Below are positions 1 to 64,000 of a stretch of DNA of 64,000 nucleotides, one piece after another. The notes under the pieces are model-generated. The model ran no database searches. It saw only the letters and a list, made by a program, of their open reading frames with translations, and had not been told where the DNA came from. The stretch's first letter is position 1; each line of letters begins with the position of its first letter. The stretch lies in the NCBI GenBank assembly GCA_047602405.1, contig JASGHJ010000002.1:2176001-2240000 (forward strand), in the 5' to 3' direction. The stretch comes from Anaeromyxobacteraceae bacterium (GTDB lineage Bacteria > Myxococcota > Myxococcia > Myxococcales > Anaeromyxobacteraceae). The position numbers were made by a program, and so were the translations under genes.

Positions 1-969
1 CTCGGCGCAGGCCATGAAGAAGATCCGCCACATCGCGAGCCGCCGCGGCGCCTCGGCCTCGCCGTAGGTCCGGGCGAAGAGCGCGAGCACCTCGTCGCGG
101 GCGGCGTCGAGGTTCCGGAGCCACGCCTCGCTCGTCCGCTGGTAGTGGTGCCCCGGCACGCGCCAGTGGCGCCCGATGCGCAGGTCCCGCTGGAAGTAGA
201 GGAGCAGGTGGTCGGAGGGCATCTGGCCGCCGGTGAAGAAGTTCCGGGTCATCCAGTCGGAGGGGCCCTGGTCCTCGTACGGGTAGGCGTGGTCGCGGTG
301 CGTGAAGATGTGGACGAAGAGCTTGCCGCCCGGCACGAGCCAGCGGGCCACCCGGGCCATCACCTCCTCGTAGTTCCGGAGGTGCTCGAACATCTCCACC
401 GACACCACGCGGTCGAAGCGCTCGTCGGTGTCGAAGAAGCGGGCGTCGGCGGTGCGCACCTCCACGTTCGCGAGCCCGCGCTCCCGCGCCCGCGCCTCGA
501 TGAAGCGCCGCTGGTCGCGCGAGTTCGAGACCGCGAGGATCCGCGCCCCCGGAAGGAGCGCCGCCATGTGGAGCGTGAGCGAGCCCCACCCGCAGCCGAG
601 CTCGAGGATGCGCATCCCGTCCTCGAGCCCCGCGCGCTGCACGGTGAGGGCGAGCATGGCGTCCTCGGAGGAGGCGAGGTCGGCGCCCGGGCCGCTCCAG
701 AGGCCGCACGAGTACTTGAGCCGGGGCCCGAGCACCTTCTCGAAGAACTCCGGCGGCACCTCGTAGTGCTGCTCGTTCGCGGCGTCGGTGTGCACGGCGA
801 CCGGGCCGTGGCGGCAGGCGTCGACCCAGGCCATCACCCGCTCCTGCCAGGCGTCGGGCTCGCCGCGCCCCTCCTCGTCGAGGCGCGACTGGCAGATGCG
901 GCGGATGCCCAGGCGGACGAGCGCGTCGGGCACGAGGCCGCGCTCCACGAGATCGAGGACGAGGGACAT
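1..969 (-). CDS. SAM-dependent methyltransferase, cyclopropane-fatty-acid synthase/CMAS-like (3' end runs off the window)
   Basis: Manual translation from ATG 969: [24 protein letters not shown]...ANEQHYEVP...LKYSCG...ILELGCGWG...[12 protein letters not shown]...[10 protein letters not shown]. Absent from the ORF track because no stop lies in the window. Confidence 0.85.
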
Positions 970-972
970 GGC

Positions 973-1449
973 TCAGGGCTCCCGGGTGCGGGGGACGGCG
1001 GGGAGGCGCTCGAGGAGCGCCCGGAGGACGGCGAAGAGGAGCAGCGTCGCGGGGACGGCGACCGTGGCCCACGCGCCGACCGCGCGGACGTTCGCCCAGG
1101 CGTACTTGCCCATCGTCCCCCACAGGTCGGCGGTGAGCTCCGCCTTGATACCCTCGACGGTGAGGCCGAGCGGCGGCGCGCCGAAGAGCCACGCGCCGGC
1201 CTGGAAGAACGGGATGTAGAGGAGGAGCTGGAGCGGGTACGCGGCGTAGTTCGCGACCTGGATGGCGGGCTGGTTGAGCCGGAGCGCCGCCGCGGCGAGC
1301 GCGCACGCGAGGGTCGTGAGGCCGAGCACCGGCAGCGTGCCGACCGTGAGCCCGAGCGCGAGGGCCAGGGCGAGCGCGGCCGGCGTCACGCCCTGGGTGA
1401 GCTGGCGGGCGATCGGGTCGACGAGCCGGGCCTTGAGGAACGCCTTCAC
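973..1449 (-). CDS. DUF2062-like membrane protein
   Basis: Hydrophobic ORF with LTQGVTP..LALALALG..G.LP.LG.TT and RLNQPAIQVANY..YPLQL; probable GTG start at 1449. Confidence 0.7.
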   Translation of the reverse strand: MKAFLKARLVDPIARQLTQGVTPAALALALALGLTVGTLPVLGLTTLACALAAAALRLNQPAIQVANYAAYPLQLLLYIPFFQAGAWLFGAPPLGLTVEGIKAELTADLWGTMGKYAWANVRAVGAWATVAVPATLLLFAVLRALLERLPAVPRTREP

Positions 1450-1547
1450 GCCTGCTCCATAACGCCGGAGCCGGCCCTGGACAACCATTGGACGCACCCT
1501 GGACGGGCCATGATTTCCAGCCTGGCTCCCCGTACATCCCTCCCGCC

Positions 1548-2363
1548 ATGACCGGGCTCCCCATCGCCCTCGCCGCCTCTTCCGCGCTCATCCTGGCCGC
1601 GATGCTCGTCCTGTGGTTCGTGTCGCTGCGCCTGAAGGATGCGTCGATCGTCGACGCCTTCTGGGGCACGGGCTTCGTGCTCGCGGCCTGGGCCGCCGCC
1701 CTCGCCGCCGGGGCGCTCGAGCCCGCCCGCCCGCGCGCGCTCCTCGCGCTCGCGCTCGTCACGCTGTGGGGGCTCCGGCTCACCTGGCACATCCACCGCC
1801 GGAACGCCGGACACGGCGAGGACCGCCGCTACCAGGCCATGCGCGCCCGCCACGGCGATCGGTTCGGCCTCGTGTCGCTCGGCACCGTGTTCCTCTTGCA
1901 GGGCGCGCTCGTCATCCTCGTCTCGCTGCCGCTCCAGGCGGCGATCGCGGCACCCGCCTCGCCGCTCGGCGCGCTCGACCTCCTCGGCGCGGTGGTGTTC
2001 CTCGCCGGCTTCCTCTTCGAGGCGATCGGCGACGCGCAGCTCGACCGCTTCAAGGCCGAGCCCGGGAACCGCGGCAGGGTGATGGACCGCGGGCTCTGGC
2101 GCTACACGCGCCACCCGAACTACTTCGGCGACGCGCTCCTGTGGTGGGGGTTCGGGCTCCTCGGCGTCGCCGCGGGCGCGCCGTGGACGCTCGTCTCGCC
2201 GGCGGTGATGACCTGGCTCCTCCTGCGCGTCTCGGGTGTCGCCCTCCTCGAGCAGGACATCGGCGAGCGGCGGCCCGCCTACCGCGACTACGTCGAGCGC
2301 ACGAGCGCGTTCGTGCCGTGGTTCCCGCGCGCGCCGCGCGCCGGGGCGGAGGGGCGCCCGTGA
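1548..2363 (+). CDS. DUF1295 / steroid 5-alpha-reductase-like membrane protein
   Basis: DASIVDAFWG, GEDRRY, GLWRYTRHPNYFG, Y..YVERTSAFVPW. Confidence 0.88.
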   Translation: MTGLPIALAASSALILAAMLVLWFVSLRLKDASIVDAFWGTGFVLAAWAAALAAGALEPARPRALLALALVTLWGLRLTWHIHRRNAGHGEDRRYQAMRARHGDRFGLVSLGTVFLLQGALVILVSLPLQAAIAAPASPLGALDLLGAVVFLAGFLFEAIGDAQLDRFKAEPGNRGRVMDRGLWRYTRHPNYFGDALLWWGFGLLGVAAGAPWTLVSPAVMTWLLLRVSGVALLEQDIGERRPAYRDYVERTSAFVPWFPRAPRAGAEGRP

Positions 2364-2995
2364 ACCTGCCCGCCCTCCTCCTCGGCCTCGCCGCCGTGGC
2401 TGGCAACGTGCTCGGCGTCTGGTTCCTGCGGGAGGTCCCCTCCCCCTATCGCCCCGGCGACGTCGCCGCGTGGCTCGCCGGCACGCACGCGCACCCCGGC
2501 GCGACGCTCGCCTCCGCGTGGTCGTTCGTCCTCGGGCTCGCCGCGCTCGCCGCCTTCGCCTCGGTGATGACCTCCGCGACGCGCCCGGAGCGCCCGGCGC
2601 TCGCGCGCGCGGGCTGGGCGCTCGTCGGGTACGGCGCGCTGCTCAACGCCGCGGGCTGCGTGACACCCGCGGTGGTCGCGGGCTTCGTCGCCCCGCCGCC
2701 CGACGCCGCCGGCGCCGCGGTCGGGAAGGCGCTCCTCGCCGTCACGCTGCACCTCGACGCCGCGTTCAACCTGCTGCTCGGCCTCGGCCTCATCGCCGTG
2801 AACGCCGGCCTCGGCCGGGCGTCGGGCTGGCCGCTCTGGCTCCGGCTCCTCGGCGTCGCGGCCGGGCTCGCGAGCCTGCCGGTGTTCCTGCAGTGGCGGG
2901 CGGACGCCTGGGCGGACCTGCTCGCGATCTCGGGACCGCTCTGGCTCGCGTGGCTCGTGATCGTCAGCGTGCGGGCTGGTCGCGGGCGGACCTGA
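2360..2995 (+). CDS. Hypothetical multi-pass membrane protein
   Basis: GTGA overlap with the upstream stop; several hydrophobic segments; host-like codon usage. Confidence 0.65.
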   Translation: MNLPALLLGLAAVAGNVLGVWFLREVPSPYRPGDVAAWLAGTHAHPGATLASAWSFVLGLAALAAFASVMTSATRPERPALARAGWALVGYGALLNAAGCVTPAVVAGFVAPPPDAAGAAVGKALLAVTLHLDAAFNLLLGLGLIAVNAGLGRASGWPLWLRLLGVAAGLASLPVFLQWRADAWADLLAISGPLWLAWLVIVSVRAGRGRT

Positions 2996-3064
2996 CGGGG
3001 CGGGCGCCTCGCGGCGCACGGCCTTATACAGGCGGCGCACCTCGACCCCCCGCAAGGAGGTTCC

Positions 3065-5753
3065 ATGGCCCCGTCTTCGTCCGCCCGGCTGCGTCCCGTC
3101 GCGCTCGCGCTCGCGGCCCTGCTGTTCGTTCCCGCACTCGCACACGCCGAGCTGCCCCCGCTCCTCGACCGCGAGATCTTCTTCGGCAACCCGGAGATCG
3201 CCGGCGCGACGCTCTCGCCGGACGGGAAGTACATCGCCTTCCTGAAGCCGTGGAAGGACGTGCGGAACGTCTGGGTCAAGAAGGTGGGCGAACCCTACGA
3301 GAAGGGCCGGCTCGTGACCGCCGACCCGAAGCGGCCGATCCCGGGCTTCTTCTGGACGCGGGACGGCAAGCAGAATCCTCTTCGTCCAGGACCACGACGG
3401 CGACGAGAACTACAACGTCTGGGCGGTGGACCCGGCCGCGGCCGCGGAGCCCGGCAAGGAGGCGCCGCCCGCGCGGAACCTCACCGACGCGAAGGGCGCG
3501 CGCGCGATCGTCTACGACCTCCCGAAGCGGTCCCCCGACGTCCTCTGGGTGGGCCTCAACGACCGCGACCCGGCCTGGCACGACCTCTACCGGGTGGACA
3601 TCTCGACCGGGAAGCGCACCCTCGTCCGCAAGAACACCGAGCGGATCGCGGGCTGGGTCTTCGACAACGCCGGCGCGCTGCGGCTCGCCGAGCGGACCAC
3701 CGAGCGGGGCGACACCGAGGTGCTGAAGGTCGACGGCGACGCCCTCACCCCCCTGTACACGTGCACGGTGTTCGAGAGCTGCGGGCCGGTCCGCTTCGAG
3801 CCGGGCGACCGCCGCCTGTACCTCGAGACCAACAAGGGCGAGCCGGACCTCGTGCGCCTCGTGCTCCTCGACCCGGCCACCGGGAAGGAGACGCTGGTCG
3901 AGTCGGATCCCGAGAAGCGGGTGGACTTCGGCCGGGCGATCTTCTCGGAGAAGACGGACGCGCTCGTCGCGACGGTCTACGACGACGACCGGGCCCGCTG
4001 GCGCTTCCACGACCGGGCCTTCGAGGCCGACTTCAAGTTCCTGCAGGCGAAGCTCCCGGGGAAGGAGCTCAACCTCGGCTCGTCCACCCGGGACGACGCG
4101 CGCTGGATCGTGTCCGCCTACGGCGACACCGACCCCGGCACGGTCTACCTGTTCGACCGCAAGGCGCGGAAGCTCACCCTCGAGTACGTCTCGCGCGAGA
4201 AGCTGCCGCGCGCCGACATGGCCGAGGCGAAGGCGATCCGGTACCCGTCGTCGGACGGCCTCTCGATCCCCGCCTTCCTCACGTTGCCGCGGGGCGTGCC
4301 CGCGAAGGACCTCCCGCTCGTGCTGCTCCCGCACGGCGGCCCGTGGGCGCGCACGAGCTACGCCTTCTGGAACCTCCCCCAGTTCCTCGCGAACCGCGGG
4401 TACGCCGTCCTGCAGCCCAACTTCCGCGGCTCCACCGGCTACGGGAAGAAGTTCCTGAACGCCGGCAACCGCCAGTGGGGCGACCTCATGCAGGACGACC
4501 TGACCTGGGGCGTGAAGGCGCTCGTCGCCCAGGGCATCGCCGACCCGAAGCGCGTCGCGATCATGGGCGGCTCGTACGGCGGCTACGCCACGCTCGCCGG
4601 CGTCGCGTTCACCCCCGAGCTCTACGCGGCCGCGGTCTCCATCGTCGGGCCCTCGAACCTCATCACCCTCCTCGAGACCATCCCGCCCTACTGGGAGTCG
4701 GGGCGCGTGATCTTCCACGAGCGGATGGGCAACCCGAACACGCCCGAGGGGAAGAAGCAGCTCGAGCGCCAGTCGCCGCTCAACTCGGCCGCGCGCATCA
4801 AGACGCCGCTCCTCGTCGTGCAGGGCGCGAACGACCCGCGCGTGAAGAAGGCCGAGTCGGAGCAGATCGTCGTCGCGCTGCGCGACCGCGGGTTCCCGGT
4901 GGGCTACCTCCTCGCGCCCGACGAGGGCCACGGCTTCCAGCGTCCCGTGAACAACCTCGCGCTGTACGCCGCGGCCGAGGCGTTCCTCGCGAAGCACGTC
5001 GGCGGGCGCTTCCAGGAGGGCGGCACGCCCGAGACGCTCGAGCGCCTGAAGGTGCTCACCGTGGACCCGAAGACGGTGGTCCTCGCGAAGGCCGTGGACG
5101 CCAGCGCGGTCGGCGCGCCGAAGCCGGTCGCCGGGCTCACCGCCGGCACCTACCGGTACGCCGGCGCCATCCAGGCCGGGCAGCAGTCGATGCCGGTGAG
5201 CGGCGTGAACGTCGTCACCGAGGAGCCGACCACGTTCACGGTCAGCTACGCGATGAAGCTCCCGCAGGGCGAGGCGAAGGACGTGGTGGTGGTCGACAAG
5301 GCCACGCTCCAGCCGCTCCGGCGCACGGTGCAGCAGGGCCCGGTCTCGATGGACCTCGCGTTCAAGGACGGCAAGGTCACCGGGACCGTCGCCATGGGTG
5401 GCCCGCCGAAGGCGGTGGACGCCGCCGCCGGCGGGCCGCTCTTCGCCGACGGCTCGGCGGCGTGGGACTCGCTCGCGCACCTCCCGCTCGCCGAGGGGTA
5501 CAGCGTCGTCTACCGCAACTTCGACGTGCAGAAGCAGAAGCCGCAGCTGAAGAAGCTCGCGGTCGCGGGCACCGAGGAGCTCCAGGTGCCGGCGGGGCGG
5601 TTCCAGACCTGGAAGGTGGAGGTCACCTCCGCGGAGGGCGAGCCGGGCGCGACGACCGTCTGGGTCGACCGCGCCACGCGCAAGGTGGTGAAGACCTCGT
5701 CGGTGCTCCCGCAGATGGGCGGCGCGGTCTTCTCGACCGAGCTGCAGCCTTAG
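3065..5753 (+). CDS. S9-family (acylaminoacyl/dipeptidyl) peptidase with signal peptide and extra C-terminal domain; one frameshift at ~3374
   Basis: N-terminus in ORF 3065, remainder in ORF 3426; HGGPW, NFRGSTGYG, GGSYGG nucleophile, QGANDPRV, DEGHGF. Removing one A from GAATC 3373-3377 joins the frames. Confidence 0.9.
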
Positions 5754-5862
5754 CAGGTTGTTGGAGAAGTCGGCCTCGGCCGCCCCTCGTCTCCGCCGGC
5801 GCTTCGCGGCGGCTACGCTCGGGGCGAGCGGACCCTGGATCGGGCCTTCTTCAACAACCTGC
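5753..5862. mobile_element. 110-bp MITE-like element with 17-bp terminal inverted repeats enclosing a REP-like repeat
   Basis: Left end GCAGGTTGTTGGAGAAG (5753-5769); right end CTTCTTCAACAACCTGC (5846-5862); 16/17 reverse-complement match. Confidence 0.6.
5778..5831 (-). repeat. REP-like repeat family 1 (GTAG + hairpin), copy A
   Basis: Reverse complement ccgctcgccccgagcGTAGccgccgcgaagcgccggcggagacgaggggcggcc; flanks match the copies at 30806, 34703 and 34845. Confidence 0.85.
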
Positions 5863-5903
5863 CTTGGAGCCGGGCGCGCTCCGACCGCCGGGCGCGCGGC
5901 GCG

Positions 5904-7115
5904 TCAGGCGTCGCCGCCCGACGGCACGAGGGCGCGCCAGTGCAGCAGCGCGGGGCCGGAGAGCGCGAACGGCATGAGCACCACGCCGAAGCGCGGGCCC
6001 TCGGCCCAGCAGAGCAGCACCCGCGCGTGGAAGGTGAAGGGGCGCGGCGAGAGCGCCTCCACCTCGACGAGGATGCCCTCGGGCAGCGGCACCGTCCCGC
6101 GCGCGTGCAGCTGGTGCGGGCCGAAGCCGGTCGCCTCGAAGTCGCCGCCGCCGATGTGCAGGTAGACCCGGCGCTCGCCCGCCGGCTGGGTGGGCACGTG
6201 CGACGGCCCCTCGAGCCAGCCGTGCTCGTCCGGGAGCGCGGGCTGCTCGAGCGAGGCCACGAACGACGGCAGCGCCTGGAGCGTGCGCTCGAGCGCGTCG
6301 GTGTCGGCCTCGGAGAGCTTCGTGAGCGCGGCCACCTCGGCGGGCCCGAGCGACGCGCGCTCCGAGAGGAGCCCCACCAGCGGATCGACCGTCCGCACGA
6401 GCTCGAGGAGCTCCGGCTCGCGCACGACCTTCGCGGCGTCGGAGTCCGGCGCGGCGTGGTGGTGGGCGATCACCTCGGCCACCACCTCCGGGAGCTGCCA
6501 GCGGGACGCGAGGACCTGGCCGATGTCGACGTGGTAGCGGTCCACCACCGCGCCCCAGAACGAGGCGGGCATGGCCCGCGCCGGCCGGGACCCCGCGGCG
6601 ATCCGCTCGATGGCCGCGATGGCGACGATCTTGCCGAAGTCGTGCAGGAGCCCGCAGGTGAAGGCGTCGTCGGCGGACACCTTGCGCACCCGCGCGAGGT
6701 CGCGGCACATCACGGCGGAGGCGAGCGCGTCGTGCCAGGCCCGCCGCCGGAGCGGCGCGAGCGGCCCCTTCGCCCCGGCGAAAGGCCCGAGCCCGAGCGC
6801 GAGCCCCAGGCGCGAGAGCTCCTCGGCGCCGATCCGCGCGGCCGCCGCCGGGAGGGAGGCGACCGGGGTGCCCCGCTGGTAGAGGGACGAGTTCGCGACG
6901 CGCAGGAGCTCGGCGGCGAGGGCCTGGTCGGTGCCGACGAGCCGGGCGAGCTCGTCGAGGCCGTAGTCGCCGCCGCGCACGAGGCGCGCGATGCGGAGCG
7001 CGACGGCCGGGTAAGGGGGCAGCTCGACCGCGTCGCGCGAGACGAGGTCGGCCATCGCCGTGTCGAGGTCGGTCTCGCTGCCGAACTCCGCGGCGCTGGC
7101 GCCCCCCGGGGTCAC
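5904..7115 (-). CDS. HDOD-domain protein with possible PilZ-like C-terminal domain (paralog 2)
   Basis: LPPYPAVA, DQALAAELLRVANSSLY, AFTCGLLHDFGKI, WQLP..VIAHHH; GTG 7115 overlaps the upstream stop. Confidence 0.85.
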   Translation of the reverse strand: MTPGGASAAEFGSETDLDTAMADLVSRDAVELPPYPAVALRIARLVRGGDYGLDELARLVGTDQALAAELLRVANSSLYQRGTPVASLPAAAARIGAEELSRLGLALGLGPFAGAKGPLAPLRRRAWHDALASAVMCRDLARVRKVSADDAFTCGLLHDFGKIVAIAAIERIAAGSRPARAMPASFWGAVVDRYHVDIGQVLASRWQLPEVVAEVIAHHHAAPDSDAAKVVREPELLELVRTVDPLVGLLSERASLGPAEVAALTKLSEADTDALERTLQALPSFVASLEQPALPDEHGWLEGPSHVPTQPAGERRVYLHIGGGDFEATGFGPHQLHARGTVPLPEGILVEVEALSPRPFTFHARVLLCWAEGPRFGVVLMPFALSGPALLHWRALVPSGGDA

Positions 7116-8293
7116 GCGGCCTCGCCCTCCGCGACGAGCGCCTTCCAGCGCCGGAGCGCCTCGCCGGTCAGGGCGTACGGCTGCACGAGCAGGGTCGCGC
7201 CGTCGCCCTCGGGCCAGGAGAGCTTCACGCTCGCGAAGCCCTCGAGCGGCGGGCTGCAGCCGACCTTCATGTGGAGGAGCATGTTCTCGGGCGCGGTGGT
7301 CGCCCCGGAGAGCATGATGTGCGTCGAGGCGACGCCGAGGATGCGGTAGGGCTGCTCGCGGCCGCCGAGGGCGAGCGTCACCGGGTACGAGGGCGGGGCC
7401 GGGGCCTCGCGGCGGACCGGGGCCTCGTGCGCGACCATCGTCTCGGCGGGCGCGCTCCACGCCTCGGCCGACTCGAACGACGCGACGAACGCCGGCAGGC
7501 CGTGCAGCGCGGCCACGACCACGTCGTGCTCCGCGGAGGCGAGCAGCGACGCGAGCCCGAGGTCCTCGGCCGGGAGCGCCACGCGGTCGCCGAGGAGCGC
7601 GACGACCTGGTCGGTCGCGGCGACGAGATCGACCAGGGCGGCGTCGGCCGCGGCCGCGGAGTCCCCGTGGTGGAGCGAGATGACGTCGGCGAGGAGCGGC
7701 GGCAGATCCCAGCGGGCCGCCATCACGATGCCGAGCTCGACGTGGTAGCGGTCGACCACCGCGTCCCACTCCTTCTCGGTCCGCGGCGGGAGGTCGGGGA
7801 CGCGCTCGACGATCTCCTCGATGCAGGCGATCGCCACCACCCGCCCGAAGTCGTGCAGGAGCCCCGCCGCGAAGGCGACGTCCGGCGCGAGCTTGCGCTT
7901 CGGCGCGATGGCCTGGGCGAGGAGCCCGGAGGCGAGCGCGTCGAGCCAGGCCCGGCGCCGCAGGCTCGCGAGCTTGCCGGCGGCGGTCGCGTGCGCCCCG
8001 AGCCCGGAGGCGAGCGCGAGCTTCGCGACGTCCTTCGCCCCGACCCGGGCCACCGCCTGCTTCACGGAGGTGGAGGTCGAGCCGCGCGAGTAGACGGCGG
8101 AGTTGGCGCAGCGGAGCACGTCCGCCGCGAGCACCTGGTCGGACGAGACGAGGCGGGCGAGGTCGTCCACGCCGTAGTCGCCCGTGCGCAGGAGCGCCTC
8201 GATGCGGAACGCGACGGCGGGGTACGGCGGCACCTTCACGGCGCCGCGCGAGACGAGGTCGACGATGGCCTGATCGAGGTCGAACGCGGGCAT
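7112..8293 (-). CDS. HDOD-domain protein with possible PilZ-like C-terminal domain (paralog 1)
   Basis: VPPYPAVA, DQVLAADVLRCANSAVY, AFAAGLLHDFGRV, WDLP..VISLHH. Confidence 0.88.
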   Translation of the reverse strand: MPAFDLDQAIVDLVSRGAVKVPPYPAVAFRIEALLRTGDYGVDDLARLVSSDQVLAADVLRCANSAVYSRGSTSTSVKQAVARVGAKDVAKLALASGLGAHATAAGKLASLRRRAWLDALASGLLAQAIAPKRKLAPDVAFAAGLLHDFGRVVAIACIEEIVERVPDLPPRTEKEWDAVVDRYHVELGIVMAARWDLPPLLADVISLHHGDSAAAADAALVDLVAATDQVVALLGDRVALPAEDLGLASLLASAEHDVVVAALHGLPAFVASFESAEAWSAPAETMVAHEAPVRREAPAPPSYPVTLALGGREQPYRILGVASTHIMLSGATTAPENMLLHMKVGCSPPLEGFASVKLSWPEGDGATLLVQPYALTGEALRRWKALVAEGEAA

Positions 8294-8393
8294 ATCCCGG
8301 CGCGAACATATCAGATCGTGCCCGCCGACCCGGCGCCCGCGGCGGCGGTCGCGCGCATCCCGCGCACACGGGACAGGCCTCGCGTACCCCCGC

Positions 8394-8660
8394 TCACCGG
8401 AGATCCTCGAGCAGCTCGGCCACCACGCGGTCCGCGGCCGTGGCGCCGAGCAGCGTCCGCAGCATCGGACGGAGCGCCTCGACCAGCCGCGGAGCGTCGG
8501 CGCTCACGACGGCCTCAGGCTTCTGCCCGAGCGCACGATCCGCGAACGAACGGACGGCCGTCCGCGCGGTGTTCGGGCCGAGGTAAGCCGAGAGCCGCGC
8601 GGCGATGCGATCCGCAGGGGTCACGGGGGGATCCAAGCGCTCCGAAGCTACCCTCGCCAT
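8394..8660 (-). CDS. Small helical hypothetical protein (start may be GTG 8624)
   Basis: 88-aa ORF, amphipathic pattern LSAYLGPNTARTAV...LVEALRPMLRTLLG. Confidence 0.65.
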   Translation of the reverse strand: MARVASERLDPPVTPADRIAARLSAYLGPNTARTAVRSFADRALGQKPEAVVSADAPRLVEALRPMLRTLLGATAADRVVAELLEDLR

Positions 8661-8702
8661 GGGCCGGTGGGCAAGCGCGGCGGTGCGGGGAAGCGCCGCG
8701 GG

Positions 8703-9302
8703 CTACCGGGTGAGGAGCCCCGGCAGCACCTCGGCGACGCCGAGCGCGATCTCGGGCCGGAGCCGCTCCCGGCAGCGCGACACGGCCTCGGCGGCGATCG
8801 CGGGCCAGGCCTCGTAGATCCACCCGCTGCTCGCGCGGCCACCCTCGGCGTGGGCCCGCTCCATCGCGCGGAAGAGCCCGGCGCGGATCGCCTCCGCGAC
8901 GGCCTCGCGCTCGTCGGCGTCCGCCCCGGTGCGGCGGGCTGCCTCGCCCGAGATGCGGACCGACAGCACCCGCGCCTCCACGAGCGAGATGAGCTGGACC
9001 TCGCCCGCCCGGAGCCAGGGGTCGCCGAGCTCGCGCCCCGAGAGCTGCGCCAGGGCCTCGTCGGGCGGGAGGATGCGCGCCCGCCCGGCGAGCACCTCGA
9101 CCGCCTCGGGCGCGACCCGGCCCGGGTCGGCTCCGGCCACGAGCTCGAGCCAGAAGAACCTCCCGGTGGCCTCGACCCGGGCGGCGCCGACACCGGTCAC
9201 GGCGGAGAGTCGCGCCAGCACGGGCGCGAGGACGGAGCCTCAGCCGAGGCCCGCCACCGGCCCTCAGCCGAACCCGTTCGCGAAGAGCACGAGGTTGCGC
9301 AT
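8703..9302 (-). CDS. Putative di-selenocysteine protein (U13, U21; U-x7-U) with HMA/ferredoxin-like N-terminus, 199 aa
   Basis: From ATG 9302: MRNLVLFANGFG-TGA(9266-9264)-GPVAGLG-TGA(9242-9240)-GSVLAPVLARLSAVTGVGAARVE, in frame with ORF 8703..9221. SECIS-like hairpin after each UGA; TACTGT -10-like box 7 nt upstream of the ATG. Confidence 0.75.
9210..9252 (-). promoter_or_regulatory. Two tandem bacterial SECIS-like hairpins
   Basis: GGGCCUC-GGCU-GAGGCUC (9252-9235) starts 11 nt after UGA1; UCGCGCC-CGUGCU-GGCGCGA (9229-9210) starts 10 nt after UGA2; both loops have G in position 1 or 2. Confidence 0.6.
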
Positions 9303-9354
9303 GCGCCCCACAGTACCCGACCACCCCCGGCCCGCCCACGTGCATCCTCGTCGC

Positions 9355-9735
9355 ATGCCCCGCGAAGCCCTCACCGCTCCCGGCGCCGCCCGGGTCGGCC
9401 CCTACTCGCACGGCGTGCGCGCCGGTGAGCTCGTCTTCCTCTCCGGCCAGACGCCGGTCGACCCCGCCACCGGCCGCCTCCGGGAGGGCGGCGTCGGGTC
9501 GCAGGCCGACCAGTGCCTCACGAACCTGTTTGCCGTGCTCGCGGCGGACGGCCTCGGCCCCGAGGACGTGGTGAAGGTGAACGTCTACCTCGTCGACATG
9601 GCCGACTTCGCCGAGCTGAACGCGGCGTACGCGCGCCGCTTCGCCGAACCCTACCCTGCCCGCACGACCGTCGGGGTCGCGGCCCTGCCCCTCAGGGCGC
9701 GGATCGAGATGGAGCTCGTCGCCCGCCGGCGTTGA
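9355..9735 (+). CDS. RidA/YjgF/UK114 family imine deaminase
   Basis: GPYS, FLSGQTP, VVKVNVYLVDMADFAELN, PARTTVGVAALP. Confidence 0.9.
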   Translation: MPREALTAPGAARVGPYSHGVRAGELVFLSGQTPVDPATGRLREGGVGSQADQCLTNLFAVLAADGLGPEDVVKVNVYLVDMADFAELNAAYARRFAEPYPARTTVGVAALPLRARIEMELVARRR

Positions 9736-9841
9736 CGGATCGTACGTCTCCCCTGGAGCGCAGGGCTCCCGACGCCGCTCGATCGGGGTGCCACCCGGTC
9801 GAGGGAAGGCCGCCGATCCAGCCTCGCGCTACGCTCCAGGC

Positions 9842-11044
9842 GTGACCTACGTCTCGGCCGAGGAGCTGCTTCCTGGAGACCCCGCCGGCGCGATCCTGCT
9901 CGAGGCCGCCGCCGGCATCGCGGGAGCGCACGAGCTCGAGCGCCTCACCGAGATCGTGCGGCGGAGCGCCCGCGCCCTCCTCGGGGCGGACGGCGTCACC
10001 TTCGTCCTGCGCGAGGGCGGGTCCGTCCACTACGCCGACGAGGACGCCATCGCGCCGCTCTGGAAGGGGCGCCGGTTCCCGGTGGACGCCTGCGTGTCCG
10101 GCTGGGCGATGCTCCACGCGACCCCCGTGGTGATCCCGGACGTGTTCGCGGACGACCGGGTCCCCCACGATCTCTACCGGCCCACCTTCGTGCGGAGCCT
10201 GGTCATGGTGCCGGTCCGGCCCGAGGCGCCGGTGGCCGCCATCGGCGCGTACTGGGCGGTGCGCCGGCAGCCCACGGCGCGCGAGGTGCAGCTCCTCGAG
10301 GCGCTCGCGGCCCTCTCGTCGACGGCGCTCGCGAACCTCGCGCTCGAGGCGGAGCTCCGCCACGCGCTCGCGGCCCGGGACGAGCTCATCGACGTCGCCT
10401 CGCACGAGCTCCGCACGCCGCTCTCCGCGCTGCGCCTGCAGGTGGATCGCGCCCGCCTCCGCCCCGAGGCGGACCAGGCCGGGCTCCCGTCCGGCTGGCT
10501 CGAGCGCATGGATCGCTCGGTGGGCCGCCTCGACCGCCTGGTGGCGTCCCTCCTCGACGTCTCCCGCCAGCACCGCGAGCCGTTCCACCTCGAGCGCGAG
10601 CCGGTGGACCTGCGGGAGGTCGCCCGCGACGTGGTGGACGCGTTCCAGGGGACGCCCGGCGCCGAGATCGCGCTGTACGCGCCGGCCCCGGTGCACGGCG
10701 CCTTCGACCGGGCGCGCATCGGACAGGTCCTCGAGAACCTCCTCGCGAACGCGGTGAAGTTCGGGCGCGGCCGGCCGGTGGAGCTGCGGCTGGAGGCCCT
10801 GCCCGGAGAGGTCCGGATGACCGTCCGTGACGAGGGCATCGGCATCGCGCTCGAGGACCAGGCCCGGATCTTCGACCGGTTCACGCGCGCGGTCTCCCGC
10901 CGGAGCTACGGCGGGCTCGGGCTCGGGCTGTGGATTGCGCGGCGCGCGGTGGAGGCGCACGGCGGGACCCTCAGCGTCGAGAGCCGCGAGGGCGAGGGCG
11001 CGACGTTCAGGGTCGCGCTGCCGCTCGAGTCCGCGGCCGCCTGA
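9842..11044 (+). CDS. GAF-domain sensor histidine kinase
   Basis: GAF (YADEDAIAPLWKGRRFP..CVSGW), HisKA ASHELRTPL, NLLANAVKF, DEGIGI, GLGLGL. Confidence 0.9.
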   Translation: MTYVSAEELLPGDPAGAILLEAAAGIAGAHELERLTEIVRRSARALLGADGVTFVLREGGSVHYADEDAIAPLWKGRRFPVDACVSGWAMLHATPVVIPDVFADDRVPHDLYRPTFVRSLVMVPVRPEAPVAAIGAYWAVRRQPTAREVQLLEALAALSSTALANLALEAELRHALAARDELIDVASHELRTPLSALRLQVDRARLRPEADQAGLPSGWLERMDRSVGRLDRLVASLLDVSRQHREPFHLEREPVDLREVARDVVDAFQGTPGAEIALYAPAPVHGAFDRARIGQVLENLLANAVKFGRGRPVELRLEALPGEVRMTVRDEGIGIALEDQARIFDRFTRAVSRRSYGGLGLGLWIARRAVEAHGGTLSVESREGEGATFRVALPLESAAA

Positions 11045-11768
11045 CCGCGGCCGCGCCGGCGTGCGCCTTCAGGATCGCCGCCCGGTCACGCGGCGGGAGG
11101 TGCTTCGTGGCCTCGCGCACGGTCAGGCCCGACGCGCGCGCCGCGCGCGGGAGCAGCCAGGCCGCGACCTCGCGCGGACGGCGCCGGGAGGTGTCGCGCA
11201 GGACCCAGCCGATGGCCTTCCGGATGAAGAACTCGCGCTCCTCGAGCATCGGCTCCGCGAGCCGGCCGAAGCGGGCGAGGTCGCCCCTCCCCTCGCGCAG
11301 CGCGAGGAGGAACGCGAGCAGCGCCGAGCGGCGGATCCAGAAGTCCTCGTCCCGGGCCCAGCGATCGAGCGTGCGCTCGAGCCGCGGGAAGCGCTCCACG
11401 AGCGGGCCCGCCACGCTCGCCGCGAGGCTGTCGACGATCGCCCAGGTGTGCGCGTCCCGGAGGTAGCGCTCGAGGACCGCGAGGTCCGCGGCGGCGAGGG
11501 TGTCCTGGTGGGCGTCGAGGAGCTCCACGGCGAGCATGCACCCCTCGTGGATCCCGCGCGCCCAGAGGTCGTCGCAGAGCGCGAGCAGCGCCGCGCGCGG
11601 GAGGTCCGGGTGCGCCCTCCGGTGCGTGCGGGCGACCTTCCGGATCGCGGGCATCGAGGCGCCGAGGTGGATCCGGGAGGACCTGAGGTACCGCTTCTCG
11701 CCCTCCGCGCGCGCGGGCACCGCCACCGCGCGGAGGGCGTCGAGGAGCGCGTCGGCCTGCGTGGGCAT
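11007..11768 (-). CDS. DNA alkylation repair protein (AlkD-like)
   Basis: TWAIVD, W..DEDFWIRRSAL, EFFIRKAIGWVLRD, REATKHL. Confidence 0.85.
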   Translation of the reverse strand: MPTQADALLDALRAVAVPARAEGEKRYLRSSRIHLGASMPAIRKVARTHRRAHPDLPRAALLALCDDLWARGIHEGCMLAVELLDAHQDTLAAADLAVLERYLRDAHTWAIVDSLAASVAGPLVERFPRLERTLDRWARDEDFWIRRSALLAFLLALREGRGDLARFGRLAEPMLEEREFFIRKAIGWVLRDTSRRRPREVAAWLLPRAARASGLTVREATKHLPPRDRAAILKAHAGAAAVRRPRTRAAARP

Positions 11769-11792
11769 GCACGCAGGCTACCGCCGCCGTGG

Positions 11793-13739
11793 CTAATCGG
11801 CCATCGTCGACACGTCGCCCGGATCCTCCCCCATCTCGATGGCCTTCAGGTACCGGCGCATGATCTTCCCGGACCGGGTCTTCGGGAGGGTCTTGCGGAT
11901 CTCGATGTCGGACGGCGTCGCGATCGGGCCGAGGTCCTGGCGGACGTGGTCCTTGAGCGAGGCGATGAGGGCCGGGCCCTGCGGCACGTTGGCCTTGAGC
12001 ACCACGAACGCCTTGATCTTCTCGCCCTTGAGCTGATCCGGCAGGCCGACGACCGCGGACTCCGCGACCGCCGAGTGGCGGAGCAGCGAGGACTCGACGT
12101 CTGCCGTGCCGATGCGGTGGCCGGCCACGTTCATCACGTCGTCGGCGCGGCCCAGCACGGCGAAGTAGCCGTCCTTGTCCTTCACCGCGATGTCACCCGC
12201 CGAGTAGAACCCCGGGATCTGCTTCCAGTAGTGCTCGTAGCGCTTGTGGTCGCCCCAGATCGTCCGGAGCATGTACGGCAGGGGCTTGCGGATCACGAGC
12301 AGGCCGCCGAGCCCGTCGGGCACCGGCTTCCCGGTCGGATCGACGACCGCGACGTCGGCGCCGGGCATGGGCTTGCCGACCTTGCCCGGCCGCGCGTCGA
12401 ACGTGGGCTGGGTGCCGAGCACCGGCGCGGCGATCTCGGTCTGCCACCAGTTGTCGACCACCATGCCGCCCGACTGGCCGACGAGGTGCTTCTGCGCCCA
12501 GTGGTGCGCCTCCGGGTTGAGCGGCTCGCCGGCGCAGGCCACGAGGCGCAGGCGCTTCAGGTCGTAGCGGGCCGGGGCGTCGCCGCCGTGGCTCATCCAC
12601 ATGCGGACCGCGGTGGGCGCGGTGAACATCACGTTCACGCCGTACCGCTCGACGAGCTCCCAGGTGACGTCCGGCGACGGGTAGTCCGGCACGCCCTCGC
12701 GGCAGAACACCGTCGCGCCGACCGAGAGCGGGCCGTAGACGATGAACGAGTGGCCGACGATCCAGCCGATGTCGGAGGTCGACCAGTAGATGTCGTTCTC
12801 GCCGATCTGGTAGAAGGCGCGCGCCAGGTAGGTCGTGCCGACCAGGTAGCCGCCGGTCGCGTGCACGACGCCCTTCGGCTTCCCGGTGGTGCCGGACGTG
12901 TAGAGGATGAAGAGCGGGTCCTCCGCGTCCATCTCCTCCGGCGGGCAGTGGATTGCGTGGCCGTCCTGCACGTCGTAGAAGTCGTGCTCGCGCTCGGACT
13001 CGAACTGGAACGGCGGATCGCCGGGGCGGGAGCCGCGGCGGTGCACGATGACGTGCTCGACGAACACGAGGTCGCGGACCGCCTCGTCGATCGTCGGCTT
13101 CAGCGCGAGCTTCTTGCCGCGGCGGTAGGCGTAGTCGGAGCAGATGATGACCTTCGACTGCGAGTCCTCGAGGCGGCTGCGGAGCGCCTGGGTGCCCATG
13201 CCGGCGAAGACCACCGAGTGGATCGCGCCGATGCGCGCGCACGCGAGCATCGAGATGATGCCCTCCGGCGTGAGCGGCATGTAGATGACGACGCGGTCGC
13301 CCTTCTTCACGCCCAGCTTCTTGAGCGCGTTCGCGAAGCGGTTCACCTCGCGGTAGAGCCGGTTGTACGTGTAGGTGTGCTCCTCGCCGTCCTCGCCGAC
13401 CCAGATCAGCGCGGCCTTGAGGCGGCGCGGGCCGAAGACGTGGCGGTCGATGCAGGAGACCGTGGCGTTGAGCTTGCCGCCGAGGAACCACTGGTGGTTC
13501 GGCGGCTCGAACTGCATCACCTTCGAGAACGGCTTCATCCACTCGACGAGCTTCGCCTTCTCGGCCCAGAACCCGTCGAGATCCTGGGACGCGTGGGCGC
13601 GCTCGATCGCGTCGTTCTGGATGTGCGCCTGCTGCGCGAGCCAGACCGGCGCCGGGATCGTGTTCTCGTCCTTGGAGAGCGCGTCGATGGCCGCGCGCTG
13701 CGCCTCGGTCAGGTCGAACTTCTCGGGGGCCTCTGCCAT
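11793..13739 (-). CDS. acs: Acetate--CoA ligase (AMP-forming acetyl-CoA synthetase)
   Basis: LYTSGTTGKPKG, DNWWQTE, GRADDVMNVAGHRIGT, PKTRSGKIMRR; ATG 13739 after GAGG. Confidence 0.93.
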   Translation of the reverse strand: MAEAPEKFDLTEAQRAAIDALSKDENTIPAPVWLAQQAHIQNDAIERAHASQDLDGFWAEKAKLVEWMKPFSKVMQFEPPNHQWFLGGKLNATVSCIDRHVFGPRRLKAALIWVGEDGEEHTYTYNRLYREVNRFANALKKLGVKKGDRVVIYMPLTPEGIISMLACARIGAIHSVVFAGMGTQALRSRLEDSQSKVIICSDYAYRRGKKLALKPTIDEAVRDLVFVEHVIVHRRGSRPGDPPFQFESEREHDFYDVQDGHAIHCPPEEMDAEDPLFILYTSGTTGKPKGVVHATGGYLVGTTYLARAFYQIGENDIYWSTSDIGWIVGHSFIVYGPLSVGATVFCREGVPDYPSPDVTWELVERYGVNVMFTAPTAVRMWMSHGGDAPARYDLKRLRLVACAGEPLNPEAHHWAQKHLVGQSGGMVVDNWWQTEIAAPVLGTQPTFDARPGKVGKPMPGADVAVVDPTGKPVPDGLGGLLVIRKPLPYMLRTIWGDHKRYEHYWKQIPGFYSAGDIAVKDKDGYFAVLGRADDVMNVAGHRIGTADVESSLLRHSAVAESAVVGLPDQLKGEKIKAFVVLKANVPQGPALIASLKDHVRQDLGPIATPSDIEIRKTLPKTRSGKIMRRYLKAIEMGEDPGDVSTMAD

Positions 13740-13896
13740 TGCGAGCACCTCGGGGAGCGAAGGCTGCAGGTCGCCGCGCGGCGAGCGAGACGACCGATGG
13801 GACGGCGGGTGGACTCCGCATGCTAGCGCAGCCCGCGCGGGACGGCGCACCCATTCGTGAGCGGCGCAGCGCGTCACCCAGACATGTCGAGGGGAT

Positions 13897-16345
13897 TCAG
13901 CGCCCGCCGGTGTCCGGGTCGTACCCCGACCGGAGGAGGAGCGTCTTCTCGTCGAACCAGAGCCGCCGCGCGAGCTTGCGCAGCGTCTCGACGTCGAGGG
14001 TCACCGCCCCCGCCCCCGTCCAGTCCCACAGCCGGTTCTGCGCCGACCAGAGATTCGAGCCAGAGCCCGAGCTTCGCCGCGAGGTCGAGGACGCCCACGA
14101 GCTCCTCCGCCCGGGCCCCCGGCGAGCGCCCCTGGACGAGCGCCTCCATGCGCCGGTTCACGAGCAGCTCCGCGTCGCGCCGCACCGGCACGAGGTGGAG
14201 GTGGGCGCCCAGCTTGCGCGCGAGCTCGACGGCCTGCACGAGCGCGCGCTCGGCCTCCGCGACCTCGACGTGGCCGGCGAGCGCGCGGTTGATCACCTCG
14301 AGCAGCCGGTGCGTGAGCGTCACGTCGGCCGACACGCGCAGCGGCGGCGGGATCGGCGAGTCGATCTCGCGCAGGAACTCCATGAGGCGCCGGTGGTCCT
14401 CGAAGATCTCGAGGTGGTGCGCCTCGTGCCGGCGCATCGTGCCGGCGAGGAGCAGCTCCGCCACGCGGCGGCGCTCGTCGAGGAAGAGGTCCCGCAGCTC
14501 GTAGTCCTTGCCGGGGAAGAAGCGGTCCACCTGACGCAGGAGCTGGGCGAGCGAGAGCTGCGCGACGCCGTCGACGAGCGCGGCCTCGATCTCGGCGTGG
14601 CGCGCCGGCCCCGGGTACGGCAGGAGCCCGCAGCGGAAGTCGGCGGCGCCGAAGTGGAGCACCGCGCAGAGCGCGTCGAGCACCTCGCCGGTGAAGCGGC
14701 TCTCGAGCCGCACGCGCGCGAGCGCGAGCCCGATGGGGCCCGCCTTCACCGAGCGGCGGTTCTCGAGCCGGTACCCGTAGCAGAACACCGAGCCCTCGCC
14801 CGGCGTGTCGCGGACCACCGAGGTGATGGCGAGGTGCGCGCCGACGCCCTCGAGCGTCACCACGCTCGGCCTCACGAGCCGCCGCCAGACCTCGCCGCCG
14901 TCGCCGATCTCCGGCACGTTGGAGGGCGCGCGCCTCAGCGCCTCCTCGAACCGCTCGGCGAGCCCCGTCGCGCCGAGCTCGCCGGCGAGCTGCAGGGCCC
15001 GCGCGGCGTACTTCAGCACCTGGGCGGTCTCGATCCCGGAGATCTCGGCGAAGAACCAGCCGCAGCTCGTGAACATGAGGAGCGCGTGGCGTTGCAGCTC
15101 GAGGAGCCGCAGCGCCTTCACCCGCTCCTCCCGCGAGAGCGCCCTCCCCGCCTCGCGCGCGAGGAAGCGGTCCGCCTCCCGCCGCGCGGGGTCGAGCACC
15201 ACCTCGGCGTAGCGGTCGCGCGCGCCCCAGGGATCGGCGAGGAGCCCCGCCGCCTCGCGCTCGTACAGCGCGGCGACCTCGTCGCGCAGGCCCGCGAGCG
15301 CGTCGCGGAGCGGCCCGCGCCAGGCCTGGCTCCAGCCCGGGCGGCCGCCGACCTCGCAGCCGCAGTTGCTCCGCCACCGCTCGATGCCGTGCGCGCAGCT
15401 CCAGGAGGAGCCCTCGAAGATCTCCGCCTCCCACTCGACCGGCACCGCCGTCAGGGCCTGGGCGAGGCCCACCACCTCGATGCCCGAGGTGCGCTCGAGC
15501 TGGCGCAGGCCCGCCGCGAGCCCTTCGTCGCCGCCCTTGCGGTGGTGGCCGAGCGTCTCGCCGTCGAGCGCGACCACCAGCACCTCGTCGTGCCCGCGGC
15601 GCGCGTCGAAGCCGCCCTCGAGGCGCGAGACCAGGCGCTCGCCCGAGGCGAGCGTCTCGCCGAAGGCGAGATCGCGGGCGATGTGCCCGTCGTAGAAGAA
15701 GACCACGAGCTCCCGGCCGCCGGCCCGCACCCGGTACGGCCGGGTCGGGTCGAAGCGCGCCCCGGCCGCGTCCTGCCAGTCGCCGCCCGGCGGCTTCACC
15801 CGGCGCGCCTGCCAGGGAGAGAGCACCGTGAAGCGGATGCCCTCCCCGGCGAGCGCCTCGAGGGTCGGCGAGTCGGCCGCGCACTCCGGCAGCCAGAACC
15901 CCTCCGGCGCGCGCCCGAAGCGGCGCCGGAAGTCGGCGACGCCCCACCGGATCTGCGTGAGCCGGTCGCGGGGCGAGTCGAGCGGGAGGATCGAGTGGCC
16001 GTAGCCCTGGGCGATGGCGTTGCCGTGCCCGGTCCGCGAGAGCGCGAGCTGGTCGGCGGCGAGGATGCGCTGGTAGACGTCCGGCCGGTGGCGCTCCAGC
16101 CACGCGAAGAGCGTCGGGCCGAAGTTGAACGAGAGGTGATCGTAGTTGTTGACGATGTCGACGATGCGGTCCTGGCCGGACTTGAGGCGCGCGGCGCCGT
16201 TCGGCGCGTAGCACTCGACCGTGATCCGGGCGTTCCAGTCGTGGAAGTCGCCGGCGGAGTCCTGGACCTCGATCTCGTCGATCCAGGGGTTCTCGCGGGG
16301 CGGCTGGTAGAAGTGCCCGTGCAGGCAGAGCAGGCGTCGCGTCAT
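13897..16345 (-). CDS. GH57-family glycoside hydrolase with DUF3536-type C-terminal region; one frameshift at ~14054
   Basis: HGHFYQPPRENPW, GFWLPE, DGETLGHH, SSWSCAHGIERW, MFTSCGWFF. Removing one base at GATTC 14052-14056 restores DLWSAQNRLW...GGR*. Confidence 0.87.
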
Positions 16346-16371
16346 CGAACCCACGATGTTAGTAGATCGGC

Positions 16372-17163
16372 ATGCGCGTCGCCCTCACGATCGCCGGATC
16401 CGACTCCGGGGGAGGTGCCGGGATCCAGGCAGACCTCCGCACGTTCGCTGCGCACCTCGTTCACGGGACGTCCGCCGTCACCGCGGTGACCGCCCAGAAC
16501 TCGGTGGGGGTCACCGGGTGGGCCCCCATCGAGCCGGGCCTCGTGGCCGCGCAGATCGAGGCGGTCGCGACCGACATGCCGGTGGGGGCGACCAAGACCG
16601 GCATGCTCGGGACCGCGGCGGTGGTCGAGGTCGTGGCCGACGCCGCCCGGCGCCTGCGGCTCGGGCCGCTCGTCGTCGACCCGGTGATGGTCGCGAAGAG
16701 CGGGGACCGGCTCATCGATCCCGCGGCCCAGGCCGCCTACGTGGCGAGGCTGTTCCCCCTCGCGGCGCTCGTGACGCCGAACCTGCACGAGGCAGCCGCG
16801 CTCGTGGGACGGCGGGTCGAGGACCTCGCCTCGATGCGCGAGGCGGCCCGGGCGCTCCACGGCATGGGCGCGGCGGCCGTGCTCGTGAAGGGCGGCGCGC
16901 TCCCCGGCGAGACGGTGGACGTGCTGTTCGACGGCCGGACCCTGGTCGAGATCCCCGGACCGCGGGTCGACACCCGCAACGTCCACGGGACCGGCTGCAC
17001 GCTCTCGGCGGCGATCTGCGCCCGGCTCGCGCTCGGCACGCCGCTCGAGGCGGCCGTCCGCGGCGCGAAGGACTACCTCGTGGAGGGGCTCCGCCGGTCC
17101 TACAACGTCGGCAAGGGGCGCGGCCCGGTGCAGCACCTCCACCCGCTCATGGGGAACCGGTGA
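16372..17163 (+). CDS. thiD: Hydroxymethylpyrimidine/phosphomethylpyrimidine kinase
   Basis: [42 protein letters not shown]. Confidence 0.93.
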
Positions 17164-18119
17164 ACCGCCCGGCCCGCCTCGCCGCGTGCCTCGCCGCGTG
17201 CCTCTCGGCCTGCGCCGGCGCGCGGCCGCACCCCGCGGCCCTCGAGGCCTGCCGCGGCGGCGCGGTGGACCCGGCCGAGCTCTCCGGCCTCGTCGAGGCG
17301 CTCACGACCCGCTTCGCGCCGCGGGACTTCGCCCACCCCGAGAACCTCGATCGCGCCGCGGCCTTCGTCGCCGGCGCGCTGCGGGCGCGGGGCCTCGAGC
17401 CCGTCGAGCAGACCTTCCTCGTGGGCGGCCGGCAGTACCGGAACGTCGTCGCCTCGGTCGGCCCCGCGGGCGGCGAGCGCATCGTGGTCGGCGCGCACTA
17501 CGACTCCGCCGGGGACCAGCCCGGCGCGGACGACGACGCGAGCGGGGTCGCCGGGCTCCTCGAGCTCGCGCGCCTGCTGCGCGCGTCCCCGCCGCCGGTG
17601 GGCGTCGACCTCGTCGCCTACACGCTGGAGGAGCCGCCGAACTTCCGCACCCCGAACATGGGCAGCGCCGTCCACGCCCGCGCGCTCGCCGGGGCCGGCG
17701 TGCCGGTGCGGCTCATGATCTCCCTCGAGATGATCGGCGCCTTCTCCGACGCGGAGGACAGCCAGGACTACCCGGCCGTGATCGGCTGGTTCTACCCGTC
17801 ACGCGGGAACTTCGTGGCGGTCGTGGGGAAGTGGGGCCAGGGCGGCGACGTCCGCGCGACCGCGCGCGCGATGCGCGAGGGGGCGGCGCTGCCGGTCGAG
17901 ACCCTGACCGCGCCGCGCTTCGTGACCGGCGTGGACTTCTCGGATCACCGGTCCTACTGGGACGCCGGGTTCCCGGCGGTGATGATCACCGACACCGCGT
18001 TCTTCCGGAACCCGCGCTACCACACGCCGCTCGACGCCGCCGACACGCTCGACTACGCGCGCATGGCGGAGGTCGTGAAGGGCGCGGCCTGCGCCGTCCA
18101 CGCCGCCGCGCGCCGGTGA
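17160..18119 (+). CDS. M28-family peptidase (lipoprotein-like)
   Basis: VGAHYDS, GADDDASG, LEEPP, LEMIG, SDH, NPRYH; GTGA overlap with thiD. Confidence 0.88.
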   Translation: MNRPARLAACLAACLSACAGARPHPAALEACRGGAVDPAELSGLVEALTTRFAPRDFAHPENLDRAAAFVAGALRARGLEPVEQTFLVGGRQYRNVVASVGPAGGERIVVGAHYDSAGDQPGADDDASGVAGLLELARLLRASPPPVGVDLVAYTLEEPPNFRTPNMGSAVHARALAGAGVPVRLMISLEMIGAFSDAEDSQDYPAVIGWFYPSRGNFVAVVGKWGQGGDVRATARAMREGAALPVETLTAPRFVTGVDFSDHRSYWDAGFPAVMITDTAFFRNPRYHTPLDAADTLDYARMAEVVKGAACAVHAAARR

Positions 18120-18121
18120 TG

Positions 18122-18181
18122 CTGCCGGGGTGGGGCCCCATGGAGCTTTGCTCCATGGGGCGGGGGGCGCCGAGCCCCCCG
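18122..18181. repeat. REP-like repeat family 2 (double hairpin), copy 1
   Basis: ggggtgggg-ccccatggagc ttt gctccatgggg-cggggggc gccga gccccccg; same architecture as 48852-48915; between convergent genes. Confidence 0.75.
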
Positions 18182-18190
18182 GAAGCACAG

Positions 18191-18955
18191 TCAGCGCGTG
18201 TAGCCCATCACCCAGTAGACCACCCGGCCGGTGAGCTCGCGCAGCGCCGCGGTGCTCGCGTTCAGGGCGTCGGCCCGGGGGACGAACGCGTAGCCGAGCA
18301 CCCCCGACGCCCGGTGATCCACGGGCAGGACGTCCGGCGAGAGCCCGACCGCCTTGAAGCAGCCCACGGCCCGGGGCATGTGCCACGCGCTCGTCACGAG
18401 GAGCAGGTTCGTGAGCTGCTGTTCGGCGACGATCCGGGCGGCCTCGATGGCGTTCTCCCGGGTGTTCCGGCTCCGCTCCTCGACGAGGATCCGGTCGGCG
18501 GGCACGCCCCAGGCGACGAGGAGGGCCTCGACCCTCCGCGCGTCGGAGGGCAGCCCCGGGATCGGGTTGATGTCGCCCCCCACCAGGAGGAGCTTCCTCA
18601 CCCGCCCCTGCCGCCAGAGCTCGAGCGCCGTCGTCAGCCGCTCGACGGGGTCGCCGATCTCGGTCTGACCGGACACCGCGGTGGCCGCGCCGTCGAGCGC
18701 GCCCCCGAGCACGAGCGCCGCGTCGTAGACGACCCCGGGCCGCGCCGTCGAGACCACGCCTCGCTCGGCGAGCGCCGAGAGCTTCCCCGCCACGGTGCCC
18801 GTCGAGAAGGCGTAGAGGACGGCGAACGCGAGGACGCCCGCCAGGAGGCCCTTCGCGCCGCGGTTGCGGAGCACCCCGGCGAGGAGGAGGAGGACGAGCG
18901 CCCACGTGATCGGCGCGACCGCGAGATCGAGCACCTTCGAGAGGACGATGAACAC
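18191..18955 (-). CDS. YdcF/ElyC/SanA family (DUF218) protein
   Basis: VLGG, EERSRNTRENA, LVTSAWHMPRA, ELTG. Confidence 0.88.
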   Translation of the reverse strand: MFIVLSKVLDLAVAPITWALVLLLLAGVLRNRGAKGLLAGVLAFAVLYAFSTGTVAGKLSALAERGVVSTARPGVVYDAALVLGGALDGAATAVSGQTEIGDPVERLTTALELWRQGRVRKLLLVGGDINPIPGLPSDARRVEALLVAWGVPADRILVEERSRNTRENAIEAARIVAEQQLTNLLLVTSAWHMPRAVGCFKAVGLSPDVLPVDHRASGVLGYAFVPRADALNASTAALRELTGRVVYWVMGYTR

Positions 18956-19156
18956 GCCCCCGATTCGACCGCATCCCGGGCCCGGGCGCGAGCGGAACGT
19001 CAGGGGCCGGGGCGTGTCCCGCGGGCCAGGGCGGGCGTGTCCAGGCGTCCACGCCCGCTCGAAACCGCTGTGCCGCAGCCCTTCGCGCGCAGGCACGGCG
19101 GCTGCAAAGGAGGGGAGTGACCAGGGAGCCCGACCCCTCCCGGAAAGGAACACCCG

Positions 19157-19402
19157 ATGCGCTTCTACGTCCCCCTCGCCCCCGTCGTCATCCTCGCCGC
19201 CGTCGCCTCCGTCAACGCCTGCTCGAAGCAGGAGGCCGCGTCCGAGCGCCTGCGGGTCGTCCCGCCGCCGGCCGCCGTCTCCGCGGCTCCGACCAAGCCG
19301 ACCGCGCCGGTGCTCGCCGCCGCCCCGGAGCCGAAGCAGACCCCCGACTCGGTCCCGTCGGCCGAGGAGGTCAAGGCCTTCCACAAGCCGGTCGCGAAGT
19401 AG
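19157..19402 (+). CDS. Small Pro/Ala-rich lipoprotein
   Basis: AAGGA RBS, signal peptide with lipobox-like VNAC. Confidence 0.6.
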   Translation: MRFYVPLAPVVILAAVASVNACSKQEAASERLRVVPPPAAVSAAPTKPTAPVLAAAPEPKQTPDSVPSAEEVKAFHKPVAK

Positions 19403-19453
19403 CGGATACGTTGCCCCGGCGCTCGCCGGGGCAAGCCGTATACTCGCGGGGTC

Positions 19454-21544
<2,091 letters not shown>

Positions 21545-21579
21545 CGCGACGGCACCGGAGGCCTCGCATCCGCGCGGGC

Positions 21580-23394
21580 TCAGACCCGCTCGCTGCGCCT
21601 CCTCCCGAACTCGGCGTCCTTCCAGACGACCCCGTTCACGCGGAACTCGACGGCCTCGGGGAAGATGCCGGTGATGGTGGCGAAGCCCTCGTGGACCACG
21701 AAGAGGTGGTGGTAGGCGCAGAGCGGCATGCGGTTCCAGGCATCCTCGGGTCTCCCACGGCTGCGAAACTCGATGTGGTGGCCCTGGCAGCTCCGGCGGC
21801 TGCACCCCGGGAAACAGCAGCGCGGGTACCTCGCGCGCTGCTTCTGGGAGACGGTCTTCGGCTTCGTGCGCTCGTTGCACCAGGCCTGGATGAAGTGGCG
21901 GGCGAGCTCGGCGAGGAAGGCACCGTCGAGGCGCAGGTCCTCGAGGGCGGTGTCCGGCTCGGGAGGCACCCGCTTCATCAAGGATACCTCGAACGCCTGC
22001 TCGAGGAGGACCGCGACGCTCCGCGGCACCCGCGCCTCGAAGATCTTCAGCGCAGACATCTGCGCGTCGAGCTTCCCCTGGACGACCTCCTTGAGCTCGA
22101 TGACGGTCAGCTTCTCTGCTTTCTGGGCCATCTGGAGGAGATCGACCTGGGGCACCTCCTTCAGGAGAGGAGCTTCGAGTAGGTGAGCCCCATCTCTTTC
22201 GCGACCCGGAGCTCCGGCTTCTCCCAGAGGTGCTTCTCGAGCGCCGCTCGGGTCTCGATGGTCCGGGCAGGGACGCCCAACCGCTCGGTGGCGTAGTGAC
22301 GAAAATCGACGAACCCCGCCTCGCGGTGCGTGTGCCATGAGCTCATCGTCGGTGGCGTGGGCGTAGGGATCGAGCTCGAGCGCCTGAACCGCGTGGACGG
22401 GATCGAGGTACTCCCAGGAGGAGGTCTCGCGCTCGAGCTTCGCCTCGGCCGCGTCGCGCTTCGTCTGGATGTCGAGCGGGTCGAGCCGCCGCTCGACGGT
22501 CCGCTCCGCCTCGCGGGCGACCCACTCGGCACCGGGGTTCTCGGACAGGTATTCCTGCGCGAGCGCCTCGAGCTGGACGTGGCGGTGCGAGCTCTCGACG
22601 AGCTCGCCGGCGAGCGCGAGGCCCGTGCAGAGGTCCGCGCGGTCTTCGTCCGAGATCGGCACGCGGAGCAGCACCCACGGCTCCTCGTCGGCCTCCGCCT
22701 TCTCGGCTGCGGCGTCCGGCCCAGGGAGCGACTTCCTCTCCTTCAGGGCCTCCCTCACGAGCTGCCTGAGCTTCCGGACCGGCAGCTCCTTCGCGCGCTC
22801 GACCCAGCGCTCCTCGTCTTCTCCGATGGCAACCGGCAGCACCTCCAGCGCCGCCGACGGACTCACGACCCCCTCGTACGCCGCGGCCTTCAGGAGAAGC
22901 CTGTCCCGCAGCGCCCGCGCGAGCTGCGCCGCGACCTGCGCCGAGCGCCGCCGCACGCCGAGGAGGTTCTCCGTGAAGTCGCCGAGGTTCGAGAAGCCCA
23001 GCCGGCCGAGCCGATGACCTTCGGTGAATTCCGCGAAGAGTTCCCCCAGAGAGAGCTCGAGCGCGCTCCGCATGCGGGCGGCCTGCGCGAGCGCGCGCTC
23101 GAACTTCTCCGTACCGCCCTCCCCGCGGAGCACCATCTCCCTGAGCTCCAGCATCGTGAACGACGGGTACTCCCAGCGCGGCGCGCGCAGATCCCGGCGA
23201 TCGCCCAGCGGGTCGCGGCGGGCGAGGTCGCTCGAGGGTGCGCCGCCAGAGGCGCCGTCGCTCGCGGCCGCACCCGTCGACTCGGCACCCGGAGTGAACT
23301 CCGGGGGCGTCGTCGCGATGAGCTCACTGGCCGCGAACGCGTCCACGCCCGCGATCCTGCCACCCCGGTCTGACGGTGAGCACGCACGATCCAC
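21580..23394 (-). pseudogene. DUF222-like/HNH endonuclease gene, apparently disrupted
   Basis: C-terminal RCCFPGC...HHIEFRS..N...LCAYHH...H HNH motif. The middle repeat (HREAGFVDFRHYATERLG) lies in another frame (22161..22532). Atypical codon usage; true start uncertain. Confidence 0.7.
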
Positions 23395-23668
23395 CTGGGG
23401 CTCAGGGCTGATCTGAGGATCGGGACCGTCCGATCCGCGGACCTACCGGACGTTCCGCGGACCCTCCTCCTTGGCGTCCCCGTGACGGCCGCACGGGAGG
23501 CCGGCGAGCGGCAGAGGTGGCTGCCCGAGCGGAACGCTGCGCGACCCCGGGGGAGTCTTCGCGAGAGGGGGTCCTGCGGCGGTGTACCTGCGAGCCCGCC
23601 GCCGGGTCGATTGGCGCGTCCGCGAGTGCATCGAAGCCGGCCATTCAGGAGCGGGGTAGACTGCGGCC

Positions 23669-24379
23669 GTGCCCGCGGGCGGACCGATCACGCAGCGTCG
23701 ACGCCTCCTCGCGGGTGCCGTGTTGCTGGGAGCCGGGGTGTGGCTCGACCTTGGACCACAGCTCCGCCATCGCCTCCTGTTTGCGATGACAATCGCGACC
23801 TGCGCCATGGCCGCTTGGTTCTTCTGGGCACTCCGCCGTGGCGCGATGCTCTCCTGGCGGATCGCAGGCTGGGCGGGCGTCGTGCTCGCCACCGCTTACG
23901 CATCGGCGGCTGCCTTTCGCTGGAGCACGTTGCCGCCGCGCGAGAGCGCGCTCGTCGATCAGTTTCGTGGCAACCGGAGCGCCTACGAGTCCCTCGAGCA
24001 GTTGCTCGTAGAGGAGGCGGGCCCCATCGAGGTCGCCAAGTGGGGCGTCCGCACGCGGCGGTCCCTCCTCGCGGAAATACCGCCATCTGGCGATTTCCCG
24101 CGCGCGCGTTTCGACAGGTACCTCGCTCTCCTGACCCGCGCTGGCGGCGAGATCGCCTGGCGCGGCGACGACGCGTGCCCGGAGACCTGCGTCGTCGTCT
24201 GGGCTGCGGGATTCGCGGCAAACACGCGGCACGTGGCCGTGTGTTCACTCTGCACCGCTCCAGCCAGCCTCACCGATAACCTGGATCGGTGGTGGACCAC
24301 GCCGACAGCCTCCGGCGGGCGGGAGATTGTCTACCGGCACCTCGAAGCGGAATGGTACCTGCGCGCCGATTCACGTTGA
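23669..24379 (+). CDS. Hypothetical membrane protein
   Basis: Three N-terminal hydrophobic segments; C-terminal YRHLEAEWYL; more A/T-ending codons than neighbours. Confidence 0.55.
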   Translation: MPAGGPITQRRRLLAGAVLLGAGVWLDLGPQLRHRLLFAMTIATCAMAAWFFWALRRGAMLSWRIAGWAGVVLATAYASAAAFRWSTLPPRESALVDQFRGNRSAYESLEQLLVEEAGPIEVAKWGVRTRRSLLAEIPPSGDFPRARFDRYLALLTRAGGEIAWRGDDACPETCVVVWAAGFAANTRHVAVCSLCTAPASLTDNLDRWWTTPTASGGREIVYRHLEAEWYLRADSR

Positions 24380-24401
24380 GCGGCCTACCCGCGTACGAGC
24401 G

Positions 24402-25520
24402 CTACCCCTCGCCCGCGATCCGCCGCGGCAGCGTGACCTCGAAGGCCGTGCCGTCCGCGGGCGCGGTGCGGACGTCGATCGTGCCGCCGTGCGCGGTGAC
24501 GATCTCGCGCGAGATGTAGAGCCCGAGCCCGAGGCCGGCGCGCAGGGCCTTGCCGCCCCGCACGCGGAACGGCTCGAACAGCGCGGCGAGCACCTCCGGC
24601 GGCATGGCGCCGCCGTTCCTCACCTCGAGCCGCACGCGCTCGCGCCAGGTGCCGTCCACGGTCACGCGCACCGGGACGCGCGGCGCGCCGTGCAGCACCG
24701 CGTTCCCCACGAGGTTGTCGAGCACCTGCTCGAGCCGGTCGGCGTCGCCCTCCAGGACCGGATCGCCCGTGACCTCGAGGACCACCTCGATCCCCGGGGT
24801 CGTGCCCTGCACCTGCTCGACCGCGTCCTCGGCGAGCGCGCCGAGGTCCACGGCGCCCGGCCGGACCGGGATGCCCTGGCCGACCCGCAGGCGGGTGAGA
24901 TCGAGGAGCTGGGCGATCATCCGCTCCATGCGCCCCGCGCTCCGCACGATCCGCTCGAGCGCGCGGCGGCGCTGCTCGTCGGGCTCGTCGCGCTCGAGCG
25001 TCGAGGCGCTGAGCGAGATGACGCCCAGCGGGAAGCGCAGGTCGTGGCCGACGACGCCGAGGAAGGTGTCGCGGAAGCGCTCCATCCGCTCGCGCTCGGC
25101 GCGGACCGTGAGCTCCGCGGCGAGGTCCTGGCAGGTCGCGATCGCGCCGACCGGCTGGCCCTCGCGGCCCCGGATCGGCGAGACCGCGACCCGCACCGCG
25201 CACGCGCCGCCGTCGGCGCGGCGGACGCGCACCTCGAGCTCCGGCGGCGTCTCCCCCCGGAGCGCCTCGGCGACCGGGAGCACGCCGGGCGTGCCGTCGA
25301 GCCGCTCCACCTGGAGCTCGACCAGCGCGGAGATTGGCCCGCCCGCCTCGATTGCCGGTCCGAGCGCCGCGACCGCGCGCGGGTTCGCCACCGCGATCTT
25401 CCCGGTGACGAGGTCCGCCACCACGATGCCCACCGGCAGCTCGTCGACGATGCGCCGGAGGCGGACGTCGTCGCGCGTCGTCGGGAGCGGCGTGAACGTG
25501 GCGGGGCGTGGGCGGAACAT
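24402..25520 (-). CDS. PAS-domain sensor histidine kinase
   Basis: IVDELPVGIVVAD PAS start, VGHDLRFPL, NLVGNA, GLGLGL. Confidence 0.87.
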   Translation of the reverse strand: MFRPRPATFTPLPTTRDDVRLRRIVDELPVGIVVADLVTGKIAVANPRAVAALGPAIEAGGPISALVELQVERLDGTPGVLPVAEALRGETPPELEVRVRRADGGACAVRVAVSPIRGREGQPVGAIATCQDLAAELTVRAERERMERFRDTFLGVVGHDLRFPLGVISLSASTLERDEPDEQRRRALERIVRSAGRMERMIAQLLDLTRLRVGQGIPVRPGAVDLGALAEDAVEQVQGTTPGIEVVLEVTGDPVLEGDADRLEQVLDNLVGNAVLHGAPRVPVRVTVDGTWRERVRLEVRNGGAMPPEVLAALFEPFRVRGGKALRAGLGLGLYISREIVTAHGGTIDVRTAPADGTAFEVTLPRRIAGEG

Positions 25521-25616
25521 GGCCGCGCGGCGAGGCATCCGGACTGCGGGTGAGCCCGCAGAGTGTCCGATCGCCTCCCCCGCGGGAAGGGGTCACGCCA
25601 ACCTGCGCGGGAGCGC

Positions 25617-27060
25617 TCAGGGTTGCCGCGCGGGCCGCGCGGGAGGCCCGCCGACGATTTGCTTCGCGAGGGTGCCGGCCTTCATCCGCCCACCTTCGTC
25701 CACACCGTTGATGACCGCGACGAGCTTCGCGTCCGCGTTCGACGGGTTCGCGGACATGAACTCGGCGACGCTCTGGTCGCGGTCGAGCTTCACGAGCTTC
25801 ACGCGCGCGGGCTTCACGTCGAGCGCGGCCCGGTCGGTGAGCGGCCCGAAGCTCGCGAGCGCGTCGCGCAGACCGGCGTCGTGCTTCGAGAGCGCGGCCG
25901 CCGGGGCGAAGCCCACGAGCTGGAGGGTGACCTTCCCGGCCGACGCGAAGGCGACGTAGCCCCCGAGGGCGCCCTGCTGGGTCTGCGCCTCGAACCGGGC
26001 GGCGTTCCTCGGCGCCTCCCCGGACAGCGCGGTCGCCGGCCGGATGCCCTCCTGGGCGAAGAACTTCTGCTTCGCCTCCTCGGGCGACGCCGCGCCGGTC
26101 ACCACCGAGAGCTGCACGGCGGCGTCCTGCTCGGCCGAGACGCCCTGCACCGCGGCGGCGCCGTTCTGCGTCTTCCAGCCCTTCGGGAACGCGAGCTGGA
26201 AGCCGAGGCCCGGGTGCTTGAACGTCTGCCCCTCGAAGAAGCCCTGCCGCGGGTCGTCGCCGAACACCATCCCGTCGACCTGCGCGAGGTACGCGGCCTC
26301 GTCCACCCGCATGCGGTCGGCGCCCTCCACCGAGGCCGCCCGCTCGGCCGCCTTCTTCGCGCGGTTCTCGGGGTCGGGGTGCGTCGACATCCACTCCGGC
26401 ACCCGGCCGCCGCCGGAGAGCGCGCTCGCCTTCGCGAGCATCTCGAACACCTTCGGCATCTCGCGCGGGTCGTAGCCGGCCGCGGTCATGTACTTGAACC
26501 CGAGCTGGTCCGACTGCCGCTCGTCGTCCCGGCCATACTTGAGGAAGATGAGCTGCATCCCGGCCGAGGCGAGCTGGCCGAGCTGCCCGAGCTCCGGCGA
26601 GAGCACCGATCCGAGGCCGAGGCCCACCTGGGCGAGCTGCTGCTTCGAGAGCTGCTGCACCGAGTGGCGCGCGGTGACGTGGCCGATTTCGTGCCCAACC
26701 ACCGCGGCGAGCTCCGCCTCCGAGCGCAGGTGGGTCAGGATCCCGCGGGTGACGAAGATCGGCCCGCCCGGGAGCGCGAAGGCGTTCACGGCCGGGTCGT
26801 CGACGACGTCGAACTGCCAGGGGATCCGCGGCCGCTCCGACGAGGTCGCCATCCGCATGCCGACCCCGGAGACGTACGCCTTCACCTTCGGATCGTCGTA
26901 GGTCCCCATGGTCTGGCGGACCTCCTCGGCGGACTGCTTGCCGAGGGCGATTCTCCTGATCGGACGAGACGAGCGCGAGCTGGCGCTTCCCGGTGACGGG
27001 GTTCCTGACGCAGGCGACGAGGAGGCAGCCCGCGAGGGCCAGGAGGCGGGGGGCGGTCAT
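25617..27060 (-). CDS. M48-family metalloprotease lipoprotein; one frameshift at ~26951
   Basis: LVAC lipobox + NPVTGKRQL in one frame, then VNAFALPGG, GHEIGH, STHP. Removing one base at GATTC 26949-26953 joins them. Confidence 0.88.
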
Positions 27061-27079
27061 GCCCCCAATCTAAGCGCCG

Positions 27080-28139
27080 CTACCCGTGAAGCCTCGCCAG
27101 GATTTCCCCGGTCATCGCGGTGGTCGAGAGCGCCCCGCCGAGGTCCCGGGTGCGGTGGCCCGCCGAGAGGGTCGCGTGGACCGCGGCCTCGACGCGGTCC
27201 GCCTCGGCCGCGAGCCCGAGCGAGTGCCGGAGCAGCATGGCGGCGGAGAGGATCGTGCCGATTGGGTTCGCGATGCCCTTCCCCGCGATGTCCGGCGCGG
27301 AGCCGTGGATGGGCCGTAGAGCCCCGGCCCCCCGTCGCCCAGCGAGGCCGACGGGAGCAGGCCCATCGAGCCCGGGAGCACGGCGGCCTCGTCGGTGAGG
27401 ATGTCGCCGAACATGTTCTCGGTGACGATCACGTCGAAGGCGGCCGGCCCGGAGACGAGCCGCATCGCCGCGGTGTCGACGAGCACGTGCTCGAGCGCGA
27501 CGTCCGGGTGGGCGGCGCCGATCTGCGTCGCGAGCTCGCGCCAGAGGCGGGAGGAGTCGAGGACGTTCGCCTTGTCGACCGAGGCCACCTTTTTCTTGCG
27601 GCCGCGGGCGAGCCCGAACGCGAGCTCCACCACCCGCCGGATCTCGAAGTCCTGGTACTCGAGCGTGTCGACGCCGCGCTCGCCGGTCTCGGTCTTGAAG
27701 CGGCCCTTCGGCTGGCCGAAGTAGAGGCCGCCGGTGAGCTCGCGCACCACGAGGAGGTCCACGCCGGCGAGCCGCTCCGGCCGGAGCGGCGAGGCGTCCA
27801 CGAGCGAGGGGTGGAGCTTCACCGGGCGCAGGTTCGCGAAGACGCCGAGGCCCTTGCGGAGCGCGAGGAGGCCCTGCTCCGGCCGGACCTTCGCGCGCGG
27901 GTCGTCCCACTTCGGCCCGCCGACGGCGCCGAGCAGCACGGCGTCGGACCGCTTCGCCGCGGCGAGCGTCTCGTCGGTGAGCGCCGTGCCGTGCCGGTCG
28001 ATGGAGCAGCCGCCGAGGAGGTGCTCCTCGTACGAGAACGTGTGGCCGCCCGTGCGGCCGACCGCGTCGAGCACCTTCGTCGCCTCGGCCGTCACCTCCG
28101 GGCCGATCCCGTCGCCCGGCAGCACGCAGATCTTCGCCT

Positions 28140-28143
<4 letters not shown>
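27080..28143 (-). CDS. leuB: 3-isopropylmalate dehydrogenase; one frameshift at ~27315
   Basis: [39 protein letters not shown], then (E)[17 protein letters not shown] in the shifted frame. Confidence 0.93.
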
Positions 28144-29708
<1,565 letters not shown>

Positions 29709-29877
29709 CGGTGCCGGCGCTCCGCGGGGGTGGAGCCGGCCAGTATACACGCCCCGCCGGTGACACCATCGCCAGCGCACCCGCAGTCGTTCGTGGACGG
29801 CGGCCCCCGGCTGCGTTACTCACCTCCGCAGGTCCCGACCGCAGACCGTCAGCGTGACCATCCCCCCCGGAGGACCC

Positions 29878-30399
29878 GTGGCCATCGACTTCAGCCGGCT
29901 GGAGCTCAAGGACGCCCTGGACCTCGCCATCCTGATCGAGCAGGAGGCCCGCGAGCGCTACGAGGAGTTCGCCCGGATCGTGGGCGGTCGCTACGCGGGC
30001 GACGCCGCGGACATGTTCCGCGAGATGGCGCGCAACGAGGCGAAGCACGAGTCGCAGCTCGCCGACCGCCGCCGCACCGCCTTCGGCGACGCGGCGCGGA
30101 AGGTCACCCGGACCATGTTCGAGGACGTGGAGGCGCCGGAGGTGACGAAGCCGCGCGTCTTCATGTCGGCGCGGCAGGCGATGGAGGTCGCGCTCGCCTC
30201 CGAGGAGAAGGCCTGGGAGTTCTTCGATCGGGCCCTCGCCCACGTGCAGGACCCGTACGTGAAGGTGCTGTTCCAGGAGCTGCGCGGCGAGGAGGCGCAG
30301 CACGCCGCGCTCGTCCGGGCGAAGCTCGAGAAGCTGCCGCCCGGCCCCGACCTCGAGGAAGAGGACGCGGACGAGCCCGGGACCGACCCGGGCAACTAG
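29878..30399 (+). CDS. Ferritin-like/rubrerythrin-domain protein
   Basis: [27 protein letters not shown] di-iron ligand pattern; GGAGG RBS before GTG 29878. Confidence 0.85.
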
Positions 30400-30433
30400 T
30401 TCCCACCTGAAGTCGCGAGAGAGGAGCGCGCGT

Positions 30434-30757
30434 TTGGCGAAGCCGAAGATCGAGGAGCTCACCGTCGGCAAGGGTCCCGAGGCGGTGCGGGGCAAGACGG
30501 TGCAGGTGCACTACACGGGCTGGCTCACCGACGGCACCAAGTTCGACTCGTCGGTCGGGAGCGAGCCCTTCTCGTTCCGGCTCGGCGCCGGCGAGGTCAT
30601 CGAGGGCTGGGACCGCGGCGTGGCCGGCATGAAGGTGGGCGGGAAGCGGAAGCTGACGCTGCCCCCCGACCTCGCCTACGGCGCGCGCGGCGCCCCTCCG
30701 GACATCCCGCCGAACGCGACGCTCGTGTTCGAGGTGGAGCTGCTCGGCGTCGTCTAG
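30434..30757 (+). CDS. FKBP-type peptidyl-prolyl isomerase
   Basis: [41 protein letters not shown]. Confidence 0.93.
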
Positions 30758-30790
30758 CGCGCGTCCAGCGCGCCCCTCGCGAGGGGCCCC

Positions 30791-30892
30791 GCCCGGTCCG
30801 ACTTCCCGCTCATCCTGAGCGTAGGCACCGCGGAACCCCGAGCCTGTCGAGGGGTCCGCGGGCCGAAGTCGAAGGACCGGGCTTTTCTTTTC
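30791..30892 (+). terminator. Probable intrinsic terminator built on a REP-like repeat
   Basis: gcccggtcc-gacttc (30791-30805) pairs with gaagtc-gaa-ggaccgggc (30865-30882), followed by ttttcttttc. Confidence 0.55.
30806..30877 (+). repeat. REP-like repeat family 1, expanded copy D
   Basis: ccgctcatcctgagcGTAG...cgaagtcgaaggac; the inner arm carries a nested cccgagcctgtcgagggg unit. Confidence 0.65.
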
Positions 30893-30974
30893 TGAAGGTA
30901 TCGCGCGCACTTTATCTGGTTTTACGAACCCCGGCCCGGTCTTACCTCCTACGGACACAGGGAGGTGCTGGCTC

Positions 30975-31314
30975 ATGTTCGTCTCCATGCAGGTGCAGGG
31001 ACAGGCGCCCGAAGGTCCGATGAAGGAGCACCTCGAGCGGCGCCTGCGCGGCGCGGTGCAGGCCTACGGCACGCGCGCCCAGGGCATCGCGCTCCGCGCG
31101 AACGCGACGACCCTCCCCCGCGGCCGCGTGAGCTGCCGGGTCGCGATTCTCGCTCGACGCCGGCGTCTTCACCGGCACCGCCAAGGGCGCGAACGTGCTC
31201 TTCGCGGCGGAGGAGGCGCTCGCGAAGGCGACGCGCAACGCCGACAAGGTGCTGCGTCGCGAGGAGCGCCCCGCGGGCAACCTGTTCCTCGCGCCGAGCA
31301 CCTCGAACGGCTGA
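30975..31314 (+). CDS. HPF/RaiA-like (ribosome hibernation/sigma54 modulation) protein; one frameshift at ~31147
   Basis: Corrected reading MFVSMQVQG...KEHLERRL...CRVAISLDAGVFTGTAKGANVLFAAEEALAKATR...*; GGAGG RBS; HPF-like secondary-structure pattern (inference). Confidence 0.6.
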
Positions 31315-31317
31315 GCG

Positions 31318-31722
31318 CTACTTCTTGCCGGGCGCCGACCCGGGCCGGCCCAGGGACCGGTCCGGGTCGAGCCCGAGCCGCTCGAGGGTCTCCCGGTCCG
31401 GGAAGCCCGTCGCGGCCAGCCCCTGCCCGTCCTGGAACCTGCGGAGCGCGCGCGTCGTCGCGTCGTCGAGCTCTCCGTCCTGGTGCGCCTCCAGGAGCCC
31501 GCGCGAGGTGAGCGCGCGCTGCAGCTCGGTCACCACGCCCGGCGCGAGCAGCGCCTCCGGCGAGGCCGGCACCCGCGGGCTCCCCGCCCGCGGCGGCACG
31601 CCCTGCTCCTTCCTCGTGTCCGGCGCCTCCGGCTTCCTCGGCCCCGGCTCCGGGGGCTTCTGCACCTTCGCGCACGCGGCGCCGAGCGCGAGCGCCAGGG
31701 CGGCGAGCCGCGGGTTCGTCAC
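31318..31722 (-). CDS. Peptidoglycan-binding-domain lipoprotein
   Basis: Lipobox-like GAAC; LQRAL..G.L...DG.LD..T..ALRRFQ..GL..TG.PD.ET...LGL. Confidence 0.82.
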   Translation of the reverse strand: MTNPRLAALALALGAACAKVQKPPEPGPRKPEAPDTRKEQGVPPRAGSPRVPASPEALLAPGVVTELQRALTSRGLLEAHQDGELDDATTRALRRFQDGQGLAATGFPDRETLERLGLDPDRSLGRPGSAPGKK

Positions 31723-32888
31723 TTCCCGCCCTCCGGCTGCGCCGCGGGCTCGCGCTTGCGGGACAGCCCCTTCCTCGCCTGCTCGAGGACGCCTTCCCGC
31801 TTCTTCGCGGTCGGCTGCGGGAGGCCCCCCACGCCGGCGACCAGCCCCTCGACGAACGCGTTCCGGAGCACGCCGATGATCGCCGGCACCGCCTGCACGT
31901 CCGGCTCCGAGAGCTTGCCGCGGATCGGCACCGTCGTCGCGACCGCCTCTCGGCCCGGGACGTCGTCGGAGAGGAGCTTCAGCGTCGCGTCGCCGAGCGC
32001 CTCCTTGATGCGCGGGCCCAGGCCGGGCTCGTCGGCCTCGAGGTCCATGCCCTTCGCGACCGGCCGGACGCCGCCGGTGATCTCGCCGTCCTTCGCGACG
32101 AACCGCACGTAGACGTCGAGGGTGCCCTTCCGCGGGACGACGTCGCTCTTGGTCGCGGCGAAGCCGGCGAGGGACCCGGCGGGGAGCCCCACGAGCTCGC
32201 CCTGCCCGGCGAACGTGGTCGTCTTCGCGAGCGGGTCGGCGGTCGCGAAGAACGTGAGCTTCCCCTCCCCCTGCACGAGCCCCCGGATCGCGATCACCGT
32301 CGGCTGCCCCTCCGCGAGCGCCTTCGAGAATGCCCAGTTCTCGAGCGTCCCCTCGATCCGCGTGACGCGCAGGCGCGGGTGCTCCGGCTCGGTGAGATCG
32401 GTGAAGCGCAGTTCCCCGTCCTTCACCTGCAGCCGGTCGATGCGGAGCGGCGTCGCCTCCTGCACGCCGCGCGCGACCTCCGGCGCCTCCTTCGGCGTCT
32501 GCTGGCGCGCCTTCGCGTGCGCCGCCACGAGGTTGATGCGCGGCGCCTCGGCGCGGATGTCCGCGACCACGTGGCCGCGCACGAGCTCGCGCCAGTACAG
32601 GCCGACCTCGACGTACGGGATGGTCAGGTACGGCAGCGAGTGCCCGCCCGGGACCTCCTTCGTGATCCGCAGGTCGCGCACCTCGGAGGTGAGGTCGAGG
32701 AGGCGGACGTGGACCCCCTCGAACGTCGCCGCCATGCCGTGCATCTTCGAGAACCCCTTGCGAAGCTGCCAGGCCATCAGGGGATCGGCCGCCAGCCGCA
32801 CCGCGACCGCGAGGAGGACGAGCACGCCGAGGACGGCGAGCGCGATCCTGCCGGCTCTCGGGATGCGGCGCACCCCCGTAACCTGCAC
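31719..32888 (-). CDS. DUF748/AsmA-like envelope protein
   Basis: N-terminal TM helix then beta-rich region; RIDRLQVKDGEL.FTD; C-terminal GVLRNAFVEGL. Confidence 0.7.
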   Translation of the reverse strand: MQVTGVRRIPRAGRIALAVLGVLVLLAVAVRLAADPLMAWQLRKGFSKMHGMAATFEGVHVRLLDLTSEVRDLRITKEVPGGHSLPYLTIPYVEVGLYWRELVRGHVVADIRAEAPRINLVAAHAKARQQTPKEAPEVARGVQEATPLRIDRLQVKDGELRFTDLTEPEHPRLRVTRIEGTLENWAFSKALAEGQPTVIAIRGLVQGEGKLTFFATADPLAKTTTFAGQGELVGLPAGSLAGFAATKSDVVPRKGTLDVYVRFVAKDGEITGGVRPVAKGMDLEADEPGLGPRIKEALGDATLKLLSDDVPGREAVATTVPIRGKLSEPDVQAVPAIIGVLRNAFVEGLVAGVGGLPQPTAKKREGVLEQARKGLSRKREPAAQPEGGK

Positions 32889-32897
32889 ACGCCGGGG

Positions 32898-33377
32898 TCA
32901 CTCGATGGCGACGTCCACCGGGACCGGCGAGAGCACGCGCACGAGGTCGGCGGGCGCGAGCCCCACGAGGAAGCCGCGCGAGCCGCCGTTCACGTAGATC
33001 CTGGGCAGCTCGAGGATGCTGCGCTCGACGTGCACGGGCATGGGCTTCCTCGTGCCGAAGGGGCTCGTGCCGCCGACCTGGTAGCCGGTGTGGCGGTTGG
33101 CCACCTCTGGCCTGCAGATGTCGATCGCCTTCTTGCCGAGCTGGCGGGCGAGGGCCTTCGTCGACACCTCGCGATCGCCGTGCATGAGCACGATCAGCGG
33201 CGCCTTCGCGTCGTCCTCGAAGACGAGCGTCTTCACGACCGCGTGCTCCTCCACGCCGAGCTCGCGGGCCGAGACCCGCGTCCCGCCCTTCTCCTCGTAG
33301 CGGTACAGGTGCTCGGTGTACGCGACGCCCGCCTCGCGGAGCAGCCGGGTGGCGGGCGTGGACGGCGTCTTGCTCAC
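32898..33377 (-). CDS. YbaK/EbsC-family aminoacyl-tRNA deacylase
   Basis: TPATRLL, VVKTLVF, GYQVGGTSPFG, NGGSRG; GTGA overlap. Confidence 0.88.
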   Translation of the reverse strand: MSKTPSTPATRLLREAGVAYTEHLYRYEEKGGTRVSARELGVEEHAVVKTLVFEDDAKAPLIVLMHGDREVSTKALARQLGKKAIDICRPEVANRHTGYQVGGTSPFGTRKPMPVHVERSILELPRIYVNGGSRGFLVGLAPADLVRVLSPVPVDVAIE

Positions 33378-33955
33378 GGCAGGATCCCCTTCGCGCGGAG
33401 CGCGTCGACGAGCGCGCGGCTCGCCGCCGCGTGCCGGGCCCTCCACTCCTCGTGCGCCGCCGGGCCGACGCGGTTCGCGACGGCGAGCGCGGCCGCGGCC
33501 GGCACGCCGGCGGCGGCGCACGCGGCGAAGACGCCGGAGAGCTCGAGGTGCTCGGCGGCGGCCACCGCGGCGAGCCTCCGCGCGCCGTCCTCGGTGCGGG
33601 TGATGGCGGGCGTCACGGCGACCGGGTGGCCCGGGAGCGGCAGCGCCCAGCCCGGCGTCCAGCGCACGACCTCGACCGCGGGGCGGAACGCGCGGCCCTC
33701 GGCCTCGTCGAGCGAGGTCGCGACCACCTCGGAGGCCGCGAGGAGGTCCCCCGGCCCGAGCCGGTCGTCGTAGGCGCCGCAGGTCCCGACGAAGAGCACG
33801 CGCGCCGGGCGCTCCACCGCGATCAGGTGGGCGGTGGTGGCCGCCGCGGCGACCGCGCCGACCCCCGAGAGCGCGACACGCCAGCCCGCCGGCGGCGCGG
33901 CGTCGAGGCCGGCGAGCTCGGGCGGGAAGGCGGCGAGGAGGAGGGAGGAGGCCAT
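33374..33955 (-). CDS. Nucleoside phosphorylase family protein (MTA/SAH nucleosidase or futalosine hydrolase-like)
   Basis: GVGAVAAA, VLFVGTCGAY, AEHLE, ANRVG. Confidence 0.7.
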   Translation of the reverse strand: MASSLLLAAFPPELAGLDAAPPAGWRVALSGVGAVAAAATTAHLIAVERPARVLFVGTCGAYDDRLGPGDLLAASEVVATSLDEAEGRAFRPAVEVVRWTPGWALPLPGHPVAVTPAITRTEDGARRLAAVAAAEHLELSGVFAACAAAGVPAAAALAVANRVGPAAHEEWRARHAAASRALVDALRAKGILP

Positions 33956-34005
33956 CTCGCGGGCATCCTAGCGTCGAGCGGGCCGTTCGTGTTGAATGCC
34001 GCGCC

Positions 34006-34638
34006 GTGCGCGAGCGCTGCCCCCGCTGCCTGAGGTCCCCGCCCTTCTGCCCCTGCGCGACGCTCCCGCGCGTGGAGACCCGCACGCGGGTGCTCCTCCT
34101 CCAGCACCCGCGCGAGGCGCGGCTCGCCATCGGGAGCGCCTGGCTGCTCAAGGCCGGCCTCGCGAAGGTCGAGTCGTACCGGGCGGTCCGCTTCGCGGAT
34201 CACGAGCGGGTGCGCGCGCTCTGCGCGGAGCCCGGTGCGGTGCTGCTCGCCCCCGGCGGCGCCCCGGCGGCCGCGGTCCCCGCCGCCGCCCCCCCGCCGC
34301 TCCTCGTGGTCGTCGACGCCACCTGGCCCCAGGCCGAGAAGATGGCCCGCGCGAACCCCTGGATGGACGCGCTCCCTCGCGTGTCCGTCGACGCCGGCCG
34401 CCCGAGCGGCTACGGCGACCTCCGCCGCGAGCCCGCCCCCGGCTTCCTGCCCACCGTCGAGGCCGTGGCGTTCGCGCTCGGCGCGTTCGACGGCGCCCCC
34501 GAGCGCTTCGACCCGATGATCACCGCCTTCCAGCGCGCCGTCGCCCTGCAGCTCGAGCACGCCCGCGGCGAGAACCGCTCCCCTCGCCACCGCCCCGGCG
34601 CCGCAGCGCGCCGGGCGGGACGGGTGAAGGCGGGATAG
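34006..34638 (+). CDS. DTW-domain protein (tRNA-uridine aminocarboxypropyltransferase-like)
   Basis: N-terminal CxxC..CxC, LLQHPRE, VVDATW, LRREP...TVEA. Confidence 0.85.
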   Translation: MRERCPRCLRSPPFCPCATLPRVETRTRVLLLQHPREARLAIGSAWLLKAGLAKVESYRAVRFADHERVRALCAEPGAVLLAPGGAPAAAVPAAAPPPLLVVVDATWPQAEKMARANPWMDALPRVSVDAGRPSGYGDLRREPAPGFLPTVEAVAFALGAFDGAPERFDPMITAFQRAVALQLEHARGENRSPRHRPGAAARRAGRVKAG

Positions 34639-34702
34639 CGGGCGTGGCCGCGGTCGAGGCCACACCCTCCAGTGCCGGTGAGCCCGTGCCCGCCAGCTCG
34701 CA

Positions 34703-34756
34703 CCGTCAGCCCCGAGCGTAGCCCCGCCGGAGGCGGGGCGGAGACGAGGGGCAGCC
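34703..34756 (+). repeat. REP-like repeat family 1, copy B
   Basis: ccgtcagccccgagcGTAGccccgccggaggcggggcggagacgaggggcagcc; inverted relative to copy C. Confidence 0.85.
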
Positions 34757-34844
34757 CACGCATCCCCTTCTCCATTCACTATCTGTAACTCGGCTGAGGT
34801 TTCGCGGACAAGGCCCGCGGTTCCGCACTCGAGCCCATCTCCGG

Positions 34845-34898
34845 GGCCGCCCCTCGTCTCCGGGGCCGCTTCGCGGCCCCTACGCTCGGGGCGAACGG
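34845..34898 (-). repeat. REP-like repeat family 1, copy C
   Basis: Reverse complement ccgttcgccccgagcGTAGgggccgcgaagcggccccggagacgaggggcggcc. Confidence 0.85.
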
Positions 34899-34910
34899 CT
34901 TCAGGTTCAA

Positions 34911-35126
<216 letters not shown>

Positions 35127-36912
35127 CTACGCGCTCCTCCGTTCCTTCGCGTCCTCGTCGAACAGCCGCTCCAGCTCCTCTCTCCCCCTCGCGGCCGTGC
35201 TCTGCAGCCGGTCGAGGTCGTTCCGGTGCTGCCAGCTCTCCTCGAGCAGCGCCTCGTCGTGCAGGCGGAACCGCTCCACCGACGCCCGCGCGCTCGCCGT
35301 CTCCTCGCCGAGCGCCTCCAGCACCTGCCCGGTGAGGTCCAGCGACGCCGCGAAGGTCTCGCGCACGATCCGGGTGATCCCGAGGCCGCGCAGCGCGTAG
35401 GCGTGCTGGCGGTTCCGGGCGCGGGCGAACACGGTGAGGTGCGGGAAGTGGTCGCGCAGGAGCTCGGCCGTGCGCACCGAGGCCGCGACGTCGTCGATGG
35501 CGAGCACGAACACCTCGGCCTTGTCGGCCCGGGCCGCGCGCAGGAGCTCGAGGCGCGAGACGTCGCCGAAGAACACCTTGTTGCCGAACCGCTGGATGAA
35601 CTCGATGTGCTCGGAGGACGCGTCGATCGCGGTGAACGGGATGCGCTTCGCCCGGAGCACGCGGGCGACCACCTGCCCCACGCGGCCGAAGCCGGCCACG
35701 ATGACCGGCGGCTCGCCGTCCGGGGCGACGTCGTAGGGGCGCGCCTCGCCGCGTCCGAGCCAGGGCCGGACGACGCGCGCGTGCAGGGCGAAGAGGCAGC
35801 GGCGTCGCCCCCATCGAGAGCGTGACCGCGAGCACGAGCACCTGGGCGAGCTCGGGGTCCATGATCCGCTGCCCGACCGCGAGCGAGAAGAGCACGAACG
35901 CGAACTCGCCGCCCTGCGCGAGCAGGACCCCGAGGGAGAGCGCGGGATCGCCCCGGCCCACGAGGAGGCGGCCCACGGCCCACCCGGCGAGCGCCTTCAG
36001 GGCGTGCATGCCGGCGACGAGCCCGAGGACGAGCAGCGGGCGATCGATCACGAGCCGGAGGTTGGCGCTCATGCCGACCGCGATGAAGAAGAGGCCGAGC
36101 AGGAGCCCCTTGAACGGCGCGATGTCCGCCTCGAGCTCGTGCCGGTACTCGGAGCCGGCGAGCAGGACGCCGGCGAGGAAGGCGCCGAGCGCCATCGAGA
36201 GCCCCGCGGCGGAGACCCCGAGGCCGGTGCCGACCACGAGGAAGAGGGACGCCGCGGTGAACAGCTCCGGGTTGCGCAGCGCGGCGAGCCGGCGGAGGAG
36301 CGGCCGCACCACCCAGCGGCTGCCGAGCGCCACGGCCGCGATGACCGCCACCGCCACGAGCCCGGTGCGCCACGCGGGCGGCGCGCCGGGCGACGCGGCC
36401 CCCCCGGGCGCGAGGAGCGGCAGCACGGCGAGCACCGGGATGACCGCGAGGTCCTGGAACAGGAGGATCCCGAACGCGGCCCGGCCGTGCGGCGCGCCGA
36501 GCTCGCGACGCTCGGAGAGCAGCTGGACCACGAGGGCGGTCGAGGAGAGGGACAGCCCGAGCCCGGCGACCAGCGCCTCCCGCCAGGGCAGCCCGAGCGC
36601 CAGCGCGCCGCCGCCGAGGAGGAGGGTCGCGCCCGCGACCTGGGCCGCGCCGAGGCCGAAGACGTCGCGCTTCAGCTCCACCAGCCGGCGGGGCTCGAGC
36701 TCGAGGCCGACCAGGAAGAGCAGGAGCACCACCCCGAACTCGGAGGCGTGCAGGACCGACTCGGGGTCACCCCCGAGCCCGAGCCCGAATGGACCGATGA
36801 CCGCCCCGGCCGCCAGGTACCCCAGGACGCTCCCGAGCCCGAGCCGGGTCGCCAGCGGGACGGCCAGCACGGCAGCCGCGAGGAACACGAACGCCTGTCG
36901 GAGAAGGTCCAA
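35127..36912 (-). CDS. CPA2-family K+ efflux antiporter with KTN domain (KefB/KefC-like); one frameshift at ~35796
   Basis: LGSVLGYL, LLFQDLAVIP, YRHELEADIAPFKGLLLGLFF, QGGEFAFV, then AGFGRVGQ and RETF in the shifted frame. Confidence 0.9.
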
Positions 36913-37012
36913 AATTCACACTCCAGGGCACTCACACCCGTGGTCCTCACGCGACGTTTCGCGCGTGCGACGGGACGGGCGCCGCGCGCGCCCTTCTTCT
37001 AAGATGCGCGCC

Positions 37013-38200
37013 ATGGCCAAGCGAATCGCAATCCTCACGGGAGGCGGGGACGTCCCCGGCCTCAACTCCGTCATCAAGTCGGTCACGTATCGCAGCGCGG
37101 AGCACAAGCTCGAGGTCGTGGGCATCCGCCGCGGGTGGGAGGGGCTCACGCACCTCGACCTCGACGATCCCGAGTCGAAGGCCCGCTACCTGTGGCCGCT
37201 CGACCGGGACAACACCCGCACCATCGACCGCACCGGCGGCACGGTGCTGCACTCGTCCCGGACGAACCCGTCCAAGATGAAGAAGCTGCCGAAGCACCTC
37301 GAGGCCCGCGCCGCGGACTTCCCGACCGCGGAGAGCACGAAGGGCGGCATCACCACCAAGACCTTCGACATCTCGAAGGCCGTCCTCAAGAACCTCGACC
37401 GGCTCGGCGTCGACTGCCTCGTCGCCATCGGCGGCGACGACACGCTCTCCTACGCCGCGAAGCTCCACGAGCTCGGCGTGAAGGTGATCGCGATCCCGAA
37501 GACGATGGACAACGACGTCCGGAACACCGAGTACTGCATCGGGTTCTCGACCGCGATCACCCGCGCGATGAGCGCCATCGAGCGGCAGCGCACGACCGTC
37601 GGCTCGCACGAGCGCATCGGCGTGTTCCGCGTGTTCGGCCGCGACGCCGGCTGGACCTCGCTCTACACCGCCTACGTCACCTCGATCCGCTGCCTGATCC
37701 CCGAGTACAAGGCGAACGTCGGCAAGCTCATCGACCTGCTCGTCGCCGAGAAGCGGGAGAACCCGTCCAACTACGCGCTCGTGATCCTCTCCGAGGGCGC
37801 CGAGTGGGAGGGCTACAAGGTGCAGGAGTACGGCGAGCCCGACGCCTACGGCCACCGCAAGAAGGCGTCCGTCGCCGAGTCGCTCGCCGACGAGATCAAG
37901 CGCCGGGCGGGCGAGGAGACCATCGTCTCCGACCTCACCTACGACCTGCGCTCCGGCGACCCGGACTTCATCGACCGCCTCACCGCCAGCACCTTCGGCA
38001 CGATGGCGTTCGACGCCGTCCTCGAGGGCAAGAGCGGCCTCATGTCGGCGCTCGTGGAGGGCCGCTACGCGATGATGCCGATCCCGGACCCGAAGCTCGG
38101 GCCCCGCAAGGTCGACGTCGCGACGATGTACAACACCGAGCGTTACCGCCCGATCTACGCGAACAAGATGGGCCTGCCGGTCTTCCTGAACCGGTCGTAG
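37013..38200 (+). CDS. 6-phosphofructokinase (PfkA family), PPi-dependent signature
   Basis: TGGGDVPGLN, GGTVLHSSR, GGDD, PKTMDND, SHER. Confidence 0.88.
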   Translation: MAKRIAILTGGGDVPGLNSVIKSVTYRSAEHKLEVVGIRRGWEGLTHLDLDDPESKARYLWPLDRDNTRTIDRTGGTVLHSSRTNPSKMKKLPKHLEARAADFPTAESTKGGITTKTFDISKAVLKNLDRLGVDCLVAIGGDDTLSYAAKLHELGVKVIAIPKTMDNDVRNTEYCIGFSTAITRAMSAIERQRTTVGSHERIGVFRVFGRDAGWTSLYTAYVTSIRCLIPEYKANVGKLIDLLVAEKRENPSNYALVILSEGAEWEGYKVQEYGEPDAYGHRKKASVAESLADEIKRRAGEETIVSDLTYDLRSGDPDFIDRLTASTFGTMAFDAVLEGKSGLMSALVEGRYAMMPIPDPKLGPRKVDVATMYNTERYRPIYANKMGLPVFLNRS

Positions 38201-38204
38201 CCGC

Positions 38205-39278
38205 CTACCGGGGAGCGGGCTCGCCCACCCGGGCGAGCCCCTCCGCGAGGTCCCGCTCGAGATCCTCGGGGTCCTCGATCCCCACGGCGAGCCGCACGAG
38301 GCCGGGCGCGGCCTCGGGGTCGTACTTCCGGCGCCACTCCGCGAGCGACTCGACGCCGCCGAGCGACGTGGCGTCGTGGAAAAGCCGCAGCGCCGCCGGC
38401 AGCGCCTTCGCCCGCTCCTCGCTCGAGAGCTCGATCGCGAGCATCGGCCCGCCGCCGCGCATCTGCGCCCTCGCGAGCGCGTGGCCGGGGTGCGAGGGCA
38501 GCGACGGGTGCCACACCCGGGCGACCCGGGGCTCGAGGAACGCCGCCAGCCGCCCCGCGGTGTCCGACTGCCGCCTGACCCGCAGGGACAGCGTCCGCAC
38601 CCCGCGGAGCGTGAGCCAGGTCTCGAGCGCGCCCATCACGCCGCCCGAGATGGTGCGCGCGTCGTGGAGCGCCTTCCCGAGCGCCGGGTCGCGGGCGACG
38701 AGCACGCCGCCGAGCGCGTCGGAGTGGCCGGCGAGGAACTTCGTGGACGCGTGCATGACGAGGTCGGCGCCGAGGGCGAGCGGCGACTGCAGCACCGGCG
38801 TCGCGAAGGTCGAGTCGACCGCGAGCGCGGCGCCGGCGGCGCGGGCCCGGACCGCGTGGGCCGCCACGTCGGCGAGCTCGCAGGTCGGGTTCTTCGGGGT
38901 CTCGAGCCAGACGAGGTCCCCCTCCCCGGGCGTCGCGTCGAGGCCGACCTCGGGGATCCCGAGCTGGGCGATGGCCGCGTGGGTCGCGTGGTAGCCGCCG
39001 CGTGCGATGGCGACCCGCCGCGGCCGGAGCTGCAGGAGGGCGGCGAAGGTCGCCGCCTGGCCGGAGGCGTAGGTGACCGCGGTGCCGCCCTCGAGCGCGG
39101 AGAGCACCGCCTCGAGCCGGCGGCGCGTGGGCTGATCCTCGCGGCTGTAGAAGAAGCCGCCGGGCGCGCCCGCCGCGAAGGTGGTCGAGACGTGGATGGG
39201 CGGCGCGACGTCGGCGGTGTCCTCGAGGCCGGCGTCGGCGTGGAGGGCGAGGGTGTCGGGGCGGTCGCGCGTGGCCAT
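38205..39278 (-). CDS. Cystathionine gamma-synthase/lyase family PLP enzyme
   Basis: PPIHVSTTF, YSR, WLETPKNP, DSTFATP, HASTKFLAGHSD, SLGGVESL. Confidence 0.88.
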   Translation of the reverse strand: MATRDRPDTLALHADAGLEDTADVAPPIHVSTTFAAGAPGGFFYSREDQPTRRRLEAVLSALEGGTAVTYASGQAATFAALLQLRPRRVAIARGGYHATHAAIAQLGIPEVGLDATPGEGDLVWLETPKNPTCELADVAAHAVRARAAGAALAVDSTFATPVLQSPLALGADLVMHASTKFLAGHSDALGGVLVARDPALGKALHDARTISGGVMGALETWLTLRGVRTLSLRVRRQSDTAGRLAAFLEPRVARVWHPSLPSHPGHALARAQMRGGGPMLAIELSSEERAKALPAALRLFHDATSLGGVESLAEWRRKYDPEAAPGLVRLAVGIEDPEDLERDLAEGLARVGEPAPR

Positions 39279-39410
39279 GCAGCGCATCCTCGGGCGAAGC
39301 GCCGCGGCCGGCAAGCGTCCCGCGCCTCCGCCTGCCCCGAGCCCGCCGGAGGGCCCGGGATCGAGAAGGACCGAGCGTCCGCGGCCGCCCTCCGCTAAGC
39401 TCCCGCCCCC

Positions 39411-39942
39411 ATGGAGCTCGTGAAGGACGACGTCGCCGCCCTGCCGGTCACGGGCCTCGACGGCAAGCAGAATCCCGCTCGGCAGCCTCTGGGCCAGGGG
39501 CCCCGCGGTGGTGGTGTTCCTGCGCCACTTCGGTTGAATGTTCTGCCGGGAGCAGGCGGTGCAGTTGCACCGCGACAGGGCCCGCTTCGACGCCGCCGGC
39601 GCGCGCATCGCGTTCGTCGGGAACGGCACCCCGATGTTCGCCCGGACCTTCCAGGAGGACTACGGCCTCGACGAGCCGGTGCTCGTCGATCCGACGAGGA
39701 AGGTCTACAGGGCGCTCGGCTTCGGCCGGCTCACGCTCGGCTCGCTCGTCTCGCCGCGGTCGGTCCTCGCCGCCGCCCGCGCCCTCGCCGGCGGCTTCAT
39801 CCAGGGCCGCACGCAGGGCGACGCGCTCCAGCTGGGCGGCGTGCTGGTGGTGAAGCCGGGCGGCGAGATCGCCTACCGGTACCGCTCGGAGTTCGCCGGC
39901 GACCACCCGAAGCACGATGACGTGCTCGCGGCGCTGGGCTAG
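39411..39942 (+). CDS. AhpC/TSA (peroxiredoxin-like) selenoprotein with UxxC; one frameshift at ~39471
   Basis: Corrected reading MELVKDDVAALPVTGLDGKQIPLGSLWARGPAVVVFLRHFG-TGA(39535-39537)-MFCREQA...DPTRKVY...QGDALQLGG; hairpin GCGGUGC-AGUU-GCACCGC at 39556-39573. Confidence 0.85.
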
Positions 39943-39966
39943 GGTCTCGCGCCCAAGGAGACGACC

Positions 39967-40212
39967 GTGCCGACCGAGGAAGACCTGAAGGCGGAGCTGG
40001 AGAAGCTGAGGGCCGAGAACGCGGCGCTGAAGGCGCGCGGCGCGAAGGGCGTCAGCATGAAGGTGAGCGAGAAGGGCGCCGTGTCCGTCTACGGCCTCGG
40101 CCGCTTCCCGGTCACGCTCTACCAGGAGCAGTGGCTGAAGCTCCTCGACATGGCCGAGGACATCCGCGGCTTCATCAAGGAGAACGAGGGCCGGCTCAAG
40201 AAGAAGGAGTAG
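39967..40212 (+). CDS. Small hypothetical protein, coiled-coil N-terminus (KVSEKGAVSVYGLGRFPVTLY motif)
   Basis: AAGGAG RBS, host-like codon usage. Confidence 0.8.
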   Translation: MPTEEDLKAELEKLRAENAALKARGAKGVSMKVSEKGAVSVYGLGRFPVTLYQEQWLKLLDMAEDIRGFIKENEGRLKKKE

Positions 40213-41017
40213 GCCAGAGCCCCTGCGTCGCGGCGAGCGCCTCGAGATCCGCGGCGAGGGCGTCCGCGGTGTGGACCACGTCCGCGCCGCCGGCGAGGAG
40301 CTCGCCGACGTCCTCCTCGAACCCGAACGGCCGGAGCGGGCAGTCGCGCAGCGCGAGCTCGAGGAGGCGCTTCTCGCCCGGGTTCGGCCGGCGGTTGAGC
40401 GCGAAGAGCACGTCGAAGGCGCTCGCGAGCAGCGCGGCCACCCGGTGGTTCACCGCGACCGCATCGCCGCGCTCGCGCGCCTTCTCGAGCTGGTGCACGC
40501 AGCTCGAGAGGTCGCGGCGCAGGAGCGGCAGGTTGAGGGCCACGACCGCGCGGCGGAGCGGCTCGGGGTACTCCGCCTGGGCCCGGGCCTTCAGCGCGGC
40601 GAGCCAGCCGTCCCGGTCGAACACCGGCTCGCAGGTGCGGACGTTGTGCCACAGGCAGGTGCTCCACCCCACCCTCGCCTCGTGCCGCACGAGCACCCGG
40701 TCGAGCTCGCCCTCGATCCACCCGCAGTCCCTGAACATCACGTCCACGTGCAGGAGCGCCTCGCGCTCGACCCACTCGTCGCCGGGCTCGAAGCGCAGGT
40801 GAAAGAGCTCGGGGTGCGCGGAGCGGTCGCGGGCGACCGCCTCGCGGTGCTCCCGCGGCACCTCGCCGCGCGCGTACACGTAGAGGTCGAGGTCGCTCTG
40901 GCCGTCCGCCGCGCCGGTCGCCTGCGAGCCGCCGACCGCGACCCCGAGGACGGCGGCGTGCTCCGCGTACCGCGCGGCGAGCTTCCGGGCGATGTCGAGG
41001 ACGAGGTGGCGGGCCAT
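40196..41017 (-). CDS. Nucleotidyltransferase-domain protein (DUF4037-like)
   Basis: GGSQATG.AD..SDLDLYVY motif; FDVLFALNRRPNPGEKRL. Confidence 0.8.
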   Translation of the reverse strand: MARHLVLDIARKLAARYAEHAAVLGVAVGGSQATGAADGQSDLDLYVYARGEVPREHREAVARDRSAHPELFHLRFEPGDEWVEREALLHVDVMFRDCGWIEGELDRVLVRHEARVGWSTCLWHNVRTCEPVFDRDGWLAALKARAQAEYPEPLRRAVVALNLPLLRRDLSSCVHQLEKARERGDAVAVNHRVAALLASAFDVLFALNRRPNPGEKRLLELALRDCPLRPFGFEEDVGELLAGGADVVHTADALAADLEALAATQGLWPTPSS

Positions 41018-41126
41018 CACCGGAGGGAATACGACGCCCTGCCCTCCGCCGGGCAGACCCGGACGGGTCGAGGGCGAACCCCCGATTTCCAGGCATCATG
41101 GTGACCCACCCGCAGGAGGTCTCGCA

Positions 41127-41813
41127 GTGAACGTTCCGCTCGGAGGCGCGCGTGCCGTCGTGTTCGACGCGTACGGCACGCTCTTCGACGTCGGGAGCGC
41201 CGCCGCCCGGGCGAAGGACGAGCTCGGCGACCGGTGGGAGGCGCTGTCGGAGACCTGGCGCGCGAAGCAGCTCCAGTACACGTGGCTGCGCTCGCTGATG
41301 GGCCGCCACGCCGACTTCTGGCGGGTCACCGGCGACGCGCTCGACTTCGCCCTCGCCGCCCACGGCCTCGGCGACCGCGGGCTCCGGGACCGGCTCATGG
41401 CGCTCTACGAGCGGCTCTCCGCGTACCCCGACGCCCGCCCGGCCCTCGAGGCGCTCCGCGGGCGGGAGCTGAAGCTCGCGGTGCTGTCGAACGGCGCGCC
41501 GCGCATGCTCGCCGCGGCCGCCGAGAGCGCCGGGCTCGCCCCGCTCCTCGACGCCCTCCTCTCGGTCGAGGAGGTCGGGATCTACAAGCCCGCGCCGTCC
41601 GTCTACCGGCTCGCCACCGAGCGCCTCGGCGCCTGGCCCTCGGAGATCGCGTTCGTGTCCTCGAACGGCTGGGACGCCGCCGGCGCGAAGGCGGCCGGCC
41701 TCCGGGTCGTCTGGTGCAACCGCGCCGGCCTGCCGGCCGAGCGCCTGCCCGACGCTCCCGACGTCGAGATCCGCTCACTCTCCGAGCTCCCCGCGCTCCT
41801 CGGGAACCCATGA
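41127..41813 (+). CDS. Haloacid dehalogenase, type II
   Basis: FDAYGTLFDV, WRAKQLQYTW, LSNG, YKP, FVSSNGWD. Confidence 0.92.
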   Translation: MNVPLGGARAVVFDAYGTLFDVGSAAARAKDELGDRWEALSETWRAKQLQYTWLRSLMGRHADFWRVTGDALDFALAAHGLGDRGLRDRLMALYERLSAYPDARPALEALRGRELKLAVLSNGAPRMLAAAAESAGLAPLLDALLSVEEVGIYKPAPSVYRLATERLGAWPSEIAFVSSNGWDAAGAKAAGLRVVWCNRAGLPAERLPDAPDVEIRSLSELPALLGNP

Positions 41814-41932
41814 GCCGGCCGCCCGGACCTCCCTCGCCTGGCCGGACCTTCGCGCCGGCCGCCCGGCCGGTCTATCCTCGCAACCAGCCCCAGAACGCCG
41901 CCCCACGCCCCCCGCGCACGGAAGGTCACGAC

Positions 41933-43684
41933 ATGTCCACCCCGCGAGTTCCCTCCCACGGCCGCCGCCAGGCGCTGAAGGCCCTGCTCGCCGGCGGCGC
42001 CGCGACGGCGGTGTTCGCCCGCGCGCTCACCGCGATGGCGGCAGGCCCGGGGCGGGTGACCGCCGAGATGGTGAAGCAGGCCGAGTGGGTCGCCGGCATC
42101 ACGCTCACCGACGCGGAGCGCGAGCTGATGCTCGCCGACCTCGCGGAGAACGGCGCCCTCCTCGACAAGCTGCGCTCGGTCGACGTGCCGAACGACGTCC
42201 CGCCGGCGGTGCACTTCAAGCCGCTCTCGGCGCCGCCGCCCGCGAAGGCCCCGGCCCCGAAGCCCTGGTTCCCGGACCGCAAGCCGTCGCGCATGCCCTC
42301 CTCCGACGAGGACCTCGCCTACGGCTCGGCGGTGGAGCTCTCCTACCTCGTGCGCAAGCGCCAGATCTCGCCGGTGGAGCTCGCGCGCCTCTCGCTCGAA
42401 CGCATGCAGCTCCTCGACACGCGGCTCGCCGCGGTGATCACCCGCACCGCCTCGCTCGGCTTCGAGCAGGCGCGCGCCGCCGAGAACGCCGCGAAGAAGG
42501 GCAACGCGGGCCCGCTCGCCGGCCTGCCCTGGGGCGCGAAGGACCTCCTCGCCGTGCCGGGCTACCCGACGACCTGGGGCACCCGCATCTACCAGAACCG
42601 CCAGCTCCCCGACGTCAGCGCCGCGGTGGTCGACAGCGTCACGGCCGCCGGCGGCGTGCTCATGGCGAAGACGGCGGTCGGCGAGCTCGCCTGGGGCGAC
42701 ACGTGGTTCGGCGGCATGACCAAGAACCCCTGGAAGCTCGACCAGGGCTCCTCCGGCTCCTCCGCCGGCTCGGCCGCGGGCGTCGCGGCGGGCTACTTCC
42801 CCTTCGCGATCGGCACCGAGACCTACGGCAGCATCCTCTCGCCCGCGACCCGCTGCGGCGTCACGGGCCTGCGGCCGACCTTCGGCCGCGTCAGCCGCCA
42901 CGGCGTGATGTCCCTCGCCTGGTCGATGGATAAGGTCGGCGTACTCGCGCGCTCCGCCGAGGACTGCGCGCTCGTCTTCTCGGTCATCCACGGCGCCGAC
43001 CCGCGCGACCCCACGTCGGAGACGCACCCCTTCCTCTGGCCGTCGGAGATCGACCTGAAGGAGCTCAAGCTCGGCTTCGTCGAGCGGCTCTTCGACGGCC
43101 CCGGCGCGGAGGTCGCGACCGCCGATCCGGCGGAGCTCGCGAAGCGGCAGCGCGCCCGCGACCAGCTCCAGTTCGACCAGGCCGTGCTCGACGTGCTCCG
43201 GCGGCTCGAGCTGAACCTCCTCCCGGTCCAGCTCGGCGGGAAGGTCCCGGCGAACGTCCTCGGCTGCATCCTCACGGCCGAGGCGGCGACCGCGTTCACC
43301 GGCCTCCTGCGCGCCGGGCGGCTCGGCGAGATGACGCGCCAGACCGCCGACGCGTGGCCGAACACCTTCCGGCAGGGCCACCTCATCACGGCCGTCGACT
43401 ACCTGCGCGCCCAGCGCGTGCGGACGCTCCTCATGCGCGAGCTCGAGGACCGCCTGCGCGACGTCGACGTGCTCGTGACGCCGACCTTCGGGGGCGACCT
43501 CCTCCTCCTCACGAACCTCACCGGGCACCCGGCCATCACCGTGCCGAACGGCTTCCACGCCGACGGCACCCCGGGCAGCATCACCTTCATCGGCAAGCTG
43601 AACGGCGAGGCGGCGATCCTGCAGGCCGCGATGGCCTACCAGGAGGCCACGCCGTTCCACAAGCGCCGCCCGCGGCTCGGCTAG
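41933..43684 (+). CDS. Amidase-signature enzyme with Tat signal peptide
   Basis: GRRQALK Tat-like motif; GAKDLL, GSSGSSAGSAA, IGTETYGSILSP. Confidence 0.88.
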   Translation: MSTPRVPSHGRRQALKALLAGGAATAVFARALTAMAAGPGRVTAEMVKQAEWVAGITLTDAERELMLADLAENGALLDKLRSVDVPNDVPPAVHFKPLSAPPPAKAPAPKPWFPDRKPSRMPSSDEDLAYGSAVELSYLVRKRQISPVELARLSLERMQLLDTRLAAVITRTASLGFEQARAAENAAKKGNAGPLAGLPWGAKDLLAVPGYPTTWGTRIYQNRQLPDVSAAVVDSVTAAGGVLMAKTAVGELAWGDTWFGGMTKNPWKLDQGSSGSSAGSAAGVAAGYFPFAIGTETYGSILSPATRCGVTGLRPTFGRVSRHGVMSLAWSMDKVGVLARSAEDCALVFSVIHGADPRDPTSETHPFLWPSEIDLKELKLGFVERLFDGPGAEVATADPAELAKRQRARDQLQFDQAVLDVLRRLELNLLPVQLGGKVPANVLGCILTAEAATAFTGLLRAGRLGEMTRQTADAWPNTFRQGHLITAVDYLRAQRVRTLLMRELEDRLRDVDVLVTPTFGGDLLLLTNLTGHPAITVPNGFHADGTPGSITFIGKLNGEAAILQAAMAYQEATPFHKRRPRLG

Positions 43685-43731
43685 CGCGCCGGCCGCGAGC
43701 CACGCCGGACCGAACCGGAGCGAAGGCGAGC

Positions 43732-44913
43732 GTGAGCCACCAGCACCTCTACCGGCGCAGCCTCGAGGGGCTCTCCGGCCGGCTCCACGCCGCCGCGCAC
43801 AGCCACCACCCGTGGCCGGACGTCAGCCGCGACGCCACGCTCGCGTGCTGGGACGACGCCGCCCGCCTGCTCGACCACAAGTGGGAGCGGATCCTCGGCG
43901 AGGTGCTGCCCGAGGCGCAGCGGCGCGTCGCCGGCGTGCTCGGCCTGCCCGACCCCGCCCAGCTGGCCTTCGGGCCGAACGTGCACGGGTTCCTGGTGCG
44001 CCTCTTCTCCTGCCTGCCCGCCGCGGGCCCGGGTGGCCGGCGCGCGCGGATCGTCTCCACCGCGAGCGAGTTCCACAGCTTCTCGCGGCAGGCGCGCCGC
44101 TGGGAGGAGGCCGGCCTCGCGGAGGTGGTGCGCGTCCCGGCCCTGCCCTTCGACGGCTTCGCCGCCCGCCTCGAGGCCGCGCTCCGCGCCGGGCCGGCCG
44201 AGCTCGTCTACGTCTCGCACGTCTTCTTCGACAGCGGCCTCGCGCAGGCCGATCTCGGCTGGCTCGCCGCCGTCCCGGAGGGCGCCCTCGTCGCGCTCGA
44301 CGGCTACCACGCGTTCCGGGCGCTCCCGGTGGACCTCGGCCCCGTGGCGCGCCGCGCGTTCTACCTCGCCGGCGGCTACAAGTACGCGCAGGCGGGCGAG
44401 GGCGTCTGCTTCGTGGCGGTCCCGCCCGGCTCGGCGGTGCGGCCCGTCGACACCGGCTGGTTCGCCGAGTTCGACGACCTCGCCGCCGCGCGCGCGGACG
44501 CGGTCGGCTACCGGCCCGACGGCGGCCGCATGATGGGCGCGACCTTCGATCCCGCCGGCCTGTACCGCCTCGTCGCCGTCGAGCGGATGCTCGAGCGCGA
44601 GGGGCTCGACGTCGCGGCCGTGCACGCCCACGTCCGCGGGCTGCAGCTCCGGTTGGTCGAGGCGCTCGCCGACCTCGGCGGCCCCTGGCGCGCGGGCGAA
44701 AGCCCGCTGTTGCCCGCGGGGCTCCCGTGGCACGGCCACTTCCTCGCGTTCGAGGTCGGCGACGCGCAGGGCTTCCTGCGCGGGCTCGAGGCCCAGGGGG
44801 TGCTCGCCGACGCCCGCGGCCCCCGGCTCCGGCTCGGGCTCGGCCTGTACCACGACGAGGCCGACGTGGACCGGCTGGCCCGGGCCGTGCGAGCCGTGGC
44901 GCGGGGCGGCTGA
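43732..44913 (+). CDS. Class V aminotransferase / kynureninase-like PLP enzyme
   Basis: AAHSHHPWPD, EFHS, DGYH, GGYKYAQAGEG, GWF. Confidence 0.8.
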   Translation: MSHQHLYRRSLEGLSGRLHAAAHSHHPWPDVSRDATLACWDDAARLLDHKWERILGEVLPEAQRRVAGVLGLPDPAQLAFGPNVHGFLVRLFSCLPAAGPGGRRARIVSTASEFHSFSRQARRWEEAGLAEVVRVPALPFDGFAARLEAALRAGPAELVYVSHVFFDSGLAQADLGWLAAVPEGALVALDGYHAFRALPVDLGPVARRAFYLAGGYKYAQAGEGVCFVAVPPGSAVRPVDTGWFAEFDDLAAARADAVGYRPDGGRMMGATFDPAGLYRLVAVERMLEREGLDVAAVHAHVRGLQLRLVEALADLGGPWRAGESPLLPAGLPWHGHFLAFEVGDAQGFLRGLEAQGVLADARGPRLRLGLGLYHDEADVDRLARAVRAVARGG

Positions 44914-44916
44914 GCC

Positions 44917-45120
44917 TCACCAGCGCAGGTCCCGGAGCGCGATCCAGGGCGACGGCGGCTCGCAGCGGGGCCGCCTCGCCGGCGCGTCCTCCCGGCGGAC
45001 GAGGTAGAGCGCGGCGCGGGCCATCGCACCCGCGGCGCCCGCGCGCTCCGGCTCCGCCCGGACCCGCGGGGTGGGCTCGAGCGGCTGGGTCGGCTGGAAC
45101 TTCGAGGCGGCTTCGGCCAT
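44917..45120 (-). CDS. Small hypothetical protein
   Basis: 67-aa ORF with GAAGGGAG RBS; fills an otherwise empty gap. Confidence 0.45.
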   Translation of the reverse strand: MAEAASKFQPTQPLEPTPRVRAEPERAGAAGAMARAALYLVRREDAPARRPRCEPPSPWIALRDLRW

Positions 45121-45229
45121 GACGGGCTCCCTTCGTGCTGCGTGAGCCCGGATCCTGGCCCCCGCGCGCGCGCCGCGCGCCGGGATGATCCGCGCGCGGG
45201 GGGCGCGCCGATGCCCGCCCCCGGCGGGG

Positions 45230-47528
45230 TCAGACGTGCACGTCGAGGGCGTCGTCGTGCGCGGCGAGCGCCGACGCCGCGAGCGTCCCGGCCTTCACGC
45301 GCCGCACGATCTCGTCGCGGTCGAGATCGAAGACCGCGTCGAGGATCCCCGCCCGCTCCGCGGCCGGGGCCTGCCCCACCGCGAACAGCACGCGCGCGGA
45401 GTGCTGCAGGTACCGGCGCGAGAGGAGCTGCCGGCGGAGGAGCTCCATGATGACCGGCGCCTTCGAGCGGTCGAACCGGCCCGGCTCGCCCCGCCGGTCC
45501 TGCTCGGCGAAGAACGCGGCGGTCCACTCGTCGTGGTAGGCGATCACCTTCCCGAAGATGCCCGGTCGAGCCGCGTGCCGGCCTTCACCGGCTCCGCCGG
45601 CGCCCCGAGGACCACACCGTCCTCGGTCAGCACCGCGCGCAGGAGGCGGCCGTCCTTCGTCACCGGCGCCTCGTGGCGCAGGAGCGACCAGAGCCAGGAG
45701 ACGTAGATGCGGTAGGTGGCGAGGTCGTTCATGAAGCGCAGGCCGAGCTCGTAGTCGTCGATCGCGGCCGCGAAGTTGCCGTTGAGGATTCTGGAAGCCG
45801 TAGTTCGCGGCCATGTAGAGCGAGTGCTGCACGTGCTCGATGGTGACCTCGCCCTTCGGGACCCCGTAGATCGCGTCCCAGCGCTCCGCCGAGAGCAGCC
45901 GCTCCGGCGTGGCCACGTCCGCCGGGTCGAGGACCGTGGGCGTGATCCGGCCCTGCGCATCGACGAGCCCGCGCGCGCGGAACACCTCGCGCTCCGCATC
46001 GGAGAGGCCGGAGGCCGGCATCGGCACCGGCTTCCCCTTCACCTCCACCGTCGCGAAGGGCGCCCAGACGAGCCCCTGCAGCTCGCCGACCTCCGCCTGC
46101 AGGGGGCGGTTGCCGGCGGCGACGTAGTGCGCCTCCGGGCTCGCCACCCAGCTCTGCCGGTAGGTGTCGTGGAGCTTCCCCTTCACCCGGCCCTCGAGCA
46201 CGTCCTCGAGCGTCGGGCGCGCGCCGGCCGGCAGCGGCGTGGCCGGCACGAAGGTGAGCCCGAGCAGCCGCTCGCGGAGCTTGTCGATCGTCATCGCGCG
46301 GAGCGCGATGGGGTTGTACCGGGAGCGGCCGTACAGGTCGTTCGCCTGGTAGATCATGACGGCGGCCATGCCGCCGATCGGCGCCCCGTTCGCGAGCTCC
46401 CCGCCCTTCATGCCGGCCATCAGCATCGTGAGCGCGTTGAAGCGCTGGTACGCGATCATCCCGGGCGTCGCCATGCCCACGCCCTGCGGGTCCGGGAACA
46501 CGCCCGCGGGATCCTCGCGCCACATCTCGATGAGGCTGCCGAGGTAGTCCCACCGGCCGACGTTCGTGCCGAGCAGGCGGCGGCGGAGCACCCACACGAT
46601 CGCGGGCAGCTGCCGGCCGGCGTTGCCCTCCTCGTAGAGCATCTTGCACTTGAAGGATCCGACCGGCACGCCGGCGATCCCCTCGAGGCGCGACAGGAGC
46701 CGCTCGACCACGAGCGCCTCGCGGGGCGTCTGGAGCTTCGGGAGGTAGAAGTAGACGCCGTGGCCGCGGCGCGCGAGCGCGTCGAGGTTGTTCATCGCCC
46801 ACAGCGTCGTGACGACCGCGATGCCGGGGGCGGGCCGCCCGTCCACCGTGACCGTGTCGAAGAAGATGTGGAGGCCGGGCGGGCGGGCGAGGCGGCCCGG
46901 CCACTCGGCGGGCGGCTTCTCGACGCGGTAGGAGCGGGTCTTCCCCTTCTTCGCGACCTCGTACGGCCGCTCGTCCCACCGGCCCTCGAAGAGGCTCCTT
47001 CGCGTTCTGGAGCGCGGCGAACACGCCGACCGGATCCTTCGTGGACGCGCCCTCGGGCCGGAAGTGCGGCGGCGAGGCGTCCTCGAAGTCCGGCATGTTC
47101 ATCGGCGCCGCGCTGTTGAGCGCGTTCATCGCCATGTCGAGCGGGTACCAGGGGCCGGTGAGCTCGAGGCCGGCGACCTTGCCCGGGTGCACGTGGGCGG
47201 GGACCGGCACCTCGTCGTTGAGGCGCCAGCGCAGCGGCGTCTCCTTCCCGAGGAAGTTGTCGATCATGCCCTGCACGACGTCCTTGAACGGGACCTCGCG
47301 GCCGGTGACGGGATCGGTGAAGCGCTCGTCGAGCGGCCAGCGGTACTTCTCGCGGACCGGCGCCGGCGAGGCGAGCTGCTCGCGGCGCAGGTTGAGCACC
47401 GCGTCGATCTCGGGCCTCAGCTCGCGGGTGAGCGTGTCGATGGTCTCCTCGACGCTCACCTCGCGCCCGTTCACGGTCTTCCTGCCGAAGAGCTCCGGGA
47501 ACCGCGACAGGACGTCGTTCCGGATCAT
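45230..47528 (-). CDS. Malate synthase-family protein (~765 aa); frameshifts at ~46994, ~45789 and ~45559
   Basis: ELTGP, DFEDA, YFYLPKLQ..EA, NVGRWDY, PIGGMAA, LRFMNDLATYRI spread over successive frames; AAAGGAG RBS before ATG 47528. Confidence 0.8.
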
Positions 47529-47724
47529 GGGTGCTCCTTTCTCGTCCGCGGGGGTGATCACAGTATGCGCCCGCCGCCCGCGTCCGTCAGTCGTGGGGCA
47601 CGGCCGGCCGGCGCCGCCCGGAGGCCCCCGCGGGGACGCCGGCGGGAACCGGTCTCGCATTGCCTTCGGGGCGGCCCCGGCGGTATGGAGGGCCACCCCT
47701 TTTGCCACCCCGGAGGCTGCGCAG

Positions 47725-48843
47725 ATGGTCATCGGCGTCCCGAAGGAGATCAAGGTCCGCGAGTACCGGGTCGGCCTCGTGCCGGCGAGCGTGCGCGAGC
47801 TGACGCACCAGGGCCACCAGGTGCTCGTCGAGACCGGCGCCGGCGCCGGCATCGGCATGTCCGACCCGGCCTACGAGGCCGCGGGCGCCCGCATCGTCCC
47901 CTCGGCCGCCGAGGTGTTCGAGAAGGCCGAGCTCGTCGTGAAGGTGAAGGAGCCGCAGGCCGAGGAGCGCAAGCGCCTGCGCCCGGGCCAGGTGCTCTTC
48001 ACCTACCTCCACCTCGCCCCCGACGCGCCGCAGACGAAGGACCTCGTGGCCTCGGGCGCGACCTGCATCGCCTACGAGACCGTCACCTCGCCCTCCGGCG
48101 GCCTCCCGCTGCTCGCGCCCATGTCCGAGGTCGCGGGCCGGCTCTCGATCCAGGCGGGCGCGTACTACCTCGAGAAGGCCCACGGCGGCCTCGGCCTCCT
48201 CATCGGCGGCGTGCCCGGCGTCGACCCCGCGAAGGTGGTCATCATCGGCGGCGGCGTGGTCGGCACCCACGCCGCGCACATCGCGCTCGGCATGGGCGCG
48301 GAGGTGTTCGTCCTCGACCGCTCGACCGACGTGCTCCGCGCGCTCTGGAAGCAGTTCGGGCGCCCGCTCAACACGGTCTTCTCGACCCGCGACGCCATCG
48401 AGCAGCACTGCATCTCCGCCGACCTCGTGATCGGCGGCGTGCTCGTGCCCGGCGCCGCGGCGCCGAAGCTCGTGACGAAGGACATCGTGAAGCGGATGAA
48501 GCCGGGCTCGGTCATCGTCGACGTGGCGATCGACCAGGGCGGCTGCTGCGAGACGTCCCGGCCGACCACCCACGACGACCCGACCTACGTCGTCGACGGC
48601 GTCATCCACTACTGCGTCGCGAACATGCCCGGCGGCGTGCCGCGCACCTCCGCGGTCGCCCTCAACAACGCCACCCTGCCCTTCGTGCTCGCGCTCGCGA
48701 ACAAGGGCTGGAAGAAGGCGCTCGGCGACGACCCGCACCTGCGCAACGGGCTCAACGTGCACAAGGGCCTCGTCACCCACCGCGGGGTCTCCGACGCCCT
48801 CGGGTACACGTTCGTGGAGCCGGCCGCCGCGATGGAGCGGTAG
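47725..48843 (+). CDS. ald: Alanine dehydrogenase
   Basis: [51 protein letters not shown]. Confidence 0.95.
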
Positions 48844-48851
48844 CCGGCCCC

Positions 48852-48915
48852 CTGCCAGGGGTGGGGCCCCGACCCAGCTTCGCTGGTCGGGGCGGGGGCG
48901 CGCCGAGCGCCCCCG
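48852..48915. repeat. REP-like repeat family 2, copy 2
   Basis: ggggtgggg-ccccgac(c)cagc ttc gctggtcgggg-cgggggcgc gccga gcgcccccg; between convergent genes. Confidence 0.75.
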
Positions 48916-48921
48916 TGAAAT

Positions 48922-49830
48922 TCAGTTCCCCTGGATGCAGCCGCCGGAGGCGTAGCCGGTCCCGGCCGTGTAGGCGGCGTTCGACCAGTTGCCCTGGATC
49001 TTCCAGGTCGAGCCGTTCGAGAGCGTCACGTCCCCGTCGAACGTCCAGGCGCACTTGTCGGCGTTCTCGGCGCCGCTCGCGTCCCACCAGCCGCCGTTGC
49101 GCGGATCGGTCACCGCCTCGGACAGCTCGTGGCCGGAGACGTTCGCGAGCGCGGCGAGCGCCTGCGACTGCCCCGCGACGTTGCTCCCGGGATCGCAGCC
49201 GGGATCGCCGGCGAGGTCGAAGAAGAACGCGAACTGCACCGGCACGCCGTTGCAGCTGCCGTAGCTGTGCCAGGCGCAGTAGCCGGCGTGGCCGCGCGGG
49301 AGGTCGGTGTAGACCGGGTAGTAGCCGTTCGCGACCGGGTTCGAGACGTTGCGGCACACCGCGGCCGCGACGTCGCTCGTCCTCGGGGCGTGCCGGGGCG
49401 TCGCGCTCGTGTCGAACACGGCGCCGCCGTAGGAGACGCCGGCGCCGACCTGCCCGTTCGTGCCGGTGTACTCGGTGTTCGTGCCCATGTAGCGCGAGCC
49501 GCCGAAGCCGCCGTAGAGCGTGGCGAGCCCGGAGACCTTGTCGCCCTGGTACGACGCGCTCGCCCAGCTCGGGCCCCAGTAGACCGCCTGCACCGCCGAC
49601 GAGGTCATGATCTCCCCGCCGTGCCAGACGAGCTGTGGCGACCCGCCGCCGCCCGGCTTCGCCTGGCCGCGCGCCCAGTGGATGCCCAGCATCGGCGGCT
49701 CGGGCTGGCCGCGGGGGCCCTGCGTGTCGAGCGCGTCCCCGCCGCTCGTCACCCCGGGCTCCGGCTGCCCTCCGCACCCCGCGATCACCGCCGCGACGAC
49801 GACCCCGACTCCCCACCTCGTCCCGTGCAT
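48922..49830 (-). CDS. Secreted lipoprotein, Phi-1/EXORDIUM-like
   Basis: Lipobox IAGC; WHGG, YCAWHS, HELSEAVTDP, ENADKC, IQGNWSN. Confidence 0.65.
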   Translation of the reverse strand: MHGTRWGVGVVVAAVIAGCGGQPEPGVTSGGDALDTQGPRGQPEPPMLGIHWARGQAKPGGGGSPQLVWHGGEIMTSSAVQAVYWGPSWASASYQGDKVSGLATLYGGFGGSRYMGTNTEYTGTNGQVGAGVSYGGAVFDTSATPRHAPRTSDVAAAVCRNVSNPVANGYYPVYTDLPRGHAGYCAWHSYGSCNGVPVQFAFFFDLAGDPGCDPGSNVAGQSQALAALANVSGHELSEAVTDPRNGGWWDASGAENADKCAWTFDGDVTLSNGSTWKIQGNWSNAAYTAGTGYASGGCIQGN

Positions 49831-50054
49831 CTCGTGCCTCCTGGGCAAGGCGCGGCCCACGGCCGCCCGACGGCCGCGGAGCGTGAGCGCGCGCGTTCGG
49901 CGGTGAGGTGGCCCTCCCCCGGGCGATCCGCCGCGCCCGGAAGGAGGGCGCCCCCACGCGAGCCTGCCCGGCGGGTGGAGTACGGTCCCGTACGCCACGG
50001 AAGGTGAATACCGGCGAGGGCCTGCCCGTCCCCCCGGACACGAGGGAGACCACC

Positions 50055-50471
50055 ATGCTGCGCCAGGCCTGGGCCATCATCTCGCTGCTCCTCTGCTCCG
50101 CCTGCGTCCCCGTGGACGCAGCGCTCGTCGACGGCACGCGCCCCTGCAGCCCGGAAGAGGCGCTCGCCGCCGGCCTCAACGATGGCAGGGCGGGAAGGGA
50201 GGCCGACCTGGCCTTCGCGACGCGCTGCGACCCCGCCGCGGGCCCGGCCGCCCGGGCGGGCTACCTCGACGGCTACCGGGAGGGCCTCGCGGCCCGGGCC
50301 GCCGAGGGGAGCCAGGGCCGCGGGTTCACCTGCGAGGTGACGCCGTTCACGAAGACCTACTCCGGCGCCGCCGCCACCGAGGCCCGGGCCGCCGCCCTCG
50401 CGCGCGAGCGCTGCCTCGCGAGGGAATCGGAGCTGTTCTGTCGCGACGTGACGTGCCGGGTCGGCGGGTGA
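50055..50471 (+). CDS. Cys-rich lipoprotein (DUF2799-like)
   Basis: Lipobox-like SAC; G..DG..G...C....GY..GY..G pattern; C-terminal Cys cluster. Confidence 0.6.
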   Translation: MLRQAWAIISLLLCSACVPVDAALVDGTRPCSPEEALAAGLNDGRAGREADLAFATRCDPAAGPAARAGYLDGYREGLAARAAEGSQGRGFTCEVTPFTKTYSGAAATEARAAALARERCLARESELFCRDVTCRVGG

Positions 50472-50530
50472 GCCACCGCTCCCCGCGCGGAGTTTGACCC
50501 GTCCGCCCCGCCGGGCGACGCTCCCGCCCG

Positions 50531-51019
50531 ATGCGCCTCTCGCCGTTCCTCCTCGCGGGCCTCGCCGCTGCAGGCTGCGCCTCGGCGCGCGCGAGGCCGG
50601 CCTCCGCGCCCGAGCCTGCGCCGGAGATCGCGCCCTTCACCACCGACGGCTGCTCGCTCTTCCCCGACCGCCGCCTCGTCCTCTCGGGCGACTGGTGCGA
50701 CTGCTGCGTGCGCCACGACCTCGCCTACTGGCGCGGGGGCACCGAGGCGGACCGGCTCGCAGCGGACGAGGCCCTCCGGGCCTGCGTGCGCGAGCGCACC
50801 GGCGACCCGGTGCTCGCCGAAGGCATGTTCGTCGGCGTCCGCGCGGGCGGCACGCCGGCCTTCCCGACGACCTTCCGCTGGGGCTACGGCTGGCCGCCTG
50901 GCCGCGGCTACGCGCCGCTCACCCCCGCGGAGCGCAGGGCGGTGGACGCGGCGATGGCCGCGGTGCGCCGGACCAACCCGGACCTCACCTGCAAGGGCGC
51001 GGGCGTCAACGCGCGCTGA
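50531..51019 (+). CDS. Lipoprotein with phospholipase A2-like CCxxHD motif
   Basis: Lipobox AAGC; FTTDGCS, CCVRHDLAYW, ADEALRAC, WGYGW. Confidence 0.65.
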   Translation: MRLSPFLLAGLAAAGCASARARPASAPEPAPEIAPFTTDGCSLFPDRRLVLSGDWCDCCVRHDLAYWRGGTEADRLAADEALRACVRERTGDPVLAEGMFVGVRAGGTPAFPTTFRWGYGWPPGRGYAPLTPAERRAVDAAMAAVRRTNPDLTCKGAGVNAR

Positions 51020-51100
51020 CGCGCGCCCCCCCACCTCCCCTCCCGGGCGACACACTGGACCGTTCCCGTCCGGGCCGACCTGGGGCAGAATCCGGGCCCC

Positions 51101-52229
51101 ATGACACGCGCCCTGAACTTCAACGCCGGCCCCGCCGCCCTCCCCCTCCCCGCGCTCGAGCGCGCCCGCGACGAGTTCCTCGACTTCGCGAAGAGCGGCA
51201 TGTCGGTGATGGAGCACTCGCACCGCGGCAAGGAGTACGAGGCGGTCCACGACGAGGCCCTCGCCCTGCTCCGCGAGCTCACCGGGCTCCCGGCCACGCA
51301 CGAGATCCTGTTCCTCCAGGGCGGCGCGTCGCAGCTGCTTCGCGCAGGTCCCGATGAACCTCGTGCAGAAGGGCCAGACCGCCGAGTACGTCGTGACCGG
51401 CGCGTGGGGCGAGAAGGCCCACGGCGAGGGCAAGGTGGCGACCGCGATGCTCGGCGGCGCGGCGAAGGTCGCGTTCACGACCGGCACCGGCGAGGGCAAG
51501 GAGAAGTCCTACGTCCGCGCCTCGAAGGCCGGCGAGGTGAAGGCCGACCCCGCCGCCGCGTTCCTGCACGTCACCACGAACGAGACCATCCACGGCGTGC
51601 AGTACGGCGTCGACCCCTCGCGGCCGGTCCCGGACGCGGGCGGCGTGCCGCTCGTCGCCGACATGTCGAGCGACTTCCTCTGGAAGCCGATGGACCTCGG
51701 CCGCTACGGGCTCGTCTACGCCGGCGCCCAGAAGAACATCGGCCCCTCCGGCATCGCGGTCGTCATCGTCTCGAAGGCGCTCCTCGAGGCGGGCCGCAAG
51801 GACATCCCGAAGATCTTCCAGTTCCGCACCGCCGCGGAGAACAAGTCGCTCTACAACACGCCGCCCACCTTCGCGATCTACATGATCCGCAACGTGCTCG
51901 CGTGGCTGAAGGGCTCGGGCGGGCTCGCGGCCGTCGAGGAGCGCAACCGCAAGAAGGCCGCGAAGCTCTACGGCGTCATCGACGCGAACCCCGGCTTCTT
52001 CCGCTGCCCGGTCGAGAAGGAGAGCCGGTCGGTGATGAACGTGGTCTTCCGCCTGCCCACCGAGGCGGACGAGGAGCGCTTCGTCTCCGAGGCGAAGAAG
52101 CAGCGCATGATCGGGCTCAAGGGGCACCGCTCGGTCGGCGGGATCCGCGCGTCGATCTACAACGCCTGCGAGCCGGCCTGGGTCGACGCCCTCGCCGACT
52201 TCATGGCGGCCTTCGCGAAGAAGGGCTAG
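51101..52229 (+). CDS. serC: Phosphoserine aminotransferase; one frameshift at ~51337
   Basis: [62 protein letters not shown]. Confidence 0.93.
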
Positions 52230-53062
52230 CCCGCGCGCGGGCCCGGCGCGGCGGGGAGCCGCCTCACCCGCCGCCCGATGAGCCGCGCGAGCCTCGCCTC
52301 CGTGGGCGGCGGCCCGGTCGCGACCTGGCGGTCGTCCACCCACAGCGCCTCGCCCTCGCCCCACGCGAGCAGGTTCGCGCGGTCGAGGGTGTCGACGTGG
52401 CGCACCTCCACCCGGTCGCCGAAGGCAGCGGCCGCGCGGCGCGCGCGCTCGAACGCGAGGTTCTGCGCGGGGCACCAGCCGCTCAGGCAGCCCGTCACGA
52501 CCACCTTGCCCGGCACGGGCTCCGGACGGCGGCCGGTCGCCTCCGGCCACCGCGGCGGCGTCGCGGCGGGAGAGAACGGCTTCCAGACGAGCCGGGCGAG
52601 CCCGCGGCGCCCGGCGTTCCGGAAGCCGTGCCGGCGGAACCAGGCCGCCCGCATCCAGAACGGGACCGCGAGGCCCCAGGCCGCGAGCCCCGCGACGCCG
52701 CGGGACCGGGCGTCGGCCTCCGCCGCCTCGAGCAGCGCCGTGCCGAGGCCGTGGCCCTGCCGGTCTCCCCGCCCCTGCGCGTGGCCGTGGACCCAGATGC
52801 ACAGGATGGCCTCGAGCCCCTCGCCCACGAAGGGCGAGCGCTCGATGGGCACCGACTGGATCATCCCGGCCGGCTGCCCGTCCGCGTCGAGCGCGAGCTT
52901 CACGCGCAGGCCCTGGTCGCGCATCCGGGAGAGCCAGCGGGCCTTGTGGTCCCCCGCCTCCGCGAGCTCGGAGCCGGGCCAGTCCTCCAGGCACACGAGG
53001 TACGCGGCCTCGTGCTCCTCGGTGAGCGCGATCACGCGCGGGGCCGTTCGCGAGGTGTCCAT
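52226..53062 (-). CDS. GNAT acetyltransferase (YoaP-like) with extra C-terminal domain
   Basis: [16 protein letters not shown] acetyl-CoA motif, WFRRHGF; C-terminal SGWCP. Confidence 0.78.
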
Positions 53063-53153
53063 GGAGACCTCCTGCCACCCCGCAGCTTCCCTCCCGGCGC
53101 GCCTCGCCCCGCCGGGGCTCTCGGGTTCGCCCGAAGCGCCGCGACGGAACTCC

Positions 53154-53963
53154 TCACGGCCCCGCCTGGCACCGCGGGCAATGGTAGGTGAGCCGCGCGT
53201 CCGGCCCGCGGCGCGTGAGCGCGATCGGCGCGCCGCAGCGCCGGCAGGGCTCCCCGGCGCGCCCGTAGACCCACAGCGCGCCGCCCGGGCGGAGGCTGCC
53301 GGTGGTGTTGCGCGGCCCGCGGTGACCGGGGGCCGCGTTGACCGCGAGCTGCTTGCGCGCCACCGCGAGGATCCGCTCGAGCTCGGGCGCGGTCACGTCG
53401 GCCACCGCCCGCCGCGGGTGGATCCCGGCGACGAACAGCACCTCCGACTTGAACACGTTGCCGATCCCCGCCACCGCGCGCTGGTCGAGCAGCGCCTCCT
53501 CGATCGCCCGCGCCGGCTCCAGCCTGAGCCGGCGCGTCGCCTCCCCCGCGTCGAAGTCCGGGGCGAGGAGATCCGGCCCGAGCGCGCCGAGCGGTCCGCG
53601 CGGGAGCGCCGAGGCGGGCACGAGCTCGGCCACCGGGATCGCGAAGCCCACGGCGACCGCCTCGGCGGTGTGCACGGCGACGCGCATGAACGCGCGCGGC
53701 CTCCGCCACGGCGCGCCCGCGGGGTAGACGTGCCACGTGCCGTGCATGCGCAGGTGCGTGCGGAGCACGAGGCCGCCCGAGAAGCGCACGAGCAGGTGCT
53801 TGCCGACCGCCTCCACGCGCTCGACGGTGCGCCCCGCGACGGGCGCGTCGGCGTCCGCGCGCGCCAGCGGCGCGAGCACCGTCTCGAAGCGCGTCACCTC
53901 CCGGCCCGCGAGCGCGCGGTGCAGGGTCCGCGCGGTGCGCAGCAGCGTGTCGCCCTCGGGCAT
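53154..53963 (-). CDS. nei: Fpg/Nei-family DNA glycosylase/AP lyase
   Basis: N-terminal [32 protein letters not shown]-terminal CxxC..CxxC zinc finger. Confidence 0.9.
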
Positions 53964-54107
53964 GCATACCCGATAACCCGGATGCCCACCCCGTGCCCTG
54001 CCGGCGCCAGCGTGGGGTGGCCCCCACCCCCGGGTACGACCCCGGCACTCGGCAACGCCGCGTGGCGCGGGCTTCCCACCGGCACGCAGCGTGCTAGGAG
54101 TCGAACC

Positions 54108-54671
54108 GTGCCACCGCAGGTCGACATCAAGGGCGCCAACGTCCAGTACTCCGTCGCCGGCGCGCGCGAGCGCCTGGGCGACGAGGGGTACGCGCGCATC
54201 CTATCGACGCTCACCCCGGAGCACCGCGAGGCGCTCCTCGAGCCGATCCTGGCCGCGGCCTGGGTCCCGCTCGACGCGTACTGCGCGCTCCTCGAGGCGC
54301 TCCTGCGGGAGGAGGACCACGGCTTCACCGGCCGCTTCGTGAAGCGGGCCGAGCTGCTCGGCCAGCGCCACTTCAACACGCTCTATCCGCACCTCGCCCG
54401 GTGCGAGTCGGCGGAGGACCTGCTCCGCAAGGCCGCCGCGGCGCACCGGCTGTACTACCGCGGCTCGGAGGCGAACCTGGCGAGCGTCGAGGCGCGCCAG
54501 GCCGTCGTGCGGTTCACCGGCTTCACCACCCGCCACCGGCTCATGCAGCTCACCATCGAGGCCCTCTACCGCGTGGGCCTCGAGCTCGCGGGGGTGAAGG
54601 GCGCCACGGGGCGCTTCACGGCCCCGATCGAGGACGGCCGCCCCGCCGAGCTCACCCTGCGCTGGAAGTGA
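54108..54671 (+). CDS. Hypothetical protein, myxobacterial DUF2378/TIGR02265-like
   Basis: IKG near the N-terminus, ILAAAWVPL, C-terminal LRW; family by resemblance only. Confidence 0.55.
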   Translation: MPPQVDIKGANVQYSVAGARERLGDEGYARILSTLTPEHREALLEPILAAAWVPLDAYCALLEALLREEDHGFTGRFVKRAELLGQRHFNTLYPHLARCESAEDLLRKAAAAHRLYYRGSEANLASVEARQAVVRFTGFTTRHRLMQLTIEALYRVGLELAGVKGATGRFTAPIEDGRPAELTLRWK

Positions 54672-54681
54672 CCGCCGCCGG

Positions 54682-55557
54682 ATGCCGACCCGCCCCGCCA
54701 ACCGCCAGAGCTACCGGGCCTTCCTCGCGAGCCGCTGGGCCCCGCGCGCGAGGACGCTCGCGGCGCGCGCGCTGGTCGGGACGCCGCTCCTGCTCCCCCT
54801 CGACGTCCTCCTCACCCGCGGGCTCGCCGAGCCGCCGGGCCTCGGCCGGGTCGCCGCGATCCGGCTCGCCTCGCTCGTGTTCCCCTCCCTCGGCTGGCTC
54901 GTCGCCTGGCGCGCACCCCGCGCCCGCTGGCTGCCCGCGGTGGTGGTGGCGCTCTCGGTCGCCTGGTCCTGGTACACCGACTGGTCCTACCCGGCCCTGG
55001 GCCTCGGCGGGACGAACGTCCAAGCCATCGTCGTCCTGCTCTGCTTCATCACGGCCGCCACGTTCATCCCCGTCCGCCTGCGCGGCCGGCTGGGCGTGTT
55101 CGCCCTCATCGCCGCAGGCCACCTCGCGATCGATCTCGGCACGCCCCAGGCGCGCTCCCTGGCGGCGCGGCTCGTGGACGACGTGGTGCTCCTCGCGCTC
55201 GTCGCCGTGCAGACGGTGGTCTTCGAGCAGTTCGCCGAGAGCAGCCGCCGCCGGTTCATCCTGCACCACAAGCTCGAGGCCAAGGTCTTCGCCCTCGACG
55301 CCGCCCGCCGGGGCGCCGACCGGGCCCTCGCGAAGCTCGGGAGCCTCGCCGCCCGGGTCGCGCACGAGATCAACAACCCGCTCGCCGCCATCAAGGTGAA
55401 CGTGCGGTGGCTCTCGGAGCCGCACGATCCCGCGGAGCGCGGCGAGGTGGTCGCGGACACCCTCGAGGCGGTCGACCGCATCGCGCGCAGCGTGGCCGAC
55501 CTGGAGGCGCCCGCCGTCACGCCCGCGCCGCCCGGCCGCACCCGGACGGTAGGTTGA
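54682..55557 (+). CDS. Membrane protein with HisKA domain but no HATPase domain
   Basis: About six hydrophobic segments, then LAARVAHEINNPL; stops ~60 aa later. Confidence 0.7.
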   Translation: MPTRPANRQSYRAFLASRWAPRARTLAARALVGTPLLLPLDVLLTRGLAEPPGLGRVAAIRLASLVFPSLGWLVAWRAPRARWLPAVVVALSVAWSWYTDWSYPALGLGGTNVQAIVVLLCFITAATFIPVRLRGRLGVFALIAAGHLAIDLGTPQARSLAARLVDDVVLLALVAVQTVVFEQFAESSRRRFILHHKLEAKVFALDAARRGADRALAKLGSLAARVAHEINNPLAAIKVNVRWLSEPHDPAERGEVVADTLEAVDRIARSVADLEAPAVTPAPPGRTRTVG

Positions 55558-55652
55558 CCCGCGCCCTCGGGCCCACCCCTGGGTCCAGGTGCGGTCACGC
55601 TCGCCTGGGGCAGAACCCCGTCCCGGCGCGGAGCTAGCCTCGCCGCCGCTCG

Positions 55653-58389
55653 ATGCGCTGCTCCTTCCTCCTCGCGGTGGCCCTCGCGGCCGCGCCCGGG
55701 CCCGCGCCACGCGCCGGCGAGCCGCCGCGCCTCGAGGGCACCGCCTGGCTCGAGGATCCCACCGGCGCGCTGGGCCCCGGCGACGTGCTCGCCCTTCCCC
55801 CGTCCTCGCTCCGCCCGCTCGTGGGCACGGCGAGCGCCGGGTTCGGCAGGTCGCCGCGCTGGATCCGCGCCGAGCTCGTGAACCCGCGGGTCGAGTCCGC
55901 CGACGCGGTGCTCGCGTTCGAGTTCCCGCTCGTCGACACCCTCGATTCTGTTCCTCGCGCGCGGCGAGGGCGGCTTCGAGGCCCGGGCCGGCGGCCTGGG
56001 CCGGTCCACGGGGACGCGGGCGATCGCGTTCAGCGCGGGGGCGCACGTCACGACGATCCGGCTCGCCCCGGGCGAGCGCAGGGCGCTCGCGCTCCGGATC
56101 CGGACCCCGAGCGCCGGCTTCCTCGGGCTCGGGGCCTACGACGCGGACGGGTGGCGGCGCCGGCAGCTCGTGCTCGTGCTGTCGGCCCTGGGCGTCGGCG
56201 GCCTCCTCGTCCTGCTCGTCCTGTCGGCGCGGTTCGGCCTGCGCCGGCGGCGCCGGCTGGACCTCGACGCCTGGGCCTTCCTCGCCTGCCAGACGGTGCA
56301 CGTGGGAGTGGCCTCGGGCCTCGTCCCGACCCTCCTCGAGCTGCCGCCCGCCGCGCTCGCGGGCGGGAAGGCGCTGTTCGCCGGCGTCTCCGCGGGCGCG
56401 GGCGTGCTGTTCCTGCGCGCCTTCGCCGACACCCGGGCCCGGCGCCCCCTGCTCGACCGCGTGCTCGTCGCGGGCGCGGCGCTCGCGTTCGCCGCGAACC
56501 TCCTCCTCCCGTTCGACCTCGTCGCCGGCAACCTCGCGGTCAGCTGGACCGGCCTCCTCGCCATCGGGCTCGCCGCGGTCGGCCTCGGCGAGGCGCTCCT
56601 CTCCGGCCAGAAGGCCGCGCGCACGCTCCTGCCCGGCCTGGTGCTCTTCGCGGGCGCCACCGGGTGGTACCTCCTGTCGCTCGTGACGCTCGCGCCGCCC
56701 TCGCCGTACGTGGTGCTCGTCGAGACCCTCGGCGCGGTGGTGACGGGCGTCTTCATCACGCTCGCGATCTCGCGGCAGGACGAGCTCGAGGTGGGGTCCC
56801 GGACCGGCGCGCTCGAGGCGCTCGTCGCGGAGCGGACCTCCGGGCTGCGCGAGGCGCTCGGCGCGCTCCAGGCCGAGAGCGCCGAGCGCCGGGACGCCGA
56901 GGAGCGCTTCCGGCTGGCCTTCGGCACGAGCCCCGACCCCATGGTGATCACCCGCCTGCGGGACGGGCTCGTGCTCGCGGTCAACCACGGCTTCTGCGCG
57001 CTCCACGGCGTCGCCGAGGCGGGCGTGCTCGGGCGCACCGTGGTCGACCTCGGGCTCTGGCTGGACGCCGGCGCGCGCGCCCGGTTCACGGCCCAGCTCG
57101 CGGCGATCGGCGCGGTGCGCGACTTCGAGGCGGTCTTCCGGGGCGCCGGCGGGGAGGCGCGCACCTGCCTCGTCACCGCGGGCGTCCTGCGCCAGGGCGG
57201 CGTCGACTACGTGTTCTCGGCCGGCAAGGACGTCACCGAGGCGCGGGCCACCGCCGCGCGGCGCCAGCGCCTCGAGGAGGACCTCCGGCAGGCCCAGAAG
57301 CTCGAGGCGGTCGGCCGGCTCGCGGCCGGGGTCGCCCATGACTTCAACAACCTCCTCACCGCCATCAGCGCGAACGTGGGCATGGCGCACGCGAGCCTGG
57401 CCATCGACCAGGCCGATCGCGAGCACCTCGACGACGCGCTCGAGGCGGTGCGCCGGGCGACCGGGCTGACGCGGCAGCTCCTCACCTTCACCCGGCGGCA
57501 GGCGACCGCCCCGAGGCCCGTGGACCTCGACGAGCTCGTGCGGGGCATGGCCCGCATGCTCGGGCGCCTCCTCGGCGAGGACGTCCACCTCGACCTCGCC
57601 CTCGCGGGCGGCCTCCCGCGCGTCCAGGCCGACCCGGGCCAGCTCGAGCAGGTGGTCCTCAACCTCGTGCTCAACGCCCGCGACGCCGTCGGGCCGGGCG
57701 GCCGCATCGTGCTCTCGACGGGCCTCGACCGCGGCGACGGCACCGGTGGCCGGATACGCCTCACCGTCCGCGACGACGGCGCCGGCATGGACGGCCCCAC
57801 GCTCTCCCGGATCTTCGAGCCCTTCTTCACGACGAAGCCCTCGGGCCAGGGGACCGGGCTCGGGCTCTCGACCGTCTACGGCATCGTGCAGGCCCACGGC
57901 GGCTCGATCGTCGTCCACTCCGAGCCGGGCCGCGGCTCGACGTTCGAGGTGTTCCTCGCGGCGCTGCCCGAGGGGACCCGCACGCCGGTGCCCGCGGGCG
58001 CCGCGCGGGCGCCGCTCGGCACCGGCGAGACCGTGCTCGTCGTGGAGGACACCGACATGGTGCGGGAGGCGGCCCGCGCCGCGCTCCGCCGCGCCGGCTA
58101 CCAGGTCCTCGCCGCCGCGAGCGGCCCCGAGGCCCTCGAGCGGCTGGCCGCGCACGCGGGGCCGGTGCACCTCCTCCTCACCGACGTCCGGATGCCCGGG
58201 ATGAACGGCCCGGAGGTGGCGACCCAGGTCAGGCTCGCGCGCCCGGACGTGAAGGTCCTCTTCATGACCGGCTACGGCGGCGAGGTGCTCGACGACGCCC
58301 ACGTGGACCCGCGCGACATCGTCGAGAAGCCATTCGCCCTCGACGAGCTCGCCCGGCGCGTGCGCGAGCGGCTCAGCCGCCCGGCGTGA
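55653..58389 (+). CDS. Hybrid sensor kinase (7TM-DISM-like sensor, PAS, HisKA, HATPase, REC); one frameshift at ~55946
   Basis: Signal peptide and WLEDPTG..W in the first frame; AHDFNNLL, NLVLNARDA, EPFFTTK, GTGLGL, VLVVED..LLTDVRMP. Confidence 0.87.
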
Positions 58390-61300
58390 CGCGGTCGCGG
58401 CGGCCGAGCTGGAGCCCCTGCGCCCCCGGGGTGAAGCCCGCGGCGACGAGGTAGGCCGCGAGGGGGTGCGCCGGCGCAGGGGCGCCGTCGATCTCCTCGA
58501 CGAGCGCGCCCTCCTGGCGGGCCTGGGCCGCGCGCGCGAGCTCCGCCACCGCGCCCGCCACCGCCTGGCCCACCCGGGAGCGCTCCGGCTCCTCCTCCGG
58601 CAGGAACGCGAGCAGCTGGCGCCCGCCCTTCGCGACCCACGCCCCGGGCGCGCCGTCCACCAGCACCACCTGCGCCCCGACCGCGCGCGCTGGGCGCCGC
58701 GTCGCCTCCGGCCGCGCGGCCGGCCACTCGAGCGCGGCGCCCCACGGGTTCGCGGGATCCGTCGCCGACAGCACCACCACCTCGGGCACCTCGGGCGGCG
58801 CCCGCAGCGAGCGGAGGAGATCCAGCACCGCGGGCTGCGCGAACTGCAGCGCGCCCACCCCCGCCACGAAGTAGCCGCGCCGGATCCGGCCGCTCTCCTC
58901 GAGGTGCCGGAGCACGTCGTAGACGGCGGAGAACCCGCCCGGCAGCCCCTCCCACGCCGCGATCCCGCGGGTGACGACCCCGTGGCGCGCGAGGAGCTGC
59001 TGGGCCATCGCCGCGCTCCACTCGGTGGGGCTCGGCCGCTCGGCGCCGGCTCGCCGGGCCTCGACGAGCGTCCAGCGGCCGCCGCCCGCGGGCGGCGTCG
59101 CGAGCCGCGACCGGAAGCGCTCGGGGCGCCCGGTCGCGACGCGGCGGGCCCGCTCGCGCGCGCCGCCCGGCCCGGCGGCGTAGGCGCGCAGCGCCTGGAA
59201 CGTGTCGTTCGTGACCAGCCCGCGCCACACGAGGCTCCAGAGGGCGTCGAGGGTGGCCTGCTCGTAGCCGCCACCGCACGCGGCGTGGAGCTCCGGGAAG
59301 AAGGAGGCGCCGCGCGCGGCGAGGTGCTCGAGGAGCGCCGCCTCCCGCCCCTCCGGCGGCGGGCCGGCGGGCGCACCCGGCGGCAGGAGGCGCGGCAGCG
59401 CGTCCGCGAGGTAGAGGGCCACCCGCCCGTCGCGCTCGCCGAGCGGCTCGAGCCCCACCCAGGCCACCTCGCCGCCCGCGGCGAGCCGGTCGAGGTCGCC
59501 GCGGAGGTAGCCGTCCACGCGCGCCGGCAGGAGCTCCGTCTCGAGCAGCGACGCCGCGAGCGGCGCGCCCTGCAGCTTCTCGACCGCGTCGAGCACCGCG
59601 TCGAGGCCCCGCCCGCGCCGCACGACGCCGTGCCAGCTCGCGAGGAGCCGCCCGAGCACGGGGGGCTCCACCGGCTCCACCTCCTCGCGCAGGCGCGCGA
59701 GCGAGCGGCGCCTGAGCGAGCGGAGCACCTCCGGATCGCACCACTCCCGCTCGGTGCCGTGCGGGCGGAAGGCGCCCTCGAGGAGCCGGCCCCGCGCGTG
59801 GAGGCGGCGCAGCACCTCCTCGGCCGCGGCCCGGGCGAGGCCGAACCGCGCCGCGAGGTCGCCGGTCGGGAACGGGGCGTGGCGGCGGGCCCACCGCGCG
59901 GCGAGGCCGTCGAGCGCGTCCGGGACCGGCCCGAGCAGCGCCTCCGGGATGCCGGGCGGCAGCGGCACCCCGAGGCCGTCGCGGTAGCGCGCCGCGTCCT
60001 CCACCGCGCAGAGCCGCTCCTCCCCCGCGACCCGGAGCGGCACCGCCCGCCGCTCCTCCACGAGCCGGTCCACCGCCGCGGCGACCTCCGGGGTCGCGGA
60101 CCGCGCCACGAGCTCCGCGCGGGTGAGGTCGCCGAGGCGCAGGAGCAGGTCGGCGAGGCCGTCCACGCTCCGGGCGCGCAGCTCCGGGTCGAGGTGCTGG
60201 AGCTGGGCCTCGAGCGCCGCCATCGAGTCGGCGTCGAGGAGCTCGCGCAGCTCGGCCTCGCCGAGGAGCGCCCGGAGCTGCGCCTGGTCGATCGCGAGGG
60301 CCTGGGCCTTGCGCTCGGCGAGCGGCGCGTCGCCGTCGTAGATGAAGCTCGCGACGAAGCCGAAGAGCAGCGACGCGGCGAAGGGCGAGGGCACGCGCGA
60401 GTCGACGGTCACGGTCCGCACCCGCCGGCCGCGCACGTCGCGGAGCAGCTCGACGAGCGCCGGCAGGTCGAACTGGTCCTGGAGGCACTCGCGGTAGGCC
60501 TCGAGCAGGATCGGGAAGCCCGGGTAGCGGGAGGCGACGTTGAGGAGGTCGGAGGCGCGCTTGCGCTGCTGCCAGAGCGGGGTCCGCTGCCCGGGGCGGC
60601 GGCGCGGGAGCAGCAGCGCGCGGCCGGAGGCCTCCCGGAAGCGGGCCGCGAAGAGCGCGCTCGCGCCGAGCTGGCGCACGACGAGGTCCTCGGCCTCCTC
60701 CGGGTCCGGGAACAGGAAGGAGACGTCGGGCGGCTGATCGGACTCCGGCATCCGCAGCGCGAAGCCGTCGTTCGTCCAGAGGAGCTCGGGATCGACCCCG
60801 TCGCGCTCGCGCAGCCGCGCCGCCGCCGCCATCGACCACGGCGCGAGCACCTGCCCGCCGAAGGGCGTGAGCAGGCACACCCGCCAGTCGCCGTACTCGT
60901 CCCGCGTGCGCTCCACGACGATCGTCCGGTCGTCCGGCACCGCCTTCGTGGCCGCCTCCTGGTCCTCGAGGAACCGGAGCAGGTTCTCGGCCGCGCCGGG
61001 GTCGAGCCGGTGGCGGGCGACGAGCCGGTCACGCGCCGCCGTGCGCGGCACCTCGCGCAGCTCGCGCACGAGCCGCCCGATGCGCCGGCCGAGCTCGAGC
61101 GGGCGCCCGACCTGGTCGCCCTTCCAGAAGGGCATCTTCCCCGGCTCGCCCGGGGCGGGCGAGACGAGCACCCGGTCGTGCGTGATCTCCTCGATGCGCC
61201 AGGTCGAGGCGCCGAGGAGGAACGTCTCCCCGGGGCGCGACTCGAACACCATCTCCTCGTCGAGCTCGCCGACCCGGGTCCGCCCGGCCTTCTCGCCGCC

Positions 61301-62893
61301 GGCGAGGAACACGCCGTAGAGCCCGCGATCCGGGATGGTGCCGGCGTTCACGACCGCGACCCGCTTCGCGCCCTCCCGCGCCCGGAGCACGCCGGCCACG
61401 CGGTCCCAGGTCACGCGCGGCCGGAGCTCCGCGAACTCGTCGGACGGGTACCGGCCGGAGAGCATGTCGAGGACGTTCTCGAACGTGCTCGCGGCGAGGC
61501 CGGCGAACGGGGCGGCGCCGCGCACGCGGGCGAGGAGCGCCTCGGCCGGCCAGTCCTCCGCGGAGACCATCGCCACGACCTGCTGCGCGAGCACGTCGAG
61601 CGGGTTCCGCGGGTAGCGCGTCGCCTCGACCTCGCCCTCCTCCATCGCCGCGGTGAGCGCCGCGCAGGCGACGAGGTCGGCCCGGAACTTCGGGAAGAGC
61701 ACCCCGCGGCTCGTCGCCCCCACGTGGTGGCCGCCGCGGCCGATGCGCTGCATCCCGCTCGCGACCGACGGCGGCGCCTCGATCTGCACCACGAGGTCGA
61801 TCGCGCCCATGTCGATGCCGAGCTCGAGCGAGGAGGTCGCGACGAGACCCCGCACCTTGCCGGCCTTGAGCGCGTCCTCGATGGCGAGCCGCTGGGGGCG
61901 GGCGATGGAGCCGTGGTGGGCGTAGACGAGGTTCTCGCCGGCGAGCTCGTTGAGCGCCGCCGCGAGCCGCTCGGCCACGCGGCGCGAGTTCACGAAGACG
62001 AGCGTGCTCCGGTGGGCGCGCACGAGCTCGAGCAGCCGCGGGTGGATCGCCGTCCAGATCGACGCGCGCTGGGTCCCGGAGGCCGGCCCGTCGGGCACCT
62101 CGAGCGGCTCGCCGAGCCGCGCCATGTCCTCGACCGGCACCTCGACCTTGAGCTCGAGCGCCTTCTTCGCCCCGGCGTCGACGACCGTGACCGGGCGCCA
62201 GGCGGGGGGCGCCTCGACGCCGCCGGGCTCCGCCGGCGCCGTGCCGCCGAGGAACCGCGCGACCTCGTCGAGCGGCCGCTGGGTCGCGGAGAGGCCGATC
62301 CGCTGCAGCGGCCGGCCCACGAGCGCCTCGAGCCGCTCGAGCGAGAGCGCGAGGTGGGCGCCGCGCTTCGTCGGGACGAGCGCGTGGATCTCGTCGACGA
62401 TGACGGTCTCCACCGCGCGCAGCGCCTCCCGGCTCCGCGAGGTCAGGAGGAGGTACAGCGACTCGGGCGTGGTGATGAGGATGTCGGCCGGGTCGCGCGC
62501 GAGGCGGGCGCGCTCCTTCGGCGGGGTGTCGCCCGTGCGCACGGCGACCGCGGGGGCGCGGTGGGGCTCGCCCGCCGCGGCGGCGGTCCGGACGATGCCG
62601 GCGAGCGGGGCGCGCAGGTTCCGCTCCACGTCCACCGCGAGGGCCTTGAGCGGCGACACGTACACGACCCGCAGCCGGCTGCGGCGCTCCGGCTCGGGCG
62701 AGAAGACGAGGCGGTCGAGGCAGGCCAGGAAGGCGGCCAGGGTCTTCCCGGAGCCGGTCGGGGCGAGGAGGAGCGTCGATTCGCCGCGGGCGATGGCCGG
62801 CCACGCGAGCGCCTGCGCGCGGGTCGGCGCGCCGAACGCCCCCTCGAACCACGTGCGCACCGCCGGCCGGAACGACGCCAGGGCGGAGGACAT
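58373..62893 (-). CDS. lhr: Lhr-family ATP-dependent helicase (long form)
   Basis: APTGSGKT, SPLKAL, TTPESL, DEIH, LSAT, HHGS, TSSLELGIDMG, QRIGR, C-terminal ATDPANPWG. Confidence 0.93.
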   Translation of the reverse strand: MSSALASFRPAVRTWFEGAFGAPTRAQALAWPAIARGESTLLLAPTGSGKTLAAFLACLDRLVFSPEPERRSRLRVVYVSPLKALAVDVERNLRAPLAGIVRTAAAAGEPHRAPAVAVRTGDTPPKERARLARDPADILITTPESLYLLLTSRSREALRAVETVIVDEIHALVPTKRGAHLALSLERLEALVGRPLQRIGLSATQRPLDEVARFLGGTAPAEPGGVEAPPAWRPVTVVDAGAKKALELKVEVPVEDMARLGEPLEVPDGPASGTQRASIWTAIHPRLLELVRAHRSTLVFVNSRRVAERLAAALNELAGENLVYAHHGSIARPQRLAIEDALKAGKVRGLVATSSLELGIDMGAIDLVVQIEAPPSVASGMQRIGRGGHHVGATSRGVLFPKFRADLVACAALTAAMEEGEVEATRYPRNPLDVLAQQVVAMVSAEDWPAEALLARVRGAAPFAGLAASTFENVLDMLSGRYPSDEFAELRPRVTWDRVAGVLRAREGAKRVAVVNAGTIPDRGLYGVFLAGGEKAGRTRVGELDEEMVFESRPGETFLLGASTWRIEEITHDRVLVSPAPGEPGKMPFWKGDQVGRPLELGRRIGRLVRELREVPRTAARDRLVARHRLDPGAAENLLRFLEDQEAATKAVPDDRTIVVERTRDEYGDWRVCLLTPFGGQVLAPWSMAAAARLRERDGVDPELLWTNDGFALRMPESDQPPDVSFLFPDPEEAEDLVVRQLGASALFAARFREASGRALLLPRRRPGQRTPLWQQRKRASDLLNVASRYPGFPILLEAYRECLQDQFDLPALVELLRDVRGRRVRTVTVDSRVPSPFAASLLFGFVASFIYDGDAPLAERKAQALAIDQAQLRALLGEAELRELLDADSMAALEAQLQHLDPELRARSVDGLADLLLRLGDLTRAELVARSATPEVAAAVDRLVEERRAVPLRVAGEERLCAVEDAARYRDGLGVPLPPGIPEALLGPVPDALDGLAARWARRHAPFPTGDLAARFGLARAAAEEVLRRLHARGRLLEGAFRPHGTEREWCDPEVLRSLRRRSLARLREEVEPVEPPVLGRLLASWHGVVRRGRGLDAVLDAVEKLQGAPLAASLLETELLPARVDGYLRGDLDRLAAGGEVAWVGLEPLGERDGRVALYLADALPRLLPPGAPAGPPPEGREAALLEHLAARGASFFPELHAACGGGYEQATLDALWSLVWRGLVTNDTFQALRAYAAGPGGARERARRVATGRPERFRSRLATPPAGGGRWTLVEARRAGAERPSPTEWSAAMAQQLLARHGVVTRGIAAWEGLPGGFSAVYDVLRHLEESGRIRRGYFVAGVGALQFAQPAVLDLLRSLRAPPEVPEVVVLSATDPANPWGAALEWPAARPEATRRPARAVGAQVVLVDGAPGAWVAKGGRQLLAFLPEEEPERSRVGQAVAGAVAELARAAQARQEGALVEEIDGAPAPAHPLAAYLVAAGFTPGAQGLQLGRRDRVTPGG

Positions 62894-63042
62894 CGTCGTC
62901 CCGTCCGAGCGTCCCTGCCCTCCGGAGCCTGCCATTCGGATGTTTGTAACCGATCCCCCCGTCGCGGGCCCGGGTGCGCGCGCCCGCCCCGCATGTTCGG
63001 TGGCGCGCGCGGCCGGCGCCTGCGAGGCTGGGGATCCCGCGC

Positions 63043-64000
63043 ATGGCGAGCTTTCCCCAGACCCTCGCGACGACCGGCCGCAACGCCGCGCCGGCCCTCG
63101 TGCTCGCGACGGCGCTCGTCGCGACGGGGCTCTCCTACCTCTCGGCGCGCTCCGTCGCGGACGTCCAGGTGGCGCGGCGGTTCGAGGACATCGGCGAGGG
63201 CGCGACGGGCGCGCTGCGGCAGCGGATGGACGCGTACCTCCTCATGCTCCGGTCGCTCGCCGGGCTCTCGAACGCGCTCGACCGGGCGCCCACCCGCGCC
63301 GAGTTCCGCGCCCAGTACGAGGCCCTCGAAGCGGCCTCGCACTTCCCGGGCATCCAGGGGCTCGGATGGGTGACCTTGCTCTCCCCGGGGAGCTCGAGGC
63401 GCACGAGCGCGCGGTGCGGGCCACCGGGATCCCGGGCTACCGGGTCTGGCCCCCCGGCCCGCGCGCGGTGATGACGAGCATCGTCCACATCGAGCCGCTC
63501 GACTGGCGCAACCAGCGCGCGGTCGGGTTCGACATGTACTCGGAGCCCGTCCGCCGCGAGGCGATGGAGCGCGCCCGGGACACCGGGCAGCCCGCCGCCA
63601 CCGGCCGGGTCGAGCTCGTCCAGGAGGCTGGCGCGACCCGGCAGGCAGGCTTCCTCGTCTACCTGCCCGTCTACCGCGGCGGCGACCCGCCGGAGACCTT
63701 GGAGGAGCGTCGGGCGCGCCTCATCGGGTGGGTCTACGCGCCCTTCCGGGCCGGCGACCTGCTCGCGGGCACCCTCGCCGTCGCCGACATCCCCGGGATG
63801 CGGCTCGACATACACGACGGCCAGGGCGCGGAGCCGGGGACGCTCCTCGCGGCGCTGGGCGAGCCCGAGGCGGCGGAGCCGCCGGTGCGCGTGCGGGTCA
63901 CGCACGTGGAGGTGGGCGGCCGCACGTGGACGCTGCGCCTCTCGGCCGGGCCCGCCTTCGCGCAGCCCGCCGAGCGCCAGCTCCCGCGCATCGTGGCGGC
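63043..64000 (+). CDS. CHASE-domain sensor protein (partial); one frameshift at ~63390
   Basis: N-terminal TM, FPGIQGLGW, then IEPLDWRNQRAVGFDMYSEPVRREAM..ARDTG, ELVQE, GFLVYLPVY; runs off the window. Confidence 0.85.

Follow-up and report, generated by a model that had tools for sequence, protein, structure and literature searches.

The canonical HMA site is G-M-x-C-x-x-C, which gives the places of two metal-ligand cysteines, and bacterial selenocysteine (Sec) insertion relies on SelB, which binds a hairpin downstream of a UGA codon and delivers Sec there. Several described selenoproteins resemble the one considered here. The UxxU protein NF041115 likewise has an HMA-type domain in which both metal ligands are Sec, encoded by two close UGA codons, and the MerT/CopZ fusion selenoprotein NF045683 likewise carries Sec in mercury/copper transport parts. 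MbdU (NF045648), TsoB (NF045694, UxxxxU) and the UxxU Prx-like proteins likewise contain two Sec per chain, within other motifs and folds as the catalogue presents them (PMC13188914). Table 1 of this 2026 catalogue holds 119 selenoprotein families, 14 of which, by our own count, have 2-3 Sec (PMC13188914).

The gene described here lies in a 64-kb window (the whole stretch of DNA that was analysed, 64,000 nucleotides) of the Anaeromyxobacteraceae genome G000. Its product differs from NF041115, whose model spans 74 positions, in its U-x7-U motif and its 108-aa helical domain; the query did not match the NF041115 model at E<=10, and its Cys homologs scored 12.9-14.8 bits against a cut-off of 95. 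With the HMA/CopZ/MerP/NmerA domains (PF00403) it shares the same predicted beta-alpha-beta-beta-alpha-beta order, the nearest structures being ZntA, ATP7B and Ccc2a, with the first ligand after a G-hydrophobic-x motif and the second at the start of helix 1. Unlike PF00403 domains, it has a five-residue insertion between the ligands (which are seven residues apart, not C-x-x-C) and Sec in place of Cys. The PF00403 gathering cut-off of 24.8 was not reached, the query being unmatched and the Cys homolog domains scoring 15-22 bits. In its presumed mode of action the protein resembles both the HMA/MerP-type binders and NF041115, but since spacing, score and architecture all differ, it is a member of neither family.

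Neither the query nor three relatives matched the NF045648, NF045694, NF045683 or UxxU Prx-like models, and Pfam and NCBIfam held no meaningful match for the 199-aa query. None of the 119 families in Table 1 of the catalogue is given a U-x7-U motif, some rows stating no motif (PMC13188914), and the U-x7-U protein is not among the 11 A. dehalogenans selenoproteins listed in PMC1794560. We found no description of a U-x7-U family in the literature searched; an earlier listing, for example in supplements, is possible. The initial annotation, made from the DNA alone, had not recognised a named selenoprotein family, and the curated models and the families tabulated in the catalogue (PMC13188914) bear this out. 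We regard the gene as representing a selenoprotein family that has gone unannotated, in which the ligand spacing is new, a two-domain form is cytoplasmic and the tandem SECIS elements are nested.

Gene frame and conservation of the UGA pair

Standard ORF calling sees only the last 172 codons of the gene. The initial annotation had extended this ORF upstream through two Gly-flanked TGA codons, and we reproduced the extension, which gives a protein of 199 aa. The features of the reading frame are as follows:

8703..9302, minus strand: full gene, 199 aa with both TGA codons read through, ending in TAG; same architecture in 62 distinct relatives
8703..9221, minus strand: table-11 ORF, 172 aa, starting at GTG 9221
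9310..9315, minus strand: -10-like hexamer TACTGT, ending 7 nt before the ATG
9264..9266, minus strand: TGA codon 13, probable Sec and first ligand, after G-F-G at the first-Cys position of the HMA motif; TGA in 62/62, Cys in aligned homologs
9240..9242, minus strand: TGA codon 21, probable Sec and second ligand, in the first turn of helix 1 (model helix 19-33); TGA in 62/62, aligned to Cys
9219..9221, minus strand: GTG codon 28, the start chosen by gene callers, within the loop of hairpin 2; no SD-like word or -10-like box in 62/62

Exactly two in-frame TGA codons, 13 and 21, lie between ATG 9302 and TAG 8703, each with Gly codons on both sides. The hexamer noted earlier ahead of ATG 9302 is present (9315-9310), and the absence of an RBS or -10 box at GTG 9221 holds in 62/62 loci. 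In 39 of 61 related loci the upstream start is preceded by a TANNNT box that ends 4-9 nt ahead of it; the same box occurs at none of 62 annotated GTG codons and at none of 449 internal ATG/GTG codons. A strict sigma-70 scan gave zero sites. A leaderless transcript from the upstream start is likely, judging from this sequence context. The start codon lies 12-17 codons upstream of the first TGA in 61 of 62 loci, the remaining one being cut by a contig end, and this leaves no room for a signal peptide.

The conservation of the UGA pair was assessed in 96 pooled genome and metagenome loci with a motif pattern that left both codon positions free. The 86 loci matched by this pattern (62 distinct) all have TGA at both positions, never TAA or TAG, although these loci are kin and the counts are not independent trials. 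Of the remaining 10 loci, seven do not extend across the motif, and three carry TGA at whichever of its two positions they include. The conservation of the pair extends down to ~40% protein identity. Codons 4-12 and 14-20 are stop-free and diverge most at third positions, as coding sequence does. A search of 61 relatives' genomes gave 15 matches in 13 of them, each with two TGA codons, and a profile search located the gene in 35 of 92 Anaeromyxobacteraceae genomes. The 41 profile matches in these 92 genomes comprise 37 with two TGAs, one with three and three that are stop-free; the stop-free matches do not reach the motif, and all 38 that cover it contain TGAs.

Protein databases present a different face of the same gene. 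Most homologs (82 of 90) are 168-180 aa long, three 199-aa homologs also start just past codon 21, and RefSeq WP_012097875.1, of 172 aa, is annotated as a cut-short hypothetical protein. Homologs beginning near residue 28 had been put forward as grounds for rejecting the extended frame; their DNA carries both TGAs, and they begin there because gene callers restart after the second TGA. The two positions are filled by Ala and Arg in one full-length database protein, P0085. The closest named relative among the matches listed is an Anaeromyxobacter record (L006, 88% identity), and the named homologs are Anaeromyxobacteraceae. A relative ~93% alike is present in contigs of four DNA sequencing runs; these contigs were left out of the counts, and none of the conclusions draws on the unpublished genome G280. 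Beyond the family, a draw of 400 genomes of the phylum gave one two-TGA copy, in G125; weak matches in G251 and G392 were inspected and set aside as unrelated. No relatives were found in viral contigs, nor in plasmids with one Cys query, and a feature search with a Cys homolog returned only leads below 0.9. At two loci (L009 and L010) the protein ends in Cys immediately before a TGA stop, possibly a third Sec codon.

The Sec machinery that the initial annotation wished to see confirmed is encoded in G000: selA, selB and selD exceed curated cut-offs, a tRNA-Sec is present and selD itself carries one TGA. TGA is also the main stop codon of this genome (586 of 1005 long ORFs), which rules out genome-wide reading of TGA as Trp or Cys. 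In the family, selA was matched in 84 of 92 genomes, including all 35 carriers of the gene, and none of the eight genomes without selA carries it. G125 combines the two-TGA gene with a tRNA-Sec and a selD that contains a TGA, but its assembly, 92% complete, yielded neither selA nor selB. G313 contains a Cys version of the gene and no Sec machinery over cut-off. As the conserved in-frame UGA codons stand where homologs have Cys, two selenocysteines are likely, and on this comparative evidence we put Sec insertion at codons 13 and 21 close to certainty.

G000 has further apparent selenoproteins, namely a thioredoxin-like UxxC protein, two formate dehydrogenases and SelD (C1:1785035, C2:776837, C2:3601568 and C2:257287, all on the plus strand). 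Within the window, 39411-39942 (plus strand) encodes an AhpC/TSA-family selenoprotein (PF13911, 75.9 bits) with a UxxC motif and its TGA at 39535-39537. Its likely ATG, 39411, is out of frame with the remainder, which implies a frameshift near 39470, either real or due to an assembly error.

Tandem SECIS-like hairpins

Each UGA codon is followed by a hairpin, and the two hairpins do not overlap:

9237..9250, minus strand: SECIS-like hairpin 1 core, 5 bp with a 4-nt loop, loop-first G at +19 from UGA1; pairs kept in 55-61/61, loop G in 61/61
9210..9229, minus strand: SECIS-like hairpin 2, 7 bp here (6 conserved) with a 6-nt loop, loop-second G at +19 from UGA2

The initial annotation had described a 7-bp hairpin 10-11 nt after each TGA. 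This stands for hairpin 2, which has 7 bp, starts 10 nt past UGA2 and folds at -12.2 kcal/mol; it does not stand for hairpin 1, whose perfect core of 5 bp starts 13 nt past UGA1 (-7.1 kcal/mol). In this genome hairpin 1 extends to 10 bp with a bulge (9230-9255, -17.1 kcal/mol). A loop G at position 1 or 2 had also been claimed, and it is found first in hairpin 1 and second in hairpin 2. Folding likewise bore out the placement of UGA2 within hairpin 1, its U being the last loop base and its GA lying in the stem.

Published criteria for bacterial SECIS elements include a loop of 3-9 nt, a stem of 4-16 bp, a G in the first two loop positions, a spacing of 16-37 nt and an MFE <= -7.5 (PMC13188914). 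Both hairpins fall within the criteria set out there, with spacings of 18 and 17 nt and the G in 61/61 sequences (PMC13188914). Window MFE passes in 61 of 62 loci for the first hairpin and 62 of 62 for the second, the 5-bp core of hairpin 1 alone being at -7.1. The two formate dehydrogenase UGA sites of G000 have their loop G at +19 and +20, matching the hairpins of this gene. Stability does not go beyond chance in a shuffle test of the 50-nt window after each UGA (z = -2.05 and +0.39). Conservation, unlike stability, does go beyond chance for the TGA pair, and it is striking in the hairpins too. Among 61 distinct sequences, third positions show no divergence in codons 25-30 (0.000) and a divergence of 0.16 in codons 18-22, whereas the flanking codons reach 0.39-0.46; the codons used in these frozen stretches make up 35-76% of those with which this genome encodes the amino acid concerned. 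Six pairs of hairpin 2 are kept in 60-61 of 61 sequences, with three loop variants that differ at one loop base. The stems are nearly invariant, with one-sided wobble only (C-G to U-G at one hairpin 1 pair, in 4 of 61); no two-sided, covarying stem change occurs in the 61 sequences, and two of the stem 1 bases are UGA2 itself.

From the general mode of bacterial Sec insertion, we infer that the simplest reading of these hairpins is a relay. SelB on hairpin 1 would deliver Sec at UGA1; the ribosome would then unwind hairpin 1, exposing UGA2 at the same distance from hairpin 2, and the two codons would be decoded in turn, each by its own element. The start, frame, TGA codons, hairpins, Sec machinery and Cys counterparts are observed, and with them sequential Sec decoding is very strongly indicated.

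Cysteine counterparts and predicted fold

A homolog search of 1.84 billion representatives gave 321 matches at E <= 0.001. Among the best 150 of these, 83 start directly behind the second site, 46 span the motif and 21 are other fragments. The 46 motif-covering representatives, within these best 150 of 321, include 45 with a Cys pair (44 C-x7-C and one C-x8-C), and a separate search found the C-x7-C motif in 47 of 52 proteins. The profile of the Sec forms matches the Cys protein P0125 with a probability of 97.6% over 188 columns, with Cys at both positions and the C-terminal domain included. The proteins with a C-x7-C motif that the initial annotation had mentioned thus exist, and their cysteines align to codons 13 and 21. 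They form an unnamed family (P0125, P0201, P0202, P0299 and relatives), homologous to the present protein over both domains, and mostly carry signal- or lipoprotein-like N-termini (judged by eye) or are fused to MerT or HMA domains. In contrast, the DNA-verified Sec forms have no space for a signal peptide. MerT exceeds its Pfam cut-off in five of 40 scanned Cys representatives (45 in total), and four more contain a canonical HMA domain. One Cys homolog, P0150, is a three-part fusion of a DF family (seleno)protein domain (over cut-off), MerT and the two domains of the U-x7-U family.

We inferred a tree from the shared region with FastTree and rooted it at the midpoint (142 rows; 29 short ones dropped). 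The 18 DNA-verified TGA sequences all belong to one 61-member group (support 0.96), together with 42 N-terminally truncated proteins and P0085; Cys forms are absent from it. A second group of 34 sequences comprises 33 truncated proteins and one Cys form, and a Cys group of 29 includes 3 truncated proteins. On this tree, truncation is a strong hint of TGA and no proof. More than 60 further 50%-identity clusters are truncated at the same place, which suggests that the Sec form may reach well beyond the family.

The protein is predicted to consist of two domains:

9069..9302, minus strand: predicted HMA-like beta-alpha-beta-beta-alpha-beta domain, residues 1-78 (model and fold ranking)
8706..9029, minus strand: predicted four-helix C-terminal domain, residues 92-199, no family match (model; common to Cys homologs)

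AlphaFold2, run with 84 sequences and U entered as C, gave a pLDDT of 91.6, and DSSP assigned beta-alpha-beta-beta-alpha-beta to residues 3-77 with helices after them. The motif loop, residues 11-20, has a pLDDT of 57 because the alignment lacks these residues. In a fold search of 48,161 chains the top four hits were HMA domains (rmsd 1.9-2.2 over 63-69 residues): ZntA (Z 7.9, rmsd 1.9, 69 aligned), ATP7B (7.8), Ccc2a (7.4) and 4a48 (7.4), all Z-scores being below 8, a level that the tool calls common. Weak sequence matches lean the same way: those to NmerA and CopA were not significant (E 0.06), and the Cys homologs match CopZ models weakly. The C-terminal domain, folded alone, gave four helices with a pLDDT of 94, and in the whole-model fold search it had only helical-bundle matches (Z <= 7.2). 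The HMA-like fold proposed earlier is thus supported by model and fold ranking, at middling Z.

In the model U13 follows G-F-G and U21 starts helix 1, which are the places of the two HMA cysteines. The earlier proposal that Sec replaces a Cys ligand pair agrees with the homologs, which have aligned Cys at both HMA-like positions. It is highly likely, on the predicted structure, that U13 and U21 replace both cysteines of the HMA G-M-x-C-x-x-C site, with five extra residues in the loop.

Neighbourhoods and candidate function

The copy in G000 stands between a divergent RidA-family gene on one side and HDOD genes on the other. Downstream, at 5904-8660 of the window (minus strand), lie an 88-aa ORF that Pfam does not match and a tandem pair of similar HDOD-type genes, of which the first was confirmed; only the closest relative retains this order. 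No neighbour gene is conserved across the 62 Sec-form loci. A hemerythrin-domain gene adjoins or lies near the Sec gene in several unrelated loci (L139, L142, L148, L009 and L054).

We scanned 150 ORFs in 15 loci with ~5 kb flanks, using heuristic ORF calls that cover 43-89% of each. Mercury genes were found in 3 of these 15 loci and were absent nearby in 12. This copy is not part of a mer operon; 2 of the 15 widely flanked relatives are (merT/merP/merA). G013 and G099 have an extra Sec-form copy in a merT-merP island, besides a copy elsewhere. There the start of the di-Sec gene overlaps the stop codon of a sensor-less sigma-54 activator (AAA+ and HTH only). Divergent from this activator stand merT, merP and the gene of a CopZ-N-terminal-type chaperone; in G013 merA also exceeds its cut-off. 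In G095, G093 and contig L071 the gene converges on hgcB-hgcA (HgcA 383.8 bits, cut-off 275). HgcA is over cut-off in 3 of 92 family genomes, and the gene is present in all three; it is absent from a fourth genome, whose hgcA is partial. At three loci belonging to the hgc-linked subtype, no hgcAB was seen within 1.4-2.9 kb. Together, the mer and hgc links probably reflect no more than two independent events. MerT fusion, mer island and hgcAB are three kinds of link, and all point to mercury. MerT, MerP and HgcA were unmatched in G000, and this, with the 12 of 15 loci that lack a mercury gene, means that mercury is not the whole story for this copy.

Two side observations concern the mercury loci themselves. 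An hgcA-hgcB pair with an upstream methyltransferase and an ArsR-type regulator occurs at L147:5946-8507 (G095), L097 (G093) and G022:C5:66457-67431. The sensor-less sigma-54 activator, with a conserved C-x4-C-G-P-C and divergent from merT/merP/chaperone/merA, recurs at L151-L161 (e.g. L137:1432-5382), in genomes G013, G099, G025, G017, G109, G085, G047, G400, G254, G180 and G339. The motif is present in 11 of 12 activator loci, 10 of those 11 having mer-type genes; six loci share an intergenic inverted repeat, and a sigma-54-like GG-N10-GG site is common to the two compared. We saw no MerR in either of the two 11-kb stretches that were scanned. From their gene content these loci look like a MerR-independent, sigma-54-driven mercury operon, and for a sigma-54-driven mer operon we found only a review listing in the literature.

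We favour, with a probability of roughly 0.6, the reading that the gene encodes a cytoplasmic di-Sec (U-x7-U) protein with a predicted HMA-like domain that binds a soft metal, most likely Hg(II), between two selenolates. The initial annotation had left metal-binding and redox roles open; the metal-binding part is favoured by the fusions and neighbours, which speak for mercury in particular. The candidate role, which we hold with similar, modest confidence, is that of a scavenger or chaperone for a soft metal, probably Hg(II), with a Se-metal-Se clamp. Such a high-affinity protein would hold incoming Hg(II) or related soft metals and would pass the held metal to MerA or HgcA where these are present, while the helical domain would serve partner contact. 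More tentatively, and with less than even odds, the widespread truncated U-x7-U family may consist of cytoplasmic di-Sec mercury chaperones, recruited separately to mer and hgcAB loci and made through a nested UGA relay.

The strongest rival, which we nevertheless regard as doubtful, is a double selenoprotein whose pair acts as a redox centre (a diselenide/selenol oxidoreductase or redox sensor) instead of a metal site. In the catalogue's account, a redox role is presumed for most prokaryotic selenoproteins (PMC13188914), and the majority of copies of this gene stand alone without metal genes. The L131 Cys form has a tail that by eye resembles a thioredoxin-like CxxC, and a truncated form, P0209, is fused to a phosphatase/sulfur-transferase-like domain. 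However, the modelled fold is HMA-like and not thioredoxin-like, and the MerT and HMA fusions are repeated and accompanied by mer and hgcAB neighbours.

The overlap of the gene start with the activator stop in G013 and G099, divergent from merT-merP-chaperone, would also suit a di-Sec metal sensor that acts in trans on the sensor-less activator of a MerR-free mer operon. This is improbable: the activator has its own C-x4-C-G-P-C in all but one of its 12 loci, the di-Sec gene stands beside only two, and G000 has no such island. The activator module lacks the di-Sec gene in 9 of 11 loci, so the gene is not a required partner.

A pair of UGA codons only eight codons apart could make full-length synthesis steeply selenium-dependent, and the protein could then serve mainly in selenium sensing or storage, with metal binding incidental. 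The promoter-like box of the gene and the strict use of Sec, with no Cys members in the 61-sequence clade, are in keeping with this. We hold it to be still less probable, since sel genes are not linked in the neighbourhoods seen and Cys homologs keep the whole two-domain protein.

Lastly, it is scarcely credible that the TGAs are true stops, the real protein starting at codon 24 or 28 and the codons before it being no more than a short leader or a pseudogenised N-terminus: TGA is indeed the commonest stop in this genome, most database homologs are short and 3 of 52 Cys-clade proteins are likewise called from the same internal start, but TGA alone occupies the two fixed positions in 62 of 62 sequences, homologs have Cys in register there, both TGAs lie downstream of strand beta-1, and codon 28 has neither an SD nor a -10-like box.

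A cytoplasmic di-Sec, putatively soft-metal-binding protein of this kind matters in several respects. It adds a selenoprotein family that is not recognisable in the curated models or the catalogue and is carried by 35 of 92 genomes of one bacterial family. The natural, conserved pair of UGA codons, eight codons apart and served by tandem SECIS elements, opens sequential multi-Sec decoding in bacteria to direct experiment, and tandem nested SECIS elements may aid the production of multi-Sec proteins. The x7 metal-site motif lies outside the catalogued ones and exists in exported Cys and cytoplasmic Sec versions, which offer a clean pair for gauging the contribution of selenium. The mer and hgcAB links bear on the interaction of selenium and mercury in cells. 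If the more tentative reading of a family of di-Sec mercury chaperones is true, the U-x7-U protein would be a candidate for the carrier that routes Hg(II) inside the cell, and would tie this routing to the supply of selenium.
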